Below, piece by piece: positions 1 through 64,000 of a stretch of 64,000 nt of DNA. Each line of letters opens with the position of its first letter. Position 1 is the stretch's first letter. The notes beneath the pieces were generated by a model, which saw only the letters and a list, made by a program, of their open reading frames with translations, did no database searches and was not told where the DNA came from. The position numbers and the translations under genes were made by a program. Where the stretch lies: sequence record NC_031120.1, one strand, 5' to 3'.

Positions 1-82
1 TTGAGGTGCATAAGCTCCCACGGGACAGCCAGTTCTACTACGTGCCGTTGGTGTACGTGTTGCTCAAGTACGCGAGGTAATC

Positions 83-625
83 ATGGCACAAAAACGCAGT
101 GCAGCGTTCTACCTGTTCCATGCCTGGATTGGTTGGCGTATTCCTGAATACGCCACGCTGACCCGGTATGCTCTGGAAGAGCACGGTATCTTTATGCCTG
201 AAAATAAAGATAAGGCCAAAGCCATTCTGCTGAACAAGAAATTCGTCATGTACCGCCCCGCGGAGATTGCCGAATACCTCGCCACCGGTGGGGCCCTTGA
301 CATTAACGACCCGAACGACGCGATCCGTGTCTACGGGTGGATAATGGAGCATCTGGCCAACTGGCTACACCATCTGGAACAACCACAAATGTTCCTGCGC
401 CACCCGCCGATGGATGGCCTGCGTAAGTTCAACAAGCTGGCGAACCAGTTGTTCCCGGTTGCACACCGCTACGGCTACTTCAAGCGTCCGGAAGACACCA
501 TGTCCTCGGCCTTACAGTCGCTGTTCACGCCGAACGTACGCCGGGAAGCAACGCGCCACCGCTTTAACGACACTATCATGCGCCGCTTAGAGGTTGCCTA
601 CCGTCGGCTGGGAGGGAAGAAATGA
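83..625 (+). CDS. hypothetical protein, probably virion/baseplate-associated
   Basis: 180-aa ORF, ATGA-coupled to the 622 gene; function inferred from context only. Confidence 0.6.
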   Translation: MAQKRSAAFYLFHAWIGWRIPEYATLTRYALEEHGIFMPENKDKAKAILLNKKFVMYRPAEIAEYLATGGALDINDPNDAIRVYGWIMEHLANWLHHLEQPQMFLRHPPMDGLRKFNKLANQLFPVAHRYGYFKRPEDTMSSALQSLFTPNVRREATRHRFNDTIMRRLEVAYRRLGGKK

Positions 626-1929
626 TTCCGCGTTTTCAGAAAATCGTTAACGCCCATATCGCCCAAGCGACGGGGATGCCTGCCATCAATTACGATGCCA
701 TCATCACCGTGAAGGGAAAACCGCTGACCGTCATCAAAGTGCATTCAGTGATTAACAGCGGGAATTTCCTCAATGACATGACCGGGTTGATTCACATGAC
801 CGTGGTCTTGCCATTGACCCAGCAGCGTATTGCGACCTCGCGGGCAGATGGGGATTTGCGGGTACAACTGATTGTGCGTACTGCCAACAACAAGCTGGTC
901 GGTATCTTCCCATATCGCGGAATTGCTATCAGTAACCGCGAACAGGACATGGAAGCCCCTACGGCCTTCATGGGGGAGTCGGGGGATAAAGCCATTGCGA
1001 TGGTGACGTTTGAACTGATGGATGAAACCATGTGGTTCATGCGCACGGCCAACGTACGGGTGAACTACCACGACACCGATGCCTTAACCGTGGCCCGCAC
1101 CATCCTCGCCCAGACCTTCCCACAGGCAGGCGGGGACAGTGGGGAAGTGTTGTCGTTGCAGTACGAGCAAGAAGAGCAGCAGCTCTACCGGGATATCGTG
1201 TTGCCGGACTCCACCACCTTCCTCGGGGTGTTTGATAAGCTCCAGGAAGACTTTGGCATCTACAGCAAAGGGTTGGGGGTCTATCAGCATCTACGCCGCT
1301 GGTATCTGTTCCAGCTGTACGACTCGGAGAAGTTCAACACCGCGAAAGACAAGCTGGTTATCATGAACCTGCCGCGCGAGATGTCGGCCCACATCGACAA
1401 GACCATCCACATCACTCCCGGGGTCACGTATTTGATTACCGGCGGGGACAGCCGTACGCTGACCACTCGTGATGAAGATGCACTCAACGTCGGGACGGGG
1501 TATCGGGTAGGGTCGATTCGTGCCCTCGACGGACGTGCCACTTCATTTACCCCGGGTGGGGTCAGTATGACGACGGCAGACAAGTTTGTCTCGCAGGCCA
1601 ATCCTGTTGACTATGCCGGTAAAGTGGTGAATGCCCCCGTGGCGAAAAACCATTTCACCGACAACGACAAACCGATGCGCGCGAAGCTCGCCAAAACCGC
1701 AGGCACCATCACCAAAGTCACCTGGAACTATTCGGTGCATGGTCTGGTGAAACCGGGGATGGCCGTCAAGTTCATGTACGCCAATGAATTTGGCATGTAC
1801 GCCCGTTACGGTACCGTGCTGGGTGAAGTCTACCAGGCCGGTCTTGATGGCGGCAGTATTGCTACCGCGCGCTATAACACCACGACCGAGTTAACGCTCT
1901 GGTTGTCGGAACAAAAAATAACAGCATAG
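622..1929 (+). CDS. putative baseplate hub-like virion protein (phiKZ-type)
   Basis: 435 aa, beta-rich; C-terminal VTW..S.HGLVKPGMAVK resembles T4 gp27/VgrG-type hub ends; family call by recall. Confidence 0.45.
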   Translation: MIPRFQKIVNAHIAQATGMPAINYDAIITVKGKPLTVIKVHSVINSGNFLNDMTGLIHMTVVLPLTQQRIATSRADGDLRVQLIVRTANNKLVGIFPYRGIAISNREQDMEAPTAFMGESGDKAIAMVTFELMDETMWFMRTANVRVNYHDTDALTVARTILAQTFPQAGGDSGEVLSLQYEQEEQQLYRDIVLPDSTTFLGVFDKLQEDFGIYSKGLGVYQHLRRWYLFQLYDSEKFNTAKDKLVIMNLPREMSAHIDKTIHITPGVTYLITGGDSRTLTTRDEDALNVGTGYRVGSIRALDGRATSFTPGGVSMTTADKFVSQANPVDYAGKVVNAPVAKNHFTDNDKPMRAKLAKTAGTITKVTWNYSVHGLVKPGMAVKFMYANEFGMYARYGTVLGEVYQAGLDGGSIATARYNTTTELTLWLSEQKITA

Positions 1930-1970
1930 GCATTCCCTATGTCGAAGAAACCATAAGGACACGTTAAGTA

Positions 1971-2780
1971 ATGAAATCTGTATTTACGCTCCGTATGCCT
2001 GGGCATCTGATTCAGGCGATTGACGCACATGAAGCCAAAGTCTTTAGCAAGCCTGCCCGTCTGTGGGACCGCATGGCCAAAACCCTGCCGCAGACCGGGA
2101 CGGTAGAACTCATGTACGTAATGGCCACCAACCTGGACCAGACCATTTCTGTGATTCACCGCCATGATGGGGAAGAGAAATGTGTTCGCCTGTCAATTGC
2201 GGACGCCGGGTCGGTAGGCAACCTGCTGTTCATCCATTGCATGACGACCCTGCCATTGTGGATGGCACTGAACGGACAGTACGACTTCGATTACCTTTAC
2301 TACTTCCATCAGAAGCTGGCCGAGAACCTGGTCGTGGGCGATCCGACGACGTATCCAAAATACGTGGAACGTATCACCCCACAACTGGCGGCAGAAGAAG
2401 AAGCCTCCCTGGAAGGGGAAGCAGAGTGGAACATGTATCGCTTCGTGAAGATTGGCGAATCGCGCGACCCACAGAACACCGTGGCGCTGCGTGCGGTGGC
2501 CCGTTACGTTGCCCGTTCGGTATCGCGTGAACTGTCAACCAACTTCAATGAAGTGTATCCGGTGCTGCAATACGGCAACCTGATCACCTTCAACTCCTAT
2601 GTCCCGCATCCGGCACAGATTCTTGGGCCGTTCGATAACGAATGCACGCTGCCGGTGGCAGAAGACTACGGTCTGTTTGCGAAAGATGCGGTGAATGCGG
2701 TGAGCGAAGAACGTCTCGTCATTCACGCCCTGAACGGAATGAGTGAACCTGATGTGCCGTACATGACTTCTCACGGCTAA
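1971..2780 (+). CDS. putative virion structural protein
   Basis: 269-aa ORF, AAGGA RBS, closed by terminator; co-oriented with structural genes. Confidence 0.5.
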   Translation: MKSVFTLRMPGHLIQAIDAHEAKVFSKPARLWDRMAKTLPQTGTVELMYVMATNLDQTISVIHRHDGEEKCVRLSIADAGSVGNLLFIHCMTTLPLWMALNGQYDFDYLYYFHQKLAENLVVGDPTTYPKYVERITPQLAAEEEASLEGEAEWNMYRFVKIGESRDPQNTVALRAVARYVARSVSRELSTNFNEVYPVLQYGNLITFNSYVPHPAQILGPFDNECTLPVAEDYGLFAKDAVNAVSEERLVIHALNGMSEPDVPYMTSHG

Positions 2781-2787
2781 GGTACAG

Positions 2788-2820
2788 CCTGGCCTCCTCG
2801 TGAGGCCAGGTATTCTTTTT
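2788..2820 (+). terminator. intrinsic terminator
   Basis: CCTGGCCTC/GAGGCCAGG stem plus T-rich tail. Confidence 0.75.
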
Positions 2821-2847
2821 AAAACGCGCCTGTACGTCAGTAAGTCT

Positions 2848-2872
2848 TTTTACAGGTGATTCATCGTCTATG
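2848..2872 (+). promoter_or_regulatory. TAC-N15-TRTG motif (putative middle/late promoter)
   Basis: TTTTAC..., TAC at 2851, TATG at 2869. Confidence 0.5.
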
Positions 2873-2947
2873 ACAATTAAAGCCCGTAGAGAGCGTTATA
2901 GAGCGTTTTAGAGGGTATATCGGGTAAAGTGGATTAAAAAAGATTTC

Positions 2948-2969
2948 AGATATATATTACCTAGGTGAG
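2948..2969 (+). promoter_or_regulatory. putative early (virion RNAP) promoter
   Basis: AGATATATATTACC-TAG-GTGAG; contains the TATATTAC phiKZ early consensus. Confidence 0.75.
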
Positions 2970-3030
2970 AGTAGACTATTAATCTTTTATCTCACCCATT
3001 TAATTCAATCCGACCATCAAGGAATATATC

Positions 3031-3582
3031 ATGAAAGCAATCAAACGTAACACCATCAACTTCCGTGGCGACGTAGTAGAAATCATCACCCCTAACTATT
3101 CACCGTTTGTCGTCACCGTGAAAGAAGGTGGCGTGACTATCAATCACGGCGAGACTATCATTGCACAAAAGCATGTGCATGCTATCGGCTGCGATGTGGA
3201 GTTTGCTCGCCAGGTGGCACTGGATACCGCCTACCGTGAAGCGATGCTGTGGCTGCTGCTGAACGACCGCTTCGCGGTACAAGCCCTGTACCGCCATCTG
3301 GTACGGGTAACCAGCGATGGTCTGCTGGAGCCTGAGATGCTCAACCAGGTAAGCGAGCAGGTTGCCGCTATCCTGAAGATGACCACCAAGGCGAACGATG
3401 TGGCTTTCCGTATCGTGGGTGATACTGAGCTGAACGATAAAACACAGAAAGAGTTCACCCTGTGCCTGCTGAACAACGGCCAGATTTTCACCCACGACGG
3501 TAATAACTACCAGCTCGAACTGATTAACATTCTGACCGGTCTGGAGATGCTGACTCCGGTTGTACTGGAAGAAAACGAATAA
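3031..3582 (+). CDS. hypothetical early protein
   Basis: 183-aa ORF with AAGGA RBS directly after the early promoter. Confidence 0.8.
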   Translation: MKAIKRNTINFRGDVVEIITPNYSPFVVTVKEGGVTINHGETIIAQKHVHAIGCDVEFARQVALDTAYREAMLWLLLNDRFAVQALYRHLVRVTSDGLLEPEMLNQVSEQVAAILKMTTKANDVAFRIVGDTELNDKTQKEFTLCLLNNGQIFTHDGNNYQLELINILTGLEMLTPVVLEENE

Positions 3583-3635
3583 CAAAACCCGGGGGTCACT
3601 GACCCCCCATCTAATCGACCATCAAGGAGCACACT

Positions 3636-3827
3636 ATGTCCGTTCTCGCCTCACTGTCTCGTATTGTCACCACGCTGTCTGAACTGGTTTCCGTCGACAC
3701 ACCTGTGGTCGAGTTGGACGAGGTGTCTCAGCTGTTCGACGCATACCAGAAAGCCAAGAAGGCCGGTGATGTTGCGCTGGCGCAAATTCTGCATTCTAAA
3801 TGGTTAGTCGCCACGGCTGGCCTGTAA
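3636..3827 (+). CDS. hypothetical protein
   Basis: 63-aa ORF, AAGGAG RBS. Confidence 0.75.
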   Translation: MSVLASLSRIVTTLSELVSVDTPVVELDEVSQLFDAYQKAKKAGDVALAQILHSKWLVATAGL

Positions 3828-3860
3828 ACTACTTCTCCCATTTTTGATAAGGAATTTCCC

Positions 3861-4001
3861 ATGACTCGTAACCACACTCGCGCTATCTTTGGCATCATCC
3901 TGACCGTTGCACTGGCATGCTCGTATATCACCCTGAACAACGACTACAACAAGTGCCGTGACAACGGGAACTCCGTGGCCATGTGCACAGGACGCGGCTA
4001 A
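3861..4001 (+). CDS. small membrane-anchored protein (46 aa; absent from ORF track)
   Basis: MTRNHTRAIFGIILTVALACSYITLNNDYNKCRDNGNSVAMCTGRG; AAGGA RBS; stop overlaps next start (TAATG). Confidence 0.7.
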   Translation: MTRNHTRAIFGIILTVALACSYITLNNDYNKCRDNGNSVAMCTGRG

Positions 4002-4285
4002 TGAAAAAGATTATTAAACCGGCTATCAAAGAGACCGACCTCCCCCACACCGAGGAAGGCATCAAGACAGATGTGTCACTCCCTGAGAATACGGAAGTGG
4101 TGCCTGAGGCGGAAGAATACGAAGAGATTTTCGTGCCCCTCTTCAGCCCGCATTACGCCCGCATCTTCGGGACTACCGAAGACCGTCAGGGTAAAATCCA
4201 CTACCCACCACCGCCATCAAACATCCCACGCGAAACGCGTGATGGTGTCGAGGGTATTGTACTGAAACGTCGTAAGCACAAATAA
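4001..4285 (+). CDS. hypothetical protein
   Basis: start reassigned to ATG 4001 (TAATG coupling); 94 aa. Confidence 0.7.
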   Translation: MKKIIKPAIKETDLPHTEEGIKTDVSLPENTEVVPEAEEYEEIFVPLFSPHYARIFGTTEDRQGKIHYPPPPSNIPRETRDGVEGIVLKRRKHK

Positions 4286-4291
4286 CCAAAC

Positions 4292-4320
4292 AGGTAGCCT
4301 TCGGGCTACCTTTATTTTTT
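4292..4320 (+). terminator. intrinsic terminator
   Basis: AGGTAGCC-TTCG-GGCTACCT plus T run. Confidence 0.9.
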
Positions 4321-4344
4321 GTAACCACAAGGACAAATCCACCC

Positions 4345-5067
4345 ATGTTAACATTAGCCCATTTTAATCCCGCCGTTTCCTTCCCACAACTGAAAGGCGA
4401 GTACGTGGATGTCGTCGAACACGGCGATTTCAAAATCCAACGCATCATTACCGAGAACACCGTTTACTTCTTAGGCACTGTTAAAGGCCAAGGTGTCGCA
4501 GGCTCCAGCGTAACCAATAACGCCAAGAGCTACCCTGACCAGTTCCTGACCGATAACCTGCGGGCAGGCTACACCACCATCAGCCGCATGATGTCCTACG
4601 TCGTGGCGTTGAACAACGACATTGACAGCCGCATCGCCCAACTGGCAGAGCTGGTTGAACTGACCCGCTTACTGAACGCCCTGCCGGAGTACAACGACGA
4701 GCGCGTGTCTGCACGCTTGTCCGCTGACCCGAAAGCCGTGAAGCTGGAACCAAACGGTCCTATCTCCGAAAACGATACCGTGATTACCGCCAGTGAACTC
4801 TGGCACGTCCACCCGACCTTCAACGAGAAGGCGGCACAAAGCACGTACGAAGGCATTAAGCTGGAAATCATGTCGCTGTGGGGCGTAGAGAAAGTCCGCT
4901 ACATCATCACCCTGGAACGTGGAGATTACAAACTCGGCACCTTTGTGGATGTCGGCTTTGAAGAAGACCCAACGGCAATTGTTAACAAGAAGCTGGAGGA
5001 ATACAACGTCATCCAGGAATTCATCCCCTACCCAGAAGTGAACGAGGAAGCCGATGAAGAAGTATGA
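4345..5067 (+). CDS. hypothetical protein
   Basis: 240-aa ORF, AAGGA upstream. Confidence 0.75.
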   Translation: MLTLAHFNPAVSFPQLKGEYVDVVEHGDFKIQRIITENTVYFLGTVKGQGVAGSSVTNNAKSYPDQFLTDNLRAGYTTISRMMSYVVALNNDIDSRIAQLAELVELTRLLNALPEYNDERVSARLSADPKAVKLEPNGPISENDTVITASELWHVHPTFNEKAAQSTYEGIKLEIMSLWGVEKVRYIITLERGDYKLGTFVDVGFEEDPTAIVNKKLEEYNVIQEFIPYPEVNEEADEEV

Positions 5068-5359
5068 TGTCCTGGTTAAACGTTTGAAAGACAAACTGTT
5101 CGGCCGCAAGCGTTGTCATCTTATCGAACCCATGACCGTCTGGGTTGACCGTGTGGTTTGCGGAGAGACGGTCAGCTATCGCAAAGTCTATTACTTCTAC
5201 GGACGGAAGAACTCACCTTTTCACCGACGTTACGGGAAAGGTATCCAGATTAGCGGGAAAGGGATTCTGGAGTACGAGACGATTGAAACGTATGCCGATG
5301 ACCAGGACTTCAACAAGTACATGGATGCGCTGGCACACGTCACGCTGAAGAGTGCTTAA
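5054..5359 (+). CDS. hypothetical basic protein
   Basis: 101-aa ORF overlapping upstream stop. Confidence 0.7.
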   Translation: MKKYDVLVKRLKDKLFGRKRCHLIEPMTVWVDRVVCGETVSYRKVYYFYGRKNSPFHRRYGKGIQISGKGILEYETIETYADDQDFNKYMDALAHVTLKSA

Positions 5360-5462
5360 AAAATAATACTGGCTCGTACCCCGAAAAGGGTACGAGTTGA
5401 TGTTCTTTATTTTTTTTTTGTCGGGACGCATAAACTCCCCTATGCCGACCCGAAGGTCGGCA
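5358..5462. terminator. convergent (bidirectional) terminator pair
   Basis: hairpins 5372-5397 and 5443-5462 (UUCG loop on minus strand), flanked by A and T runs, between convergent genes. Confidence 0.8.
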
Positions 5463-5471
5463 AACGGCTTT

Positions 5472-7037
5472 CTAGCCGAATAGGTCATCGCCCATGCCAC
5501 CGGTGAAGTGGTTAATGTTAGAGGCAGATACTGTCATCTCTTTGTCACAGTCCCAAGGAAGAATGCCGACGTCGGCAAACGGTAATACGGTATAGTGATA
5601 TTTCTCAGGGGTATCAATGATGGTACGGTGTTTCCCACGCTGCACTTCTAAGAAGCTGTGGCCCGAGACAACGCGTTTGTTGAAATAGATTTCACCATCC
5701 GCTTCGTTATCCAGACTGGTACAGGTGTCGTACAATCCACGACCCGGTAGGTTCTTACAGAAGCCAATCGGGTCTGCCGCTTTAAGACGTTTCCCTTCTG
5801 GGGAAATCTGGTGCGGTGCCAGAAGGAAGCCGTGGTTACGGACAACCTGGATGTTACGCGCCATACGGTAGATTTCTTTGATATCGCTCCCGGCGATACC
5901 GTTACCGTGACCGGCTTTGTTAATGGTGCCGAGGTAGTCAGCACGCATTCCCACTACATGGAAACCATCACGCTTGTAGTCGGAAATCAAATCGTTTAAG
6001 TAATGCACTTTGAAATCGGTGTTGGTGTGTTTCTCGAAAGAATATTCCCAACCGTTCGCACGAATCTTGTCAATCAGATAGTCCGCCATTTTCTGGACAT
6101 GTGCCTGACGTTCTTCCTCAGTAGCAGACTCTGGTAATGTCATGATCGGTGCATGGCCTTCAAAGTGGCCATAGATTGCCTGATAGGCATAGGCAATGTT
6201 CACGTCCAGTTCGTTCTCGAGACTCAGGTCGAGAATCAACGGCATCAGCGTACCCTTCACATCGGCCATGACCTTCTCAGGGGTATTGAACAATGGTATA
6301 GAGATAGAGGTCAGCAAACTGAACAGTGACTTACAGTTAAACGGCAGTGCTGGCATTAACCACAGCTCTTCCGTAATCCCGTTGTTACAACCGGTCATTT
6401 GGTTGACGGCTTTCCATCCCGTACGCAAACCATTTCCCGCAACTTTGCGGTTGATATCGTTGAACGTCTTCACAAACGGTGCTCGGTTTGTGGTAATTAA
6501 TTTGCCGACCTGGGAAGGAATCTTATTATGAGGGCGTTCATTGAACGTGGTTAACGATCCTTTGAGTTCGTCAATTGCTGTCATCAGGTCCACACGGGAC
6601 TCTGTGCCGTTCAAAACGCCGAGGGTACGCCCCAGCTTTTGCTTCAGCTGTACGCCTTGTAAAGCCTGGCGCAGCTGGAAGTAATACGTTTGCTGCTGCT
6701 TCGCAAAGAAGTCCTGACGCTTGTCTTCTTCGGCAGGCACGTCTTCTTCCAGGAATCTCACTATCGTATCGTATAGAGAGCCGTTTTGCGTTGTAGCCAG
6801 TTTCACGCGCTTCATGACGTAGGTGTGGTTATAGGCCATACCGCCGTCAATGATTAATGTAATAATGTCCTTGATTTCAGCTAACGCTGAACGCTCATCG
6901 CTGTCGTCGATATACTCCGGCAGCTTCACCTCGAGCAAAACTTTTCTTATGACGTCGTGATCGCGGGTTGCGTCAGTCAAGAAACTTTCAGCGTAGAGGG
7001 TGGCCAAGGCTGTTATCAACATCATTTTACTATTCAT
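5472..7037 (-). CDS. dnaB: DnaB-like replicative helicase (phiKZ gp118-like)
   Basis: TGWKAVN, divergent Walker A (ALPFNCKS), LSLENE, Walker B ADYL, HQIS, RGKHR; sits next to the major capsid gene as in phiKZ-like phages. Confidence 0.8.
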   Translation of the reverse strand: MNSKMMLITALATLYAESFLTDATRDHDVIRKVLLEVKLPEYIDDSDERSALAEIKDIITLIIDGGMAYNHTYVMKRVKLATTQNGSLYDTIVRFLEEDVPAEEDKRQDFFAKQQQTYYFQLRQALQGVQLKQKLGRTLGVLNGTESRVDLMTAIDELKGSLTTFNERPHNKIPSQVGKLITTNRAPFVKTFNDINRKVAGNGLRTGWKAVNQMTGCNNGITEELWLMPALPFNCKSLFSLLTSISIPLFNTPEKVMADVKGTLMPLILDLSLENELDVNIAYAYQAIYGHFEGHAPIMTLPESATEEERQAHVQKMADYLIDKIRANGWEYSFEKHTNTDFKVHYLNDLISDYKRDGFHVVGMRADYLGTINKAGHGNGIAGSDIKEIYRMARNIQVVRNHGFLLAPHQISPEGKRLKAADPIGFCKNLPGRGLYDTCTSLDNEADGEIYFNKRVVSGHSFLEVQRGKHRTIIDTPEKYHYTVLPFADVGILPWDCDKEMTVSASNINHFTGGMGDDLFG

Positions 7038-7050
7038 GGAGCATCCTTCA

Positions 7051-7590
7051 ATGCGAATTCGTTTTAGCCCACCGTGGGAAGTTCAACCTAACATAGATAA
7101 AGTGGCCAGCGTTAAAAAGTTGGAAACGCTGCAAGCTGAGTTCTTTAACTGGTTATATGACTGCAAACCCGTACGGTTTAGCTCCACCATTCTCCCGGAC
7201 TGCTCGCCGGTTGCTATCTACAAAGCGTTGATGGCACCCCCGCTGCTTCCAGGACAATATTATGACCAAGTGTTAAGCTTGGTGCAAAAAGGTTCGGACG
7301 AATCCCTTGCTGATTTATATGGGGAAGCGTTCGCCGGTCGTCTACGTTGGGTGTTCACTCAACGCAACGATGTGATTGTGGCGTCGCTCGCCGAAGCGAA
7401 GACGGATAAACCCGGTTTCACTTTGGACGAACAACACGCTGCGAAAAAGATGTTCTGCGCAGAACTTTTTAAATATGTGCGTACAAAAACCCGCGTCGTG
7501 GACGATACATTCAGTACCTCAACGCAGTTTGCTGCTCATGAAGTGCTGACGCAATTATACGCATGTCATTTACTTAACAAGGTACTTTGA
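7051..7590 (+). CDS. conserved hypothetical protein between helicase and capsid genes
   Basis: ATG 7051 with GGAG at 7038-7041; 179 aa. Confidence 0.7.
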   Translation: MRIRFSPPWEVQPNIDKVASVKKLETLQAEFFNWLYDCKPVRFSSTILPDCSPVAIYKALMAPPLLPGQYYDQVLSLVQKGSDESLADLYGEAFAGRLRWVFTQRNDVIVASLAEAKTDKPGFTLDEQHAAKKMFCAELFKYVRTKTRVVDDTFSTSTQFAAHEVLTQLYACHLLNKVL

Positions 7591-7591
7591 A

Positions 7592-9892
7592 ATGAAAGAA
7601 ACTCGTATCTCCAATATGGAGAAGCTGATTGAGCAGGGTAACCAACTCGTTACCAATGCGTCAGTGCAGAACTCCACGAAAGAACTGTGGTCCACTATCG
7701 TTGCCGGTGAGTCAATCCGCGGTGGCAAAGTAAGCCATAGCTTTAGCCAGGTTGCCACTTCTGCTGACCAGGCGTTCGGTAACGTCTTTGCAGGCAAAAC
7801 CCTGTCTCACGCTGCCCGTACTGCATCTGCGATGATCCTGGCTGCTGCCGGTAACGAAGATGAGTTCATGTCCAAACCGGCGCGCGAGTCTTCTGACAAG
7901 CGTTATAACAGCTACATGGAAACCGCCATCCCTGGCCAGGCTTCCCTGAACGCTGACTACGGTAAAACTCCGCTGGTAGCGACTGAGTATTACACCAACA
8001 AAGACCTGGACAAAAACCTCGGTCTGACCTGGACCCTGAACGTTCGTGCGCTGGAAACTCAGTCCGCGTTCGCAGAGCGTCTGTTCCCGACCATCACTGT
8101 TGAAACCAACGATGTTGGTATCACCGTGCGTACCAAAATCACCACCGTTACTCGCGGCGTTCTGAACGCACTGCTGGCGAAAGATTCCGTCATCGACGAT
8201 CGTAAGCCGCTGCACAACGCGCTGACTGACCACACTGTACTGCAAGACGATGCTATCCGTATCGTGCCGTACGTGATGGAAACTGGTGAAAACGCCGAAT
8301 TCTTCGTTGATGACCTGATCATCGACAACGAAACCGTGCGTCTGGGCCGCGTTCCGGCGTACCCAACCAACTTCCTGGACATCAAGAAAGAGAAGGGCAA
8401 CCTGTTCCGTCTTTCTGCGCATCCGGGTATCGTGGCTGAAGGTTACGACGAAACTGACGAAATCGCACCGGGTGCTGCACTGGGTAGCATTCTGATTTCC
8501 GTCCGTAAACCGACCGACGACGTGAAAGATGGTTCTCTGATCAAGCTGAACACCCGCGACATGCAGTTCGCAAGCTTCCAGCGTCCTCCTGAAGGTGACG
8601 GCCGTGAGCTGGTTCTCCAGTTCCGTCGTACTCAGTTCGCGCTGAACGGCAAGTCTCTGGACTGGAAAGGCAATGACATCCCTGCCATCGCTGCTCTGGA
8701 ACAGAACAAATACACCCTGCGTTACGTCATCAACATCTCCATGAGCCTGTTCACTAACGGACCGCGCTCTGGCCAGTACGAAATCTCCGGCGCTCGCCTG
8801 GATATCGACGAACTGGTTGATGCTGCTGGCAACGAAGTGTCTATGGACACCGGTGTTGGTAAAACCATCCGTGACAACCTGAAAATCGAAATGCTGGGCT
8901 GGCGCTTCGATGGTACTCGTACCAACGAGAACCGTCGTACTCAGGGCCTGCTGCTCGACCCGGTTTGGGAACAAGAGAACTACAAGCTCCAGTACGGTTC
9001 TCCGATCATGACCAAAACTCCGGTTGGCGTGGAATACGACGACGCTGAGCGTCTGGATGACCTGGTTTCTGCGGTTAACATCCGTAACGAAATGCTGGCC
9101 ATCACTCAGACTCTGAGCTACACCGACGCGGTTAAGCAAGCGGTTGATACCCTGGTAACTCAGTGGGACAAATCTGCTATCCGTGGTCTGGGTCGTCACT
9201 GGGTGCGTCCATGGTTCGAAGAGACTAACTTCCAGGTCGATGAAATCGTCCAGTCTCTGGAAACCAAAGATGCGCTGATCAACGCCCGTCAGGCGCTGCT
9301 GCAACGTATTGCTGACCAGGTAACTCGTGCTATCCAGGATAGCCGTTACATGCCAGCTCTGCGTCTGCTGACTGCGAACCCGCAGGCTGTACCGAAAGTA
9401 ATCATCGCAACTGACGAACCTACTGCTGCAATGCTGTTGCTGCAACTGGGTGAAACTCGTCTGCTGGGCGACCGCTACGAATACGAAGTGGTTACCACCA
9501 ACGATGACCGCTGGCGTGTGAAGAACGAGGCCGATGGTTCCTGGACTCGTCGTCTGCAATGGGTACTGAAAGTTGAAGGCAGCGAAGAAGGCAGCTACTG
9601 CGTTCTGAACTGGGGTAACCACTTCTGGTCTCCGATCATGGTTACCAACATCAACATTCAGCGTAACGGTTCTACCTCTAAAGAGCTGGCAGTACAGCCG
9701 CGTAACGCGCACATCTGCCACTGCCCGATCACTGGTCTGATCTGGGTGAAAGGTATCACCGACCTGGTTGCCAACAAACTGGCGTACAACGTTACCACTA
9801 CCGCTAACGGTCAGACTGGCACCGAAGGTGGCAATGCTGGCGACGTAGCCGGTGGCGACGCTGGCACCGGTGGTGCAGGCGCAGGCGCTTAA
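7592..9892 (+). CDS. major capsid protein (phiKZ gp120-like)
   Basis: 766 aa, strongly biased highly-expressed codon usage, propeptide ending at ATE-132, strong downstream terminator, synteny. Confidence 0.9.
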   Translation: MKETRISNMEKLIEQGNQLVTNASVQNSTKELWSTIVAGESIRGGKVSHSFSQVATSADQAFGNVFAGKTLSHAARTASAMILAAAGNEDEFMSKPARESSDKRYNSYMETAIPGQASLNADYGKTPLVATEYYTNKDLDKNLGLTWTLNVRALETQSAFAERLFPTITVETNDVGITVRTKITTVTRGVLNALLAKDSVIDDRKPLHNALTDHTVLQDDAIRIVPYVMETGENAEFFVDDLIIDNETVRLGRVPAYPTNFLDIKKEKGNLFRLSAHPGIVAEGYDETDEIAPGAALGSILISVRKPTDDVKDGSLIKLNTRDMQFASFQRPPEGDGRELVLQFRRTQFALNGKSLDWKGNDIPAIAALEQNKYTLRYVINISMSLFTNGPRSGQYEISGARLDIDELVDAAGNEVSMDTGVGKTIRDNLKIEMLGWRFDGTRTNENRRTQGLLLDPVWEQENYKLQYGSPIMTKTPVGVEYDDAERLDDLVSAVNIRNEMLAITQTLSYTDAVKQAVDTLVTQWDKSAIRGLGRHWVRPWFEETNFQVDEIVQSLETKDALINARQALLQRIADQVTRAIQDSRYMPALRLLTANPQAVPKVIIATDEPTAAMLLLQLGETRLLGDRYEYEVVTTNDDRWRVKNEADGSWTRRLQWVLKVEGSEEGSYCVLNWGNHFWSPIMVTNINIQRNGSTSKELAVQPRNAHICHCPITGLIWVKGITDLVANKLAYNVTTTANGQTGTEGGNAGDVAGGDAGTGGAGAGA

Positions 9893-9928
9893 TCGCATCG
9901 CTTCAACTCTGAAGCATAGTGCGTGATG

Positions 9929-9970
9929 AATCCCCCGCTTCGGCGGGGGATTTCTCTTTTCTTTTTTTTG
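9929..9970 (+). terminator. intrinsic terminator
   Basis: AATCCCCCGC-TTCG-GCGGGGGATT plus long T run. Confidence 0.92.
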
Positions 9971-9988
9971 TCTACTCAAAAATTATTA

Positions 9989-10010
9989 AGATAGATATTA
10001 TCTAAGGGAC
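9989..10010 (+). promoter_or_regulatory. putative early promoter
   Basis: AGATAGATATTATC-TAA-GGGA. Confidence 0.65.
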
Positions 10011-10041
10011 TGACCGTATCTTTATCATTAAGGAGAATCTA

Positions 10042-10740
10042 ATGCAGTACATCTTAACGAAAGCAAAACTTACCGCCCCGATGTTTGACGGACGTGGTTA
10101 TCTGGTCGATATCAGAGATAATAAAGAACGTCGTGGGTTGATGGGTGTCTTGGGTAACGGCTGTGAGCTGTACATGAGCCGTGATGCGGTAGAAGTGGTA
10201 CGGCGCTGGATACGCATGTGGGAACTCCATTTGGATGGCGACGAAGACCATACGTTCATCCATCATGTTCTGCACCTCAGCGGCATTGAATTCGTGTTAT
10301 ACGACATTGCGGACTACGGCTGCATGGAGCTTAAAAATCTCCACCAGATGGAGCCAGAGAGGGTGTCTGAAATCTTTGCCGTGGCAAGAGCGAACTTCAC
10401 CACCGGTTTTGATGAAGCCACCTGGCACAAACAAAACGATCACTTCGCATCCCATGTGATGGAATCGTACAACGACCCTGGTCGAACGATACAGTTCAGT
10501 ATCGAGAAAGACTGGGCGATGTACACGCATCGCTTCGTTAATAAACCGGCACTGGTGCCGTACGTGTCGCGCAACCTTGAGATGATCCGTATCGCAGAAG
10601 CGTTACTCAGCGTGGCCAACACCAGAACTTACCCGTCCGCTGGATACAAGCTCGATTTGAAACTCGGTTTCGGTAACATGGAACTGGCCGATCTGACTCG
10701 TGAACAATTGCTAGAGATAGCGGAACGCCTGATACCGTGA
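10042..10740 (+). CDS. hypothetical protein
   Basis: 232 aa, AAGGAG RBS. Confidence 0.8.
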   Translation: MQYILTKAKLTAPMFDGRGYLVDIRDNKERRGLMGVLGNGCELYMSRDAVEVVRRWIRMWELHLDGDEDHTFIHHVLHLSGIEFVLYDIADYGCMELKNLHQMEPERVSEIFAVARANFTTGFDEATWHKQNDHFASHVMESYNDPGRTIQFSIEKDWAMYTHRFVNKPALVPYVSRNLEMIRIAEALLSVANTRTYPSAGYKLDLKLGFGNMELADLTREQLLEIAERLIP

Positions 10741-10744
10741 TGTT

Positions 10745-10769
10745 TTTTACGTGGGGGTTAAGTGATATG
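10745..10769 (+). promoter_or_regulatory. TAC-N15-TRTG motif
   Basis: TAC 10748, TATG 10766. Confidence 0.5.
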
Positions 10770-10791
10770 GGCATTCACTCCACGTAATTTG

Positions 10792-10813
10792 GGATAGATA
10801 TTATCTCTGTGAA
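10792..10813 (+). promoter_or_regulatory. putative early promoter
   Basis: GGATAGATATTATC-TCT-GTGAA. Confidence 0.65.
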
Positions 10814-10844
10814 CTGTTCGTTGGTTTTTAAACTGGGTACCTGA

Positions 10845-11942
10845 ATGAATTATCAAAAACTGGATGTCGAACCGGTAGTCGTGTCACGACCCTTAGAACA
10901 TGGTGTCATGACCAAGACCATCAGCTATTCGAATAACACCGGTATCCCTCTGTACGTTACTGAAAACCATGGTGGTAGTTTTATACTGGAACCCAAACGC
11001 AATCGTGTCATCAGTCCTAATGCGATTGAGATATTCGTAACGTATAAAGTCCCAGCTGGGGTAGCGAATCTGACAATGCTCGCAGAATCGTTCTCAGACG
11101 TTGTGTATCGCAATATGTGCAGCGAACTGAGGCAGTATGGCGAAACCACACTGATGTACGTGGTGGACGACCCTGTGCCTATTTTACGTGGAGAAGCAGT
11201 AGTATTGAGCGACCTGGGTTTGGCTTTTTCTAATCAACCGATTGGGATTAACCGCACTCCGATTGCGAAGACTCATGGCGACCGTACAACGCTCACCTTA
11301 GGGGTGATCATTGTCCAGCGTTATGATGACCCAAAATTCTATCAGTGGGTAAGGTATTACACCACGATGGTCAAAGCCGAAAGCGTCCGCTCGAAGTATT
11401 ACGAGCCGGGGGTGTATATGGTAATGATGTCCGGCGAAATCGCCGAGGGTGGTCGTCTGGTGCACTTTGGCTTCGATGACCCACTATCGCCGTTCCGTAT
11501 CTTCGAAACCGAAGAGCAGGCGAAAACCTTCCGATGGATGTCCGATGCTATTCCTGACTTGTCTGCGATGCGGCAACAATTGGCAGATAAGATTAAAGAG
11601 GTCGATCGTGACTTGGCGACGCAGAAAGCTCAGCTTGAGCAAGAGCACCGTCAACGCATGAACGACTTAGCCTTTAATAAGGAAGAGGTGTTGGCCGAGT
11701 TCCGCACAATGGAATTACGGCAAAAGCAACAGGCCGATGAGCGGAAAGACGTAATAGAAGAACGTTCGTTGGCACGTAAGGATACGTTCGATGAGCGCTC
11801 TACCGTCAGGAAGGATAAGTCAGAGGAACGGAAAGACACTTATGACCAGCGTTCCATGGTTAGAAAAGATGGGTCAGACTTTCTCAAGGCTATCCCCACG
11901 TATTTAGCAGCGGGTATGGCATTACTGGCGATTATGAAATAA
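10845..11942 (+). CDS. conserved hypothetical protein with C-terminal coiled coil, RKD repeats and hydrophobic tail
   Basis: 365 aa; precedes the RNAP subunit as in phiKZ-like genomes. Confidence 0.7.
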   Translation: MNYQKLDVEPVVVSRPLEHGVMTKTISYSNNTGIPLYVTENHGGSFILEPKRNRVISPNAIEIFVTYKVPAGVANLTMLAESFSDVVYRNMCSELRQYGETTLMYVVDDPVPILRGEAVVLSDLGLAFSNQPIGINRTPIAKTHGDRTTLTLGVIIVQRYDDPKFYQWVRYYTTMVKAESVRSKYYEPGVYMVMMSGEIAEGGRLVHFGFDDPLSPFRIFETEEQAKTFRWMSDAIPDLSAMRQQLADKIKEVDRDLATQKAQLEQEHRQRMNDLAFNKEEVLAEFRTMELRQKQQADERKDVIEERSLARKDTFDERSTVRKDKSEERKDTYDQRSMVRKDGSDFLKAIPTYLAAGMALLAIMK

Positions 11943-11953
11943 GGAGGGTCAGT

Positions 11954-13723
11954 GTGTTTGCAGATTCGATTAAGCGATTAAAACAGGAAGGCAAGATTGT
12001 TCCGTTTAACCGCGCCGTAGCAGAAGGAATCGGATACACACAAGCAAAAGACGGGATACACGAGCGGGTGTACAGTATTCTGCGACGTGAACTGACGTAC
12101 GATCCGGAAACCAATCCGCGCTTACCTATCGGGTTAGCGGTACAGCAGTTCCGTTTCATGCAGCCGTTTGAAACCTTTGTCTTTAAAGTAGCGAAGGCGG
12201 ATACTCGCCAGGCCCGAGGTCGTGCACCAATTTCGATTGCGCGTACCGACCAATACATGATCATGGCCAACTTCAAGATTCCAGGCGAAAACCGCCTGAC
12301 ACCAAGACCGATGTACTTACCGTTCATTCGTCGTGGTGGGTTGATGCACAGCTGGGGCACACTGTACCATGTGGCACCGGTTATCCACCAACCAGGGATC
12401 TGTCGTGAACACGGCGGCATCTTCATTAACTTCGACTTCACCCGTAAGGTGTCGCTCAAGTTCTGTAAGAATCCTGCCCGTATTCTGGTCAACGGAAAGA
12501 AAGAGGAGATTTACCTGCCGGGCACGAATAACCTGTACGTGCCTAAAACGACGCAGGGCAACGATTCAGATGAGAAGCCGTTACTGTATTGGCTGTTTGG
12601 TAAATACGGGTTTACGGAGGCTGTGAAGCGTTGTACGGGGGCTGATGTTCGTATCTGGCCTGCGTATAAGGTGAAAGAGCTGGATCTGGATAAAGAAGTG
12701 GTGATCTCCTCCGGCGAACCACAGCTGGCGAAGAACATCCAGTACGTGCTGGTGACCAGCCGTGAGAATCTGCCAAACACAGACAAATCACGTTGGGAAC
12801 AAAACGAGCACCTGTTACTGGTGGTGTGTGCAGCCTTCTTTAAAGCAGCGCACTATTACGCTGGCAAACAGTCGGCCCGTTCACCGCAGCGCACGACACT
12901 GACCCCACTCTTCACCCGCATCAACGAATTTGATGAAGCGGATGATCTGGCGAACCTGAACACCCCGGAAATCTGGAAAGAAATCCTGGGGCGTAGTATT
13001 CAGGGCACCAAGCCGGGCGATGTGGATCTGCTGCGTAGCATGAACAGCCACTTCCAGGAATGTGAGCGGTACGTGAACAATACGTTCCGTGCAGAACTGA
13101 TGGTGACCGATCCGGATATTGACCCGGACATCGATATGTTTGACTTCCTGTACTACACCACCAAACTGATGGTGCGTACACGCTTGACCAAGCAGGACGA
13201 TATTCCGTCTATGTACGGCAAGCGTTTAACCGTGGTCGACTATCTGTTGTTAGGCCAGACCGGCTTTACCAGCACCATTTCCTTTATCCGTTGGCGTTTA
13301 AGCCAGCTGGAGAACCGGAGTGCAGAAACCTGTCACGAAACCATCCGTGATGAACTGAACAAGAAGATTGTACCGAACCTGGTGTGCCGTGGTATTACCA
13401 GCAACGGAGCGATTAACTTCTTCAATGCCTCCACCGAATCGATGGTCCTGGCTGTGTCGACGCATGCCATCGGCCAAACCGAAACGGATAACAAACGCAG
13501 TAAGAAAGGCAAAACCGTTAACCTGAACGACCGTACCAAGCATGCCTCCGCATCGCACCTGGAACTCGGTAACGTGTACTACATTCCGAAGTCCGCGCCG
13601 TTCAAGTCAAACATCCTCAACCCGTACATGACGACTAACCGGAACCTCGTTATGTTGCGAAATCCAGCTCTCGATAAAATTATTCGCGAAGCTGAGGCTG
13701 ATATTGCGCAAATCGGCCGTTAA
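11954..13723 (+). CDS. non-virion RNA polymerase beta-like subunit (phiKZ gp123-like)
   Basis: 589 aa, GTG start with GGAGG RBS; MYLPF..RGG.M...G..Y...PVI segment and SHLELG near C-terminus; synteny after capsid gene. Confidence 0.75.
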   Translation: MFADSIKRLKQEGKIVPFNRAVAEGIGYTQAKDGIHERVYSILRRELTYDPETNPRLPIGLAVQQFRFMQPFETFVFKVAKADTRQARGRAPISIARTDQYMIMANFKIPGENRLTPRPMYLPFIRRGGLMHSWGTLYHVAPVIHQPGICREHGGIFINFDFTRKVSLKFCKNPARILVNGKKEEIYLPGTNNLYVPKTTQGNDSDEKPLLYWLFGKYGFTEAVKRCTGADVRIWPAYKVKELDLDKEVVISSGEPQLAKNIQYVLVTSRENLPNTDKSRWEQNEHLLLVVCAAFFKAAHYYAGKQSARSPQRTTLTPLFTRINEFDEADDLANLNTPEIWKEILGRSIQGTKPGDVDLLRSMNSHFQECERYVNNTFRAELMVTDPDIDPDIDMFDFLYYTTKLMVRTRLTKQDDIPSMYGKRLTVVDYLLLGQTGFTSTISFIRWRLSQLENRSAETCHETIRDELNKKIVPNLVCRGITSNGAINFFNASTESMVLAVSTHAIGQTETDNKRSKKGKTVNLNDRTKHASASHLELGNVYYIPKSAPFKSNILNPYMTTNRNLVMLRNPALDKIIREAEADIAQIGR

Positions 13724-13752
13724 GAATACCAATTAAAGGAGAATCAAAAGAC

Positions 13753-15357
13753 ATGTCTATTACCGCCGCTCAAGTAGCAAAAGTATGTGAATCCCGTCTG
13801 GGTGACGATCAGAACCTGGCAATGATTAACAAAGCCATTATCGACAACAACATCAATACTGCCGAAGCCCTTGAAGTCGCTGTACTGTTTGCGAATGCCG
13901 TGCGGACGCGCCCTGGCATTACCGAGCAGAAGCTGGCCGATGGAATTGTGGCTGCGTATAAAGCCGCTGCGTACAAGAAGTTGCAGCAGCATGGTATTGG
14001 GTTCAACAACGATCCACAGCTCCACACCAGCCTGAATAACCTGTTAGAAGAAGTGGTGCGCATGATTAAGTCTAGCCAGACTGAAACGCAAACTACTAGC
14101 CTGACCGGTGGCCTGCGTCTGGGTGGTCTGGGTGGTAACGGTATTAGCGGCGGCAGTTCGCTGGCCATCGATACCACGCCATCCCTGACGACATCTACCC
14201 CTGCGGGTCTGCCGGTAGAATCTGGCAATGGCCTGAGTCTCAGTGGGGGTGGTGCTTTACCAGGTAGTGAGGTAGTTGCCACGCAACCGGCAGTATCGCC
14301 ACTGGCTTCAATTCCGCATACCCCGTTGGTGCCGGAAGTGAACCAACCGATGGTCGGGTTACCCCAACCTAACGTCAATGTCAACAACCCTGTTATTAGC
14401 CCAATCGAGGAAGCCGCATTGGAAAGCTACGCAGAGCATGAGCTGGAAACACCCAAGCGTCGTGTTTCTATCAGCGCGAAAGAAGCCAACGATCGTGTCA
14501 CCGAGTACGCAGAAACCCGCGACTGGAAACAGCCGCTGGAAGATCTGGTGCTGGGTAGCGAACCGGCGGTGTATTACAGTGGTGCAGATATCGCCGTGCG
14601 TCTGCGTGAGTTGAAGCGTTCTTACCTGGTGGGTATTAATGATGAATCCAGCGAGCGTTTCAAAGCGTTCGTGATGAATCATGAAAGCCACATCGGTACG
14701 CTGCGCAGTCTGGCGAAAAGTGGCCAGGATGCGGATAAGGTCATGAAGCTGGTTTCCGAAACCGTGCGGGCGATGAAACTGAATGTGGTGCAGCTGTATA
14801 CCGCATCGGTCAACGAAGACGAAGAAGTGACCGAAACCATCGTGTCCGAAGCGGTGCGTTTTGTCAATGCGTATCTCGGCATGCTGTCCATGCTGGTACA
14901 CAATGGCCTGTCACTGGCCACCGATCGTTGTCAAGAACTGCCGAAGTACAAAGGCGTCGAGCTGGAACGCAATATGGATGACCTGGCGTTCTTTGAAGAG
15001 ACCCTGTATCCTGCGACGGTGGGTGACAACGGTTACACTACCGAACCGGATTTCTTCCGTGACCTGTTCCTGACTGTGGCCACCTCGGTCTCCACCTTCA
15101 CCGTGAAGATGGAAGGCAAAGCAACCGCCGTCATTATGCAGAAATCGGTGGATATCCTGATTCCAGGTAACTATCCAACGCTGGTACGTAATAGCATGAT
15201 CGGTAAGCACTCTCTGGGTGCGACCAATGAACCTATTACCGCCATCTACGAATACCTGCGTGAGAACCTGCCGGATACCAATGCGTATCTGGTGGCACCA
15301 CAAGGGCGTTACCTGCTGTTGTCTAACGGTGAGCCAACTGCGCCTATCCGTTACTAA
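13753..15357 (+). CDS. hypothetical protein with low-complexity G/S/T/P linker, possible processed head protein
   Basis: 534 aa; helical N-domain, linker ending at AALE-224, globular C-domain. Confidence 0.65.
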   Translation: MSITAAQVAKVCESRLGDDQNLAMINKAIIDNNINTAEALEVAVLFANAVRTRPGITEQKLADGIVAAYKAAAYKKLQQHGIGFNNDPQLHTSLNNLLEEVVRMIKSSQTETQTTSLTGGLRLGGLGGNGISGGSSLAIDTTPSLTTSTPAGLPVESGNGLSLSGGGALPGSEVVATQPAVSPLASIPHTPLVPEVNQPMVGLPQPNVNVNNPVISPIEEAALESYAEHELETPKRRVSISAKEANDRVTEYAETRDWKQPLEDLVLGSEPAVYYSGADIAVRLRELKRSYLVGINDESSERFKAFVMNHESHIGTLRSLAKSGQDADKVMKLVSETVRAMKLNVVQLYTASVNEDEEVTETIVSEAVRFVNAYLGMLSMLVHNGLSLATDRCQELPKYKGVELERNMDDLAFFEETLYPATVGDNGYTTEPDFFRDLFLTVATSVSTFTVKMEGKATAVIMQKSVDILIPGNYPTLVRNSMIGKHSLGATNEPITAIYEYLRENLPDTNAYLVAPQGRYLLLSNGEPTAPIRY

Positions 15358-15360
15358 GTG

Positions 15361-15390
15361 AAAAGGGAACCTTCGGGTTCCCTCTTTTAT
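15361..15390 (+). terminator. intrinsic terminator
   Basis: AGGGAACC-TTCG-GGTTCCCT plus T-rich tail. Confidence 0.88.
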
Positions 15391-15410
15391 ATTTTCAGTA
15401 AGGAGCATCT

Positions 15411-15677
15411 ATGTACGACGTAGTGATTCACGATAACCAGAATGAGCCTTGTGCTGGCTTTAGTTTAGCCGACACAGATGAAAGCCGTGCTTTGTACAGT
15501 AAAATAAAAGCGCTGCGTAAGAAGATGTCTGGAGCCTCACCTGGCGTCCGGGTTGATGATGTAAAAGAGAAGTTAGAAGAGGCGGTGAACTCCGATCGGC
15601 TGGTTCGCCAAATCTACAAAGAAATGATCCATTTGGAACGTTATCCGAATGCGACCATTACTGTCGAGAAAGCGTAA
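15411..15677 (+). CDS. hypothetical protein
   Basis: 88 aa, AAGGAG RBS. Confidence 0.75.
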   Translation: MYDVVIHDNQNEPCAGFSLADTDESRALYSKIKALRKKMSGASPGVRVDDVKEKLEEAVNSDRLVRQIYKEMIHLERYPNATITVEKA

Positions 15678-15683
15678 TGATAT

Positions 15684-15716
15684 AAGGGGAATATGCGTTC
15701 CCCTTCTCTTTTTTGT
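15684..15716 (+). terminator. intrinsic terminator
   Basis: AAGGGGAA/TTCCCCTT stem plus T run. Confidence 0.65.
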
Positions 15717-15732
15717 TTATAAGGAGTGGACA

Positions 15733-15969
15733 ATGGAACATGAAGCAGTAGTACAGTCAATCACCGTTGAACGTGACGAACTCGAAGCCAAACTGAATGC
15801 CCTGTTGGACTTCCGTAATACCGGCGAGTTTAATGACCTCCCGGAGAAGCAGCAGGCGTTATTGCTGATGCAGATCAATGCCCAATCGCTGTTGGTCGAT
15901 ATCCTCAATATGCGTCTCGATGAGCTGGAAGCGCCGGATGCCGCGCCAGCGAACTTTACTGAGGAGTGA
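15733..15969 (+). CDS. small helical protein, crAss001_48-like
   Basis: ERDEL..KL.AL..F.....F..L...QQ.LL..Q......IL..RL pattern; AAGGAG RBS. Confidence 0.6.
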   Translation: MEHEAVVQSITVERDELEAKLNALLDFRNTGEFNDLPEKQQALLLMQINAQSLLVDILNMRLDELEAPDAAPANFTEE

Positions 15970-16012
15970 TTATTATAGATAGCTACTGAATACTCCGTAA
16001 TGAGGTACGAGT

Positions 16013-16318
16013 ATGGTGAAACTGTTTGTAATAGAAATGAATCAGTGGCGAGATATCTTGCTGCGGTTCGAACTCCCGGACAACGACGCCACTAAAGCGT
16101 TCCTGGAGCGCTTTCAGCAAGTGAAGTCCTCGATGTACAGTGGTCGACGTTTCCACGTCTATTACAACGTACGCCGTACTCTGTTACCGGCTGTAGAAGC
16201 CGCCCAATTGCCCGAGGTTCTGGCGTTCCTCCAGAAGTACGAGGAAGATTCTCTGGCCATTGGCATCATGAAGGAAGAAAAGGAGCTGGTCGGCAAACTT
16301 GCGACGTCGAGCGATTAA
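16013..16318 (+). CDS. hypothetical protein
   Basis: 101 aa, GAGG RBS. Confidence 0.7.
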   Translation: MVKLFVIEMNQWRDILLRFELPDNDATKAFLERFQQVKSSMYSGRRFHVYYNVRRTLLPAVEAAQLPEVLAFLQKYEEDSLAIGIMKEEKELVGKLATSSD

Positions 16319-16372
16319 AAAAAGTAATACCTCTACCCAAACGGGTAGAGGTACACTTCACTTATTTTTTTT
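16317..16372. terminator. bidirectional terminator
   Basis: TACCTCTACCC-AAAC-GGGTAGAGGTA flanked by A run and T run between convergent genes. Confidence 0.85.
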
Positions 16373-16377
16373 GTTAC

Positions 16378-19155
16378 TTAGGACGGGATGCCGTCGTCGT
16401 TCTCTTCTTCCGAACCATCGCCGTCATTGTCAAGGTCGCCAGAATCACCGCCGAGAGAATCAGCATCGCTGCTATCGCCCCCAGTATCATCTCCGCCTTG
16501 GCCATCGTCGTTACCCAGTCCATCATCTCCTCCGAGACCATCATCCTCACCGCCCAGACCGTCATCGCCTAAGCCATCATCGCCACCTAAACCATCGCCA
16601 CCGCCGCCGAGTCCGTCGTCACCACCGCCAAAGCTATCACCCCCACCGAGACCACCGCCGTCGCCATCAGCAACGTCAGCCTGTTTCGCCAGGGTTTCCA
16701 CTTTACCGGAAGTACGCTTAGCCAGTTGGATAATCGTCTTACTGGCCGCAGCCACGTCGTCAGAAATCATCTTCACGTTCTCTGGACGTTTATCATCGTC
16801 GTAGAGCAAGTCGAAGAAGTCATTCTCAATACCTTGACGGCGTAACCAGTTACGGGCGTAGAACGATTTCACCATGGTCTTGATGTTGTTGGCATCCATC
16901 TGCACACCGGCATCTTGCAGCATCGCAGAGATGTCGTCCGTTACCACCAAGTCAGCCAGCTTCTCGAAGAACTCCATACGTTTGTCGAAGAGGTCCATCT
17001 GAGAGCTTGCCGCCGAGGTATCCGGTGGTGGCAGGGTGACTTTGATCCCGTTAATGAACTGACCCATGTACGCCGATGCCTTTTGCAGGTAGTCGGTATT
17101 CATGGTATCCGGTTCGGTCTCTTTGATGTAGCCTACAATCGTCTCCAGCAGCTTGGCTTGCAGCTTTGGCGAGGACAGGGTGGCTGTCACCACATAACGG
17201 GTCAGAGGACGCTGCAGAATCTCCTGCTTCTTCGTAATCTGCTGGGTGACCAGCAACGACTTCGAGAAGATCTGCGACGCGAACTCGATGTTATCCGGGG
17301 TCAATACCAGATCCGGGTCAACACCTGCAATGTGGCAGGTACGTCGCAACAGCGATTCGTCCAGATCTTTATCCGGCGTTTTATAATCTGGCGTGGTGTC
17401 CGACACAGAGATTTTGTGGGAGGAGTAATGTTCGTTCCCTTCCACGTTAAAGGCAATCCCGGCATTGGTTGACATCGCCCAGACATCGTCCATGTTACCC
17501 CACATCGGTTGACGACGGTTGTAGCTGTTCAGAATATCAGATTTGATTTTCGCAACTGCTTCTTCGCCGTTCATCGCATCCGGGGAGAGCTGGATGTCGT
17601 ACTGCATGTGACGCGCAGAGTTCAGAATCGACGAGTTCATGGTCGCAAACAGCAGCGCCATACGCACAGACGAGATAATGAACGCACGTTCGGTAATGGA
17701 CACACCGATACCGTCTTCATCGAAGTCGGTAGCAAAGTAGCACAGGCTCTCTGCCGGGATGTACACCACCTGGGTGTGACGCTTCGCTAAGTGACGGGTC
17801 AGCATGATACGGCCGAAGGTTTCGGTGACGTTCATGTCCACCTCAGCCCCGCCCAATGCATCCCCTAATGCTACCGCCAGCTGGTTCTCAGCAATCTCAC
17901 CGAAACGGCTTAACAGACGGTTCGCAATCTCCGGGGTAACTTTCGCGTTGCCTTCACCCATGCCAATCGCAGCACGGTTAATGGTGGAGTCAATCATCCC
18001 GTCGTTGTTCAGGTAGTTCATGAAGTTCGCATCGCCGTACAGCGAGGAGCGCGCATTAATGAAGTTACCTTGTTCATCGACAATGGCCAAGTAGCCAATC
18101 GGGTTCATCACATCGTCGCCGAGAATCAGCGGCAGGGTGGATTCCGCAGGCAGCAAACGCTCCACGTATTCCAGACGGTTAACGTCATCCATTTGCGCCT
18201 TGCGCATCTCCGCGTACAGCATCTGCTCTGGCGGGGTGCGGTAGGTTTCATTCAAATCAGCAATGTTGATTTGATTAGGAATCTTGTTGTCTTCCTGCTG
18301 GCGAACAGGGCTAGGGTCGAATGTGCCGCCCCCGGTCTGCGTAGTTGGCTTTTCATATGCAGCCTGCTCTAACTGGCCGTAAAATGAACTGCTGGCGTTT
18401 TCCCGCGCAACGCGACGCACCACTTCGGGCATCATGAAAACGTTGCGGTTATCGGTCAGCGAAATGTTCATGTCAGTGAAGCCGGACTTCTCACCGAAGA
18501 GACCTTTCAGGTCAAGCTTGATGGTCTGCGGACCTTCAGGGACGGTGCGGCTACCCAGAATACTTTCGATACCGACCTTCTGCTCACCGGGCTTGGAAAT
18601 CTTGCGCAGATGACCATGCTGCTGAGTAAAGAAGTTGACGCGTTTCTCCGCCAGAATCCCACGCGCGGATTCCTGGGCGACTTTGGTGTCCAAGCCGAAC
18701 AGGCTATCGAACCCTGAGTCCGAGAGAATCAGTACCGGCGTCGCGCCCTTTGATTTCAGGGCATCGTAAATCCATTTGTACAACTTGGTTGGCAACTTAC
18801 GCACGTTATCGTGATAATCACGCAAGTCGTCCAACAGCTTGTCTTTTAAGTCAAGCGGAATGTCGGATACGCAGTCGTAGATTAAGCTGGTGTTAATCAG
18901 GTCTTTCGACGAAAGCAGAGAAGACGTTGCAATGGTGACAATCGTTTCTAACTCAGGCAGAGCCTGATAAATGCGCTGCGCGTTTTTCGTAGTACGAATA
19001 CGCGAACTGGCAATCCCGGTTAATTCTGACCGGGTGGGCGTCGTGCCGCCTTCCTGGCGCTTACCACGTTCTTGGGTCGCGGAAGGGCCTGTGGCTTTGC
19101 GCAGTATTGCGCTTACGGCAGGGTCACGCGCAGTTAATTTACTAATATCGTCCAT
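16378..19155 (-). CDS. portal protein (phiKZ gp129-like)
   Basis: start reassigned to ATG 19155 (GGAG 6 nt upstream), 925 aa; minus-strand gene in conserved position; AQE-162/ARE-252 processing-type sites; G/D-rich tail. Confidence 0.75.
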   Translation of the reverse strand: MDDISKLTARDPAVSAILRKATGPSATQERGKRQEGGTTPTRSELTGIASSRIRTTKNAQRIYQALPELETIVTIATSSLLSSKDLINTSLIYDCVSDIPLDLKDKLLDDLRDYHDNVRKLPTKLYKWIYDALKSKGATPVLILSDSGFDSLFGLDTKVAQESARGILAEKRVNFFTQQHGHLRKISKPGEQKVGIESILGSRTVPEGPQTIKLDLKGLFGEKSGFTDMNISLTDNRNVFMMPEVVRRVARENASSSFYGQLEQAAYEKPTTQTGGGTFDPSPVRQQEDNKIPNQINIADLNETYRTPPEQMLYAEMRKAQMDDVNRLEYVERLLPAESTLPLILGDDVMNPIGYLAIVDEQGNFINARSSLYGDANFMNYLNNDGMIDSTINRAAIGMGEGNAKVTPEIANRLLSRFGEIAENQLAVALGDALGGAEVDMNVTETFGRIMLTRHLAKRHTQVVYIPAESLCYFATDFDEDGIGVSITERAFIISSVRMALLFATMNSSILNSARHMQYDIQLSPDAMNGEEAVAKIKSDILNSYNRRQPMWGNMDDVWAMSTNAGIAFNVEGNEHYSSHKISVSDTTPDYKTPDKDLDESLLRRTCHIAGVDPDLVLTPDNIEFASQIFSKSLLVTQQITKKQEILQRPLTRYVVTATLSSPKLQAKLLETIVGYIKETEPDTMNTDYLQKASAYMGQFINGIKVTLPPPDTSAASSQMDLFDKRMEFFEKLADLVVTDDISAMLQDAGVQMDANNIKTMVKSFYARNWLRRQGIENDFFDLLYDDDKRPENVKMISDDVAAASKTIIQLAKRTSGKVETLAKQADVADGDGGGLGGGDSFGGGDDGLGGGGDGLGGDDGLGDDGLGGEDDGLGGDDGLGNDDGQGGDDTGGDSSDADSLGGDSGDLDNDGDGSEEENDDGIPS

Positions 19156-19170
19156 TGGGGTCTCCGAATA

Positions 19171-21363
19171 ATGCAGAGGTTCAATATCTTTAGAGACCAG
19201 AACATCGAGTTGGCGAAGTCGATTATATTCAAATCGGAATCCGTAGCCCAACAGATGAATCTGGCCATAACCGAAAAAGGCGGTTATGTGTCGAGTGACC
19301 GCAACACATGGCGGTATTACCTGCACCTGGCAGGCAGACGACATGATGCCGACCAACCAATCCTTATCACATCGTTAGATACACAAGAGTTAATCGAACT
19401 GACGACAGAGAACCTGTCTCTTCATAAGAAAACCTCGAACGTGTATCGCTCCAACACCGAGTATATCGATAAACTCATCGAGACGTACCTTGATTACGCG
19501 GTCTATATAAAGGGCTGCTTTTGGCCGGTCCCCTTGCGCATTTCTGTACCCGTACAAGACTGCTCTATCCTCTATTACAACCCGGCATTAGTGGAGTCGC
19601 AAGAACAGTCACTTATCCACAATCTGGAGAAGCTGCTGATTGCCGCCCACGTTCGTTACATGGCGGATGGCTGGAAGGTCCACAACGATGCGTTTGTGCT
19701 CGGCTTCTACGTGATGCTGTTCCCGCAGCTACCGGGGTTGCTGATGCGTCTGCGCGCTGCCAAGCAACACACGTTAGAAACCCACAGCTACTACGTGACC
19801 GAGTTCCTGGCCTCACACCAGGAGCTGCACGAGTTCATTCCGTACATGACACGCACGCAGATGTTTACGGCCTACCGGAACATTCGCTACTGGGAGCGTA
19901 ACTCCGGGAAGAAAGAAATCTTTGACTGGATGATCGAGACCTTCTTTACAGGTTGGAGTATGCCTGCGGTGGCGTACCGTGTGGGGCAGCTGATTCATGA
20001 CCCGTCAACCGGGGATGATGCTGACCTGACGCCGTTGCCGGTCGGGTACCAGGAAGCACTCAACTACACGGAACGTAATTCGGGTCGTGACCTGGACCTG
20101 GTCACCACGGCGGACATCATCACCAAAGAGGTGGCGCTGGCGCACAACAACCCGGTACACCAACCGGAGTACCAGGAAGCGGTTGACCGTCGTCTCGGCT
20201 TGACGCAGTACCCGAATCTGACCACCAAGCTCGTGGAAGTGACGGCAATTGACCCGGAGGCTATTGAACGCTTCGAGTTTACGCACGCCATCTTTAACGA
20301 GTGGCTGCACCTGACCGCGAAAGGGCAGTACAACACCACCCACGATTTCCTCAACCCGACGAACGGTGACACCATCAAGATCTCCACCAAGGAGCTGATG
20401 GCCTTATACCTGTACGCAGGCTTTAAAGGTTTCTCGGGCGTGGCGTTAGAGAAGATTCCGGTCTTCCATGCACTCGGCGTGCAGATTAAGCGCTGGGTCA
20501 GTGTTGCCGAAATGCGTAACCACCTGGTCAACGACAGCTGGGCAGGTCGTTACGATAAAACCGTCAACTACTTCGCGGACACGCAGTACGAAGTGGTTGG
20601 GGATGTCTTGACTAACGATGAGTTCTACGATGCTGCGTCCACGATGATTGGCAACAAGCGTCGTCGCTACGTCTATGCGTATAACCGTCGGAAGATTAAA
20701 GACCGCGCTGCGGCGCTCCAGTTGTTTGCGTACCACTACAAAGATTACCGCTGTGATTTGGAACTCCCGTACCGTGATTACGAAGAGTTCTTCCAAAACC
20801 TGGGATTCGATTACACGATTATCTCAGATGAGACCTGGCAAGATATTGCGACCGATGCGTTTAACATGGGGACCAATATGGAAAACCGTGCGACGCTCTC
20901 GCAGGGTGAAATCCAACGTGCGATGGTAAAACTGATGGGCAAGCTCTCATCGTACACCATTCACTTCGCCGCCAGGATGTCCGCTGACTCCTACGACATT
21001 ACAGACCCCATTACTCCGATACTCGGCGACATTGCCGCCTCGGCTGAGATGAGCACCTGTATTGAAGACCCACACGTTGGGGTGGTGTCAGTGCGTGGTC
21101 GGGCAAAAATGAAGACGGCGAACCCGCTCTCCGTAATGCCAGAAATCACCAAGATGTCCATGCCGCGGAAGTATAAGTTCCGCATGAACATCTACCCAGG
21201 TATTCAGGTACGTGTCCATCAGACCATTCGTGTCGATATCGAGTCGAATGCTGTGGGTGTTGTCTCACAGGCACTGACGAATACGAAAATCACACTTGCT
21301 GATAAAGTGAAGAAAGCTGAACTGGATGGTTTCCGTCCAGGTGAGTTCTTCGACCAGCAATAA
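19171..21363 (+). CDS. putative baseplate/tail structural protein (phiKZ gp128-like)
   Basis: 730 aa, divergent from portal as in phiKZ-like genomes; WRYY.HLAG.. N-terminal motif. Confidence 0.6.
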   Translation: MQRFNIFRDQNIELAKSIIFKSESVAQQMNLAITEKGGYVSSDRNTWRYYLHLAGRRHDADQPILITSLDTQELIELTTENLSLHKKTSNVYRSNTEYIDKLIETYLDYAVYIKGCFWPVPLRISVPVQDCSILYYNPALVESQEQSLIHNLEKLLIAAHVRYMADGWKVHNDAFVLGFYVMLFPQLPGLLMRLRAAKQHTLETHSYYVTEFLASHQELHEFIPYMTRTQMFTAYRNIRYWERNSGKKEIFDWMIETFFTGWSMPAVAYRVGQLIHDPSTGDDADLTPLPVGYQEALNYTERNSGRDLDLVTTADIITKEVALAHNNPVHQPEYQEAVDRRLGLTQYPNLTTKLVEVTAIDPEAIERFEFTHAIFNEWLHLTAKGQYNTTHDFLNPTNGDTIKISTKELMALYLYAGFKGFSGVALEKIPVFHALGVQIKRWVSVAEMRNHLVNDSWAGRYDKTVNYFADTQYEVVGDVLTNDEFYDAASTMIGNKRRRYVYAYNRRKIKDRAAALQLFAYHYKDYRCDLELPYRDYEEFFQNLGFDYTIISDETWQDIATDAFNMGTNMENRATLSQGEIQRAMVKLMGKLSSYTIHFAARMSADSYDITDPITPILGDIAASAEMSTCIEDPHVGVVSVRGRAKMKTANPLSVMPEITKMSMPRKYKFRMNIYPGIQVRVHQTIRVDIESNAVGVVSQALTNTKITLADKVKKAELDGFRPGEFFDQQ

Positions 21364-21378
21364 CCCGGTGAGAAAACT

Positions 21379-21900
21379 ATGTCATATCGCGCAGACTTAT
21401 CGAAGTCCCCGAAAGAAATCTTGCTGAATCGGATTAACTACGTCTTTGGTACATCTTATAGACCGGATCAGATTGAGTTTAACAGTCGAGGTGCGTGGCC
21501 GCTTACTAAGGACGAGCGACGCGCCAAGGGTGTTGAGTCAAAGATAGCCGCTCACTTTAAGAACGGTGTCAGCGGTACCCGTGAATTCTACCTGACACGG
21601 GCCAACCTGACTGAGCTGTTGGATGGTGAAGTCGTCGAAGTTCCCCAAGGGCTACACGAGTGGAGTCATTACCTGGTGCCGTACATTCGCGACTCCTTGG
21701 GTCTCGAACTGGGTGACTACGACTTGCTGGTTGAGCCAATTGACCCGACCGCTGAGCTGTACCTGGCCAAGATTGAGCCACACCACCCATCCTTTAAAGG
21801 GACGATTGTTATCACGTTCATCGACCCGACCCCACGCCGTCTTGCCGAGCTGGTAACCCTGCGCAGCCTCGATGGATTCAATATTGGAGAGTTTTTCTAA
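21379..21900 (+). CDS. virion structural protein, single-domain relative of the 56-62 kb paralog family
   Basis: S.KEILLNRIN and Y.TR.NL..L motifs shared with the array N-terminal domain. Confidence 0.55.
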   Translation: MSYRADLSKSPKEILLNRINYVFGTSYRPDQIEFNSRGAWPLTKDERRAKGVESKIAAHFKNGVSGTREFYLTRANLTELLDGEVVEVPQGLHEWSHYLVPYIRDSLGLELGDYDLLVEPIDPTAELYLAKIEPHHPSFKGTIVITFIDPTPRRLAELVTLRSLDGFNIGEFF

Positions 21901-22787
21901 TGGCTAACAGTAAAACGTACGACGGGAAGCTCTCAACAGCAACCCTGAGCGCGATGCGTTTATCCGCCGCGCTGATTTGCGGTGCACCCGTGCAGTATCC
22001 CCAGAACTCCACGCTGAATGAGTTCTACAAACTGATGACCGCCCGTCAGCCAGACCCGACCGACCGCCCAACCCTGAAATACCTGGCGATTGGTAACCGC
22101 GGCCACAAAGCGGAAAGCGATGGTGGGATTGACGACTTCGTCCCGGTGGGCAAACGCCAGACCGCCTCGGGGATGTTCTCTGACGTGCCGTGGGTGCTGC
22201 GTACCCTGGACAATGACCTGAGCGACGAACAGCGTAAGAACTACCGCTTCCGTACCCAGGTGAATATCAACGGCCGTAACTACTGGGCGTACTACCTGCG
22301 TGTGCTGGATATGCGCACCGTGAAGACCACGGATATCCTGACCACCCGTACCAACGGTGAACCGGTAGTCGAAGACTTCGTCTATACCGATGCTGACCTC
22401 CATCCGGTACCAGGTGCGCTGCCAGACTTCGATTACGACGATGACGGCACCGTGGAACTGCCAGACGGCAAGTACGTGGAATCTGGCGTGGACCTGTTCA
22501 TCAGCTGGACCGAGTTCGACGTGCAGGAATACCTGAACGTGGCCTCTATCATGCGCGGCTCTGCCAACAAAGCGCTGATTTCCGAAATTGCCATGTGCTC
22601 CGGGCTGGATGTGCCGGAAACCGGGCAGTCGGCAACGGGCTCTCCGTTCAGCTACACCGAAGCCATCGGTGTGCAGGCGCTCTACCACATCTCGCTGTTT
22701 GTTAACCTGGCACAGACCAACGAAAACCTCGGTCTGACCATTCGCGTAGGCCAGCCTGCACCGTTCTTCTTAGGGGACGCGTCGTAA
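21900..22787 (+). CDS. putative virion structural protein
   Basis: 295 aa, TAATG-coupled; YLAIGN.GH, F..VP...R...NDLS motifs typical of phiKZ-like baseplate-region proteins. Confidence 0.55.
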   Translation: MANSKTYDGKLSTATLSAMRLSAALICGAPVQYPQNSTLNEFYKLMTARQPDPTDRPTLKYLAIGNRGHKAESDGGIDDFVPVGKRQTASGMFSDVPWVLRTLDNDLSDEQRKNYRFRTQVNINGRNYWAYYLRVLDMRTVKTTDILTTRTNGEPVVEDFVYTDADLHPVPGALPDFDYDDDGTVELPDGKYVESGVDLFISWTEFDVQEYLNVASIMRGSANKALISEIAMCSGLDVPETGQSATGSPFSYTEAIGVQALYHISLFVNLAQTNENLGLTIRVGQPAPFFLGDAS

Positions 22788-23446
22788 TGCTGATACCTGA
22801 ACCGCGATTGCCGGATAAGATGGTGCGAATTGTGGCGGTTGACCCCGGCACAAGTCACCTCGGTTTAGCGGTTCTGGACTGGGAATACGGAGAAGCTCAG
22901 GCCGAAGTGGTCTGGGCCCACACCGTGCACGCAGTCGACCCGACCCACGACAGTGGGTTCGGGGAATACGTTGGTCGTCGTGATGCAAGGATGGTGTTTC
23001 TCCAGGAGAAGTGGGCGGAGTTCTTACGTTTAGCCACTCCTACCTTCGTCTGTACCGAAACGCCGTTCATGCAACGGGCTAAGCTGTCTGCCTACGAATC
23101 CGGGGTAGAACTGCAATTGATGTTGCGCCGAACCCTGTGGCAGGTTTATCCGGGTATGTCGCTCCACGGTTTTAATCCTATTATTGTGAAATCCTTTGTG
23201 GGCGTGGAAGCCAAAGGGACAGACAAAACGCATATGCGTGCGGCTGTCATGAAACTCTACGCCGACCACAGTTTGATAGACCTGTCTGTCCTCGATGAAC
23301 ACAGCATCGATGGCATTGCGGTTGGGAATATCTTTGTGCGGGTTTCATTACTTAATCTAAATAGTCTGCTCCCCCCACGGGAGAAAAAACCGAAGAAGCC
23401 AAAATCGGGTAACTCTCGTCGGAGACGTAGACGCACCAGGGGCTAA
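22787..23446 (+). CDS. RuvC-like Holliday junction resolvase
   Basis: IVAVDPGTSHLG, CTETPF, DGIAVG acidic triad positions; basic C-terminal tail. Confidence 0.8.
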   Translation: MLIPEPRLPDKMVRIVAVDPGTSHLGLAVLDWEYGEAQAEVVWAHTVHAVDPTHDSGFGEYVGRRDARMVFLQEKWAEFLRLATPTFVCTETPFMQRAKLSAYESGVELQLMLRRTLWQVYPGMSLHGFNPIIVKSFVGVEAKGTDKTHMRAAVMKLYADHSLIDLSVLDEHSIDGIAVGNIFVRVSLLNLNSLLPPREKKPKKPKSGNSRRRRRRTRG

Positions 23447-23450
23447 AACC

Positions 23451-24026
23451 ATGTCACAAACCATTCAGGAAGCCACCTCCACCGTCTTGGACGTGCTCAT
23501 CAAAGCGGGCAACAGCACGCTGAGTAGTGATGATGCCTCCAAGGTTAAAGAGGCGGCTGTGGTGGCCGTCGGTTCCGCTGTTCAGATTGATGTTACCAAA
23601 CCCGCCAACTTCATCCTGGCTTCCCTGAGACCGTTGATTGTTGAACAGGTCAACAACTTCGGGAAGTCTATGGAGAATCTGGCAACTGCGTCAATCGAAG
23701 GGATGGATGCCAAGTACGGCAAAGAAACCATCATGACATTGTGGCCTAGCCTGTCCTTCCCGGTAAGGGCGATCATCATCTTGCTGGTACTGACCACCAT
23801 CGGTACCGACATCTACATGATGACCGACATCCTGCGCCGGGACGCAGTGGAGCTGTTCGATGCTGTTACTATCGGACTGTTGCCGCTGATCGGGTTATTG
23901 CTGTTTTGCACTGTGCCAATCAAGACACTGGCCTACACCTCACTTAGCGTGGGAGCCAAGGTAGTAGAGGCGAGACTCCAGAAGTCCACCGCATCGAACC
24001 CGTCGAAGAGCGACACAACGAAGTAA
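23451..24026 (+). CDS. two-TM membrane protein
   Basis: hydrophobic segments AIIILLVLTTIGT and VTIGLLPLIGLLLFCTV. Confidence 0.7.
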   Translation: MSQTIQEATSTVLDVLIKAGNSTLSSDDASKVKEAAVVAVGSAVQIDVTKPANFILASLRPLIVEQVNNFGKSMENLATASIEGMDAKYGKETIMTLWPSLSFPVRAIIILLVLTTIGTDIYMMTDILRRDAVELFDAVTIGLLPLIGLLLFCTVPIKTLAYTSLSVGAKVVEARLQKSTASNPSKSDTTK

Positions 24027-24029
24027 GTC

Positions 24030-24067
24030 ACTCGCTCCTTCGGGAGCGAGTTTTACTTATTTCTTTT
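24030..24067 (+). terminator. intrinsic terminator
   Basis: ACTCGCTCC-TTCG-GGAGCGAGT plus T-rich tail. Confidence 0.88.
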
Positions 24068-24088
24068 ACGTTATCTTGCCTTTATGTG
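24064..24088 (+). promoter_or_regulatory. TAC-N15-TRTG motif
   Basis: TAC 24067, TGTG 24085 (within TATGTG). Confidence 0.5.
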
Positions 24089-24110
24089 TAAACCATAACA
24101 GGACCGCACT

Positions 24111-24710
24111 ATGAAACCACAATTGAGAGTCCGTACGCTACTGTTACCCGGTATCAAACTCCTCAAGGAAATCGGGCGACTGGAAAAGCGCACCTTCACC
24201 ACCGCTGAACAACAGCGTATGGTGCTCGCGGTATTAGACGAGATTTCCTACACAGCCTATGCCGCTGTACCGTGGGAGTACAGCCACGACAAGCCGCCGT
24301 ACCAGGGCATGGCGTTCGTGAAGATTAAAGAGTTCATCCGGGACGTCAGTGACGATGATATCAAATCCATTGTGGCGCGGGTGAAAGCCGCCGCGGTTCG
24401 TCTGCTCCATCCGGAAATCCTGAAAAGCCCAGAGTGGTTGGAAATCGACGCGAATGTGGTGCCCCGTGGTGCCCCGCTTATCTTCGACCACGGTGTCAGC
24501 TACCACTGGTACAAAAACTATCTCCAGGTGCGTTGGGTTCGCCCGACTATTGACTACCGTGAGATGTCCGTGACTACGTATTTCCAGGCACTGCACAGCT
24601 ACTTCCTGAAAAAACACAAAGGGTTAGAAGCTGAGACCCTGGCCGGTGGCCTGTTAACCATCCCCATGAACAAACTACTCACCTCGGAATACGAGGTTGA
24701 AATTCTGTAG
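24111..24710 (+). CDS. hypothetical protein
   Basis: 199 aa, AGGA RBS. Confidence 0.75.
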   Translation: MKPQLRVRTLLLPGIKLLKEIGRLEKRTFTTAEQQRMVLAVLDEISYTAYAAVPWEYSHDKPPYQGMAFVKIKEFIRDVSDDDIKSIVARVKAAAVRLLHPEILKSPEWLEIDANVVPRGAPLIFDHGVSYHWYKNYLQVRWVRPTIDYREMSVTTYFQALHSYFLKKHKGLEAETLAGGLLTIPMNKLLTSEYEVEIL

Positions 24711-24718
24711 GAGTACGT

Positions 24719-25198
24719 ATGCTGATTATCTCGGTCAGTGTGGATAAGATTTCCCCGGAGACCTATCCGGGGCTGCGCAGCTGGATTGAAGAGCTGAATG
24801 CAATACGGGCCACCCCCGTCAATATCGTCATGGCCGTAGAAGACGACAACGTGATGGGGATTATGGTCTGGGAACCGGGACACCTCATTTATCTGGTGGT
24901 GCCCGAAGTCTCCCGGGAATGTGGCGCAGGCCGTTTCCTGGTCAAGTATCTGTTACAGCAATCCGAAGGCAATGTGGCGTGGTGTAAAGTGCTGCCGACG
25001 GCGGTGGATGCAATATGTTTCTTTCACAAGCTGGGCTGGCAGATACAGAGCTGGTACACCGATCATGCTGACCGCCGATACTTTCGTATGACGAATGCAG
25101 TTCCGCAATCGTCGACGATTCCATCGGAGGAGACGCACTTAGAAGCATTCGCGTCAAGCGTGCCCATCTTCCTCTCGATGGCCGGAGGTATATACTAG
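24719..25198 (+). CDS. GNAT-family acetyltransferase
   Basis: LIYLVV...RECGAGRFLV (motif A) and AICFFHKLGW (motif B). Confidence 0.7.
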   Translation: MLIISVSVDKISPETYPGLRSWIEELNAIRATPVNIVMAVEDDNVMGIMVWEPGHLIYLVVPEVSRECGAGRFLVKYLLQQSEGNVAWCKVLPTAVDAICFFHKLGWQIQSWYTDHADRRYFRMTNAVPQSSTIPSEETHLEAFASSVPIFLSMAGGIY

Positions 25199-25214
25199 CC
25201 GCGAGAGTACAATA

Positions 25215-25700
25215 ATGATACGTGTTACATACGAGACACGAAACCTGAATGACCTTCAGGCAAAGCCAGTGCGCTGTGCGGAAATCGTATCGGGGTGTGA
25301 GTTGGATATCGCTAATTCAACTCTCCGAGGAGTACCGATACATATCTTCTCCACCGAGCCCTGGAAAGAAGCTAAGACTTATAAGACTACACCAGCAATA
25401 AGGCCCAGTAATAGAAAATGTTTTACCGACCTCAGGACCCACCTGGGGCGGCACTTCCGGCGGAGTAGATGGAAGGCTTTAGTCATGATGGTTGTTGACG
25501 ACTTCATCCGCGAGTTGGAATGGGAAGAAGTTTTAAGAGAGGCGGGTTTCCGTACAAAACCATTTTCTTATCACTGGCATCACTTCAAAAAACAGTACAC
25601 TATTGCTCTACGCTGGTCACCTGCAACACAAAAGATGTTACCGCGGTTAGAGCAACAGGACTGGCTTCAACCCTATATGGTCGAGGATAACAAGATATGA
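25215..25700 (+). CDS. hypothetical protein
   Basis: 161-aa ORF. Confidence 0.65.
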   Translation: MIRVTYETRNLNDLQAKPVRCAEIVSGCELDIANSTLRGVPIHIFSTEPWKEAKTYKTTPAIRPSNRKCFTDLRTHLGRHFRRSRWKALVMMVVDDFIRELEWEEVLREAGFRTKPFSYHWHHFKKQYTIALRWSPATQKMLPRLEQQDWLQPYMVEDNKI

Positions 25701-26092
25701 TGCGAGCTTTATTGACTGTCTTCTTGGCAGTTTTTTCATTATCAGTTTCAGCCGCGTTCGACCCGAGCCAGATGGTGGGGTTTAAGCCCGCTAATCCGGG
25801 CGACGTGCGCGTAAAGTTCAGCGATTCAGATAAGCCAACGGTGATTGCCGAACATGGCGGATTTGCACTCGTCAACTTTGGTCGTGAGGAGAAGTGTCCG
25901 AGCGGCGGTTTTTACTTAGTCAATGTTCCGCGCGAGACTTATCAGTTTATCGACGCGGGCAGTTGCAGTAGCAAACTCACCGCGACACTGACTGACCCTA
26001 AAGGGTTAGGCAGTCGCACGGTCGTTACCCAGGTGTTGACCTTCTATCTGGGTGAACTGATTACAGCCCGGTATCCGTTGTACGGCTACTAG
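25697..26092 (+). CDS. exported protein with Sec signal peptide
   Basis: MMRALLTVFLAVFSLSVSA-A; two Cys in the mature part. Confidence 0.75.
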   Translation: MMRALLTVFLAVFSLSVSAAFDPSQMVGFKPANPGDVRVKFSDSDKPTVIAEHGGFALVNFGREEKCPSGGFYLVNVPRETYQFIDAGSCSSKLTATLTDPKGLGSRTVVTQVLTFYLGELITARYPLYGY

Positions 26093-26100
26093 GATGGGCC

Positions 26101-26134
26101 CTCTCCCTTCGGGGGGAGGTTCTCTTCTTTTTTT
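26101..26134 (+). terminator. intrinsic terminator
   Basis: CTCCC-TTCG-GGGGAG plus T run. Confidence 0.75.
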
Positions 26135-26167
26135 CGTATCGGGTCAGTGATATAGGAGGACACCACT

Positions 26168-26767
26168 ATGTCAACAGTCTACAAAATTGCCGTTATTGGT
26201 TCGCGTGAAACCGAAGCGGAAACCATGCATGAGATGTACACGAACCTGCTGCGTGGCTTTAACATGCTGCATGCTCGTGGGATAGAGTTCGAATACACGT
26301 CCGGTGGCTGTTGGAAAGGGCCTGACCAACTCCAGTTCCAGTTTGCTCGTCAGTGGCGGCAGACTTACGACCAGGACACCGGAAAGCTCCTCAAGCTGAG
26401 CGACAAGTTTATCTGTTACCTGCCGGACGATAAGAAGCTGTGGCTGGCTAAACAGCACCCCAATGTAGAGTTCCGTGTAATCCCTCAGGACGAGCGTTAC
26501 CGTGAGATAGTACGTAACCTTCACCCGTATCCAGAAAAGCTCCAGGAGTTCGCCTGGGCGCTCCATGGGCGTAATTTGAATATCATTATGGGAGACACTC
26601 TGGATTCCCCGGTGGACGCTGTCTATTTCAGTGCGCCATTGAACAAACACGGGGAACCTACCGGCGGTACTGCGATGGGCGTCAAGTACGCGAAGCAGTG
26701 TGGTATTCCTTGCTTTAATCATGCTGAAGACCATGCTGCCTGGCTGGAGTCATTGCGTTTACTATGA
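26168..26767 (+). CDS. SLOG-superfamily (DprA/YspA-like) protein
   Basis: IAVIGSR, TSGGC..GPD, RN..I.G, GGTAMGVKYA...GIPCFN. Confidence 0.7.
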   Translation: MSTVYKIAVIGSRETEAETMHEMYTNLLRGFNMLHARGIEFEYTSGGCWKGPDQLQFQFARQWRQTYDQDTGKLLKLSDKFICYLPDDKKLWLAKQHPNVEFRVIPQDERYREIVRNLHPYPEKLQEFAWALHGRNLNIIMGDTLDSPVDAVYFSAPLNKHGEPTGGTAMGVKYAKQCGIPCFNHAEDHAAWLESLRLL

Positions 26768-26798
26768 CCTGGCCTGCCGCTACACAGGAGCTGCTGTT

Positions 26799-27068
26799 AT
26801 GAAACAGAAACCTCTGCTTGTCCGTCTTTTCGAAGCGTTCTTCCCCGACGAAGTGAAACCGTTAACCCCACGGATTCGTGAGTTCCGCGGTGACGAAGAA
26901 GCCTTCTGGGAACACATGGAGAAAAACCATTCTGGTTGGACCCCGGTGTACCCGTTAGAAGAGAACAAAGCCCGTGTCGTTCACTACCACAGTGAGGAAG
27001 GGTATCTGGTTGCCATCTGTGTACGCTGGCCACAACGTAATTACTACTACACGGTGACCGTGTACTGA
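26799..27068 (+). CDS. hypothetical protein
   Basis: start reassigned to ATG 26799 (AGGAG RBS); 89 aa. Confidence 0.65.
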   Translation: MKQKPLLVRLFEAFFPDEVKPLTPRIREFRGDEEAFWEHMEKNHSGWTPVYPLEENKARVVHYHSEEGYLVAICVRWPQRNYYYTVTVY

Positions 27069-27075
27069 GGGAGCT

Positions 27076-27396
27076 ATGCGCGCAAAACGAGCTGAAGGTG
27101 GGCGTCTTTCTTTTTATTGCCCCGGCTGTAAGACCCGCCACGTTGTCACCGTTCGCGGTGAGCATCAGGGTACGGCCTGGGAGTTTAACGGCAGTCTGGA
27201 ACGCCCCACACTGTCGCCAAGTGTCCTTGTGACCTGGTACAAACCCAGTGATGATGACACGGAGTTTGATGACCCCACAAAAGACGTTAAACAGACGTGT
27301 CACTCGTTTGTGCGCGATGGTCGTATTGAATTTCTGTCCGATTGTTCCCACAGTCTCGCTGGGCAAACAGTGGACTTGCCTGAATTAGAGGATTGA
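27076..27396 (+). CDS. DUF6527-like Cys/His metal-binding protein
   Basis: CPGC..H, W.FNG...PT.SPS.L, CHSF..DG.I.F..DC.H.L.GQ.V.L. Confidence 0.65.
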   Translation: MRAKRAEGGRLSFYCPGCKTRHVVTVRGEHQGTAWEFNGSLERPTLSPSVLVTWYKPSDDDTEFDDPTKDVKQTCHSFVRDGRIEFLSDCSHSLAGQTVDLPELED

Positions 27397-27398
27397 TC

Positions 27399-28553
27399 AT
27401 GTCAGCTGATTTTGATTTTATCACTCTGTGGGAAGACTACGACACCGTGGTGGCGTTAGAGTCTCGTGGAGTAGGTCTTGAGAACCCGATGATGCGCAGC
27501 ATTGCAAAGCGTTGGGAAATTCTCGAAGAGATTGAACAGGTCGTGGCGCACGAGTCTCGCGCCATGATGGAGCGTGCCCAAGTGATGGCAGATGCGGCCG
27601 CCGAAGGAAGAACTGCTACCCGCTTTGCGAAGAAGACCGGGAAGATTGCTGGCAAAGGCGCAGTCGGTGCGACTAAGCTCGCGGGCAAAGGGGCAGGGAA
27701 AGCGGCCAAGGCCACCGGAAAAGGTGTGGGGAAAGTCTCTGCGGCGCTTGGGGTCAAATTTAAAGAATGGGCTGCCCACTACGGGCCGAAGTTCAAAGAG
27801 AAGATGGACGACCTGCTTGGCAAAGCACAGATGATGGATCGCAAACGCCAGAAGCTCGATCGTCGTCTGGACGAAACCAAAGAGCTGCGGGAAGAACCTA
27901 TCCGTGGCCTGGGGTGGATCTCCAAAGTCTGTCTGCTGGATGATGTGAACCTGGATGCTTGCCTGTGGCTGGCTGACCATACTGGTGACCTCAACGGAAT
28001 GGTCAAAGCCTACACCGTGAAAGTCCGTCAGTACGAAGGTTTACTGGTCGGGCGTTACAAAGAAGAAGCTGACGGCACCCTGAGTAAAATCAAGCTGGGT
28101 TCCAATGCGGCGATTCACCGCGCATCAGGACTTCTGGGACGTTTCACGCAGAACGATGTTAAAGCTCGCCCGCTGGCCGGTAATGTGATTATCGTGACGC
28201 GCGGTAAAGGCGAGAAAGAACGTGTGGATTTTGCCACCGCGGTGGAAAGCCAGTTCGGTGGGAAGGTCTATCCACTGAAACGTGAACAGTGTAAGAAAGC
28301 ACTGAACGCGGTGGGGAAACTGGCCAAGGCACTCGATGAGCGTGGCGCAAAACGTGGGGTGTTCAGCTACACGGGCATCTATCATGAGATGGAAGCCATG
28401 CGTGCGGATATGGAAAACAAAGACGGCGAAGAACTCCGCGCGGCGATGTTACTGTACAAAAATGCCATGGCAATGGAAGACGCCTTCACCACCGCGATGG
28501 CGCGTACGGGTGACGGTTTACTTAACTGGGTAGCGGCTAGCCTTAAAAGCTAG
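27399..28553 (+). CDS. internal head (ejection) protein-like, phiKZ_IP-type
   Basis: N-terminal ALE-21, GLE-28, AHE-52 processing-type sites; K/G/A-rich segment; PLAGN motif. Confidence 0.55.
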   Translation: MSADFDFITLWEDYDTVVALESRGVGLENPMMRSIAKRWEILEEIEQVVAHESRAMMERAQVMADAAAEGRTATRFAKKTGKIAGKGAVGATKLAGKGAGKAAKATGKGVGKVSAALGVKFKEWAAHYGPKFKEKMDDLLGKAQMMDRKRQKLDRRLDETKELREEPIRGLGWISKVCLLDDVNLDACLWLADHTGDLNGMVKAYTVKVRQYEGLLVGRYKEEADGTLSKIKLGSNAAIHRASGLLGRFTQNDVKARPLAGNVIIVTRGKGEKERVDFATAVESQFGGKVYPLKREQCKKALNAVGKLAKALDERGAKRGVFSYTGIYHEMEAMRADMENKDGEELRAAMLLYKNAMAMEDAFTTAMARTGDGLLNWVAASLKS

Positions 28554-28565
28554 TAAGGACGCAGA

Positions 28566-29033
28566 ATGAAAGTGTTACTCATTCTTAAACCCGATTCACG
28601 GTATGGCAAGCAGTATTACACTGCTCTGCTGGACCTCCACAATGCCCTGTACGCTGACCAGCGGGCCAAGCTCAACGATCTGACAGGTCGTGATGGCTTT
28701 GGTGGTGCCGATTCCCTCGATGGGATTTGGGGCCCTGGGGATGTGATGGCATTGGCTATTGATGAAAACGATAAAGCGGTGGGCTTCCTGTCGTTTGCTA
28801 TCTCTGGCAAGAATGCGCAAAAATGGCTTTGGATTCACAACTTCTATGTTGACTCCTCCCAACGCGGTAAAGGTGTTGGGACGCTATTGATGGATACGGT
28901 TAAAGAATACGGCAAAGCCAAAGGCTGTCGGTTCATGCAGTTGACTGTGCTTGACAATAACGACGCGGCGTTAGCGATGTATCAGAAGATGGGCTTCCAG
29001 ACTGAAATGCAGGATATGGTTAAGGAGTTGTGA
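28566..29033 (+). CDS. GNAT-family acetyltransferase
   Basis: IHNFYVDSSQRGKGVGTLLM and N.AA.AMYQKMGF. Confidence 0.9.
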   Translation: MKVLLILKPDSRYGKQYYTALLDLHNALYADQRAKLNDLTGRDGFGGADSLDGIWGPGDVMALAIDENDKAVGFLSFAISGKNAQKWLWIHNFYVDSSQRGKGVGTLLMDTVKEYGKAKGCRFMQLTVLDNNDAALAMYQKMGFQTEMQDMVKEL

Positions 29034-29034
29034 T

Positions 29035-29682
29035 ATGTCGACAGCACGCAGCGTACCGCACACAACCGGTTCGCGCTTTACTTTTGGTGTAAAACGTTTT
29101 GGCTTCTGCCATCGTCCGGGTTGGAAAGTGGTACGTGTGGCTGGGACATTTTGGCAACTACCGCCGGGTATTGAGAACCACATGTCGATTGAACAAATCG
29201 AACAGTTCTTGCGTGGTGCTGACAGTAGTCAGCAGGGTTCGTGGTCAAACACGGCGCGCCACCGGAGTACCTCAAAAACCAAAGACGCAACCGAACGGGG
29301 TGTCTATTGGACGGGGCAGAAAGCTTTCCAGGTCGGGATGGAACCGTTGAAATTCGTGGTCTCGGAATTCAACGAGGAGATTGATGGCGATATCATGACC
29401 GGTATCGTGGTCCAGTTTCCCGACAGTCCGAAAGATGATTACGTGCTGGGTACGGTGAAAGATGTCACGATGGCAACGTTCTATAAATACCTCTTGTTCT
29501 ACAGTCGTCAGGTTTATCACCATCTGATCAACGAAGATGGTTACAATCGTATGAACCTGCCGTACGGGCGGAACCGGAGATTACTGGGATGTTCTATTCT
29601 GAACTCGAAAAATACACCGCCGCACTGCGAGCTGCCCCCACCAAGCACGACCACTCCTTTACAGATGTCCTTGATGCTCTAG
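29035..29682 (+). CDS. hypothetical protein
   Basis: 215 aa, GGAG RBS; 3' 94 nt overlap the next ORF. Confidence 0.55.
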   Translation: MSTARSVPHTTGSRFTFGVKRFGFCHRPGWKVVRVAGTFWQLPPGIENHMSIEQIEQFLRGADSSQQGSWSNTARHRSTSKTKDATERGVYWTGQKAFQVGMEPLKFVVSEFNEEIDGDIMTGIVVQFPDSPKDDYVLGTVKDVTMATFYKYLLFYSRQVYHHLINEDGYNRMNLPYGRNRRLLGCSILNSKNTPPHCELPPPSTTTPLQMSLML

Positions 29683-29957
29683 AGGGCATTCCTGACCTCA
29701 AAGTGACTGTGGACTACGCGAACGTAAAGGCCGACGTCATGCTGGCGAACTTGACCTTTACCAACCCGCACGGGTCGTTTGAACTGCGCTATCGGTATAA
29801 CGCTCATTATTTCCTCACCTTAATGTGTTACGTTAAACACGATGGTCACACCTATCCTGTGAGATGGTGGGATGATTATTCCAAGTTCAAGTATGCGTTG
29901 ACTGACCACAGTCAAACCGTACACGACTTTATGCGAGCCGTATGTGACGGTTTCTAA
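29589..29957 (+). CDS. hypothetical protein
   Basis: 122 aa, GGAG RBS at 29576-29579 region. Confidence 0.65.
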   Translation: MFYSELEKYTAALRAAPTKHDHSFTDVLDALEGIPDLKVTVDYANVKADVMLANLTFTNPHGSFELRYRYNAHYFLTLMCYVKHDGHTYPVRWWDDYSKFKYALTDHSQTVHDFMRAVCDGF

Positions 29958-29969
29958 GAGAGTGAGAAA

Positions 29970-30569
29970 ATGCCTGAGATGATTTTGGATTCTCTGTTTT
30001 TGATCACCAACGCGTATATCGACAAGCACAAAAAGCTGCCGATGCGGGTGTGCGTACGCCGTAAAGGGGTAAGCCGCCTGTATCACATTGCCACCGTGCT
30101 GGACATTGCGTGTAAGGTGACGGGGATGGCTAAGCCGAAGTCCCTGAACAACTTTAAACACGTTCGGGGTATTCTGCACAAAGCAGTGTGTGTGATGCAC
30201 CGTTTGCGTCGTCAGTCGCCATACCGTTTCCTGTTGAAAGACGGGGTGGATGACACTGGCCATCGCGATAACCTGGTTGACCTGCGTGACGCGTTCTGCA
30301 ATGTCGCAGGTTTAGCGCGTGAACGTTTGGTGTCGGTTGCACAAGGTAACACCCGTGCACCTACGCAGCAAGAAGCCGAAGCCGCCATCGAGATGATGAA
30401 GCGTGCTGAGCTGGTTGTGGTGAATGACGAGAAAGAAGCGTTTCGTCTACAACACTACTTGGCTGAGCGGGCCTTAACACCGTTGGTGGTTCACGCTGAT
30501 GTCGCCGCTCCACTGAACCAACCGGTAACGGTAGGGGAATGGTCGGAGCCGACGGTTGCGCACCAGTGA
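29970..30569 (+). CDS. hypothetical protein
   Basis: 199-aa ORF closed by terminator. Confidence 0.7.
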   Translation: MPEMILDSLFLITNAYIDKHKKLPMRVCVRRKGVSRLYHIATVLDIACKVTGMAKPKSLNNFKHVRGILHKAVCVMHRLRRQSPYRFLLKDGVDDTGHRDNLVDLRDAFCNVAGLARERLVSVAQGNTRAPTQQEAEAAIEMMKRAELVVVNDEKEAFRLQHYLAERALTPLVVHADVAAPLNQPVTVGEWSEPTVAHQ

Positions 30570-30573
30570 GAGT

Positions 30574-30610
30574 ACCCACCCTTCGGGGTGGGTTTATCTT
30601 ATTATTTTTT
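30574..30610 (+). terminator. intrinsic terminator
   Basis: ACCCACCC-TTCG-GGGTGGGT plus T-rich tail. Confidence 0.88.
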
Positions 30611-30632
30611 GGATAGATTTAATCTAGGGGAG
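30611..30632 (+). promoter_or_regulatory. putative early promoter (variant)
   Basis: GGATAGATTTAATC-TAG-GGGAG. Confidence 0.55.
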
Positions 30633-30664
30633 AGACAACTTCTTCGCTTATCAAGGAACCTGTT

Positions 30665-31399
30665 ATGTTAAAAGATGTTATCGGTCGTGACATTAAAGAC
30701 ATTCTTGAAAATCCGTTTCTGGAACTGGTCTATCGTTTAGAAATGCCGGGCAATCCCCTCGCTGCTTTTTACTTTACCGATAACCGACCTAAGAACGCTG
30801 CCCGTGGTGTGTTGGTTGATAAACGGACACGAAAGATTATCGCCCGGTTATCGAAAACCGCTGCCGGGAACTCAAAGCGTGTACCCGTATTTAAGACCCA
30901 TGCTTTTGTCTTCAATTTAGAAAGTGAAATTCACTCCTACTTCTTTAAACACGTTTGTGGTGACAAAGATTTGGTGAGGGCACTACACAATCAGAATCAA
31001 GCGGAGATTAAGAGACTAGACCCGTTCTTCTTCACCTTACTTGATTTATACCATCGTGCCGCTCGAGAAGAGTGGCCAGGCGGGAGGTATGAAAACTGGC
31101 CTGCCTTCCGTAAGCTAACCGCTGATGTTAATACGAGTATCACGGTAAACGGTGTGCGTCGCCTTGTTACTGTCCGGCGGATAATGGAGATTTACCATCC
31201 GACCTTGCGCGTCGAATACCATGGATTCTTTGGTAGGCCAGGCGGCCGTCGACACACGTACGGTATGGCAATCATAAGGGAATATGTTATTGACGAGCTG
31301 CCCACAGTACGGCAGTTCTTGGAAGACCCAAGGCACCAACCCCTCATTGAGTTAACGTATCAAGATTATGACGCTCGTAACCCACCGAAGAAGTCTTGA
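30665..31399 (+). CDS. hypothetical basic protein
   Basis: 244 aa, AAGGA RBS. Confidence 0.75.
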   Translation: MLKDVIGRDIKDILENPFLELVYRLEMPGNPLAAFYFTDNRPKNAARGVLVDKRTRKIIARLSKTAAGNSKRVPVFKTHAFVFNLESEIHSYFFKHVCGDKDLVRALHNQNQAEIKRLDPFFFTLLDLYHRAAREEWPGGRYENWPAFRKLTADVNTSITVNGVRRLVTVRRIMEIYHPTLRVEYHGFFGRPGGRRHTYGMAIIREYVIDELPTVRQFLEDPRHQPLIELTYQDYDARNPPKKS

Positions 31400-31401
31400 T
31401 T

Positions 31402-31426
31402 TTTTACGTGACCTCCCAAGTATATG
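31402..31426 (+). promoter_or_regulatory. TAC-N15-TRTG motif
   Basis: TAC 31405, TATG 31423; not preceded by a terminator hairpin. Confidence 0.55.
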
Positions 31427-31475
31427 CCGTTGTGCGTCGGTTAAAACGCACCAATTTAAACTAGAGAGAACTGCT

Positions 31476-32189
31476 ATGACTGAGAAATATCAAATCACTT
31501 CCGCCGATGGTAAAAAACGCCTGACTGTAAACGAACTTCCGTCCAAGTCACTCTGGGCTACATATCGCACTATGGAATTCCATGTGCTCGATGTCGAGTC
31601 CGGTGAAACCAAAGTCTTGACGAATCGAGTAAAGCGTTTAGCCAAAGTATCGGATGTGGAGAATGCAGCTCGTGTTCAAAAAGGACTGATGAAAGAACTG
31701 GGCGTACAGTTCTTTAAATTAGTCGTAAGAAAACCTGATGCGCTGGAAGCCTATCGCCAAAGCAATTGGAAAGAGGTGGCGAGGCTGGCACCTTTATACG
31801 GCTACCTTTCCGAGTTCGTGGGTTTGTTTTCAACCACATACCTCGGCACCGAATGGGTAGTACCGCCTGCGGACTTTACACGTATTGCGACGTTACAGTC
31901 TCGCGGAACGGTCAAAGGCATTGAACTTGTGGTGACTCAGAAGCTGTCCTACAACCCGGTTAATTCCGATATGGTTCTTATCGAAACGAAATTCTTCCCC
32001 AGCCGTGGTAGGAGTGACTTCATTCGGATGACTGGGTGGTTGGAAGTCAGCCATTTTTATCGTCCCGAAGCGTGGCCAACGGTGAAGAACTACTTGGCTG
32101 AGGAACGTATCCAAGCGTTGCTTACCGGGTGGTTACACGACATCGAATCGCCCATGGTGTCAGCTGCCATGACCAAGACCCCCGAGTAA
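31476..32189 (+). CDS. hypothetical protein
   Basis: start reassigned to ATG 31476; 237 aa. Confidence 0.7.
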   Translation: MTEKYQITSADGKKRLTVNELPSKSLWATYRTMEFHVLDVESGETKVLTNRVKRLAKVSDVENAARVQKGLMKELGVQFFKLVVRKPDALEAYRQSNWKEVARLAPLYGYLSEFVGLFSTTYLGTEWVVPPADFTRIATLQSRGTVKGIELVVTQKLSYNPVNSDMVLIETKFFPSRGRSDFIRMTGWLEVSHFYRPEAWPTVKNYLAEERIQALLTGWLHDIESPMVSAAMTKTPE

Positions 32190-32279
32190 GCTGTCAGGCA
32201 TCCTTTGGGGAGCCTGCTTTGATTTTTTAAAACCGTCGAGCCCCGGTGTAGAGGCTCCTACCTAAGAGAGAATAATACC

Positions 32280-33014
32280 ATGATTAGATACGATCGCACC
32301 AAAGCTATCGAGTTCCTGTCCCGTGACAATGTGAAAACTTTCGCGAGGTTTGCCGCTGAGCCTGAGACAGGGATTCACTTACTGGCTCTGCACTATACGC
32401 GTACCTCCGGCACAGTTACGACACAGGCAGCGTTGTCGTACCCTGACGGTTCACTTGCCGTGATGCAACTGGACGCGTTTCGTAGTGTGGTGGCGAATGT
32501 CGAGCAGTGGTCTGATTTAGAACGTGTGTGTCAGATACTACGCGCAGAAATCGCCCGCTACTTCTTTATGAAAATCGCCCGCTCGCCCGATGACCTGACG
32601 TTGTTCCGTCATGACCAACAACGGTTGTTACAAGTACGGTTTTATCTTCGCCAGTTCGCAGTGCTGAATCGTACAGTATTAGCGGCCATTGACAGTCCGC
32701 GCGAACCTCTCGGTGTAAATGAACTCACCACAGGTTTACCAGACCGTTTGTTCTGGACGGATGAAGGCCGTGGTAAGTTAGGACAGGATGTTTACTTTAT
32801 CCGCCGTACGCTGATTCATGATAATGTTCCGAACCTGTTACCGGAAGAAGGGGAGAAGGTAAACCGTCACTGCTTTGCTGATATCCAAATCTCCGGGCGC
32901 ATGTCGCGGAACTTGCGTGTCGAGAAAAGCTACCCACTTCGGACTTGGCCAACCAACGACGATATATTGAAAGAGTACGCTGAATCCATTACGCGGATGA
33001 TGTCACCTAAGTAA
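32280..33014 (+). CDS. hypothetical protein
   Basis: 244-aa ORF closed by terminator. Confidence 0.75.
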   Translation: MIRYDRTKAIEFLSRDNVKTFARFAAEPETGIHLLALHYTRTSGTVTTQAALSYPDGSLAVMQLDAFRSVVANVEQWSDLERVCQILRAEIARYFFMKIARSPDDLTLFRHDQQRLLQVRFYLRQFAVLNRTVLAAIDSPREPLGVNELTTGLPDRLFWTDEGRGKLGQDVYFIRRTLIHDNVPNLLPEEGEKVNRHCFADIQISGRMSRNLRVEKSYPLRTWPTNDDILKEYAESITRMMSPK

Positions 33015-33021
33015 TAATTCT

Positions 33022-33051
33022 AAGCGGCCTTCGGGTCGCTTTCTTTTTTTT
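33022..33051 (+). terminator. intrinsic terminator
   Basis: AAGCGGCC-TTCG-GGTCGCTT plus T run. Confidence 0.9.
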
Positions 33052-33055
33052 GTCC

Positions 33056-33080
33056 TTTTACGGTATATCCTCTTTATGTG
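33056..33080 (+). promoter_or_regulatory. TAC-N15-TRTG motif
   Basis: TAC 33059, TGTG 33077 (within TATGTG). Confidence 0.5.
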
Positions 33081-33117
33081 AATACACTTGCAATCTTTAC
33101 AATGGGGAAGAAATAAA

Positions 33118-33780
33118 ATGACAATCACCGTGGCTTTCGATGGCCCAGACTATTCCGGCAAATCCACCACAGTCGCTAAGGTAGCGAAGATTCTGGAAGG
33201 GCTTGGACTCCGCGTGGCCATCGCTAACCACCCGCAGGCGCTCACCGAAACTGGACGTTATGCACGTCTGCAATTGGTGACCGGTGCTGCTGATGATATC
33301 GTGGCGCGAGCAATGTGCCAAGATTTCGAATACACGCTGCATAACCTCGTACCGCAGTACGATATCGTGCTCTGTGACCGTTGGGCACCCGTGACCATTG
33401 CCAACCAAGGTGATGCCGGTAAAGAAGAAGTCTTCCGCTCCGGTATTTGTAACATGCCGGGTGCCCCGTCGATTTATGTGTCGATGAAAGTCTGTTATGA
33501 AACAGCCGTAGAACGCAACAGGAAGCGCTTAGAAGAAAAAGGCGTTGACTGGGACGACGCAGTCAGTGCGAAGATGTTCGTCTCTCCTGAAGCGTGGGAA
33601 GCGGCTTGTGCGCGTTACCGTTACGCGTTCCAGATTCTGACTGAGGGCGGTAACAAATTCGAACTCATTGAATTGAATGAGAAGTCTTCTGAATTTGCTG
33701 CACTGGACGTGGCTGGAAAGATTGCTCAGGCATATGCCCGTCAACTGCAAGAACAGAAAGACGCCGTGTTACTGGCCTAA
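33118..33780 (+). CDS. tmk: thymidylate (dTMP) kinase
   Basis: P-loop VAFDGPDYSGKST and VLCDRW motif; ATG 33118. Confidence 0.85.
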   Translation: MTITVAFDGPDYSGKSTTVAKVAKILEGLGLRVAIANHPQALTETGRYARLQLVTGAADDIVARAMCQDFEYTLHNLVPQYDIVLCDRWAPVTIANQGDAGKEEVFRSGICNMPGAPSIYVSMKVCYETAVERNRKRLEEKGVDWDDAVSAKMFVSPEAWEAACARYRYAFQILTEGGNKFELIELNEKSSEFAALDVAGKIAQAYARQLQEQKDAVLLA

Positions 33781-33786
33781 GCAGTA

Positions 33787-33821
33787 CCCCTTACCTTCGG
33801 GTAAGGGGATGCTTATTTTTT
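33787..33821 (+). terminator. intrinsic terminator
   Basis: CCCCTTACC-TTCG-GGTAAGGGG plus T run. Confidence 0.88.
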
Positions 33822-33842
33822 ACGTTACCGTACGGTCTTATG
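33818..33842 (+). promoter_or_regulatory. TAC-N15-TRTG motif
   Basis: TAC 33821, TATG 33839. Confidence 0.5.
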
Positions 33843-33854
33843 TAAAATAATCTT

Positions 33855-33876
33855 AGATAGATATTATCATGGTGAA
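33855..33876 (+). promoter_or_regulatory. putative early promoter
   Basis: AGATAGATATTATC-ATG-GTGAA. Confidence 0.7.
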
Positions 33877-33911
33877 CTTTAGAATGTCTCTAAAGATTTA
33901 AGGAGTCCATC

Positions 33912-34214
33912 ATGGAAAAGAAAGAAATCAAAGTACCAAAGATTACACAGTGTTTAAACAACATCCGTGATTCAGAGCGCGTGCGTTTAGCCAAAGCCTG
34001 GATTGCACAGTTCCGTATTCTGGTTCGCCAGCGTGCTAATGTGGAGCTGGAAACACTGGGTTTGACTGATGACGAGCTGATGCGTCATGGTCTGGATAAC
34101 ACCGATATGGAAACCGTGTTCACCACACTGGTTGCCAGTGGCAAAGTTAATCCGGTGAAAGAACCTACGCCTGTTGTGCAGGGTGTTCGCAGTATCGTTA
34201 AGAAAACCATCTAA
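33912..34214 (+). CDS. hypothetical protein
   Basis: 100 aa, AAGGAG RBS. Confidence 0.75.
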   Translation: MEKKEIKVPKITQCLNNIRDSERVRLAKAWIAQFRILVRQRANVELETLGLTDDELMRHGLDNTDMETVFTTLVASGKVNPVKEPTPVVQGVRSIVKKTI

Positions 34215-34217
34215 CTT

Positions 34218-34237
34218 GTGGCGTGTTAACACGCCAC
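34218..34237. promoter_or_regulatory. perfect 20-bp palindrome (candidate operator or hairpin)
   Basis: GTGGCGTGTT|AACACGCCAC immediately upstream of the HTH gene. Confidence 0.6.
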
Positions 34238-34268
34238 TTTCCTTATTCGATTATCAAGGAGTATCTAC

Positions 34269-34625
34269 ATGCGTTATCATCACGTTGCCACCCGCTCTGC
34301 CAAAGAAACCTTTCTTATTCACCTGTCCTACATTCTGACTGAGTTGAATCGCAAGACTACCCAACGGGAGCTGGCGCAGCTGTGCCAGGTATCTGTTTCA
34401 ACTCTCGGTGCTGTAAAGAATGGCCGCAGCAAAAACGTTTCCTTTGAAACCATGCTGCGTATTGCCGATGCTGTTCGCCTGACCTACCAGGTCATTCTGT
34501 CTTCTAAACACGGAAAGTCCAAGTTCGTTGTAACTTGTGAGTCCGGTGTGGAGTACATGAAGAACAGCCGTATTCGAATCTCTGACCACGGCCGCATTAT
34601 GACCGCCCGTCGAGTGAACCATTAA
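34269..34625 (+). CDS. Cro/CI (XRE)-type HTH protein
   Basis: TQRELAQLCQVSVSTLGAVKNGRSKNVSFETMLRIADAV. Confidence 0.8.
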   Translation: MRYHHVATRSAKETFLIHLSYILTELNRKTTQRELAQLCQVSVSTLGAVKNGRSKNVSFETMLRIADAVRLTYQVILSSKHGKSKFVVTCESGVEYMKNSRIRISDHGRIMTARRVNH

Positions 34626-34634
34626 GGAGTTACC

Positions 34635-35012
34635 ATGACTGCACGTCCCCTGTATATTCACGGTTACATCAAAGCTGGTGTCACCGCTGACGATGGCTGT
34701 TGTAAACATTTGTCCGTCGGTCAGACTGCTTATCGTTTTGTCATCCAGAAAGTGGAAGGCAAAAGCGACCGTTTCTACATGTGTCTGGAATGCCACGAGG
34801 CAATGATGTCTGAGCTGTACCAGACGCGTGTGTGCTGTAACGACTGTAACAAATCCATGGAACGTGAAGATGCCATTCCATGGTCGCCGTACGACGGCAA
34901 TCCGAACGACCCGGTCATGCACCTTTGTGCTGACTGTGAAAGTAAGCCCAAGCATTTCAATCGCGTTGAACAGGATCGTGCTGCGTTCCTGCATACCTTC
35001 GCATCTGCATAA
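34635..35012 (+). CDS. zinc-finger protein
   Basis: CCKH, CLEC, CNDC, CADC pairs. Confidence 0.7.
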   Translation: MTARPLYIHGYIKAGVTADDGCCKHLSVGQTAYRFVIQKVEGKSDRFYMCLECHEAMMSELYQTRVCCNDCNKSMEREDAIPWSPYDGNPNDPVMHLCADCESKPKHFNRVEQDRAAFLHTFASA

Positions 35013-35038
35013 CCCAACCCCCTAAGGAGTATCATCTC

Positions 35039-35686
35039 ATGGCTAAACAACCACGTACTACCCCACTCAGCGTTAAGAAACCTGTACTCGAAGTAAACAA
35101 AACTCCGGCAGCTGAAGCCGAAACCCGCACCCCGTTGCTGGGCACGGTTATCCTGCCGACCAATGCCCAGATTCATGGCCGGAATACCATCACCTTGACC
35201 CAGGGTGATTTCTCCCTGAAGGTGTTCCAGGATAACACCATGAACACTTTCGTTACCAGCCACAAAGACACCGTGCTGTCCGTACTTCGCGGACATCGCC
35301 GTACCGCTATCTCTACCTTCGGTTTGCACATCGCCACTATCGCACGTCTGGCGGTGAACATGTCAGAAGAAGCGGCCTCAGCGTATCTGCAAGCGTCTGA
35401 GTTCTTTGACAACAACCTGCGTGCCTTCGCAGTGAAGTCGCAGCATGTGGTTGACCTGCAATACACCCACACGGGTGAAGAAGGTGCCCACACCGGGTAC
35501 GTCTTCATTGCCGGTAAGAACTTCATGCACGACGACCACATCCCGGCCGCCGCAGAAGAAGACCTGCTGCGCGCCTTGCCGTACATTAAGAACTTCTGCG
35601 ATCGTTATCTGCTGGTCGAGAAAGACACTGACATGACCTTGCTGGTTGATGGTCAGCAGCTCAACAGCAATCCGCTGAAATGGTAA
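35039..35686 (+). CDS. hypothetical protein
   Basis: 215 aa, AAGGAG RBS. Confidence 0.8.
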   Translation: MAKQPRTTPLSVKKPVLEVNKTPAAEAETRTPLLGTVILPTNAQIHGRNTITLTQGDFSLKVFQDNTMNTFVTSHKDTVLSVLRGHRRTAISTFGLHIATIARLAVNMSEEAASAYLQASEFFDNNLRAFAVKSQHVVDLQYTHTGEEGAHTGYVFIAGKNFMHDDHIPAAAEEDLLRALPYIKNFCDRYLLVEKDTDMTLLVDGQQLNSNPLKW

Positions 35687-35694
35687 GGTAACTC

Positions 35695-35725
35695 ATAAGG
35701 GGGCTTCGGCCTCCTTATATTTTTT
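35695..35725 (+). terminator. intrinsic terminator
   Basis: ATAAGGGGGC-TTCG-GCCTCCTTAT plus T run. Confidence 0.85.
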
Positions 35726-35729
35726 GTCT

Positions 35730-35754
35730 TTTTACGTTTGTATTAGATCTTGTG
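35730..35754 (+). promoter_or_regulatory. TAC-N15-TRTG motif
   Basis: TAC 35733, TGTG 35751. Confidence 0.45.
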
Positions 35755-35782
35755 AAGACTACACACTTTTGGGGTAAAAACG

Positions 35783-36727
35783 ATGTACAGTATTGCGCGC
35801 GTATTTTGGGGCAGCGACAAAGCCCGTAAACTGCGTGAGCTGTTGCAACCGGGCTCAGACTCGGGACGACGGCTTGACGCTTTCCTAAAGAACAAGGCCA
35901 TTAACGTTTATGCGTTGATGTGCAACCACGAGTTTGGCGGTTACTTTGCCACGTCCAGCGTACCGGGCGATAAAACCTTGGCCTGCCACCATATCTCGCA
36001 GTTGAAGCGCGATGCTGTCCGTCCGACTACCGTTCAACTGCTGCTCGACCATACCGGTACGAGTAACATCATGATGATGGCTGAAACGCCTGAGAAGGTG
36101 AAGTGTCTCGAAGCCCTGGGTTTCATTCTGATTGAGAATAACTGGAGTGCGCAGACGGCCTTATACGCGAATCTGGAGATTGATAAGCGTGTGCAGGATA
36201 TCTCCGGCTTACCTGTGGAACTGGTCGACGCCGACGACCTGCAATGCCTGAACGTGATTCTGTCCTGCGCCATCCTCAAAGAAGGCGAGTACGACCCACT
36301 ACAGCGCTACATCCTTGATACGATTCGTCCTGACCAGGTGTTAGAGCGTGCCCGTACTGGCCAGTACCGCACCCTGGTGTGGCGTGAGGCGGGGGTTATC
36401 AAAGGCATGGTGCAGCTCGAGTATACGGTGTGGGGTGGGGTGTCGTTGACCGGCATGGGTGTACATCCAAGTTGCCAGAACCAACGCATCGGACGCAACC
36501 TGGTTGCCGCCGCCATGAAACTGGCGTCTCAGTCGCATGACGAGATATCGGCCACCACGTTCGCCGGTAATCTCGAAGCTGAACATCTGTTGGGTCGCGT
36601 ATTGCGCTACACCAACCTTCCGGGTTCGTACGGCATGGCCTTCAACGAAGGTGCGGTGTCTTGGGTACGTCCTAAACGTTCACTCAAGAAAGCCGATATG
36701 GTACACGGCCCACTATTAACTGATTAG
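35783..36727 (+). CDS. tandem GNAT-fold protein
   Basis: C-half GMGVHPSCQNQRIGRNLV (motif A); N-half ends CLEALGF (motif B-like). Confidence 0.65.
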   Translation: MYSIARVFWGSDKARKLRELLQPGSDSGRRLDAFLKNKAINVYALMCNHEFGGYFATSSVPGDKTLACHHISQLKRDAVRPTTVQLLLDHTGTSNIMMMAETPEKVKCLEALGFILIENNWSAQTALYANLEIDKRVQDISGLPVELVDADDLQCLNVILSCAILKEGEYDPLQRYILDTIRPDQVLERARTGQYRTLVWREAGVIKGMVQLEYTVWGGVSLTGMGVHPSCQNQRIGRNLVAAAMKLASQSHDEISATTFAGNLEAEHLLGRVLRYTNLPGSYGMAFNEGAVSWVRPKRSLKKADMVHGPLLTD

Positions 36728-36735
36728 AGGTAGGG

Positions 36736-37560
36736 ATGCAACGCGCGATTTTAAAATGGGTAGGTGGGAAAGGACGTGTGCTGTCATCCCTTAAAAAAAT
36801 CCTTCCCGCGGGCGATTGCCTGGTGGAACCGTTTGTTGGGAGTGGGTCGGTGTTCCTTAATACCGACTACGCGCAATACCGACTGTCGGATTCTAACCCG
36901 GATTTAATCCTGGTGTTACGGGTCGCCTCCGAGGCCCCAGAGGATTTGATTGAAGCCTGCGAAGAGCTGTGGGGTCAAGGGTTTGACGGAGACACGTATG
37001 CCAAGTTGAAAAAGAAGTTCAACGACCGCACCAATGTCACCATCGAAGACAGTATTGACCGTGCGGCGCTGTTCATCTACCTGAACCGTCATGGCTTCAA
37101 TGGCTTATGTCGTTACAACAACAGCGGCATCTATAACGTCCCGCACGGCAAGTTAGAGGCTGCGCCTTATCTGCCCCGGGAAGAGATTCGTGCCTTCTGG
37201 AAGAAATGCACCGAATGCGAAGTCATTATCACCTGCCAGGACTTTGCGGAGGCGCTGGCGACAGTCCCTAAAAACGCGGTGGTCTATGCTGACCCGCCGT
37301 ACGTACCACGCACCAAAACGGAAGCCTTTACCCAATACCACAAAGCCCCGTTCAACCAACAGCATCACCGTACCTTAGCGAAGCTGTTGAAAGCTGCCCA
37401 TGCAGGCGGAGCCAAAGTCGTATTGTCTAACTCGGATACGTTGTTGACCAAAGACATCTATTACGGGTTTGATTGGCAGACGGTCGTGGTTGGTCGTTAT
37501 GTGGGGGCCAAGGCAGACAAGCGTGGGAAAGTCAACGAATTGATTGGAATCCTGAAATGA
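36736..37560 (+). CDS. dam: DNA adenine methyltransferase (Dam family)
   Basis: LKWVGGK, EPFVGSGSV, YLNRHGFNGLCRYN..G.YNVP.G, DPPY. Confidence 0.95.
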   Translation: MQRAILKWVGGKGRVLSSLKKILPAGDCLVEPFVGSGSVFLNTDYAQYRLSDSNPDLILVLRVASEAPEDLIEACEELWGQGFDGDTYAKLKKKFNDRTNVTIEDSIDRAALFIYLNRHGFNGLCRYNNSGIYNVPHGKLEAAPYLPREEIRAFWKKCTECEVIITCQDFAEALATVPKNAVVYADPPYVPRTKTEAFTQYHKAPFNQQHHRTLAKLLKAAHAGGAKVVLSNSDTLLTKDIYYGFDWQTVVVGRYVGAKADKRGKVNELIGILK

Positions 37561-38360
37561 AACTGATGCAGTATCAAAGTGGTGATAACCACATGGCCGT
37601 GCAGTTTAACGGCAAGATGGCCCGACTCGACAAAGTGTGGGAAGCGCTCAAGCAGTTCCGTGGTGGGTTGTGTGACCACAGTGAGCATTTCCTGATTCTG
37701 TCGAACACGGACCGCGTGCTGATGTACTTTAATGGCAGCCGTAGTGGTCGTCATTTTTATATCCAGGGTTTCTCCCCACTGGCAGACCAACCGTTCAAGC
37801 AATGGAAAGCACTGCAACGTGAACTGGAGGTCAGTTACCTTGAACTGGTAACAGATTCAAGCGGGGATAAGTTGAAAGCGCAAATGCAGGGTTTGAATCT
37901 CGAGCTGGTAACGAAGCGCGTCGATTTTGTCGTGACCGATCCAGACCAGGTACATTTCCCAATTGCGGGATTACAGTTACAAGAAAACAGCTCTTTGGAA
38001 GAGATTGCTGCTTTGTGTGAACTGGCTAAGAAAAAGATGGCAGATGCCCAGGATGTTTTAGCCAGTGCTGCCGCAGGGGCTGTAGATGTAGTAATGCGCT
38101 ACACCGGGAGTGTATTAACGAGCGCATTGTTCTACAGTCATCTCAACGACAAAATGTTGGTGAGTGAAGGGTTCGTTTCATGTTACCCCATCGGTAGCCT
38201 GGAATACGCCCAGGAGTTCATCGCGCATTTCCGTGGGATGCTTGAGCGTTGTGCACGCGAGAACAAAACGTTCTCCATTGCCATGGCCGCTGAAGCCAAT
38301 ATTCCTGAGTACGAGGGCATTGAACACGAGGTACGGTCTTATCATTACACCTTCGCCTAG
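37557..38360 (+). CDS. degenerate tandem GNAT-like protein
   Basis: ATGA-coupled to dam; 267 aa, two halves with GNAT-like topology; weak motifs. Confidence 0.4.
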   Translation: MKLMQYQSGDNHMAVQFNGKMARLDKVWEALKQFRGGLCDHSEHFLILSNTDRVLMYFNGSRSGRHFYIQGFSPLADQPFKQWKALQRELEVSYLELVTDSSGDKLKAQMQGLNLELVTKRVDFVVTDPDQVHFPIAGLQLQENSSLEEIAALCELAKKKMADAQDVLASAAAGAVDVVMRYTGSVLTSALFYSHLNDKMLVSEGFVSCYPIGSLEYAQEFIAHFRGMLERCARENKTFSIAMAAEANIPEYEGIEHEVRSYHYTFA

Positions 38361-38368
38361 GAGACTCG

Positions 38369-39166
38369 ATGAAACAGATACGCCTGGTAGAAGAAACTGA
38401 ACGTCTTTCCAGCCAAGAATGGCTTAGTGAGAATCAGATTGAATATTTTCAGCAACTCGTTTCCCTGCACGTAGATGATGACGAAGATTACTTCCGACTC
38501 GTGTTCGTGTTTGTCGGAGAAGTAAGGGCAATGGCCTTACTGTTCCTCGACCGTGGGTTTCTGGTAGAACTGATGGGACTTAACACTAACCCTGAGATAT
38601 CGGTCCCCAGTGTTACTAAACAGTTGCTGCGGCATCTGGAACGTCCGCGGATTATTGCCTACGCCCGTGAATACGAAGACCAGTATGTCGAAATGGGGTT
38701 GCCCGTAGTGTCGGTTAACTACGCCCGCCCCATCATTCCAGGTAAGCGCGACGATAAACGCTTTACGGCGAATGTTGCTTCGTTGTATCACGATAAAGAG
38801 CAGTTCCGCATTTATGTTCGTACCACCCTTGGCGATGACCCGGCGGTTGAATCTGTACTCAATGCCGACGGGATGTTTTCATTGTACATTACCGAGGAAG
38901 GCGAACAGGTGGCGGCGATTGTCAGTCGTGGGGTGAAGCGATGGGTATTATCCGATCCACAGATACTGCGTGTGTCTGGGAATAAACCGGTATCCGATAT
39001 CGTCTTTGGACGTTTTGTTGAATGCCTGATGGCCTGCTTACCGAAAGGGGATATCCTGATGTACTCCTCAACGATACAGGCAGCGAACAACCGGGTGACG
39101 TGGCTCATCATGAATGGCTTCGTCCCGGAAAGCTATTTACATCATCGTGCCCTAAAGGAGCATTAA
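38369..39166 (+). CDS. degenerate tandem GNAT-like protein
   Basis: halves end YVEMGLPV and WLIMNGFVP (motif B-like). Confidence 0.45.
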   Translation: MKQIRLVEETERLSSQEWLSENQIEYFQQLVSLHVDDDEDYFRLVFVFVGEVRAMALLFLDRGFLVELMGLNTNPEISVPSVTKQLLRHLERPRIIAYAREYEDQYVEMGLPVVSVNYARPIIPGKRDDKRFTANVASLYHDKEQFRIYVRTTLGDDPAVESVLNADGMFSLYITEEGEQVAAIVSRGVKRWVLSDPQILRVSGNKPVSDIVFGRFVECLMACLPKGDILMYSSTIQAANNRVTWLIMNGFVPESYLHHRALKEH

Positions 39167-39930
39167 TGAAAGAGATTACTCAAGCCGTTCTTGATGGAAC
39201 GTATGACCGTCCTCTCGGTCGCGGTCTGTTGAACTGGCGTATCCTGCCGCTTGATGTCGAGGTGGGGGAAACCAAGCACATTGTCGAACTGGCCGATGGG
39301 GCGTTTGGCTACATGCGTAAGGTGGACGACATCGCGCTGCTCACTGATATGGACTTACTCTTCGGTAACCCGCCGAATATCCAGGGCTTGCCGGAAGTAA
39401 TGGGGGTCAGTGCGGTGGTGTTGTATACCTCCAACCTGCAAGACCCGCTCCCTGTAGCAATGGGGATGCACAAAACCACAGTGCGCACCCGCAAGGCAGG
39501 TGGGTTTGAAGTAAGCTGTCCGCCTGGGTTTGAGGCCGACGTGGTTTTGTCGGACGAAGAGACCAAGCGTCTGTTTGAAATCGCAGAAAGTAGTCCGACG
39601 ATGAAAGCGGCGCTGTCGCTGGTAGGACGTGGAGTATCTTTCATCTGCCGCTATCGGTCAAAGGCCGGTGACGCACTGATGATTGTCGATCGTTACGACG
39701 AAAGCAACAAAAGCATCACGATGAACACCTTCCACGTTATCGGTACGCAAGATATCTTCCCGATGCTGGATGGGTTTAATTACCTGACGTCGAAAGAAGA
39801 CTTCGGCTATTTTGACTGCCCGTTAACTGATGACGGAATGACCGGCCCAATCCATCAGTACATGGAAAACCTCGGCTTTAAAGAATACAGCTGTGCTTAC
39901 GTAATCAATGCTACCCCTAAAGGAGAATAA
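39166..39930 (+). CDS. degenerate tandem GNAT-like protein
   Basis: TAATG-coupled; ends YMENLGFKEY. Confidence 0.45.
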   Translation: MKEITQAVLDGTYDRPLGRGLLNWRILPLDVEVGETKHIVELADGAFGYMRKVDDIALLTDMDLLFGNPPNIQGLPEVMGVSAVVLYTSNLQDPLPVAMGMHKTTVRTRKAGGFEVSCPPGFEADVVLSDEETKRLFEIAESSPTMKAALSLVGRGVSFICRYRSKAGDALMIVDRYDESNKSITMNTFHVIGTQDIFPMLDGFNYLTSKEDFGYFDCPLTDDGMTGPIHQYMENLGFKEYSCAYVINATPKGE

Positions 39931-39931
39931 C

Positions 39932-40204
39932 ATGTCAATCAATCGTTCTGTATCCCGTTCTAAAGAAGTGGTCTATACCGTCGAAACTGGCGATGAGATG
40001 GAGAAGTTCCACGGCGTGATTGATGAGAACCATGTCCTGCTCGTTGCCTACCCGGGCAAAGAGATGACGAATCGTCGTCACACTTCACTGCTGGAAAAGC
40101 TGGTCGCCAAAGCAGCTAATCGTGACGGTATTAAATCTCACGACGTGCTGTACGGCAAAGTGTTGAACGAAGACGGCAAAGAGCTGGTGATTCACAACGC
40201 CTAA
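39932..40204 (+). CDS. hypothetical protein
   Basis: ATG 39932 with AAGGAG RBS; 90 aa. Confidence 0.75.
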   Translation: MSINRSVSRSKEVVYTVETGDEMEKFHGVIDENHVLLVAYPGKEMTNRRHTSLLEKLVAKAANRDGIKSHDVLYGKVLNEDGKELVIHNA

Positions 40205-40245
40205 CGACGGTTATTCTATGACCCTTTAAACGATGAGGAAAGGCG

Positions 40246-40734
40246 ATGGAAGTTATTGACTTCGAGCAGATGCCTCAACATGACTTCGACCTCCGCGTCC
40301 GTGATGAAGCCAATGTTGATCCACAGATGCTCATGAAGCGTTACTACACGCTGCTAACAGGTGTAGAGAAAGACGAAGTAAGCATCGACGACTTTGAGAA
40401 AGCATTGGCGGGTCTCATCCAGTCGAATGTCTCGCATGTGGCGTTGCTCAATGAACTTAACTTCACTGAGGTGGAACCGCTGGATGCCGCGATGATTCTG
40501 AAAGAGAGTATCGTGCCCAATGACGATGTCCTCGACCAGCTCGCGAAACTGCGCGGTGACTTCGACCAGGCTGTTGACGACTATACGCAACAGTTACTGG
40601 AAGCTGGTATCACCTTAGTGGCTCCGGTTGACCCTAACCCATCCACTGAGCAAGAGAACGCCGCTCGTTACCGCCTGGCCCGCTATGTGGCAACCAGTGT
40701 GTTGGTTGACGACCGCGAAGAAACGCAGTTCTAA
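40246..40734 (+). CDS. acidic helical hypothetical protein
   Basis: 162 aa, GAGG RBS. Confidence 0.8.
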   Translation: MEVIDFEQMPQHDFDLRVRDEANVDPQMLMKRYYTLLTGVEKDEVSIDDFEKALAGLIQSNVSHVALLNELNFTEVEPLDAAMILKESIVPNDDVLDQLAKLRGDFDQAVDDYTQQLLEAGITLVAPVDPNPSTEQENAARYRLARYVATSVLVDDREETQF

Positions 40735-40739
40735 GTTAT

Positions 40740-40770
40740 GCCTACCCTTCGGGGTAGGCTTTCTTTTTTT
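40740..40770 (+). terminator. intrinsic terminator
   Basis: GCCTACCC-TTCG-GGGTAGGC plus T run. Confidence 0.9.
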
Positions 40771-40774
40771 ATTT

Positions 40775-40799
40775 AAATACAGATGACATCTTGTATATG
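40775..40799 (+). promoter_or_regulatory. TAC-N15-TRTG motif
   Basis: AAATAC, TAC 40778, TATG 40796. Confidence 0.45.
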
Positions 40800-40822
40800 T
40801 ACAACCCCTAATAATCAGAGGA

Positions 40823-41167
40823 ATGAAAAGAATGTGGATTAGCGCTATTCACCGTGACCTGCCAAAAATCGTTGACTTCGGTACCACCTCAACAGGTGAC
40901 CCGCATCCTGAGCCGGTGCAAATCGACGTTGGTCTGGCGCGCTTTGACCGTATGGAAGAAGGTCAGTTTGTCGTAATGGACGACAAGGACAACGAGTTTA
41001 TGTTGTTCCACCCGGAAGTCGATACTTCCGATATCAAAGAAGGTGTCTGGTTAGCCTCCTGGCACGATAAGTCCACCGACAAGTGGATGTGGGCGATTGC
41101 CAAGAACGTGGGCGCTAATGCTTTCGTACTGGATGAGAAACATCACGTCGAACCGAAGCCCCACTAA
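40823..41167 (+). CDS. hypothetical protein
   Basis: 114 aa, GAGG RBS. Confidence 0.75.
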   Translation: MKRMWISAIHRDLPKIVDFGTTSTGDPHPEPVQIDVGLARFDRMEEGQFVVMDDKDNEFMLFHPEVDTSDIKEGVWLASWHDKSTDKWMWAIAKNVGANAFVLDEKHHVEPKPH

Positions 41168-41180
41168 CGAATATCTTTTC

Positions 41181-41202
41181 AGATAGATGTTATCAAAGTG
41201 AG
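41181..41202 (+). promoter_or_regulatory. putative early promoter
   Basis: AGATAGATGTTATC-AAA-GTGAG. Confidence 0.65.
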
Positions 41203-41222
41203 TGTAGATACACTTGCCGGAC

Positions 41223-41265
41223 TTACCCTACTCGTTTTCGAGTAGGGTAATCTATATTCTTTTTC
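41223..41265 (+). terminator. 12-bp perfect hairpin in 5' leader (terminator/attenuator or stabiliser)
   Basis: TTACCCTACTCG-TTTT-CGAGTAGGGTAA followed by T-rich tract. Confidence 0.6.
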
Positions 41266-41279
41266 TCGAGGAAGAGATC

Positions 41280-41732
41280 ATGTTCCAGAACTCCGTTGTG
41301 AGTGACGCTGAATTAAATCAGTTTCGTGAGCGAACGCAACTGATGATTGACAACGGCGACTTGGCTCGAAGCAAATTGAAAGACGTTATCGTCGAATTGC
41401 AAAAGGTCAAAGATATCGCTACCGTGTGGTCATGCGAGGGTTTAGTCCGCATCGAAAAGGGACGCCCTCGCACACGCCAACCCCATTACCTGACCTTCGT
41501 GGTCAATGAGAAGGGCCTCAAGCTGCTGGAAGTTATCTGGCAGGTATGGCAATCCGCTGATGACGGTGAACGCATGACCTTGTGCCTGCAACGCCAACAG
41601 CATCAAAATCGTCCGACCTCGTCGTATCCGGCCTGGACGTTTAAACTTAATCGTCGCCCTGACGATGATGTCGTTGACCGGGCATGCGGGTACTGGCTGA
41701 TGATGGCAAAAGTGATGTCAGCCCAATCCTAA
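41280..41732 (+). CDS. hypothetical protein
   Basis: ATG 41280 with GAGG RBS; 150 aa; TVWSCEG motif. Confidence 0.7.
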   Translation: MFQNSVVSDAELNQFRERTQLMIDNGDLARSKLKDVIVELQKVKDIATVWSCEGLVRIEKGRPRTRQPHYLTFVVNEKGLKLLEVIWQVWQSADDGERMTLCLQRQQHQNRPTSSYPAWTFKLNRRPDDDVVDRACGYWLMMAKVMSAQS

Positions 41733-41733
41733 A

Positions 41734-41758
41734 TTTTACGTGACCGTTCAATCTAATG
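41734..41758 (+). promoter_or_regulatory. TAC-N15-(A)ATG motif variant
   Basis: TAC 41737, AATG 41755; no upstream terminator hairpin. Confidence 0.45.
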
Positions 41759-41782
41759 TATACCCCACTGGAGAATAATAAC

Positions 41783-42391
41783 ATGCAATCCATCGCACGC
41801 CCACTCGACGTAGTCGCATTCCCTGAATTCACTGGCGCACAGATGTACATGAAGAAAGTGCTCGCCAAAGTTGCCCATCTGGTCGTGCCCTTGGCATACC
41901 GCCCTATGGTACGCAAGATGATTCTTGATGCGGGCATCGACAGTGGCCAGCATGTCTGGCTTACTATCGATGAATCTCGTGTTAAGAAAGGTCAGAAGCA
42001 CCGTCGTGGTGGTGCCCACATTGATGGCTGCTACGAAACCATGGGCTGGAATGGCTGGGGTGGCGGTGGTTGGTTGAACGGTGTGCCTGGTCGTATGCTG
42101 AATGCGGAAGAACATGCCCGTTCCTACCAGAACCCGAATGGCGGTATGATTATTGCCTCCAACTTCGAAGCCTGTCGTGTGTGGTTGGGAGATGTGGATG
42201 GTATCGCCGGACAAGGCGGTGACTGTGAGCACCTGCGTGACCAGTTCGATAACCTCGACACGTCGCTGATGGAAGCGAACCGTGTCTATCTCACTAACTC
42301 CACCTGTATTCATGAATCGCTGCCCTTAGCGCAGTCATTCAATCGTCAACTTATTCGTATCACTCTGTCCGAACACCATCAGTTCCAGTAA
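41783..42391 (+). CDS. 2OG-Fe(II) dioxygenase-like protein
   Basis: GAHIDG (HxD), CIHES (distal His), RQLIRI (2OG-binding Arg); ATG 41783 with GGAG. Confidence 0.7.
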   Translation: MQSIARPLDVVAFPEFTGAQMYMKKVLAKVAHLVVPLAYRPMVRKMILDAGIDSGQHVWLTIDESRVKKGQKHRRGGAHIDGCYETMGWNGWGGGGWLNGVPGRMLNAEEHARSYQNPNGGMIIASNFEACRVWLGDVDGIAGQGGDCEHLRDQFDNLDTSLMEANRVYLTNSTCIHESLPLAQSFNRQLIRITLSEHHQFQ

Positions 42392-42418
42392 TAGAATACC
42401 CCATTAGGAGAATCAAAC

Positions 42419-43054
42419 ATGGCCAAGAACAAGAAACCACGTAACAAAAAATATAGCCCGCAAGCAGCACACGCTGAGACCTCTCGCATGGTTGCAGAGA
42501 ATGCGTTAAACCGCATTGCTTTTATCGGTGCCTCTAACCGTCGCCTTCAGCCGTTTGGCGGCCGTGGTTTCCAGTATACCGTTTCCCGTGCTGTACGTGT
42601 CACCGTCAGTGCGGCCTTAGCGGAAACCCTCTTCGAAGATACCCGCACCTGGCAGTTGTGGATGTGTCACTATGCCAATGGTGAGCATGGTGTGGAAGCG
42701 ACCTCTGCGTTCTCGGTGTTGGAAGACTACACCCTGGGTGACTTTAACGAGCACATTCAGACGTTGGTCGACCACTCCCGCCCAGAAGACATTGCCGATG
42801 AAGACTATATCGGCTTTGCGTTCTTCTGTGCCCCGAATGACCGCTGGGACTTTAATGGTCCCGCTGATGAACGTTTGATTGAGAACTTCATGGCATCCGG
42901 TGTGTTAGAGAAAGAAGAGCACGTACCGATGGCGGTTTGGCCGGTGACTCGTGAGGAGCTTATCATTAAAATGATGGCTGACCACACGAAGTTTGATTCC
43001 AGTATCAAAATCCATCAGCGTGGTGAAGGCGATGACTACAAGCGTATCGACTAA
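42419..43054 (+). CDS. hypothetical protein with basic N-terminus
   Basis: 211 aa, AGGAG RBS. Confidence 0.8.
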   Translation: MAKNKKPRNKKYSPQAAHAETSRMVAENALNRIAFIGASNRRLQPFGGRGFQYTVSRAVRVTVSAALAETLFEDTRTWQLWMCHYANGEHGVEATSAFSVLEDYTLGDFNEHIQTLVDHSRPEDIADEDYIGFAFFCAPNDRWDFNGPADERLIENFMASGVLEKEEHVPMAVWPVTREELIIKMMADHTKFDSSIKIHQRGEGDDYKRID

Positions 43055-43595
43055 CTTCTGGAAACGGATTGTCCGTCTCTGGAAGAAACCGAGAGGGCCA
43101 GACTTTGGCCCGATTGTGCAGGCAGTGGAAGAATACTTCGAGGCAGGCCATCATGACGTGATGGCTTTGGCGGACTCCATGTACCTCACCCCGCGTGAGC
43201 TGTATTTCATGATGCCGAACGACAGCCTGCGTTGCAATATCCTGCCCGCGTTACCTGAAAAGGAACGTGAGGAGTTACGCAAGGAAATCTGTGCGCGGGT
43301 ATTTGACCGTAACAAAGTCCAATACCAGCTTCACCACATCAGCCCACAATTTCACGACCTCGGTGAGCTGGAGCATTTCCTGTTCATGCAACAGCACAGT
43401 GCTTTGCTGACGGAGGAACTTAACACGGTACCGCCCATCATTGGCACACCGTTCATTAGTCCACGCGGCGAACGCTCAATCCACTTGATTCTTGCCATCC
43501 CCGGCCATGACATGGACCTCGGTGTCATCAGCGGGTTAACGGATTCGCAAGAAAAATTGTTAATGGTGAAATATGGACAAGCTAACCCCAGTTGA
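43032..43595 (+). CDS. hypothetical protein
   Basis: ATG 43032; overlaps both neighbours by about 23 nt. Confidence 0.7.
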   Translation: MTTSVSTNFWKRIVRLWKKPRGPDFGPIVQAVEEYFEAGHHDVMALADSMYLTPRELYFMMPNDSLRCNILPALPEKEREELRKEICARVFDRNKVQYQLHHISPQFHDLGELEHFLFMQQHSALLTEELNTVPPIIGTPFISPRGERSIHLILAIPGHDMDLGVISGLTDSQEKLLMVKYGQANPS

Positions 43596-45312
43596 AATCG
43601 TTAGTGTCTTTGACCAATTTGTCTACGGGCAAGCACTGGCGAAAAAGATGCTGGCGATTGCTTTACGTAACCGTATTCGTATCGCGCAGCTCAGCCTGAA
43701 AGATCGCGGTTCGGTACGTAAACAAAACCTGCTGCTCATTGGGCCAACGGGTGTGGGTAAGACGGCACTGATGCGTGTACTGCGTAATCGTTTCGGCTTA
43801 CCGGTGTTAGAGGTGGACATGACCGGTTTCTCTGAGACCGGTTACGTGGGTCGTAACGTCAGCACCATCGGCACTGACCTGGCGAGCTTAGCCAAATCCA
43901 CCCCGTTACCAGAATGGTACATTACGTTGCGTACGGGGATGACGCTGGAGAAAGAAGAAAAGCGTCACACTCGTGAAGAGTGGGAAGCCTTACAGGTTAA
44001 AGAGAAAGAACAGCAATACGCGGAGGAGCAGACCGAACGTGAAAAGGAGAGGGCTGCGAAACGTGAGCACGAGATTCGTTTAACCAGCATGGGCATCCTG
44101 CCGGATGAGGAAGACTATAAGCGCATTCGCAAAGTGTTCTACATGCGGGCGTTTATCCTTGGTTACTGCCACATCAAAAACCTGCCGTTCGATGACATTG
44201 ACCTGCGTGAGATGGAAATCTTCCCAGGCCAGACCGTCGACGGTCTGGCGAAGCGTGCCCTCCAGCTGATGGAAACCGTCACTGGTCAGAAGTTCGATTC
44301 CATGGAATCGCTGGAGTCATTTGACAGCGATTTGGATCTCGAAGAGTCGGTTAGTGAGCATCCGCAGCTGATGGGTGAAATGATGGCGCTGCTTCCGATT
44401 GCCGAAACCATTTCGTCCATCATCGAACAAGGTCTTTCCCTGATGGGGAGCAATCCCGTTGCCGCTTGTGTATCCGGTAACGATTGGTTTGATGTGGCCT
44501 ATTCGTTCGACGGGGAAAAGCAGGATATTCCACCGGGCATCGGTTGGCGTTACTTCGACGACACCGAATGGCTCATTGGGTTAATGTTTGAGATCCTGTT
44601 CAACTACGACGAGCTGATGGAGACCTATTGGTCGGTAGAAGACTTCACCCAGTTTGCCGATGAGAAAATCTGGGCATACGACGTGAAGGCCGATAAGCCG
44701 AAGTGGAACAACCCAACCGGCGTACTCACCAAGAAAGACCTGCTGAAAGTGGATAACTGTAACGCACGGGATTTCGTGGAGAACTTCGCAGTAGTGTTCC
44801 TCGATGAGTTTGACAAGCTTATCGAAACTGATACGACCGGGCGCACGCATGTTTCGCGCAGTGGCGTACAGCGTAGTTTATTGAAAATGGTTGAAGGGGG
44901 ATTATACAGTGGGATTGACACAACCAATGTGCTTTTTGTCGCTGCTGGGACGTTTGCTGAAGCGCCTCTTTCTAAACTCTTACCCGAACTCCAGGGACGC
45001 TTCCCGTTAAGGGCGCAACTGGAACCGTTGGACATCCCGGCTATCGAGGCAATCTGTCGTCTTGATACCAGTGATTTCCACAGCATGATTAAACTGTTGT
45101 CCTTGGAAGGCGTCAAAGTTCGCTACGACGCTGACACGTACCTCTACATTGCCGAACAGACCATGTTGGCCAACCAGGTGGATAACTTGGGTGCCCGTCG
45201 TCTGGATGCCATCGTAGAACGTATCTTACAAGCTGCCCTTTACGAACCGGAGAAATACCTTGAACATGGATACGACATTACCGGAGCAACCCTCCGTGGA
45301 CTTGACGGTTGA
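43573..45312 (+). CDS. hslU: HslU/ClpY-like AAA+ unfoldase, C-terminally shortened
   Basis: GQ..AKK..AIALRNR, GPTGVGKT, ETGYVG pore loop, FLDEFDK, GVQR.LL..VEG, LF.AAG.F, PELQGRFP, NLGARRL. Confidence 0.9.
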   Translation: MDKLTPVEIVSVFDQFVYGQALAKKMLAIALRNRIRIAQLSLKDRGSVRKQNLLLIGPTGVGKTALMRVLRNRFGLPVLEVDMTGFSETGYVGRNVSTIGTDLASLAKSTPLPEWYITLRTGMTLEKEEKRHTREEWEALQVKEKEQQYAEEQTEREKERAAKREHEIRLTSMGILPDEEDYKRIRKVFYMRAFILGYCHIKNLPFDDIDLREMEIFPGQTVDGLAKRALQLMETVTGQKFDSMESLESFDSDLDLEESVSEHPQLMGEMMALLPIAETISSIIEQGLSLMGSNPVAACVSGNDWFDVAYSFDGEKQDIPPGIGWRYFDDTEWLIGLMFEILFNYDELMETYWSVEDFTQFADEKIWAYDVKADKPKWNNPTGVLTKKDLLKVDNCNARDFVENFAVVFLDEFDKLIETDTTGRTHVSRSGVQRSLLKMVEGGLYSGIDTTNVLFVAAGTFAEAPLSKLLPELQGRFPLRAQLEPLDIPAIEAICRLDTSDFHSMIKLLSLEGVKVRYDADTYLYIAEQTMLANQVDNLGARRLDAIVERILQAALYEPEKYLEHGYDITGATLRGLDG

Positions 45313-46042
45313 ATACCGTTTACCCGTACACCACACCGTTCGCGTAACGGGTATTGGTAGTGCGGATTTGAAATCGACCGACAGTGTCTGGGCCGAAGGG
45401 GAGCTGATCCGCTTGCCTATGGCGGCGTTGGCACCGGACGCGGATCTTGACAAGGTATTCCGTCGCTGGTTTGAAAACAACAGCAAGTGTGAAGTGAACC
45501 CGGTAAAGAACAACGTGGGGTGCTTCGAAAACCCGGCGCTGTTATTGAAGTTCCGTGAAGTGCAAGACCTCTACGTCGGGGCCTACCTCACCGAAGGTCA
45601 TCTGGATGTGGTGGATGGCGTGGTGATTATTAGCGGCAAGCTGAAACCGACCGGACGTTACGGTGAGAAGGTGCGCCGTTACATGACCCTGGTGGAAGAG
45701 ATTGCGATACGTCCGCGTTTCTTGGTGGATGCGAATGGGTTAGTGACCGGCGTTCCTACCTGGGACTTGGTGCTCCCGGAGCAATGGGAACTGACCTCTC
45801 GCGATCGTCAGCCGTTGTATAACGAACCGACCCATCCGGATTTCGTAAAGTCCCATGGCTTAATCCACGAACGTTGCAAAGAAGACGGGCTGGATTATGC
45901 GGTGAACTACGAAGAAGGTCTGGACATGTGGAACATCAGTATCCGCCCCATGGACCACGATAAATGGTTCAGAACGGGTGACGGTAATTTGTCGAGTGTA
46001 GTAGAAGAAGCTTTAGATCATTTAAATATCGTTGGGGATTAA
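45266..46042 (+). CDS. degenerate prohead-protease-fold protein (T4 gp21/phiKZ gp175-like)
   Basis: GCFENP, ISGKLKPTGRYG, AIRPR, TWDLV align to GE.GHP / G.VKP.GPYG / FSIRS / TWD.V; catalytic His and Ser missing. Confidence 0.5.
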   Translation: MDTTLPEQPSVDLTVEYRLPVHHTVRVTGIGSADLKSTDSVWAEGELIRLPMAALAPDADLDKVFRRWFENNSKCEVNPVKNNVGCFENPALLLKFREVQDLYVGAYLTEGHLDVVDGVVIISGKLKPTGRYGEKVRRYMTLVEEIAIRPRFLVDANGLVTGVPTWDLVLPEQWELTSRDRQPLYNEPTHPDFVKSHGLIHERCKEDGLDYAVNYEEGLDMWNISIRPMDHDKWFRTGDGNLSSVVEEALDHLNIVGD

Positions 46043-46043
46043 C

Positions 46044-46514
46044 ATGGAACAGAATAATAAGCGCGGGTTGGAAATCACGGGTCAGGGCGAAGACGTGGCG
46101 GGTAAGTTTTACACGGTGACGTTATTAGAAGTGGGTAAGATGCGGGCAGATGGGAAAGTGTACAACGGCGACATCAAGCATCTGATGCGTGGTATCAAGC
46201 GCATGCCGCGTGTCTTCTGTGAAGTCGATCCGTATCACGATCACCGTTTCCAAATCCCCATGGCAGACGATAAACACATCACGGCAGTCAGCTCCATCGA
46301 CACCAGAAACGTGTGTGCGGCCATTGAAGACCTGCGTCACGATATCCGGGCTGGTAAGCTGACGGCGAAACTCCGTCCGTGGGGACCGCATGCCCGGATG
46401 GTCAATGAGCTGATGGATGCGCGTAACCAGAACGTAACCTTCGGGATGCGTGCCTTGGCGACACCGTCTGGTGCGATTGACAAAGTAATTTGCTGGGATT
46501 TGCTGCCGGAATAA
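46044..46514 (+). CDS. degenerate prohead-protease-fold protein (T4 gp21/phiKZ gp175-like)
   Basis: G..Y, FCEVDP, IDTRNVCAAI, KLRPWGPH, NVTFGMRA, ICWDLLPE; FSIR Ser replaced by Gly. Confidence 0.6.
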   Translation: MEQNNKRGLEITGQGEDVAGKFYTVTLLEVGKMRADGKVYNGDIKHLMRGIKRMPRVFCEVDPYHDHRFQIPMADDKHITAVSSIDTRNVCAAIEDLRHDIRAGKLTAKLRPWGPHARMVNELMDARNQNVTFGMRALATPSGAIDKVICWDLLPE

Positions 46515-46535
46515 GGCAGTAACGAAAAGAAGCTC

Positions 46536-46557
46536 AGATAGATATTATCTTGATGAG
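46536..46557 (+). promoter_or_regulatory. putative early promoter inside an inverted repeat
   Basis: AGATAGATATTATC-TTG-ATGAG, flanked by AAGCTCA/TGAGCTT. Confidence 0.65.
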
Positions 46558-46591
46558 CTTCTGTTATTTCTTTTTTTCGAAAGGAGCAGCT

Positions 46592-46783
46592 ATGGCTGTG
46601 GTCTATTGGATGGTGCTAGTGGTCTCTGCGTTGTTCACCGGCATGAAGATTGCCCAAGTGCAGCAGTATTACAAAAAGCGCCGTAACCGTGATGCCCGTC
46701 AACAATTGATTGGCGCAGTGATTGCGCTGGTCTGTGGTGCGGCATTATTAGCATGGGCGTTGTATCAAATCTGGTCTAAATAA
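46592..46783 (+). CDS. small two-TM membrane protein
   Basis: ATG 46592 with AAGGAG; two hydrophobic helices around basic loop YYKKRRNRDAR. Confidence 0.75.
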   Translation: MAVVYWMVLVVSALFTGMKIAQVQQYYKKRRNRDARQQLIGAVIALVCGAALLAWALYQIWSK

Positions 46784-46805
46784 GTTACCCATTAAGGAGT
46801 ATTAA

Positions 46806-47840
46806 ATGTCTCGTATCTTAACCTTAACCGGCGGTCTGGATTCCACTTGGATTCTCAATAAGCTGATGAATCTGCCAGACGATCATCCGGCTGAACGAAT
46901 TTATCCGGTGTACCTGGATTTTAATCAGGGTGAGCGCGCTGCGTTTCTGGAATACCTGCTCAGCAGTGAAGCTGCACTGCGCATGTTAAAACAAACCCCG
47001 TGGTATAAACGTGAACTGGAATGGCGTTCTCCCGCGCCGAATATTTATAACTACGTTCTTTCCCGCCAGGATGCCAACACCCGCTTGGTGCAGCAAGGCA
47101 ACGTGGTCATGTGTCTGGCTAATGTGGTGAATGACCAATTGTGTCGAGAACAAGGAGTAACTGCATACGTCGGCTGGAACAAAGGCGATTGTATCGAGCG
47201 TAACTGGACGCGCGGTGAGTACAACGAGGACGACTACGACCGTCTGCGTCGGATGTACGAAGACCTGGTCTATTTCCAAGACCATGGCTACCGTGTCCAT
47301 CCGTTACTGACCCCCGCATGGGATAAGACCAAGCATGAGATGTGGAAAGAGCTGCCGCCAGAAGTTCGTCAGTTCATTACCGTTGCGCCGCATTACGCTA
47401 TTCACTATTTACCGTGTCCAGAACTCGACGTCATCTATATTTACATCAAAACTGAGCAATGCGCGAAATACATTCGCTACCGTGAGCAGGGGATTGAGCT
47501 GTCTGTAGCATGGCGCATCAGTACGAACAACGCGTTTTGGGATCGTGTCCAACAATCCACTTGTCCAATTAACCGCGAAGGTTACGGTATATCAAAACAA
47601 ATTGGTATCCCTAGCGAGCGGAAGAAGGAAGACTACCAAATTGGGCCCCTGCGCTTGAGGGCGGAAGACGATCCGCTTATTATCAAAGCCTACACGAAGG
47701 AAGAGTGGGATGAATACTCTCCAAAGCTTGAGCAGTACATCGATCAGCGCGAACGCGAAGCCCAGGCTCGAGCTGTGGACGGTGCAGATGGCGAAGTGGC
47801 GCAAAGTACATCTGCTACTGCCACCGGTCCGGCTGCTTGA
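46806..47840 (+). CDS. PP-loop ATP pyrophosphatase, QueC-like, divergent
   Basis: LTGGLDS PP-loop, YLDFNQG..A..E, GWNKGD, PL....K..MW; QueC Zn-binding Cys cluster not evident. Confidence 0.65.
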   Translation: MSRILTLTGGLDSTWILNKLMNLPDDHPAERIYPVYLDFNQGERAAFLEYLLSSEAALRMLKQTPWYKRELEWRSPAPNIYNYVLSRQDANTRLVQQGNVVMCLANVVNDQLCREQGVTAYVGWNKGDCIERNWTRGEYNEDDYDRLRRMYEDLVYFQDHGYRVHPLLTPAWDKTKHEMWKELPPEVRQFITVAPHYAIHYLPCPELDVIYIYIKTEQCAKYIRYREQGIELSVAWRISTNNAFWDRVQQSTCPINREGYGISKQIGIPSERKKEDYQIGPLRLRAEDDPLIIKAYTKEEWDEYSPKLEQYIDQREREAQARAVDGADGEVAQSTSATATGPAA

Positions 47841-48144
47841 CATCACCGTTAAAAGCGGCATGAAAATATTCGCCCCGACCTGGGACTTCCTGATGGAGTA
47901 TAAAAACTCCAACAAGGATGCCGAGGCCGAGGCGGTGTATACCCGGAAGTTTCGGGCGAAGATTCGACAGCTGTATCGGGATAATCCCGATGCACTGTTA
48001 GAACTGTTATACAGCGAGCGCTTAGCGCTGATGTGTTATTGTCCGGCAGGCAAATTCTGCCACCGTCATTTATTAGTCCGTACCCTACGAGCACTCGGGC
48101 GTCTACACGGCGTCGATGTTGTCTTGATGGGCGAAATTACCTAA
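47710..48144 (+). CDS. DUF488-like protein (start uncertain, overlaps upstream gene)
   Basis: LWTVQMAKWRK, DITVKSG..IFAPTW, ALMCYC..GKFCHRHLL. Confidence 0.65.
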   Translation: MNTLQSLSSTSISANAKPRLELWTVQMAKWRKVHLLLPPVRLLDITVKSGMKIFAPTWDFLMEYKNSNKDAEAEAVYTRKFRAKIRQLYRDNPDALLELLYSERLALMCYCPAGKFCHRHLLVRTLRALGRLHGVDVVLMGEIT

Positions 48145-48156
48145 AGGAGTATTACC

Positions 48157-49113
48157 ATGTTTAAAGCCCCTATCTACAAACACGGCGAAGGCCATATCCT
48201 GCTGACCACCTCCGCCCGTATCAATCGTTTAGCGGAAGTGGCTAAACTTTACGGCCACAAAATGGAATTGGTGCAATGTGTAAATGCTACATTGGGTCAG
48301 CATGACTTTGCACGTTTCAGCTGGACGGATTTCTTGCGCGATGCCTACCTGGCTCTCGGGCGTTTACCGGATGATGATGTCGAGGCTCACCACATCAAAA
48401 ATATGCTCACTAAAGCAACGGATATGTTCCAGGGGGTAATCCCATTCCACGCGCTGGAATACTCCGTCACCATGGGTATCGTAAAGAAACTGGAAGACTG
48501 GGAAGCCGATGTGTTGTCTGGGAAGACGGATGTAGACGCAACACTGAAGTCTGACGATCCTGTCGTAAACAAAGTGTTTAAAGAAGGCTATAACCCGGTA
48601 GTCACGGGTGCTAATTTAGCCGAACAGACCACCTCGTATTTCGGTAAGACAGAAAATCCACTGCGTCTGAAATTCCGACTGGATATCAGTCGTGAGCTTG
48701 GTATCGTACCGATGCAAGAGCTGCACCGTGCGCTCGCGTCTCTGCCGTTTGATATCACGCTGACCACCCCGACCGAACGTGCCACCATGTTCGATAAGGT
48801 ACCGAAGTTGAACGGCATGATGATCAACGTCATTCCTGCTGATGAGATGACCGATTACTGTCGCTTCCGTTTGCAGTATACGTTCGATAAGCACATCGAT
48901 GATCAAATAGCGCGTGACCTGATTAAAGAGCGTATGCAAGAACGCAAAATTGGCGGCACCGTTTCCTGGCAAATCGATAGCTTGGTGATTACTGCAACCT
49001 GTGCCGAACAAGACACGTTGGTTGAAGCGATTCAATGGCGCTGTAAAGTCGAAGAAGAGCTGCTGGAAGTGTTGGCCAGCATGACCTGCAACGATAACAA
49101 ATTCATTCGTTGA
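48157..49113 (+). CDS. hypothetical protein (paralog of 49141 gene)
   Basis: 318 aa; YLAL..L...EA..I..ML and C-terminal alpha/beta domain shared. Confidence 0.75.
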   Translation: MFKAPIYKHGEGHILLTTSARINRLAEVAKLYGHKMELVQCVNATLGQHDFARFSWTDFLRDAYLALGRLPDDDVEAHHIKNMLTKATDMFQGVIPFHALEYSVTMGIVKKLEDWEADVLSGKTDVDATLKSDDPVVNKVFKEGYNPVVTGANLAEQTTSYFGKTENPLRLKFRLDISRELGIVPMQELHRALASLPFDITLTTPTERATMFDKVPKLNGMMINVIPADEMTDYCRFRLQYTFDKHIDDQIARDLIKERMQERKIGGTVSWQIDSLVITATCAEQDTLVEAIQWRCKVEEELLEVLASMTCNDNKFIR

Positions 49114-49140
49114 TCAAAGTACCCATTAAGGATAATCATC

Positions 49141-50067
49141 GTGAATAAAGAACCGTTAATCATCGTTCCCCTGTTTGAAGAAAATATTCCCGTCCGTGAC
49201 CCGACCGTACAGACGATGTTGTGTATGCTGCGTAAAGCCTACACGCTGGCGTACCGTAAGCGCCACCGTATTACCATCGGCCTTATCCCGGCGACCCCAC
49301 AGGCAGTCAGTTTTGTCTGTGACCTAGGCCTGTACGGTTATCTGGCACTGAGCAAGCTCAAGAAAGATACGCCAGAAGCCCTGGAAATCATTCAGATGCT
49401 GAGCGACATGTACAAAGAGTTCACCACCGGCGAGAAGAAGACCTATCGCCACACGGACATGATGTACAAGCTCGCATGTGAAGACGAAGGCTTCGGGTTA
49501 CGCCGCTCCCTTATCATGCAGAAACCAAGCCCCACGCCGATGTTGTACCATTTAGAAGAAAACGTGGGTGAGAAGGTACAGAACGATGGCTTCTGCGGTC
49601 AGCAGAACCTCGGTGATATCTACCTGACCACCACCAACAACCTACCTGAGGCCATGAAGCGGGAACTGGCTGAGGTATTGTGTCGCTGGAACATCGGCAG
49701 AAACCATGTCTTTGACCAAGCAGATATGGATATTATCCCCTCCGCCGCCTCGGTCATTGTGGATTGGGAAGGGAATGGCGTTTACCGTGTGACGTTACAT
49801 GCCGTGGGTGGTGATGTTTCTGACCTGGCATTGCGCATGATAAAAGCACGGTTGCTGGGTAAATCCGACCGTGGCTGTTCGTACCATATCGAAGGCAAGG
49901 GTCAAATGTTTGTTGAAATCGACAGCATGAAGAACCCTTCCAACGCCCAGCCAACCATTATTGAAATGGTGCGGCTTGGCATCCAGAACAATGTGGTTCA
50001 CACGGTTCTCGACATTTGTGCCAAGCGCTACGAATGCGAAATCGTCTTGAAGCCCCGTAAGAAGTAA
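49141..50067 (+). CDS. hypothetical protein (paralog of 48157 gene)
   Basis: 308 aa, GTG start with AAGGA RBS. Confidence 0.75.
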   Translation: MNKEPLIIVPLFEENIPVRDPTVQTMLCMLRKAYTLAYRKRHRITIGLIPATPQAVSFVCDLGLYGYLALSKLKKDTPEALEIIQMLSDMYKEFTTGEKKTYRHTDMMYKLACEDEGFGLRRSLIMQKPSPTPMLYHLEENVGEKVQNDGFCGQQNLGDIYLTTTNNLPEAMKRELAEVLCRWNIGRNHVFDQADMDIIPSAASVIVDWEGNGVYRVTLHAVGGDVSDLALRMIKARLLGKSDRGCSYHIEGKGQMFVEIDSMKNPSNAQPTIIEMVRLGIQNNVVHTVLDICAKRYECEIVLKPRKK

Positions 50068-50088
50068 ATACCCCTTTAGGAGAATCAA

Positions 50089-50616
50089 ATGCACATGAGT
50101 TTCTTTACGAAGCGCGAACGCGGCTTCTTATCTAAATGCTTGGCACAGGGATTACCCATTGCCAAGACCGCGGCTGCTGAGCAGCTGACCATCGAGCCGA
50201 TTAAGGAAGTGATTGCGAAACGTTACCCAGAAGAGAACTGGGATGAATGGTATCGTGATGCCCTGTTGGTTCATGGCTCATTAATGGCGTTGGCAGAGTA
50301 CAACAGCTGCAAGCGCCTGGATGGTTGGACGTGGTACGTACCCCGCACACCCGACCGTATCCATTTTGCCAACAACCCGAATGAACCGGTGCTGATTATG
50401 CCAATAGCGCATCCGGAACGTTTGGATGAACATCTGCGTGTTATCTGGGACCGTCCTCGTCAGGAGTTGATGATGCTTATCGAGTTGCTGATGGACTCCG
50501 GTAAGCTCACGACCATTGAAGTGGACTCTCCGGATAAGAAGCATGTTTACTGGCGTCTGTCGTGGATTGCAGGTCCGTTCCACAACCGTAACATCATGTA
50601 CCTGCACCGGAGATAA
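50089..50616 (+). CDS. hypothetical protein
   Basis: 175 aa, AGGAG RBS. Confidence 0.75.
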   Translation: MHMSFFTKRERGFLSKCLAQGLPIAKTAAAEQLTIEPIKEVIAKRYPEENWDEWYRDALLVHGSLMALAEYNSCKRLDGWTWYVPRTPDRIHFANNPNEPVLIMPIAHPERLDEHLRVIWDRPRQELMMLIELLMDSGKLTTIEVDSPDKKHVYWRLSWIAGPFHNRNIMYLHRR

Positions 50617-50619
50617 GCG

Positions 50620-50982
50620 ATGTCCAGTTTGATGACGGTAAAAGACAATCTGAAACGTTACCTCCGCCGCACCGGCCAACCCACACCACCGTCCTACGAG
50701 GAGTTGGTCGACCGGGTGCAGAAACTGGAGCGAGATAACAAGCAGTTGAAGAAGGTGGTGATTTCATGTCTTCGTTCGGAAACGCGAGTTATCGACATGG
50801 CGGTACGGCAATCAGAAATGCTGTCTGTCACACAACGCTCGTTTATCGCACGCCGGGCAATCAGCGACCGCTTATTAAGGTACAGCACCGCGTTGGCTAG
50901 TATTGGCGAGCGACAAAAACGCCGTTTGAAGTTGATGGCGAAAAAGTGGGATATTACTCTACCGGGGTATTACCATGATTAA
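50620..50982 (+). CDS. coiled-coil hypothetical protein
   Basis: YEELVDRVQKLERDNKQLKK heptads. Confidence 0.7.
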   Translation: MSSLMTVKDNLKRYLRRTGQPTPPSYEELVDRVQKLERDNKQLKKVVISCLRSETRVIDMAVRQSEMLSVTQRSFIARRAISDRLLRYSTALASIGERQKRRLKLMAKKWDITLPGYYHD

Positions 50983-51259
50983 GAATCTGCTCAAGCATAT
51001 CTTTCAACCGCAGAAGGTGATTGAAGATACCGATATCAAGTTGCGCCTGGAAACCGCTATTGCGCATATCGACACGCTGGAAACCCTTGCCAATAAACAC
51101 ATGGATGTGCTCAGCGGGTTAGTGGAACGGATGGTGGTGTCACCCGATCCAGAAGTGCGTAAACTTGCCCAAAATATCAGTCCTGGTATTCGGGGATTCC
51201 GCAATTCTTTGGTGGAACTGAAAGCCTTTCGTATCATCTTCAAAACGGACAAAATGTAA
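50975..51259 (+). CDS. helical hypothetical protein
   Basis: 94 aa, overlapping start. Confidence 0.7.
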   Translation: MIKNLLKHIFQPQKVIEDTDIKLRLETAIAHIDTLETLANKHMDVLSGLVERMVVSPDPEVRKLAQNISPGIRGFRNSLVELKAFRIIFKTDKM

Positions 51260-51564
51260 TGTTGAACTGGCTAATTGCATTAATCAATAAACGGCAGAAA
51301 CAGCTTTGTGATGAAAACGCAAAGTTACGGGCACAGAACCGTGAGATTCGCGCCGATCTTAAAGAAGCCTGCTACGGCGTAGAAGACTTGAGCAAACACG
51401 TCAGCCGGATGAACGACCAGCTCAGTCGTCTACAGCATTACAATTTGGATAACGCGGGCTCCCACTGTGAAATGCTTTACGCCATCTCGCAGGAGGGGGC
51501 TAATATCCGTTACCGTGTATTAACTAAAATCCATGACCTTCAGAGGAAACATAATGTCAAATAA
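51259..51564 (+). CDS. coiled-coil hypothetical protein
   Basis: TAATG-coupled; LCDENAKLRAQNREIRADLK. Confidence 0.7.
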   Translation: MLNWLIALINKRQKQLCDENAKLRAQNREIRADLKEACYGVEDLSKHVSRMNDQLSRLQHYNLDNAGSHCEMLYAISQEGANIRYRVLTKIHDLQRKHNVK

Positions 51565-51916
51565 AGAACCGACTGTCGACGACCTGGCTACCGCGTTAGT
51601 CGTTGAGACCATGAAAAATCACCGCCTTACTATTTTGCAAGCAGACACGGAAGATAATCTGGGTGCTGCGGTGAAAATCATTCGTCATGGTATTCTGCGC
51701 AACAAAGAGCTGATTCAACAGCTTAACGATTTGCAGTCGTACGTTATCAACAATACCTCGGCCTCCGATACCTTTGACCGTATTGGCGAGCTTCTGCGCG
51801 AGCATGAGAACTGGGCGCAGAACTTTGCAGCCGAACTCGAATGCTCCACGGGCGTTAGCGTCCGTGACCTCGACAAACCGCTGGATGGTTTGGTGTTCCT
51901 CAGAACGAAGGAGTAA
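51554..51916 (+). CDS. helical hypothetical protein
   Basis: ATG 51554 with GAGG RBS. Confidence 0.7.
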   Translation: MSNKEPTVDDLATALVVETMKNHRLTILQADTEDNLGAAVKIIRHGILRNKELIQQLNDLQSYVINNTSASDTFDRIGELLREHENWAQNFAAELECSTGVSVRDLDKPLDGLVFLRTKE

Positions 51917-51920
51917 AGAC

Positions 51921-52244
51921 ATGGGCGAATTGGTGCAACTGTACACTGACCTGACTGGAAAGACGCCGTCTGAGATACTGGACGTGTTACAGTCCGGTCA
52001 GCGGGTTCAGGATACCGATACCAACGCCGATGCGATTCTGATGACGCTCGTCCCTGTACGGGGCGAGTATTACGAAATCGCACTGTTGGGCAGCGAGTAT
52101 GTCGTACGCACGCCAGGACGCGAATGGGAGGCGTTTAGAGCCCCTCGTACGTTAGGCGGTGTGATACTGGTGGTCACAGGTTTACAAAAGGCCATTGAAC
52201 AATGTGCGTTATACATTGCCAGTGGTGGACGAGGGCATTTCTGA
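51921..52244 (+). CDS. hypothetical protein
   Basis: ATG 51921 with AAGGAG RBS; 107 aa. Confidence 0.7.
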   Translation: MGELVQLYTDLTGKTPSEILDVLQSGQRVQDTDTNADAILMTLVPVRGEYYEIALLGSEYVVRTPGREWEAFRAPRTLGGVILVVTGLQKAIEQCALYIASGGRGHF

Positions 52245-52666
52245 TGGGTTGGTTTGATTGGTTAAAGCGCGATGAGTTACGACGCATCGAAGGATTGCGG
52301 GAACAGTTGCGGGAACAACGTAAACTTCGGCGTGAAGTGGAAGGTTTGCTGGAACTCAATGAAGAGCTTCTGCAAACTGTCTTGGGGCACATCAACGTCC
52401 AGATGCAGGGTGGTAAGCCGTGGGCGGAAGTGTATAACGAGGTCATGGCGAAACTGGGTGATAAAACGCAGGCCGGTGTGCGGCAGGCTACGTTAGCGCT
52501 GATGCACGAATGGCAGATACAAGGCAAGAACATCAACATGATACAGGACCCGGTGTTTGAGTTCCCGGAACCACATCGTGCGGTATTCCCCAACGGCACC
52601 GAGGTCATGGGGCTGAAATCTGAACCATCCGACAATACCTGGTGGAAAGAACACTCAGGTCGTTAA
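52244..52666 (+). CDS. coiled-coil hypothetical protein
   Basis: TGATG-coupled; MGWFDWLKR then heptads. Confidence 0.7.
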   Translation: MGWFDWLKRDELRRIEGLREQLREQRKLRREVEGLLELNEELLQTVLGHINVQMQGGKPWAEVYNEVMAKLGDKTQAGVRQATLALMHEWQIQGKNINMIQDPVFEFPEPHRAVFPNGTEVMGLKSEPSDNTWWKEHSGR

Positions 52667-52689
52667 TAATACCATTAAGGAGAATCACA

Positions 52690-53736
52690 ATGTTAAAACC
52701 ACGTAAACTCAAGAACCGTTATCAGGTGACAAAACAGACTACCTCCCGCACCTCTCGTGCACAAGCGGTCGTTATCTACGGCGGCAAGAAGAAGTTGCTG
52801 CATCTCGCCTTCGAGAAGATTCGCAAAATCAATAAAGAAGTTGAGCCGATGCTGTTGAACCCCAATGGCCGCGATGACTTCTTCATGATGCGCCGTGTCA
52901 TCAAAGACATTTTCCGCATGACCCAAGCCGAGTGGATTCTCTCTTGGGTTGACGATCGTCGTGAACTGTACTTCCACCGTAAGTTCCCACGACCAAAACC
53001 GTTCGTGCTTTCTCAGGAAGCACTGGACAAAATTCTTAATCATTGCAGCCCCGATAGTGATTGTCGCCAGCGTCCTTCTGCCCTGTTTGGCAATATTGGT
53101 ATCAACGCCAATAAAGAACAGGAATCAGCTAGCAGTTACGTGAATCGTAAATTCGGACTGGTGAGACAGGAACTGGCCGCGCACACGGTAGATACCGATG
53201 TCTCAGAGGCGTACAACTGGACAACGCTCTCTGTTGACCAGATAGCCGGTATCATGACAAAGGTCCAGGCGGATGCCGGATTGAGCAGTTTGGGGTCAGG
53301 TGCCCGTATGCCACTGCTGCCGGACCAAATCGATGCGATACTGGAAAAGGCGCAGGTCCTGTGGGATAAAGGCACAACCTACGGCTTGGATGTACTGTCA
53401 TCAGATACGCTGGTTTCCTGGTTGGTAAAACACGGTGAAGTCACCCGTCCGAAAGTCATCGACTACCTCGGCCATCTGAATGCTGGAAGTATGCCGTCGT
53501 TCGATCCGGAGCTATTGCACCGTATCCGCGGTATGGCAGAGGATATCAACCTCAGTTTCTTTACCGATGGTCTGGCCTCTGAAGCGACAATCAGCGATCT
53601 CATGTTAGTCAGCACCCCGGAACGCGACGGAGGTGCCTACTACAGAGCTATCAAAGAACGTACGCCGGGCGATGGCTCTATCCAGATTACCATTGATTCT
53701 CTGCCTCAGCTTGATAAGGATGGCGAAGATGCTTAA
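52690..53736 (+). CDS. hypothetical protein
   Basis: ATG 52690 with AAGGAG; 348 aa. Confidence 0.75.
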   Translation: MLKPRKLKNRYQVTKQTTSRTSRAQAVVIYGGKKKLLHLAFEKIRKINKEVEPMLLNPNGRDDFFMMRRVIKDIFRMTQAEWILSWVDDRRELYFHRKFPRPKPFVLSQEALDKILNHCSPDSDCRQRPSALFGNIGINANKEQESASSYVNRKFGLVRQELAAHTVDTDVSEAYNWTTLSVDQIAGIMTKVQADAGLSSLGSGARMPLLPDQIDAILEKAQVLWDKGTTYGLDVLSSDTLVSWLVKHGEVTRPKVIDYLGHLNAGSMPSFDPELLHRIRGMAEDINLSFFTDGLASEATISDLMLVSTPERDGGAYYRAIKERTPGDGSIQITIDSLPQLDKDGEDA

Positions 53737-54133
53737 ACCACGTAAGTGTCGTAAATTACTGCTGATTATCAGCCCACAACTGAAAGCGGCAAAAGGTAAG
53801 AAGCTCTACGCCATTAATGGGAAATGGGCAGGCGACGAGTTTGTGAAGTATGTCAATGCGAGTCCTTCAATGCGTCCACAGTTTGGCATGGTCGGTCGTA
53901 AGCTCGGCACTATCTATCGTCGCCACATGGAGAAATTCTTCTCCGGTGACAGAAAGGTAGACTGGACAAAACTTCACGGTGTTCCTGAAACGGAACTGCC
54001 CCAGCGGCAGACGGGGCAGAAAGCACTGGCCGAAATACTGTCAGGCACACGGATAGACTTCAATTACCACCATCATATACCCGACACCACCCAGAAGCAT
54101 TACTTTGCCACAATCGAAGCACAAACAAAATAA
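53729..54133 (+). CDS. basic hypothetical protein
   Basis: ATG 53729; 134 aa. Confidence 0.7.
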   Translation: MLKPRKCRKLLLIISPQLKAAKGKKLYAINGKWAGDEFVKYVNASPSMRPQFGMVGRKLGTIYRRHMEKFFSGDRKVDWTKLHGVPETELPQRQTGQKALAEILSGTRIDFNYHHHIPDTTQKHYFATIEAQTK

Positions 54134-54138
54134 GTGGT

Positions 54139-54175
54139 ACCCTACTCCTTCGGGGGTAGGGTTTCTTCTTTTTTT
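54139..54175 (+). terminator. intrinsic terminator
   Basis: ACCCTACTCC-TTCG-GGGGTAGGGT plus T run. Confidence 0.9.
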
Positions 54176-54201
54176 GTCTAAGTTCGATTATAAATAATTT
54201 C

Positions 54202-54223
54202 AGATATATATTACCTAGGTGAG
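54202..54223 (+). promoter_or_regulatory. putative early promoter
   Basis: AGATATATATTACC-TAG-GTGAG, identical to 2948-2969. Confidence 0.75.
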
Positions 54224-54278
54224 ATTAGAGTATTAATCTTATCTTACAACCCCTAATTGACTATCAAGGAATACTATC

Positions 54279-54776
54279 ATGACTCCAGCACAACGTAACC
54301 GCCTGAACGAACTCCGCGCTAACCAAGCTGCCCGCCAAGCAGCTCCAGTCGCGCCGGTTAAGAAACCTGTTGTACAGGCTGCACCAAAAGTCAAGCTGTC
54401 CCCAGAGCAACGTCTGCGTCTGGAAGAGTTGCGTAACAAGCGCGCTACTGCACCAACCGTAGCAGTGGCAGTAGTGCCAGTACAAGCGAAGACCATCAGC
54501 GCCGGTTCCATGACCCCGGCACAGCGTGCTCGCTTAGACGAACTGCGTGCTAACCAGCAGCAGCGTGTGAGCACCGGTACCCATCCGATGAGCGCCGCCA
54601 CCGAACGCCTGAATGCACTGCGCGACGAAACGCACAACCTGGGCATCATCGGTACCATTAATGAAATGACTCGCATCGTAGAAGATACCGCGCGTCAGAT
54701 TCACGAAGATAACCAAATGCACTTTAACGTGGTTGACCATCAGAATCACATGAACCATCTGATGATGAGCCAGTAA
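54279..54776 (+). CDS. early repeat protein (four TPxQRxRLxELR helices)
   Basis: 165 aa, AAGGA RBS, first gene after the promoter. Confidence 0.8.
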   Translation: MTPAQRNRLNELRANQAARQAAPVAPVKKPVVQAAPKVKLSPEQRLRLEELRNKRATAPTVAVAVVPVQAKTISAGSMTPAQRARLDELRANQQQRVSTGTHPMSAATERLNALRDETHNLGIIGTINEMTRIVEDTARQIHEDNQMHFNVVDHQNHMNHLMMSQ

Positions 54777-54793
54777 TCTACCGCCTGTAGTTC

Positions 54794-54818
54794 CTCCCTA
54801 CCCATCCGGGGTAGGGAG
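54794..54818 (+). other. GC-rich hairpin without U tail
   Basis: CTCCCTACCC/GGGTAGGGAG stem. Confidence 0.5.
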
Positions 54819-54851
54819 TCATTCTAATTAAATTATACTAGGAGTATCACC

Positions 54852-55073
54852 ATGCGCAATCTGTTCACTAAATCTACCCCAGCTGTTGCACCTGTTAAAA
54901 CTGTTGCTAAGAAAAACGAAGACATGCTCGACATCCTGCTGAAGCTCTCTCACACCGAGCGTGCTGCGGTAATGAAAACCATCAAAGAAGGTAACAAGAT
55001 GGTTGACAACCTGGATGTCGTATATGGAAAAAAGGAGAAACCAAAAAGTAATGGTCTGGTCTGGATGTGCTAA
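54852..55073 (+). CDS. hypothetical protein
   Basis: 73 aa, AGGAG RBS. Confidence 0.75.
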   Translation: MRNLFTKSTPAVAPVKTVAKKNEDMLDILLKLSHTERAAVMKTIKEGNKMVDNLDVVYGKKEKPKSNGLVWMC

Positions 55074-55108
55074 GGACAACACCATGACCAAGTACCACCG
55101 GCGATGTT

Positions 55109-55148
55109 AGCGTACAGGGATAACCTGTACGCTTCGCTTTATTTTTTG
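55109..55148 (+). terminator. intrinsic terminator
   Basis: AGCGTACAGG/CCTGTACGCT stem plus T run. Confidence 0.75.
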
Positions 55149-55211
55149 GATTTCACCTGTGCTCTTACGAGTGCGCAGATTAAATCCTAATTGACAATCA
55201 AGGAGTAACTT

Positions 55212-55886
55212 ATGTTTTTACGTTTAACTGAATCCGATGCCCGCGAAGTCATGGAATCCGGCGATACATTTAACCTCATTCGCAGCGCGAAGTTCAAGAG
55301 CTATCCTGACGTCCACTATATTGCGGTGGCCGAAGGAGAGAGAAGTCCACACCGGGTGTACATGCTGGGCTTTGGCAGCAAACGCTGGGCGATGCTCAAC
55401 TACATCGAAAACCAATGGGTAATGGAATGCCATGGCTTTATAGATGACTTGACTTACTGCACGCACTGGCGACGTGATGCTGAGTTTGAAGTGGTGTGTT
55501 CTAACTGGAAAACCGAAGTACGGTTAATCCTCAACGAATACACGAAAAACCAGGAAGAGTTCTCTTTCCCGTATCTCGCTGGTGTCCACCCATCGGTGGC
55601 GAAGCTGATTAAAGACTTCGAGCTGAAGGCGAAGTTACGGGTACGCATTACGCAAAAGGTCAGCCGCCCGGTGGGTGATTACCGTACTGTGGTCGGTCGC
55701 TTACCACCCTCAACGAGCTGCTACGCCAACTTCATGAAACGCTATCAAACCGCACTGAAACTCCAGGACGATGAGCTGGAGATTTATTATCCAGCCGAAG
55801 ACCGTTGGATTGGCAGCAGCGGCAAAAAGAATTATGTCCGCGATATCTTTCTTATCACGATGAAAGAATTGCGAATTCAAGATTAA
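55212..55886 (+). CDS. hypothetical protein
   Basis: 224 aa, AAGGAG RBS. Confidence 0.8.
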   Translation: MFLRLTESDAREVMESGDTFNLIRSAKFKSYPDVHYIAVAEGERSPHRVYMLGFGSKRWAMLNYIENQWVMECHGFIDDLTYCTHWRRDAEFEVVCSNWKTEVRLILNEYTKNQEEFSFPYLAGVHPSVAKLIKDFELKAKLRVRITQKVSRPVGDYRTVVGRLPPSTSCYANFMKRYQTALKLQDDELEIYYPAEDRWIGSSGKKNYVRDIFLITMKELRIQD

Positions 55887-55891
55887 GAAAT

Positions 55892-55918
55892 GGGAGCTTC
55901 GGCTCCCTCTCTTTTTTT
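55892..55918 (+). terminator. intrinsic terminator
   Basis: GGGAGC-TTCG-GCTCCC plus T run. Confidence 0.85.
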
Positions 55919-56051
55919 GTTCGGCCCTTCTTTTTTTGTCCAGGCAGATAACCCCACAGTGAACATGGCCGTCCCTTAATATGCTGGCAGGGGGTTATCA
56001 CTACTTCGGTAGTGCTTGGCCTTATTACACCTTAATAACCGAGTTAACGCG

Positions 56052-56846
56052 ATGTCTTTTCAATCCAAACAGAATCTGCTTAAACTCATCAACAAAGAGA
56101 ACGCCATCTCACCTGAGCTGACGTTTGATGATGTTGATATCTCTCTGCCGGAGGTGGTTTCAGTCGACGGTCGTGATTCAAAGGTTACCTTAACCTCGAA
56201 AATCAGGGGCGACGAAGGATCGCAGGTTGACGTGACATATCACCGTCGCGATCTCCCTGATTATGTTGCAGGCGATCTGTCGTTCGATACAATCGGTGTG
56301 GTCACGACCCACGATTATATTCCCGCGCTTAACGATCGTTTCGATCTGAACCTGCTTCCGGAAGACCTGGAAGACGCCCCGGTCGCGGGTGATTCGCATA
56401 CGGTGGTTGCCGTGCCGACATCACACGAATGGCGTGGGAGCGTTACACTACAACTCGTTACCGCAGTACCTTTAGCGTCTGTCATCCCTCTTAACGAATT
56501 AGATGGTCTGTTGTATCCTGACCACCAAACGACCGCACTGGGCCAAGCCTCGGTGTACTCGTACGGCCTGGATGCAAGTGCACTCGACAGCTGGATTCCT
56601 TCCTTGCGTGCTGGTACCGCGGACATGACTGCCTTTGCGAAGGCGCTCAGCACCATTGTACCGGAACTGTGGGTGAATGAACTCAATGCAGTGCCGTATA
56701 ACCTTTCACAGGCAGTATTCCAGTTCTACGGCTCGCCTGCGAGCATTCCTGGAACCAACCCGGCATTCGACAGTGTCCTTGGCTTACAGCTGAGCCCACT
56801 GTGTTCGAACTTCCAGGGCACCTTACTGCTGCACTTTAACAACTAG
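56052..56846 (+). CDS. tail/baseplate paralog family member 1 (phiKZ gp131-like family)
   Basis: SK..LL.LIN..N, Y.R.DL, C-terminal LLLHFN. Confidence 0.65.
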   Translation: MSFQSKQNLLKLINKENAISPELTFDDVDISLPEVVSVDGRDSKVTLTSKIRGDEGSQVDVTYHRRDLPDYVAGDLSFDTIGVVTTHDYIPALNDRFDLNLLPEDLEDAPVAGDSHTVVAVPTSHEWRGSVTLQLVTAVPLASVIPLNELDGLLYPDHQTTALGQASVYSYGLDASALDSWIPSLRAGTADMTAFAKALSTIVPELWVNELNAVPYNLSQAVFQFYGSPASIPGTNPAFDSVLGLQLSPLCSNFQGTLLLHFNN

Positions 56847-56855
56847 GAGGGCTGA

Positions 56856-57698
56856 GTGTCTATCTACAAGAAACCCTCACGCGAGATGTTGTTAGATGCC
56901 ATTAACCGGCAGAACAACCTGACGGCCAAACCGCTGACGTGGAACCAAATCGCTTCGGGTTATCCCGAAGAGGTATTGACCCCCGGGGCTGACCGTAATA
57001 CCCGCGTCCTGTTATACGGACTGAACGGCCAGGGTTATCGCGGGAACGTTACTATCGAATACGACCGTATTCTGATGTCAGTGTTGTTCCGCAACGTGAT
57101 TCCGGTCGTGATTGCGAACCCCGTGCAAAACGTGTCCCAGTTACTTCCGGCGCTGAACGCGAAATACGGCCTGTCATTGGTTGCCAGTGACATTGACGAT
57201 TTCTCGGTGGCGTCAATGGGAGAGAACTGGATTGCCGACGTTTCCATTAAGCCGGGCTGTTTGGCTTGGAAAGGGACGTTCAAACTGCGTTACGCGAAGT
57301 TCTTCCCGAATCTTGCGGACGCCGTAACAGACCAAGCCTTACTGGCGATTATCCCACCGTTTACGGTGAGTGCTAAGCCACAGGGTGAGTACGTAGCCTA
57401 TGGCTACGACTGGACGAACATGACCCAGCAGTTCGGCACGGATTGGGCGTACAACCGCGCGTTGACCGCCGATGATGTGGATTTGCTTAACGAAGTGGTT
57501 CCACTGAAGTTTGGCTACGTAACCGGCGCAACTGCACAAACCGGGCAGATAGCGTTACAGGGTGCGCGTTTTATGGGAACAGCAGCCGTTACACCGGGCG
57601 ACCAGTATGACGACTCTTTCCAGCGTGTGGCGATTATCAAGCTAGCAGCGGACAGCAACTATGCGGGTAATCTCATCCTTCACTATCAACCGATATAA
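56856..57698 (+). CDS. tail/baseplate paralog family member 2
   Basis: S..MLL.AIN..N, NT....G..GY.G....Y.R, LILHY. Confidence 0.65.
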   Translation: MSIYKKPSREMLLDAINRQNNLTAKPLTWNQIASGYPEEVLTPGADRNTRVLLYGLNGQGYRGNVTIEYDRILMSVLFRNVIPVVIANPVQNVSQLLPALNAKYGLSLVASDIDDFSVASMGENWIADVSIKPGCLAWKGTFKLRYAKFFPNLADAVTDQALLAIIPPFTVSAKPQGEYVAYGYDWTNMTQQFGTDWAYNRALTADDVDLLNEVVPLKFGYVTGATAQTGQIALQGARFMGTAAVTPGDQYDDSFQRVAIIKLAADSNYAGNLILHYQPI

Positions 57699-57706
57699 GG
57701 ATTCCC

Positions 57707-58552
57707 ATGCCACTTTTAGCCACCGCAGAAGAAGTTATTCTGAAAGCGTTGAACACTGAGAACCATCTCGACCTGAAAGTCGCAGAAGTGGTCTTCGGTG
57801 TCCCGGCCACTCCGACTGAGCCGGATGATGTGACCAAAGCCCAAGGTTTAAATACCATGGTGCGTATCCAGGCACTGGCGACAGCCAACGCCATCGGGGC
57901 CACCACCGTGTATTACGACCGCGTGGACTTCGCTGATATGTTTACCGGCGTGGATGGTATCCAGCCGATGCGTATCCCAGCACGTTTAGATACGGTCTTT
58001 ACGGCACACCAGGTTGTAGGCTTGATTAACCAATATTACGGTTTGAGCCTGCGTCCTAATGACATCCTCGATACGGATATCGACCGCAAAACCTGGATGA
58101 TGGATTTGATTGCCACACCAACCTCCTTAGGGTGGATTGGCCAGCAGCAGATTCAGCTGTTACCGGGTGATGCGTTATTGCCGGTCAACTTTGACCCGGT
58201 CACGGTGACGCCGTACGAGTACCCGTACTTCAACACGAAGGTCGGGCAGTCCGCAGTCTATTCGTATCCATGGCGTTTTGACAATTATGCAGCAGAGTTC
58301 CAGGCCGCTGGGTTGAACATCACCCCAGAACGTTTAGGCCAGATTCTGAAGACCGTCACCGGTGACGGGTGGATGGTTTACCGTAACCCGGTGAACTACA
58401 ACCTGAAGGAAGCGATTGTGGTGTATAACGGGCCGAACAAAGCATCGTTCCCGTCAAACCCGTCAATCGACAATGTCCTGGTGGTCGAATTGTCGCTGTA
58501 CAGTCTTAACCTTGGTGGGCGTTTGTACCTCCACTACAACGATCCTGATTAA
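57707..58552 (+). CDS. tail/baseplate paralog family member 3
   Basis: same N- and C-terminal motifs; LYLHYN. Confidence 0.65.
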   Translation: MPLLATAEEVILKALNTENHLDLKVAEVVFGVPATPTEPDDVTKAQGLNTMVRIQALATANAIGATTVYYDRVDFADMFTGVDGIQPMRIPARLDTVFTAHQVVGLINQYYGLSLRPNDILDTDIDRKTWMMDLIATPTSLGWIGQQQIQLLPGDALLPVNFDPVTVTPYEYPYFNTKVGQSAVYSYPWRFDNYAAEFQAAGLNITPERLGQILKTVTGDGWMVYRNPVNYNLKEAIVVYNGPNKASFPSNPSIDNVLVVELSLYSLNLGGRLYLHYNDPD

Positions 58553-58571
58553 TCCTGAGAAGGGAAGTTAA

Positions 58572-59483
58572 ATGAAACCTTTAAACAAAACGTCTGACCT
58601 GCTGGTTCTGGACCTTATCAACGAAAAGAACCCGGGTGCCGACCTCGAACTGGGCAAAGTCAAACTGGGTACTCCCGTTGCGGTTACCGACGAAGCTGCT
58701 GACCGCAACACGTCGCTGGAAGTGACTGCGCGTAAGAACTCCGGTTATATCGGCAAACAATCCGTCACCTATGACCGTCTGGAAGGGGTACCGCTGTTCC
58801 GTAACGTCACTGCCTATCTTGACGTGAAAACGCCGAAAACGTCCACCGACTTGCTGCCGACCCTGAACAATCTCTACGGTCTGAAAATCACCGAAGATGA
58901 TATCATCCCGGCGGCTATCCCAGATAACACCAACCCACCGCTGGCCAACCCGGACGATCCGGACCCGGTACCGGTGGACCACACCATTACCTTTAAAGAC
59001 GAGTGCCTGGCGTACCTCGGGACCATCCCGGTGAAAATCGGCCCACGTCCACAGGTGGGTGAGCGTCTGAGCCTGGTTGTAACGCAGACCAAACTCGATG
59101 GTCTGGTGTACCCGGATGGCCCGTCTGATGACAAAGGTCAGGCGTACATCTATTCCTACGGCATCGATGCTTCTGCTATTGCACCGTTCCTGGATGTTCA
59201 GGCGACCGGCGTCATGGCAAACGACACTGCCTTTGCAGTAGAGATGAACAAAATCGTGCCAGAGCTGTGGGTGGCCGACGATGCCGCACATGACTACAAC
59301 CTGAAAGGCGCGAACGTGCTGTACGTTGGCCTGACTGCGGATGACGGTACGGCAACCGGTAGCGATCCGAAGAAGCCTGTTGAAGGTGCAAACCTGGCCT
59401 ACAACAAAGTGATGCTGCTGGAGCTGGATGACACCAAGTGCTCTAACTTCACCGGTATCATGTTCCTGCACTTCAACGCCTAA
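58572..59483 (+). CDS. tail/baseplate paralog family member 4
   Basis: same motifs; Pro/Asp-rich insertions; MFLHFN. Confidence 0.65.
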   Translation: MKPLNKTSDLLVLDLINEKNPGADLELGKVKLGTPVAVTDEAADRNTSLEVTARKNSGYIGKQSVTYDRLEGVPLFRNVTAYLDVKTPKTSTDLLPTLNNLYGLKITEDDIIPAAIPDNTNPPLANPDDPDPVPVDHTITFKDECLAYLGTIPVKIGPRPQVGERLSLVVTQTKLDGLVYPDGPSDDKGQAYIYSYGIDASAIAPFLDVQATGVMANDTAFAVEMNKIVPELWVADDAAHDYNLKGANVLYVGLTADDGTATGSDPKKPVEGANLAYNKVMLLELDDTKCSNFTGIMFLHFNA

Positions 59484-59492
59484 TTAGGTCTC

Positions 59493-59538
59493 GCTGGGAG
59501 GGGGAAATCCTCCTCCTGGCGCTCTCCTTTCTTTTTTT
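59493..59538 (+). terminator. probable internal terminator/attenuator in paralog array
   Basis: GGGAGGGG/CCTCCTCC hairpin followed by T run. Confidence 0.55.
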
Positions 59539-59555
59539 AGGCCGAGGAGGCTAGC

Positions 59556-60395
59556 ATGGCTTTATACAGTCTGTCGCAGCGACAATTCCTGTATGACGCG
59601 ATTAACGCAGAGAACCCCGGGGCCATTGAGCCGATGGGCCTCAATAACGCGGACATCGGTATCCCGAAAGCGATTCCTGCCACACCGAGTGGAGCCAATA
59701 CCGAGATTACCATCCGTGGTCGCCAAGGTCGCGGTTACGTCGGGGTACAGACCTTCCGCTACAAACGTTTATCGCTGAACGACCTGTTCCGCAACATGAC
59801 ACCACAAGTGACGTCGCCAAATGCGTACGGGTGGCTGACTGCGGTGTCGAAGAAGACAGCGTTTGTGCAGAACATCAACGGGCGCTACGGTATGAACCTG
59901 GTGGCGGACGACATCCCGGATGTCTATGTGTACCTGAACCTGAATAACACGGTGGCCGTGAAAGCCAGCTGTATCCAGTACATCGGGTCGATCAGCTTTA
60001 TGTCCATCCGGGGTAAGAACAACCTCGAAGAACAGGTGGTCAACGATATTCTGCTCGAGCTGTCTCACCCGGTCCCTGCGAAGGACGGGAAGAAATGCAT
60101 GGCGATGTTGACCTACGGGGAAGACTTCACTGACGAAGTACAGGTAATGAACTCGTTTAAGAACGGGCGTCTGGATGTGGGTAGTAACTTCGACAGTGGC
60201 TACACCACCAACCTGATGGCTACGCTGGTTGCGCGCGGTCTACCGGCCTTTGATCCAACCGGTGTGAGTATTACCCGGTCGAAGACCACCTTAGTAGCGG
60301 GGGCGAACACGGCGTACGATAACGTACTGGTGCTGAGCGATATCACACTGGATGCGAACGTCGCGGGCGGTTGCATGCTTCACTACAACAATTAG
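59556..60395 (+). CDS. tail/baseplate paralog family member 5
   Basis: same motifs; CMLHYN. Confidence 0.65.
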   Translation: MALYSLSQRQFLYDAINAENPGAIEPMGLNNADIGIPKAIPATPSGANTEITIRGRQGRGYVGVQTFRYKRLSLNDLFRNMTPQVTSPNAYGWLTAVSKKTAFVQNINGRYGMNLVADDIPDVYVYLNLNNTVAVKASCIQYIGSISFMSIRGKNNLEEQVVNDILLELSHPVPAKDGKKCMAMLTYGEDFTDEVQVMNSFKNGRLDVGSNFDSGYTTNLMATLVARGLPAFDPTGVSITRSKTTLVAGANTAYDNVLVLSDITLDANVAGGCMLHYNN

Positions 60396-60406
60396 GAAAA
60401 GAACTA

Positions 60407-61294
60407 ATGGCTATTTATCAACCTTCGAAAGACGTCCTGTTGGCGGCAGTGAACAGCCAGAACTCGCTGAGTGTCAAGATGACCGACATCGTGTGGTCGG
60501 CACCGAAGGACATTCGTGGTACCGAAAAGGAAACCACCACACAGCGCAACACCATGGTGAAGATTACCGCCGATGGCGTGACCGGGTCTACCTGGTCAGG
60601 TAAGAAGAACCTGTACTACAACCGCATGAAGGTGGAAGACCTGGCGATTATCCTCGGCGATACGCTGGCTATTGGTCCGTCTAATGCCAAACTCCATACC
60701 GCCCTGGTTGGTCTGAATCAGCGTTACGGTTTTGCTCTGGAAGAGGGTGATTGGCTGGATGCCGATATCGAATGGAACGGCGACAAAACTGCCGGTACCG
60801 TGAAAGTGACCGCTGACCCAGAGTCGATTGGCTGGATTGGCCAGTACACTTTCAAAGTGGTGAAAGGTGATGAATCCCTGGTGTCCTCTGTGACCACCAG
60901 TGTCCTGACCGGTCTGAAATACCCGAACGGGCAGATGGGTTCCGAAACCGTCTCTGCGATTATCGCCCCGGTGTACTCGTACCCGTACAACTTCACCAAG
61001 TACCGCGATGCGCTGTTGGCGTTCACCCCAGGCGTGCTGTCGGGTCAGCCACTGACCGATATGGTCAACCTGCTGAAAGACATCACCGGTACCGCATGGG
61101 TAGCCACCACTGCGGCATCGTACGGCCTGGCAGGGGCAGAAGTGGTCAGCGTCGGTCTCAACGATCCGGTTGCGATGCCAACCAACGCGAAGTACAAGTA
61201 CGCTCTGGCATTGAAACTGCCTGCAACTTGTACCTCTATCGTCGGTACCCTGTACCTCCAGTTCAACGACCTGGACGACCCAAGCGAGGTATAA
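60407..61294 (+). CDS. tail/baseplate paralog family member 6
   Basis: ATG 60407; SK..LL.AVN..N; LYLQFN. Confidence 0.65.
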   Translation: MAIYQPSKDVLLAAVNSQNSLSVKMTDIVWSAPKDIRGTEKETTTQRNTMVKITADGVTGSTWSGKKNLYYNRMKVEDLAIILGDTLAIGPSNAKLHTALVGLNQRYGFALEEGDWLDADIEWNGDKTAGTVKVTADPESIGWIGQYTFKVVKGDESLVSSVTTSVLTGLKYPNGQMGSETVSAIIAPVYSYPYNFTKYRDALLAFTPGVLSGQPLTDMVNLLKDITGTAWVATTAASYGLAGAEVVSVGLNDPVAMPTNAKYKYALALKLPATCTSIVGTLYLQFNDLDDPSEV

Positions 61295-61297
61295 TCG

Positions 61298-62125
61298 ATG
61301 CTCAACTATGCTAAGCCGTCGAACGAGCTGGTCTTTGACCTCATCAACCGCGACAACCCGAACTTGCCGTTTAAAGCAGACGCGAATAACTGTATCGTTG
61401 AGAAGATTACCAACGTCGCAGTTAACGCCGAGTCAAACTTCCGCAATACCTCGGCCCGTCTGCGTGGGGTACAAGGCTCCGGCTTCCGCGATGCTATTAC
61501 GGTGTACTACGATCGTGTGAACCTGGCCCGTCTTATCCCATGGGGTACGTCGGTACAGGCGCAGTTCGTCACCTTCGATGCACCGAACATTCACGGGGCG
61601 TTTGCCGTGCTGCTCGATACCTACGGGATTAACTTCACGGCCATCGACATCACCAACTATGGTCTCAACGGCGCGAAGCAGGCGAACTACACGTCTACCA
61701 CCACGATTAACGCCCTGGCCACCTCCCCAGCGTACATCGGCTCAGCCAACGTGCGTTACAGTCGTGGTCTGCCGGTGTTGGATACTTCTGTCACCAATGA
61801 GGTTCTGGTGGCGATTGTCGAACCGGTTGACCCAGCACTTGGGAAGAAGTGTATCGACATGTGGACGTACGGCATTGACTTCACGGCGTACAAAAACTTG
61901 CTGACGGTAGATGCTTCCGGTCTGCCACAGTGGGCGGGGCTGCGTAAGATTCTGGATGACCTCGGTGTACCGAGCTACTCCGGACCGCTCAACAGTAACA
62001 CCGTGCAGGACGTGGCCACCTCGACTGCCCAGTTCGCAAACAAAGCGTACGACCGCGTCGTTATCCAAACGGGTATCGACGAAACGGGTGTGAAAGGTGT
62101 GGCGTACTATCACTACAACAGCTAA
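61298..62125 (+). CDS. tail/baseplate paralog family member 7
   Basis: same motifs; AYYHYN. Confidence 0.65.
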   Translation: MLNYAKPSNELVFDLINRDNPNLPFKADANNCIVEKITNVAVNAESNFRNTSARLRGVQGSGFRDAITVYYDRVNLARLIPWGTSVQAQFVTFDAPNIHGAFAVLLDTYGINFTAIDITNYGLNGAKQANYTSTTTINALATSPAYIGSANVRYSRGLPVLDTSVTNEVLVAIVEPVDPALGKKCIDMWTYGIDFTAYKNLLTVDASGLPQWAGLRKILDDLGVPSYSGPLNSNTVQDVATSTAQFANKAYDRVVIQTGIDETGVKGVAYYHYNS

Positions 62126-62130
62126 GTGTG

Positions 62131-62155
62131 GGGGAGCTTCGGCTCCCCTTCTTCT
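62131..62155 (+). terminator. intrinsic terminator (weak U tail)
   Basis: GGGGAGC-TTCG-GCTCCCC-TTCTTCT. Confidence 0.65.
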
Positions 62156-62172
62156 GGCGATGCGGAGTCCCT

Positions 62173-63543
62173 ATGCTATTTTATTCAAAGGAGGCAGCGC
62201 TGCTCGTATACGACCAGGTCAATCGGGATAACCCAGACATGGTCGTGGAGTTGACGCCAGCTATCGCCGCCTTAACCAGTGGCCCTACGACGGTCTCGTC
62301 GAACGGCCGCAACACGAAAGCTGTCTTTACCGGGTTTCCCGGCTCGGGGTTGCAGGGCAATGCCACTGTCTACTACGACCGGATTAACCTGGCGCAATTA
62401 TTTAATTTTGTGCCGTTGGTGAGTATCGAGGACACCGTCACTACCTATCAGGATGCGCTTCCAACCATCAACGACGCTTTAGGCTTGTCCTTAACCGCAG
62501 CCGATATTCAAAACCCAACCACCGCGTTACCGAAACCCAACATTTCGGCACAGACGTTAAAGCTGACTATCAGTGGGAACTGCCCTGCTTTTACCGGCAG
62601 TTTGACGGTTACGTATCGTGTCCCGGGCGGTGCGAGTTACCCAGACTCTGGACCAGGGCCGAAGGAGTTGCTGCAAGGTAACACCATTGCAGGTTATTTT
62701 GGCACTACCACTTCAGCGGAACTGTTTACCCATCAGCAACTGATTACCGAGGTCTTCAAGAAAGGTACACTGCCATCAATATACGTCGGGACGGAAGGCT
62801 GGCATAAGTTCTTCTATCAAGGACGGGTCATTTACGTGCCGATAACCCAGATAGCCGATAAGGTTTCCTGGAACACCTTATATAACGAAGGTGTGGTTTA
62901 TGGTACGGATGACAATGGTAAGTATCCCGCTACCGCACCTGTGAATCAAGGTCGTGTGATTTCCTTTGCCGGTCCAGACGGTGAGCGTTTCTATTTCACC
63001 GTCCGTTTGCCAAGCGGGGGGAAAGACCCGTATGTACCGGGTACACCGACTGCTGCTGAGTTAGCAGGCAGTGAAGCTGAACTCATCAACTTCCTGTACA
63101 ATGGGCAATGGGGTAAACTCACTGGGGGCTTTTGGACTAACTACACGCTGTTCCGGGATACGCTCAGCACAAACAACGCGTATAACCGTGTAGCCACGTT
63201 ATCCGGCAGTGCTTGGTCTAACTTCGCTAAGGCCACCGGAGGAGGTACCTTCTACTGGATTCCTATTCTGGAACTGGTGGATAAGAACACGGTTACGCTT
63301 GGATTGGAAGATGTCCTGGGTAATGTTGACCATACACTGCAACCGATTCCGGTTACGCCGGTTAACACGATGGAACTCCATCCTCCAGTGCTGGGTAATG
63401 CGAAGACCGTTGACTTTGGCCCGGTACTGTTCTCTACGGATAACAGCATGGCGCTCCATCCACCGGCCTTAGGCTTGCCGAAAACCGTCGACTTCACCCC
63501 AATCGCCTTTACGGCTGAGATGTATACCCCGCCGGAAAGTTAA
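62173..63543 (+). CDS. tail fibre-like protein: family N-domain fused to a different C-domain
   Basis: ATG 62173; N-domain as array; GPGP..LL.G....GYFG domain; C-terminal repeat LHPP.LG..KTVDF.P x2. Confidence 0.6.
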   Translation: MLFYSKEAALLVYDQVNRDNPDMVVELTPAIAALTSGPTTVSSNGRNTKAVFTGFPGSGLQGNATVYYDRINLAQLFNFVPLVSIEDTVTTYQDALPTINDALGLSLTAADIQNPTTALPKPNISAQTLKLTISGNCPAFTGSLTVTYRVPGGASYPDSGPGPKELLQGNTIAGYFGTTTSAELFTHQQLITEVFKKGTLPSIYVGTEGWHKFFYQGRVIYVPITQIADKVSWNTLYNEGVVYGTDDNGKYPATAPVNQGRVISFAGPDGERFYFTVRLPSGGKDPYVPGTPTAAELAGSEAELINFLYNGQWGKLTGGFWTNYTLFRDTLSTNNAYNRVATLSGSAWSNFAKATGGGTFYWIPILELVDKNTVTLGLEDVLGNVDHTLQPIPVTPVNTMELHPPVLGNAKTVDFGPVLFSTDNSMALHPPALGLPKTVDFTPIAFTAEMYTPPES

Positions 63544-63555
63544 GAGGTAGTTATC

Positions 63556-64000
63556 ATGTCATTTACATTGCGTTGGAAAAACCCAAACGTAATTGCCACG
63601 GTGGTGAATATCTACCGTGACACCAAAGAGATTTCTGTTAGTGCGCTGCCTGCCCCGATTGCGACTTTGTCCAATGGCGAGACCGAGTGGCGTGATACCA
63701 CCGCACTAGGTGGGTCGACTTACTACTACCTGCTGACCGTTACCGCCAACGGGAAGACGGTCGCGTCGGCCAGCCAGAAGTACGTGGTGGAAGTTAAGCG
63801 CGGTATCGGCCCAATGACCATTATTACCGGCGATGACCGCCTGGGTTTCATGGGACCGGTTCCTTACGACGAACAGTGGCAGCCTAATCAAATGCCACCG
63901 AGTTTCCAGGCAATGTACCCGACGCTGTTAACCGATCGTGTCGCGCTGTACAAGTTTACCCGTAACGGCAAAATCTTGTACACGTTAAGTAACAATACCC
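63556..64000 (+). CDS. tail-associated protein, partial (runs off window)
   Basis: MSFTLRWKNPN...YYYLLT (FN3-like) then GP..I.TGDD.LGFMG, related to the preceding gene's C-domain; open to the end. Confidence 0.65.
   Translation, partial: MSFTLRWKNPNVIATVVNIYRDTKEISVSALPAPIATLSNGETEWRDTTALGGSTYYYLLTVTANGKTVASASQKYVVEVKRGIGPMTIITGDDRLGFMGPVPYDEQWQPNQMPPSFQAMYPTLLTDRVALYKFTRNGKILYTLSNNT

What the first reader, a model, noticed from the sequence alone, without database searches (positions are those of the whole stretch)
45266..46514. Two tandem catalytically dead prohead-protease-fold genes directly behind an orphan HslU
Seen: both ORFs carry, in order, motifs matching the T4 gp21/phiKZ gp175 head-protease scaffold (46044: FCEVDP, IDTRNVCAAI, KLRPWGPH, NVTFGMRA, ICWDLLPE; 45266: GCFENP, ISGKLKPTGRYG, AIRPR, PTWDLV). 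Known: that family uses His in GE.GHP and Ser in FSIRS/SSRG; both are replaced here. The first gene overlaps the hslU stop by about 50 nt and the pair ends just before the next early promoter, so they look co-transcribed with hslU. Inference: a module in which pseudo-proteases act as substrate adaptors (binding A-x-E propeptides), decoys or docking partners for an AAA+ unfoldase that has lost its HslV tail; a possibly undescribed head-maturation or protein-remodelling system.
Basis: partly seen in the sequence, partly recalled or inferred. Interest (0 to 1): 0.8.

Follow-up and report, generated by a model that had tools for sequence, protein, structure and literature searches.

The report
Dead prohead-protease paralogs beside phage HslU
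Two neighbouring genes of the giant Erwinia phage Caitlin are old, catalytically disabled copies of the phage's own head-maturation protease; they were already noted in print in 2017, and their position next to an HslU-like ATPase is not kept outside the closest relatives.

Summary
The window is Erwinia phage vB_EamM_Caitlin (Machinavirus). gp128 (45266-46042) and gp129 (46044-46514) follow the HslU-like gp127, and both descend from the S80 (phiKZ gp175 / SPN3US gp245 / T4 gp21-fold) prohead protease. The evidence is solid for gp129 and indirect for gp128.

Both have lost the catalytic His and Ser but keep the Asp, Arg and Glu of the pocket. The real protease is gp257, outside the window, 79% identical to the validated SPN3US gp245.

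The paralogs are not new. Ali et al. 2017 (PMC5694885) described SPN3US gp117 as a diverged protease homologue and stated that Machina, Caitlin and ChrisDB carry two.

They belong to a wide family of short S80 paralogs. Of 39 representatives, 6 keep Ser, 4 keep His and all keep Arg and Asp. Both Caitlin genes are under purifying selection (dN/dS 0.04-0.14).

Linkage to HslU holds only in Machinavirus-like phages and a few others. Elsewhere each occurs without the other, and one close relative lacks gp128.

The HslU lacks the bacterial C-terminal tail, but the genome does encode an HslV-family peptidase (gp1).

The adaptor-for-HslU idea is neither excluded nor supported. Function is unknown; my best guess is non-catalytic, non-virion binding proteins.

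The parts
41180..41194 (+). Promoter-like 15-nt motif upstream of gp123; probable start of the gp123-gp129 transcription unit
   Evidence: The pattern CAGATAKATRTTAYC occurs 9 times in the window against 0.34 expected, 8 of them on the + strand. The copies checked against the gene map lie in intergenic gaps.
41280..43595 (+). gp123-gp126, four genes of unknown function in the same tightly packed + strand block
   Evidence: Gaps are 50, 27, -32 and -23 nt, with no terminator-like site between genes. PHROGs assigns only families of unknown function.
43573..45312 (+). gp127, HslU-like AAA+ ATPase (579 aa) with an enlarged I-domain and no bacterial-type C-terminal tail
   Evidence: PDB HslU hits reach E 3e-49. 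TIGR00390 scores 213 bits, below its 362-bit cut-off. Walker A, Walker B and the GYVG pore loop are invariant, and the protein ends 12-15 residues before Salmonella HslU.
45266..46042 (+). gp128 (258 aa; 260 aa from TTG 45260): type-A pseudo-protease, overlapping hslU by 47-53 nt
   Evidence: phrog_24315 2.3e-139 and phrog_7478 2.4e-7. hhalign to the gp129 family gives E 2.4e-7. Ser is replaced by Arg149, there is no His, and D167 is kept. dN/dS is 0.13-0.14.
45383..45775 (+). S80-like core of gp128 (about aa 40-170)
   Evidence: The gp128-family HMM matches the short type-A proteins of Kwan, Stratton, SPAsTU and SPN3US gp117 over this part. The hhalign match covers aa 72-169.
45812..46027 (+). 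C-terminal small alpha/beta domain of gp128 (aa 183-254), a stand-alone ORF in other phages
   Evidence: phrog_31164 4.7e-10. It matches Phobos gp126 (82 aa) and a 73-aa stretch at L025:5775-5993 lying between HslU and the gp129 type. It is duplicated in P0016.
46044..46514 (+). gp129 (156 aa): type-B pseudo-protease, named 'head maturation protease' in RefSeq
   Evidence: Pfam PF20034 E 3.6e-8. hhalign to the true proteases gives 97.4%. T4 gp21 is the top PDB fold hit. Ser is replaced by Gly134, the His column is a gap, and D152 and R136 are kept. dN/dS is 0.04-0.11.
46518..46578 (+). Hairpin plus U-run after gp129, overlapping a second copy of the promoter-like motif (46535-46549)
   Evidence: RNA fold -19.8 kcal/mol, z -3.0; motif; sequence.

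Best explanation
gp128 and gp129 are two anciently duplicated, catalytically inactive short paralogs of the phage's S80 prohead protease. The working protease is gp257, elsewhere in the genome.

Shown: they keep the core of the protease fold and the non-nucleophile pocket residues (Glu74, Arg155 and Asp178 equivalents). They have lost the Ser nucleophile, the His base and the whole C-terminal region. In SPN3US gp245 that region is removed by autoprocessing and is inferred to target the enzyme into the prohead. They belong to the widespread family of short S80 paralogs of giant phages first reported as SPN3US gp117. They are kept by purifying selection, but their copy number changes between close relatives.

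Inferred: they work as non-enzymatic, cytoplasmic (non-virion) binding proteins that use the old substrate cleft. They are made from a non-structural transcription unit (gp123-gp129) together with the HslU-like ATPase.

A dedicated partnership with HslU is possible in Machinaviruses but is not a property of the family.

The confidence of 0.6 is for the whole statement. The identity part (inactive S80 paralogs, not the head maturation enzyme) I put at about 0.85, and the binding-protein mechanism at about 0.35.
For: Homology and lost residues.

Fold.

True protease: gp257 matches Pfam S80 at 1.4e-85 and is 79% identical to SPN3US gp245. It, gp128 and gp129 are the only S80-like ORFs found in the whole genome.

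Family breadth: 51 representative clusters were found. Of the 39 short ones, Ser is kept in 6, His in 4 and the full triad in 1, while Arg155 and Asp178 are kept in 39 of 39.

Purifying selection: dN/dS is 0.04-0.14, similar to HslU at 0.11-0.16.

Non-virion status: SPN3US gp117 is absent from the virion mass-spectrometry table, whose rows jump from gp109 to gp122.

Prior description: PMC5694885.

Transcription unit.
Against: No biochemical or expression data exist for the Caitlin proteins.

The binding-protein mechanism is inferred only from which residues are kept.

dS is about 1, so the dN/dS values are rough.

The link of gp128 to the protease family is transitive, through gp129.

Foldseek support against PDB is modest for gp129 (TM 0.41) and absent for gp128.

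The virion evidence comes from a different phage, concerns only the type-A paralog, and rests on one table of amber-mutant particles.
Confidence: 0.6

Rival explanations
1. One reading: the pseudo-proteases are substrate adaptors, decoys or docking partners of the tail-less HslU-like unfoldase, and together they form a protein-remodelling module.
For: There is a tight arrangement: a 47-53 nt overlap of hslU with gp128 and 1 nt between gp128 and gp129.

The order HslU then paralog(s) is kept in the Machinavirus-like records, in pEa_SNUABM_29 and in the contigs L017, L020, L021 and L025.

In SPAsTU the two paralog types flank HslU.

The phage HslUs lack the bacterial C-terminal tail.
Against: The paralog family is much wider than HslU. 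SPN3US, Stratton, Asesino, PCH45, 201phi2-1 and Phabio have short paralogs, and the first three gave no strong HslU hit (E <= 1e-25) anywhere in the record.

HslU occurs with no paralog found in the flanks examined in phage 1252 and Phobos.

Kwan has them apart and in the other order.

gp128 is missing in the close relative L017.

Four other unrelated genes share the same unit.

These phages are broadly syntenic, so adjacency may simply be inherited.
Confidence: 0.15
2. The paralogs regulate the true protease gp257. A dead subunit would pair with the enzyme, or occupy its substrates, in the cytoplasm and hold back cleavage until the enzyme is inside the prohead.
For: They share the fold and keep the pocket residues. 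They lack the C-terminal targeting region, so they should stay outside the prohead. gp117 is not seen in virions.
Against: There is no evidence that S80 proteases form the needed hetero-oligomers. Copy number runs from 0 to 3 between related phages that all have one conserved protease, which is odd for a core regulator. The genes lie far from the head module.
Confidence: 0.15
3. They are decaying remnants of a duplicated or truncated protease gene with no present function. This is the 'potential protease remnant' reading of Ali et al. 2017.
For: The catalytic residues and the C-terminal region are lost. Presence and absence vary between relatives. PMC5694885 raises this reading.
Against: The ORFs are intact in all relatives examined. 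dN/dS is 0.04-0.14. Arg155 and Asp178 are invariant in 39 of 39 short representatives. Both lineages are old and shared across several genera.
Confidence: 0.05
4. They are still active proteases that use relocated residues, for example His65 two residues downstream in gp129, or conserved cysteines.
For: gp129-type proteins of Machinaviruses keep a His in PYHD. Cys59 and Cys91 are invariant in type B. The SPAsTU 161-aa type-A paralog keeps the full H/S/D triad, so some family members may be active.
Against: The nucleophile position is Gly or Ala in all 16 type-B sequences and Arg in all 9 gp128-type sequences. His65 is absent from the SPAsTU, Asesino and Stratton type-B proteins. The cysteines are not family-wide.
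Confidence: 0.03

Closest known systems
SPN3US gp117 and its homologues (diverged paralogs of the prohead protease; Ali et al. 2017, PMC5694885)
   Same: Same family. The gp128-family HMM hits gp117 at E 1.3e-8. Both are short, lack the C-terminal region, lie in the same syntenic non-structural region and lack the aligned His. The paper states that Caitlin has two homologues.
   Different: gp117 keeps the Ser (S-126), whereas gp128 has Arg and gp129 has Gly at that position. gp128 carries an extra C-terminal domain. SPN3US has no HslU beside gp117.
MEROPS S80 / Pfam PF20034 prohead proteases (phiKZ gp175, SPN3US gp245, Caitlin gp257)
   Same: Homologous core, with Glu74, Pro131, Arg155 and Asp178 equivalents kept.
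   Different: There is no Ser nucleophile, no His and no C-terminal autoprocessed region of about 85 residues. The genes are not in the head gene module. The type-A relative is absent from the one SPN3US virion table read.
T4 gp21 capsid assembly protease (PDB 5jbl; herpesvirus-protease fold)
   Same: It provides the top three PDB fold matches of the gp129 model.
   Different: The match is weak (TM about 0.4, 12-13% identity) and the catalytic Ser and His are absent.
Bacterial HslVU (ClpQY) protease
   Same: gp127 is a clear HslU homologue with an intact ATPase and pore loop. gp1 is an HslV-family Ntn peptidase that keeps the N-terminal Thr.
   Different: The genes are about 105 kb apart in the record. 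The I-domain is about twice as long and the C-terminal tail is missing. HslV-like genes are found in 72 phage records, including phages without HslU.

Membership tests
Peptidase S80 (PF20034) prohead protease | Significant match to the family profile | tested here: met
   gp129 scores 33.3 bits against a 23.4-bit cut-off, E 3.6e-8, but covers only profile positions 54-174 of 229. gp128 has no Pfam hit and is linked only through the gp129 family (E 2.4e-7).
Peptidase S80 (PF20034) prohead protease | Catalytic triad His-Ser-Asp (H77, S153, D178 in gp245 and gp257) | tested here: not met
   gp129 has gap/Pro, Gly, Asp. gp128 has Pro/Asn, Arg, Asp. The true proteases are invariant H/S/D.
Peptidase S80 (PF20034) prohead protease | C-terminal region removed by autoprocessing and inferred to target the enzyme to the prohead | tested here: not met
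   gp129 ends at the equivalent of gp257 residue 182. The gp128 C-terminal domain did not align with the protease tail. The role of the tail is taken from PMC5694885.
Peptidase S80 (PF20034) prohead protease | gp21 / herpesvirus-protease fold | tested here: inconclusive
   The gp129 model has T4 gp21 as its top three PDB hits, but at E 8e-3 and TM 0.41. The gp128 model gives no PDB hit but does hit prohead proteases in BFVD at E about 3e-5.
Peptidase S80 (PF20034) prohead protease | Encoded in the head module and present in proheads or virions | tested here: not met
   The genes lie in a block of unknown, non-structural genes. The true protease gp257 lies between a virion structural protein gene and a hypothetical gene, in the terminal region that also holds the terminase and tail-sheath genes. 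SPN3US gp117 is absent from the virion mass-spectrometry table. There are no particle data for Caitlin itself.
Short S80 paralogs of giant phages (gp117-like, Ali et al. 2017) | Short (about 125-195 aa) diverged homologue of the phage's own prohead protease, encoded apart from it | tested here: met
   Reciprocal HMM hits join gp128, gp129, gp117, Kwan gp144 and Stratton gp135/gp136. The literature states that Caitlin has two such homologues. gp128 is longer only because of a fused C-terminal domain.
HslU (TIGR00390) | AAA+ core with Walker A, Walker B and GYVG pore loop, and an I-domain inserted at the canonical site | tested here: met
   PDB HslU hits reach E 3e-49. The motif residues are invariant in the alignment with Salmonella HslU. 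The TIGR00390 score of 213 is below the equivalog cut-off of 362.
HslU (TIGR00390) | C-terminal tail that docks into HslV | tested here: not met
   All six phage HslU-like proteins end 12-15 residues before the bacterial C-terminus, and their ends are not conserved. The docking role of the tail is established knowledge and was not tested here.
HslU (TIGR00390) | Encoded next to hslV | tested here: not met
   The only HslV-like gene is gp1 at record 1-498. In Phobos, HslV gp123 lies 2.3 kb upstream of HslU.

The most novel reading that the evidence does not exclude
The short dead paralogs could be a family of cytoplasmic bait-binding proteins that keep the prohead protease's substrate cleft. 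One version: they protect cleavable host or phage proteins from the true protease. That could include the activation loops of CBASS CD-NTases, which a 2026 preprint (PMC12991175) reports are triggered by cleavage by T4-type prohead proteases. This would make them a new kind of anti-defence decoy. Another version, for Machinaviruses: they hand bound proteins to the tail-less HslU-like unfoldase. The variable copy number under purifying selection would fit an arms-race gene.
Probability: 0.07. Interest if true: 0.75.

Novelty: already known. Interest (0 to 1): 0.3.

Why it matters
It corrects an annotation. RefSeq names gp129 and its homologues 'head maturation protease', although they lack the nucleophile; the real enzyme is gp257.

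It shows that the 2017 'protease remnant' is one member of a large, selected family of pseudo-proteases in giant phages. That family keeps the pocket residues Arg, Asp and Glu but not the catalytic Ser and His. This turns an oddity into a defined open question: what does a dead prohead protease bind?

It also shows that the attractive HslU-pseudo-protease module is mainly a feature of one clade's gene order. It should not be treated as a system without expression or structural evidence.

Tried and rejected
- Direct sequence search of gp128 and gp129 against PDB chains found nothing meaningful.
- NCBIfam has no model for any of the three S80-like proteins.
- I suspected that SPN3US gp116 or gp117 might hold an HslU N-terminal remnant, because residues 1-68 of gp127 hit some SPN3US-like records. 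BLASTP shows no similarity, so I rejected this. I did not locate those short hits.
- I looked for a second HslV near hslU in Caitlin, as in Phobos and as reported for pSal-SNUABM-04. None was found.
- The IMG/VR scan for more loci returned only 6, five of them phages already seen in the GenBank search and only L025 new. A wide co-occurrence statistic could therefore not be made.
- The sigma-70 promoter scan was at chance level (8 found, 8.7 expected) and was not used.
Full report
**What the window is.** The region 43500-46600 is 100% identical to Erwinia phage vB_EamM_Caitlin (NC_031120.1, 241,147 bp, genus Machinavirus). Window position equals record position minus 62000. The record's taxonomy line names no family, so the phage is not filed under Chimalliviridae.

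The ORFs in question are:
- gp127: 43573-45312, 579 aa.
- gp128: 45266-46042, 258 aa. The homologues start one codon pair earlier, which matches TTG 45260.
- gp129: 46044-46514, 156 aa.

**Checking the observation: gp129.** gp129 is a clear relative of the S80 prohead proteases.
- Pfam Peptidase_S80 gives E 3.6e-8, above the curated cut-off, covering profile positions 54-174 of 229.
- phrog_7478 'head maturation protease' gives 3e-52.
- A profile of 16 gp129-type proteins aligns with a profile of 19 true proteases at probability 97.4%, E 1.3e-11.
- The AlphaFold2 model (pLDDT 80.6, pTM 0.74) has the T4 gp21 protease (5jbl) as its three best PDB matches. These are weak (E 8e-3, TM 0.41).

**Checking the observation: gp128.** gp128 is further away.
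- It has no Pfam hit.
- Its comparison with the true proteases is not significant (E 0.13).
- It does match the gp129 family (93.4%, E 2.4e-7, residues 72-169) and phrog_7478 (2.4e-7).
- Its model (pLDDT 77) finds short giant-phage proteins and annotated prohead serine proteases in BFVD (E about 1e-5 to 1e-4). It finds nothing in the PDB.

**The real protease and the lost residues.** The whole Caitlin genome, read in pieces, holds three S80-like ORFs only. The third is gp257 (record 219396-220199, outside the window). It is a full-length S80 protein (Pfam 1.4e-85) and is 79% identical to SPN3US gp245, the genetically and biochemically validated prohead protease (PMC5694885).

In 19 true proteases H77, S153 and D178 are invariant. 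These are the triad positions published for gp245.
- In gp129 the His column is a gap or Pro, Ser is Gly134 and Asp is kept (D152).
- In gp128 there is no His, Ser is Arg149 and Asp is kept (D167).
- The Gly (or Ala) is found in all 16 type-B sequences. The Arg is found in all 9 gp128-type sequences.

So 'catalytically dead' is well supported by sequence. It has not been tested biochemically.

**This is already in the literature.** Ali et al. [quoted passage not shown]
- It describes SPN3US gp117 and its homologues in Erwinia phages.
- It says in so many words that there are two homologues to gp117 in Machina, Caitlin and ChrisDB.
- It also names 201phi2-1 gp206 and PhiPA3 gp143.
- It discusses the gene as a potential protease remnant.

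The paper does not mention HslU. It reports that gp117 still has the Ser and Asp.

**What I can add on the family.** There are two old lineages.
- Type A: Caitlin gp128, Machina gp130, Kwan gp144, Stratton gp135, a 161-aa SPAsTU protein and SPN3US gp117.
- Type B: Caitlin gp129, Machina gp131, Asesino gp132, Stratton gp136, a 148-aa SPAsTU protein and a PCH45 protein.

Residue loss is progressive. SPAsTU-161 still has H/S/D, Stratton gp135 and gp117 keep S/D, Kwan has V/V/D, and the Machinavirus type A has Arg at the Ser position.

A profile search of 1.84 billion representative proteins found 51 clusters. Tallies:

| Group | n | Full H/S/D | Ser kept | His kept | Arg155 | Asp178 | Glu74 |
|---|---|---|---|---|---|---|---|
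| Long (242-311 aa) | 12 | 9 | 9 | 9 | 12 | 12 | 12 |
| Short (126-193 aa) | 39 | 1 | 6 | 4 | 39 | 39 | 36 |

At least two of the three long non-H/S/D proteins carry the S80-like part at the C-terminal end of a longer protein.

The pocket is therefore conserved without the chemistry, which is the usual signature of a pseudo-enzyme that still binds something.

dN/dS against three close metagenomic relatives is 0.13-0.14 for gp128 and 0.04-0.11 for gp129, against 0.11-0.16 for HslU. dS is near 1, so these values are rough. These are selected genes, not decaying remnants.

gp128 is a fusion. Its C-terminal 75 residues form a small alpha/beta domain that is a separate ORF in Phobos (gp126) and in a UViG, L025. 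In L025 it sits alone between HslU and the gp129 type.

**The HslU link.** gp127 is a real HslU homologue.
- PDB hits reach E 3e-49.
- Walker A, Walker B and the GYVG pore loop are intact.
- Its I-domain is about twice the bacterial length.
- Like five other phage HslUs, it ends 12-15 residues before the C-terminus of Salmonella HslU.

It is not an orphan in the genome. gp1 (record 1-498) belongs to the HslV family (phrog_1040, 2.3e-37). It starts Met-Thr-Thr and keeps the Asp, Lys and Gly-Ser-Gly positions in the alignment with Salmonella HslV.

That HslV-like gene occurs in 72 phage records, including phages without HslU such as SPN3US, Asesino and Stratton. Even this pair is therefore not obligate.

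**Gene order in relatives.**

| Phage or contig | Arrangement |
|---|---|
| Caitlin, ChrisDB, Machina, pEa_SNUABM_29 | HslU, type A, type B |
| L020, L021 | HslU, type A, a 109-113 aa ORF, type B |
| L017 (gp129 94% identical) | HslU, type B, with no type A |
| L025 | HslU, small domain only, type B |
| SPAsTU | type A, HslU, 67-aa ORF, type B |
| Kwan | type A, three genes, HslU |
| Salmonella phage 1252 | HslU in the slot where SPN3US has gp117; no paralog found in the flanks |
| Phobos | HslV, several genes, HslU; no paralog found in the flanks |
| SPN3US, Stratton, Asesino | paralog(s), no HslU |
| PCH45 | type-B paralog, no HslU in the 4-kb flanks |
| 201phi2-1, Phabio and other phiKZ-like phages | one to three short paralogs |

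The two gene families thus come and go independently. Adjacency is a feature of one clade of syntenic genomes.

**Transcription.** A 15-nt motif occurs 9 times in the window against 0.34 expected. It lies at 41180, before gp123, and at 46535, right after gp129. From 46518 there is also a hairpin with a U-run (-19.8 kcal/mol, z -3.0).

Between these marks seven genes (gp123-gp129) are packed with gaps of -47 to +50 nt and no terminator-like site between genes. Co-transcription of hslU with the two paralogs is therefore likely. It is shared with four unrelated genes, so it says little about a specific partnership.

**Where the proteins are.** In the one SPN3US particle mass-spectrometry table read, which covers three amber-mutant preparations, the rows go from gp109 to gp122. 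gp117 is not listed. The 'virion structural protein' labels on some homologues probably come from similarity to gp245, which carries that label in the SPN3US record. There are no data for Caitlin itself.

**Most likely mechanism.**
- Shown: these are non-catalytic copies of the prohead protease core. They lack the C-terminal tail, are under selection, sit in a non-structural unit and vary in copy number.
- Inferred: they are cytoplasmic binding proteins that use the retained Arg/Asp/Glu cleft.

Who they bind is open. The candidates are substrates of the true protease, the protease itself, host proteins, or clients of HslU. I put the HslU-adaptor model at about 0.15, the protease-regulator model at about 0.15, pure remnant at 0.05 and residual activity at 0.03.

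The most novel reading not excluded is an anti-defence decoy. A 2026 preprint reports that CBASS cyclases are switched on by cleavage by T4-type prohead proteases (PMC12991175).

**Verdict.**
- Novelty: already known, since the two Caitlin homologues are named in the 2017 paper.
- Interest is modest.

Noticed in passing
NC_031120.1 record 1-498 (L002:1-498), outside the window: gp1 is an HslV-family Ntn peptidase (phrog_1040, 2.3e-37) starting Met-Thr-Thr. Homologues occur in 72 phage records, including phages without HslU such as SPN3US, Asesino and Stratton.
   Followed up: partly
window 46550-46783 (gp130): The annotated TTG start lies inside the promoter-like motif and hairpin. ATG 46592, preceded by a GGAG, would give 63 aa, the size of the gene that follows the gp129 orthologue in L017 and L018.
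   Followed up: partly
window 2947, 9988, 10791, 23583, 33854, 41180, 46535, 54201 (+ strand) and 49612-49626 (- strand): The 15-nt motif CAGATAKATRTTAYC occurs 9 times against 0.34 expected, 8 times on the + strand. It is probably a phage-specific promoter. Its expression class is unknown.
   Followed up: partly
L012:1495-1980 (Salmonella phage SPAsTU): A 161-aa type-A paralog keeps the full His/Ser/Asp triad and ends 12 nt before the HslU gene, in the peptidase-then-ATPase order of bacterial hslVU. It may be a second, active, tail-less protease.
   Followed up: no
L014:4001-5761 (Salmonella phage 1252) compared with L011:5185-5670 (SPN3US gp117): Between the same flanking genes (the gp116 and gp118 homologues), phage 1252 has an HslU gene where SPN3US has the protease paralog gp117.
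   Followed up: no
window 46044-46514, and homologues in Machina, Huxley, ChrisDB, Kwan, Asesino and phiEaH2: RefSeq names these short proteins 'head maturation protease', although those examined lack the nucleophile. The true protease in Caitlin is gp257.
   Followed up: yes
window 43890-44760 (gp127 residues about 107-396): The I-domain of the phage HslU is about 290 residues, roughly twice the bacterial one. It starts with a highly charged Glu/Lys/Arg-rich stretch and is longer still in Phobos.
   Followed up: no
window 47710-48144 (gp132): This ORF matches Pfam DUF488-N3a (E 1.4e-11). The same family follows the gp129 orthologue in L017 and L018.
   Followed up: no
L020:2902-3231 and L021:3093-3434: In two close relatives a 109-113 aa ORF with no detected relatives sits between the gp128 and gp129 orthologues. 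It is absent from Caitlin.
   Followed up: partly
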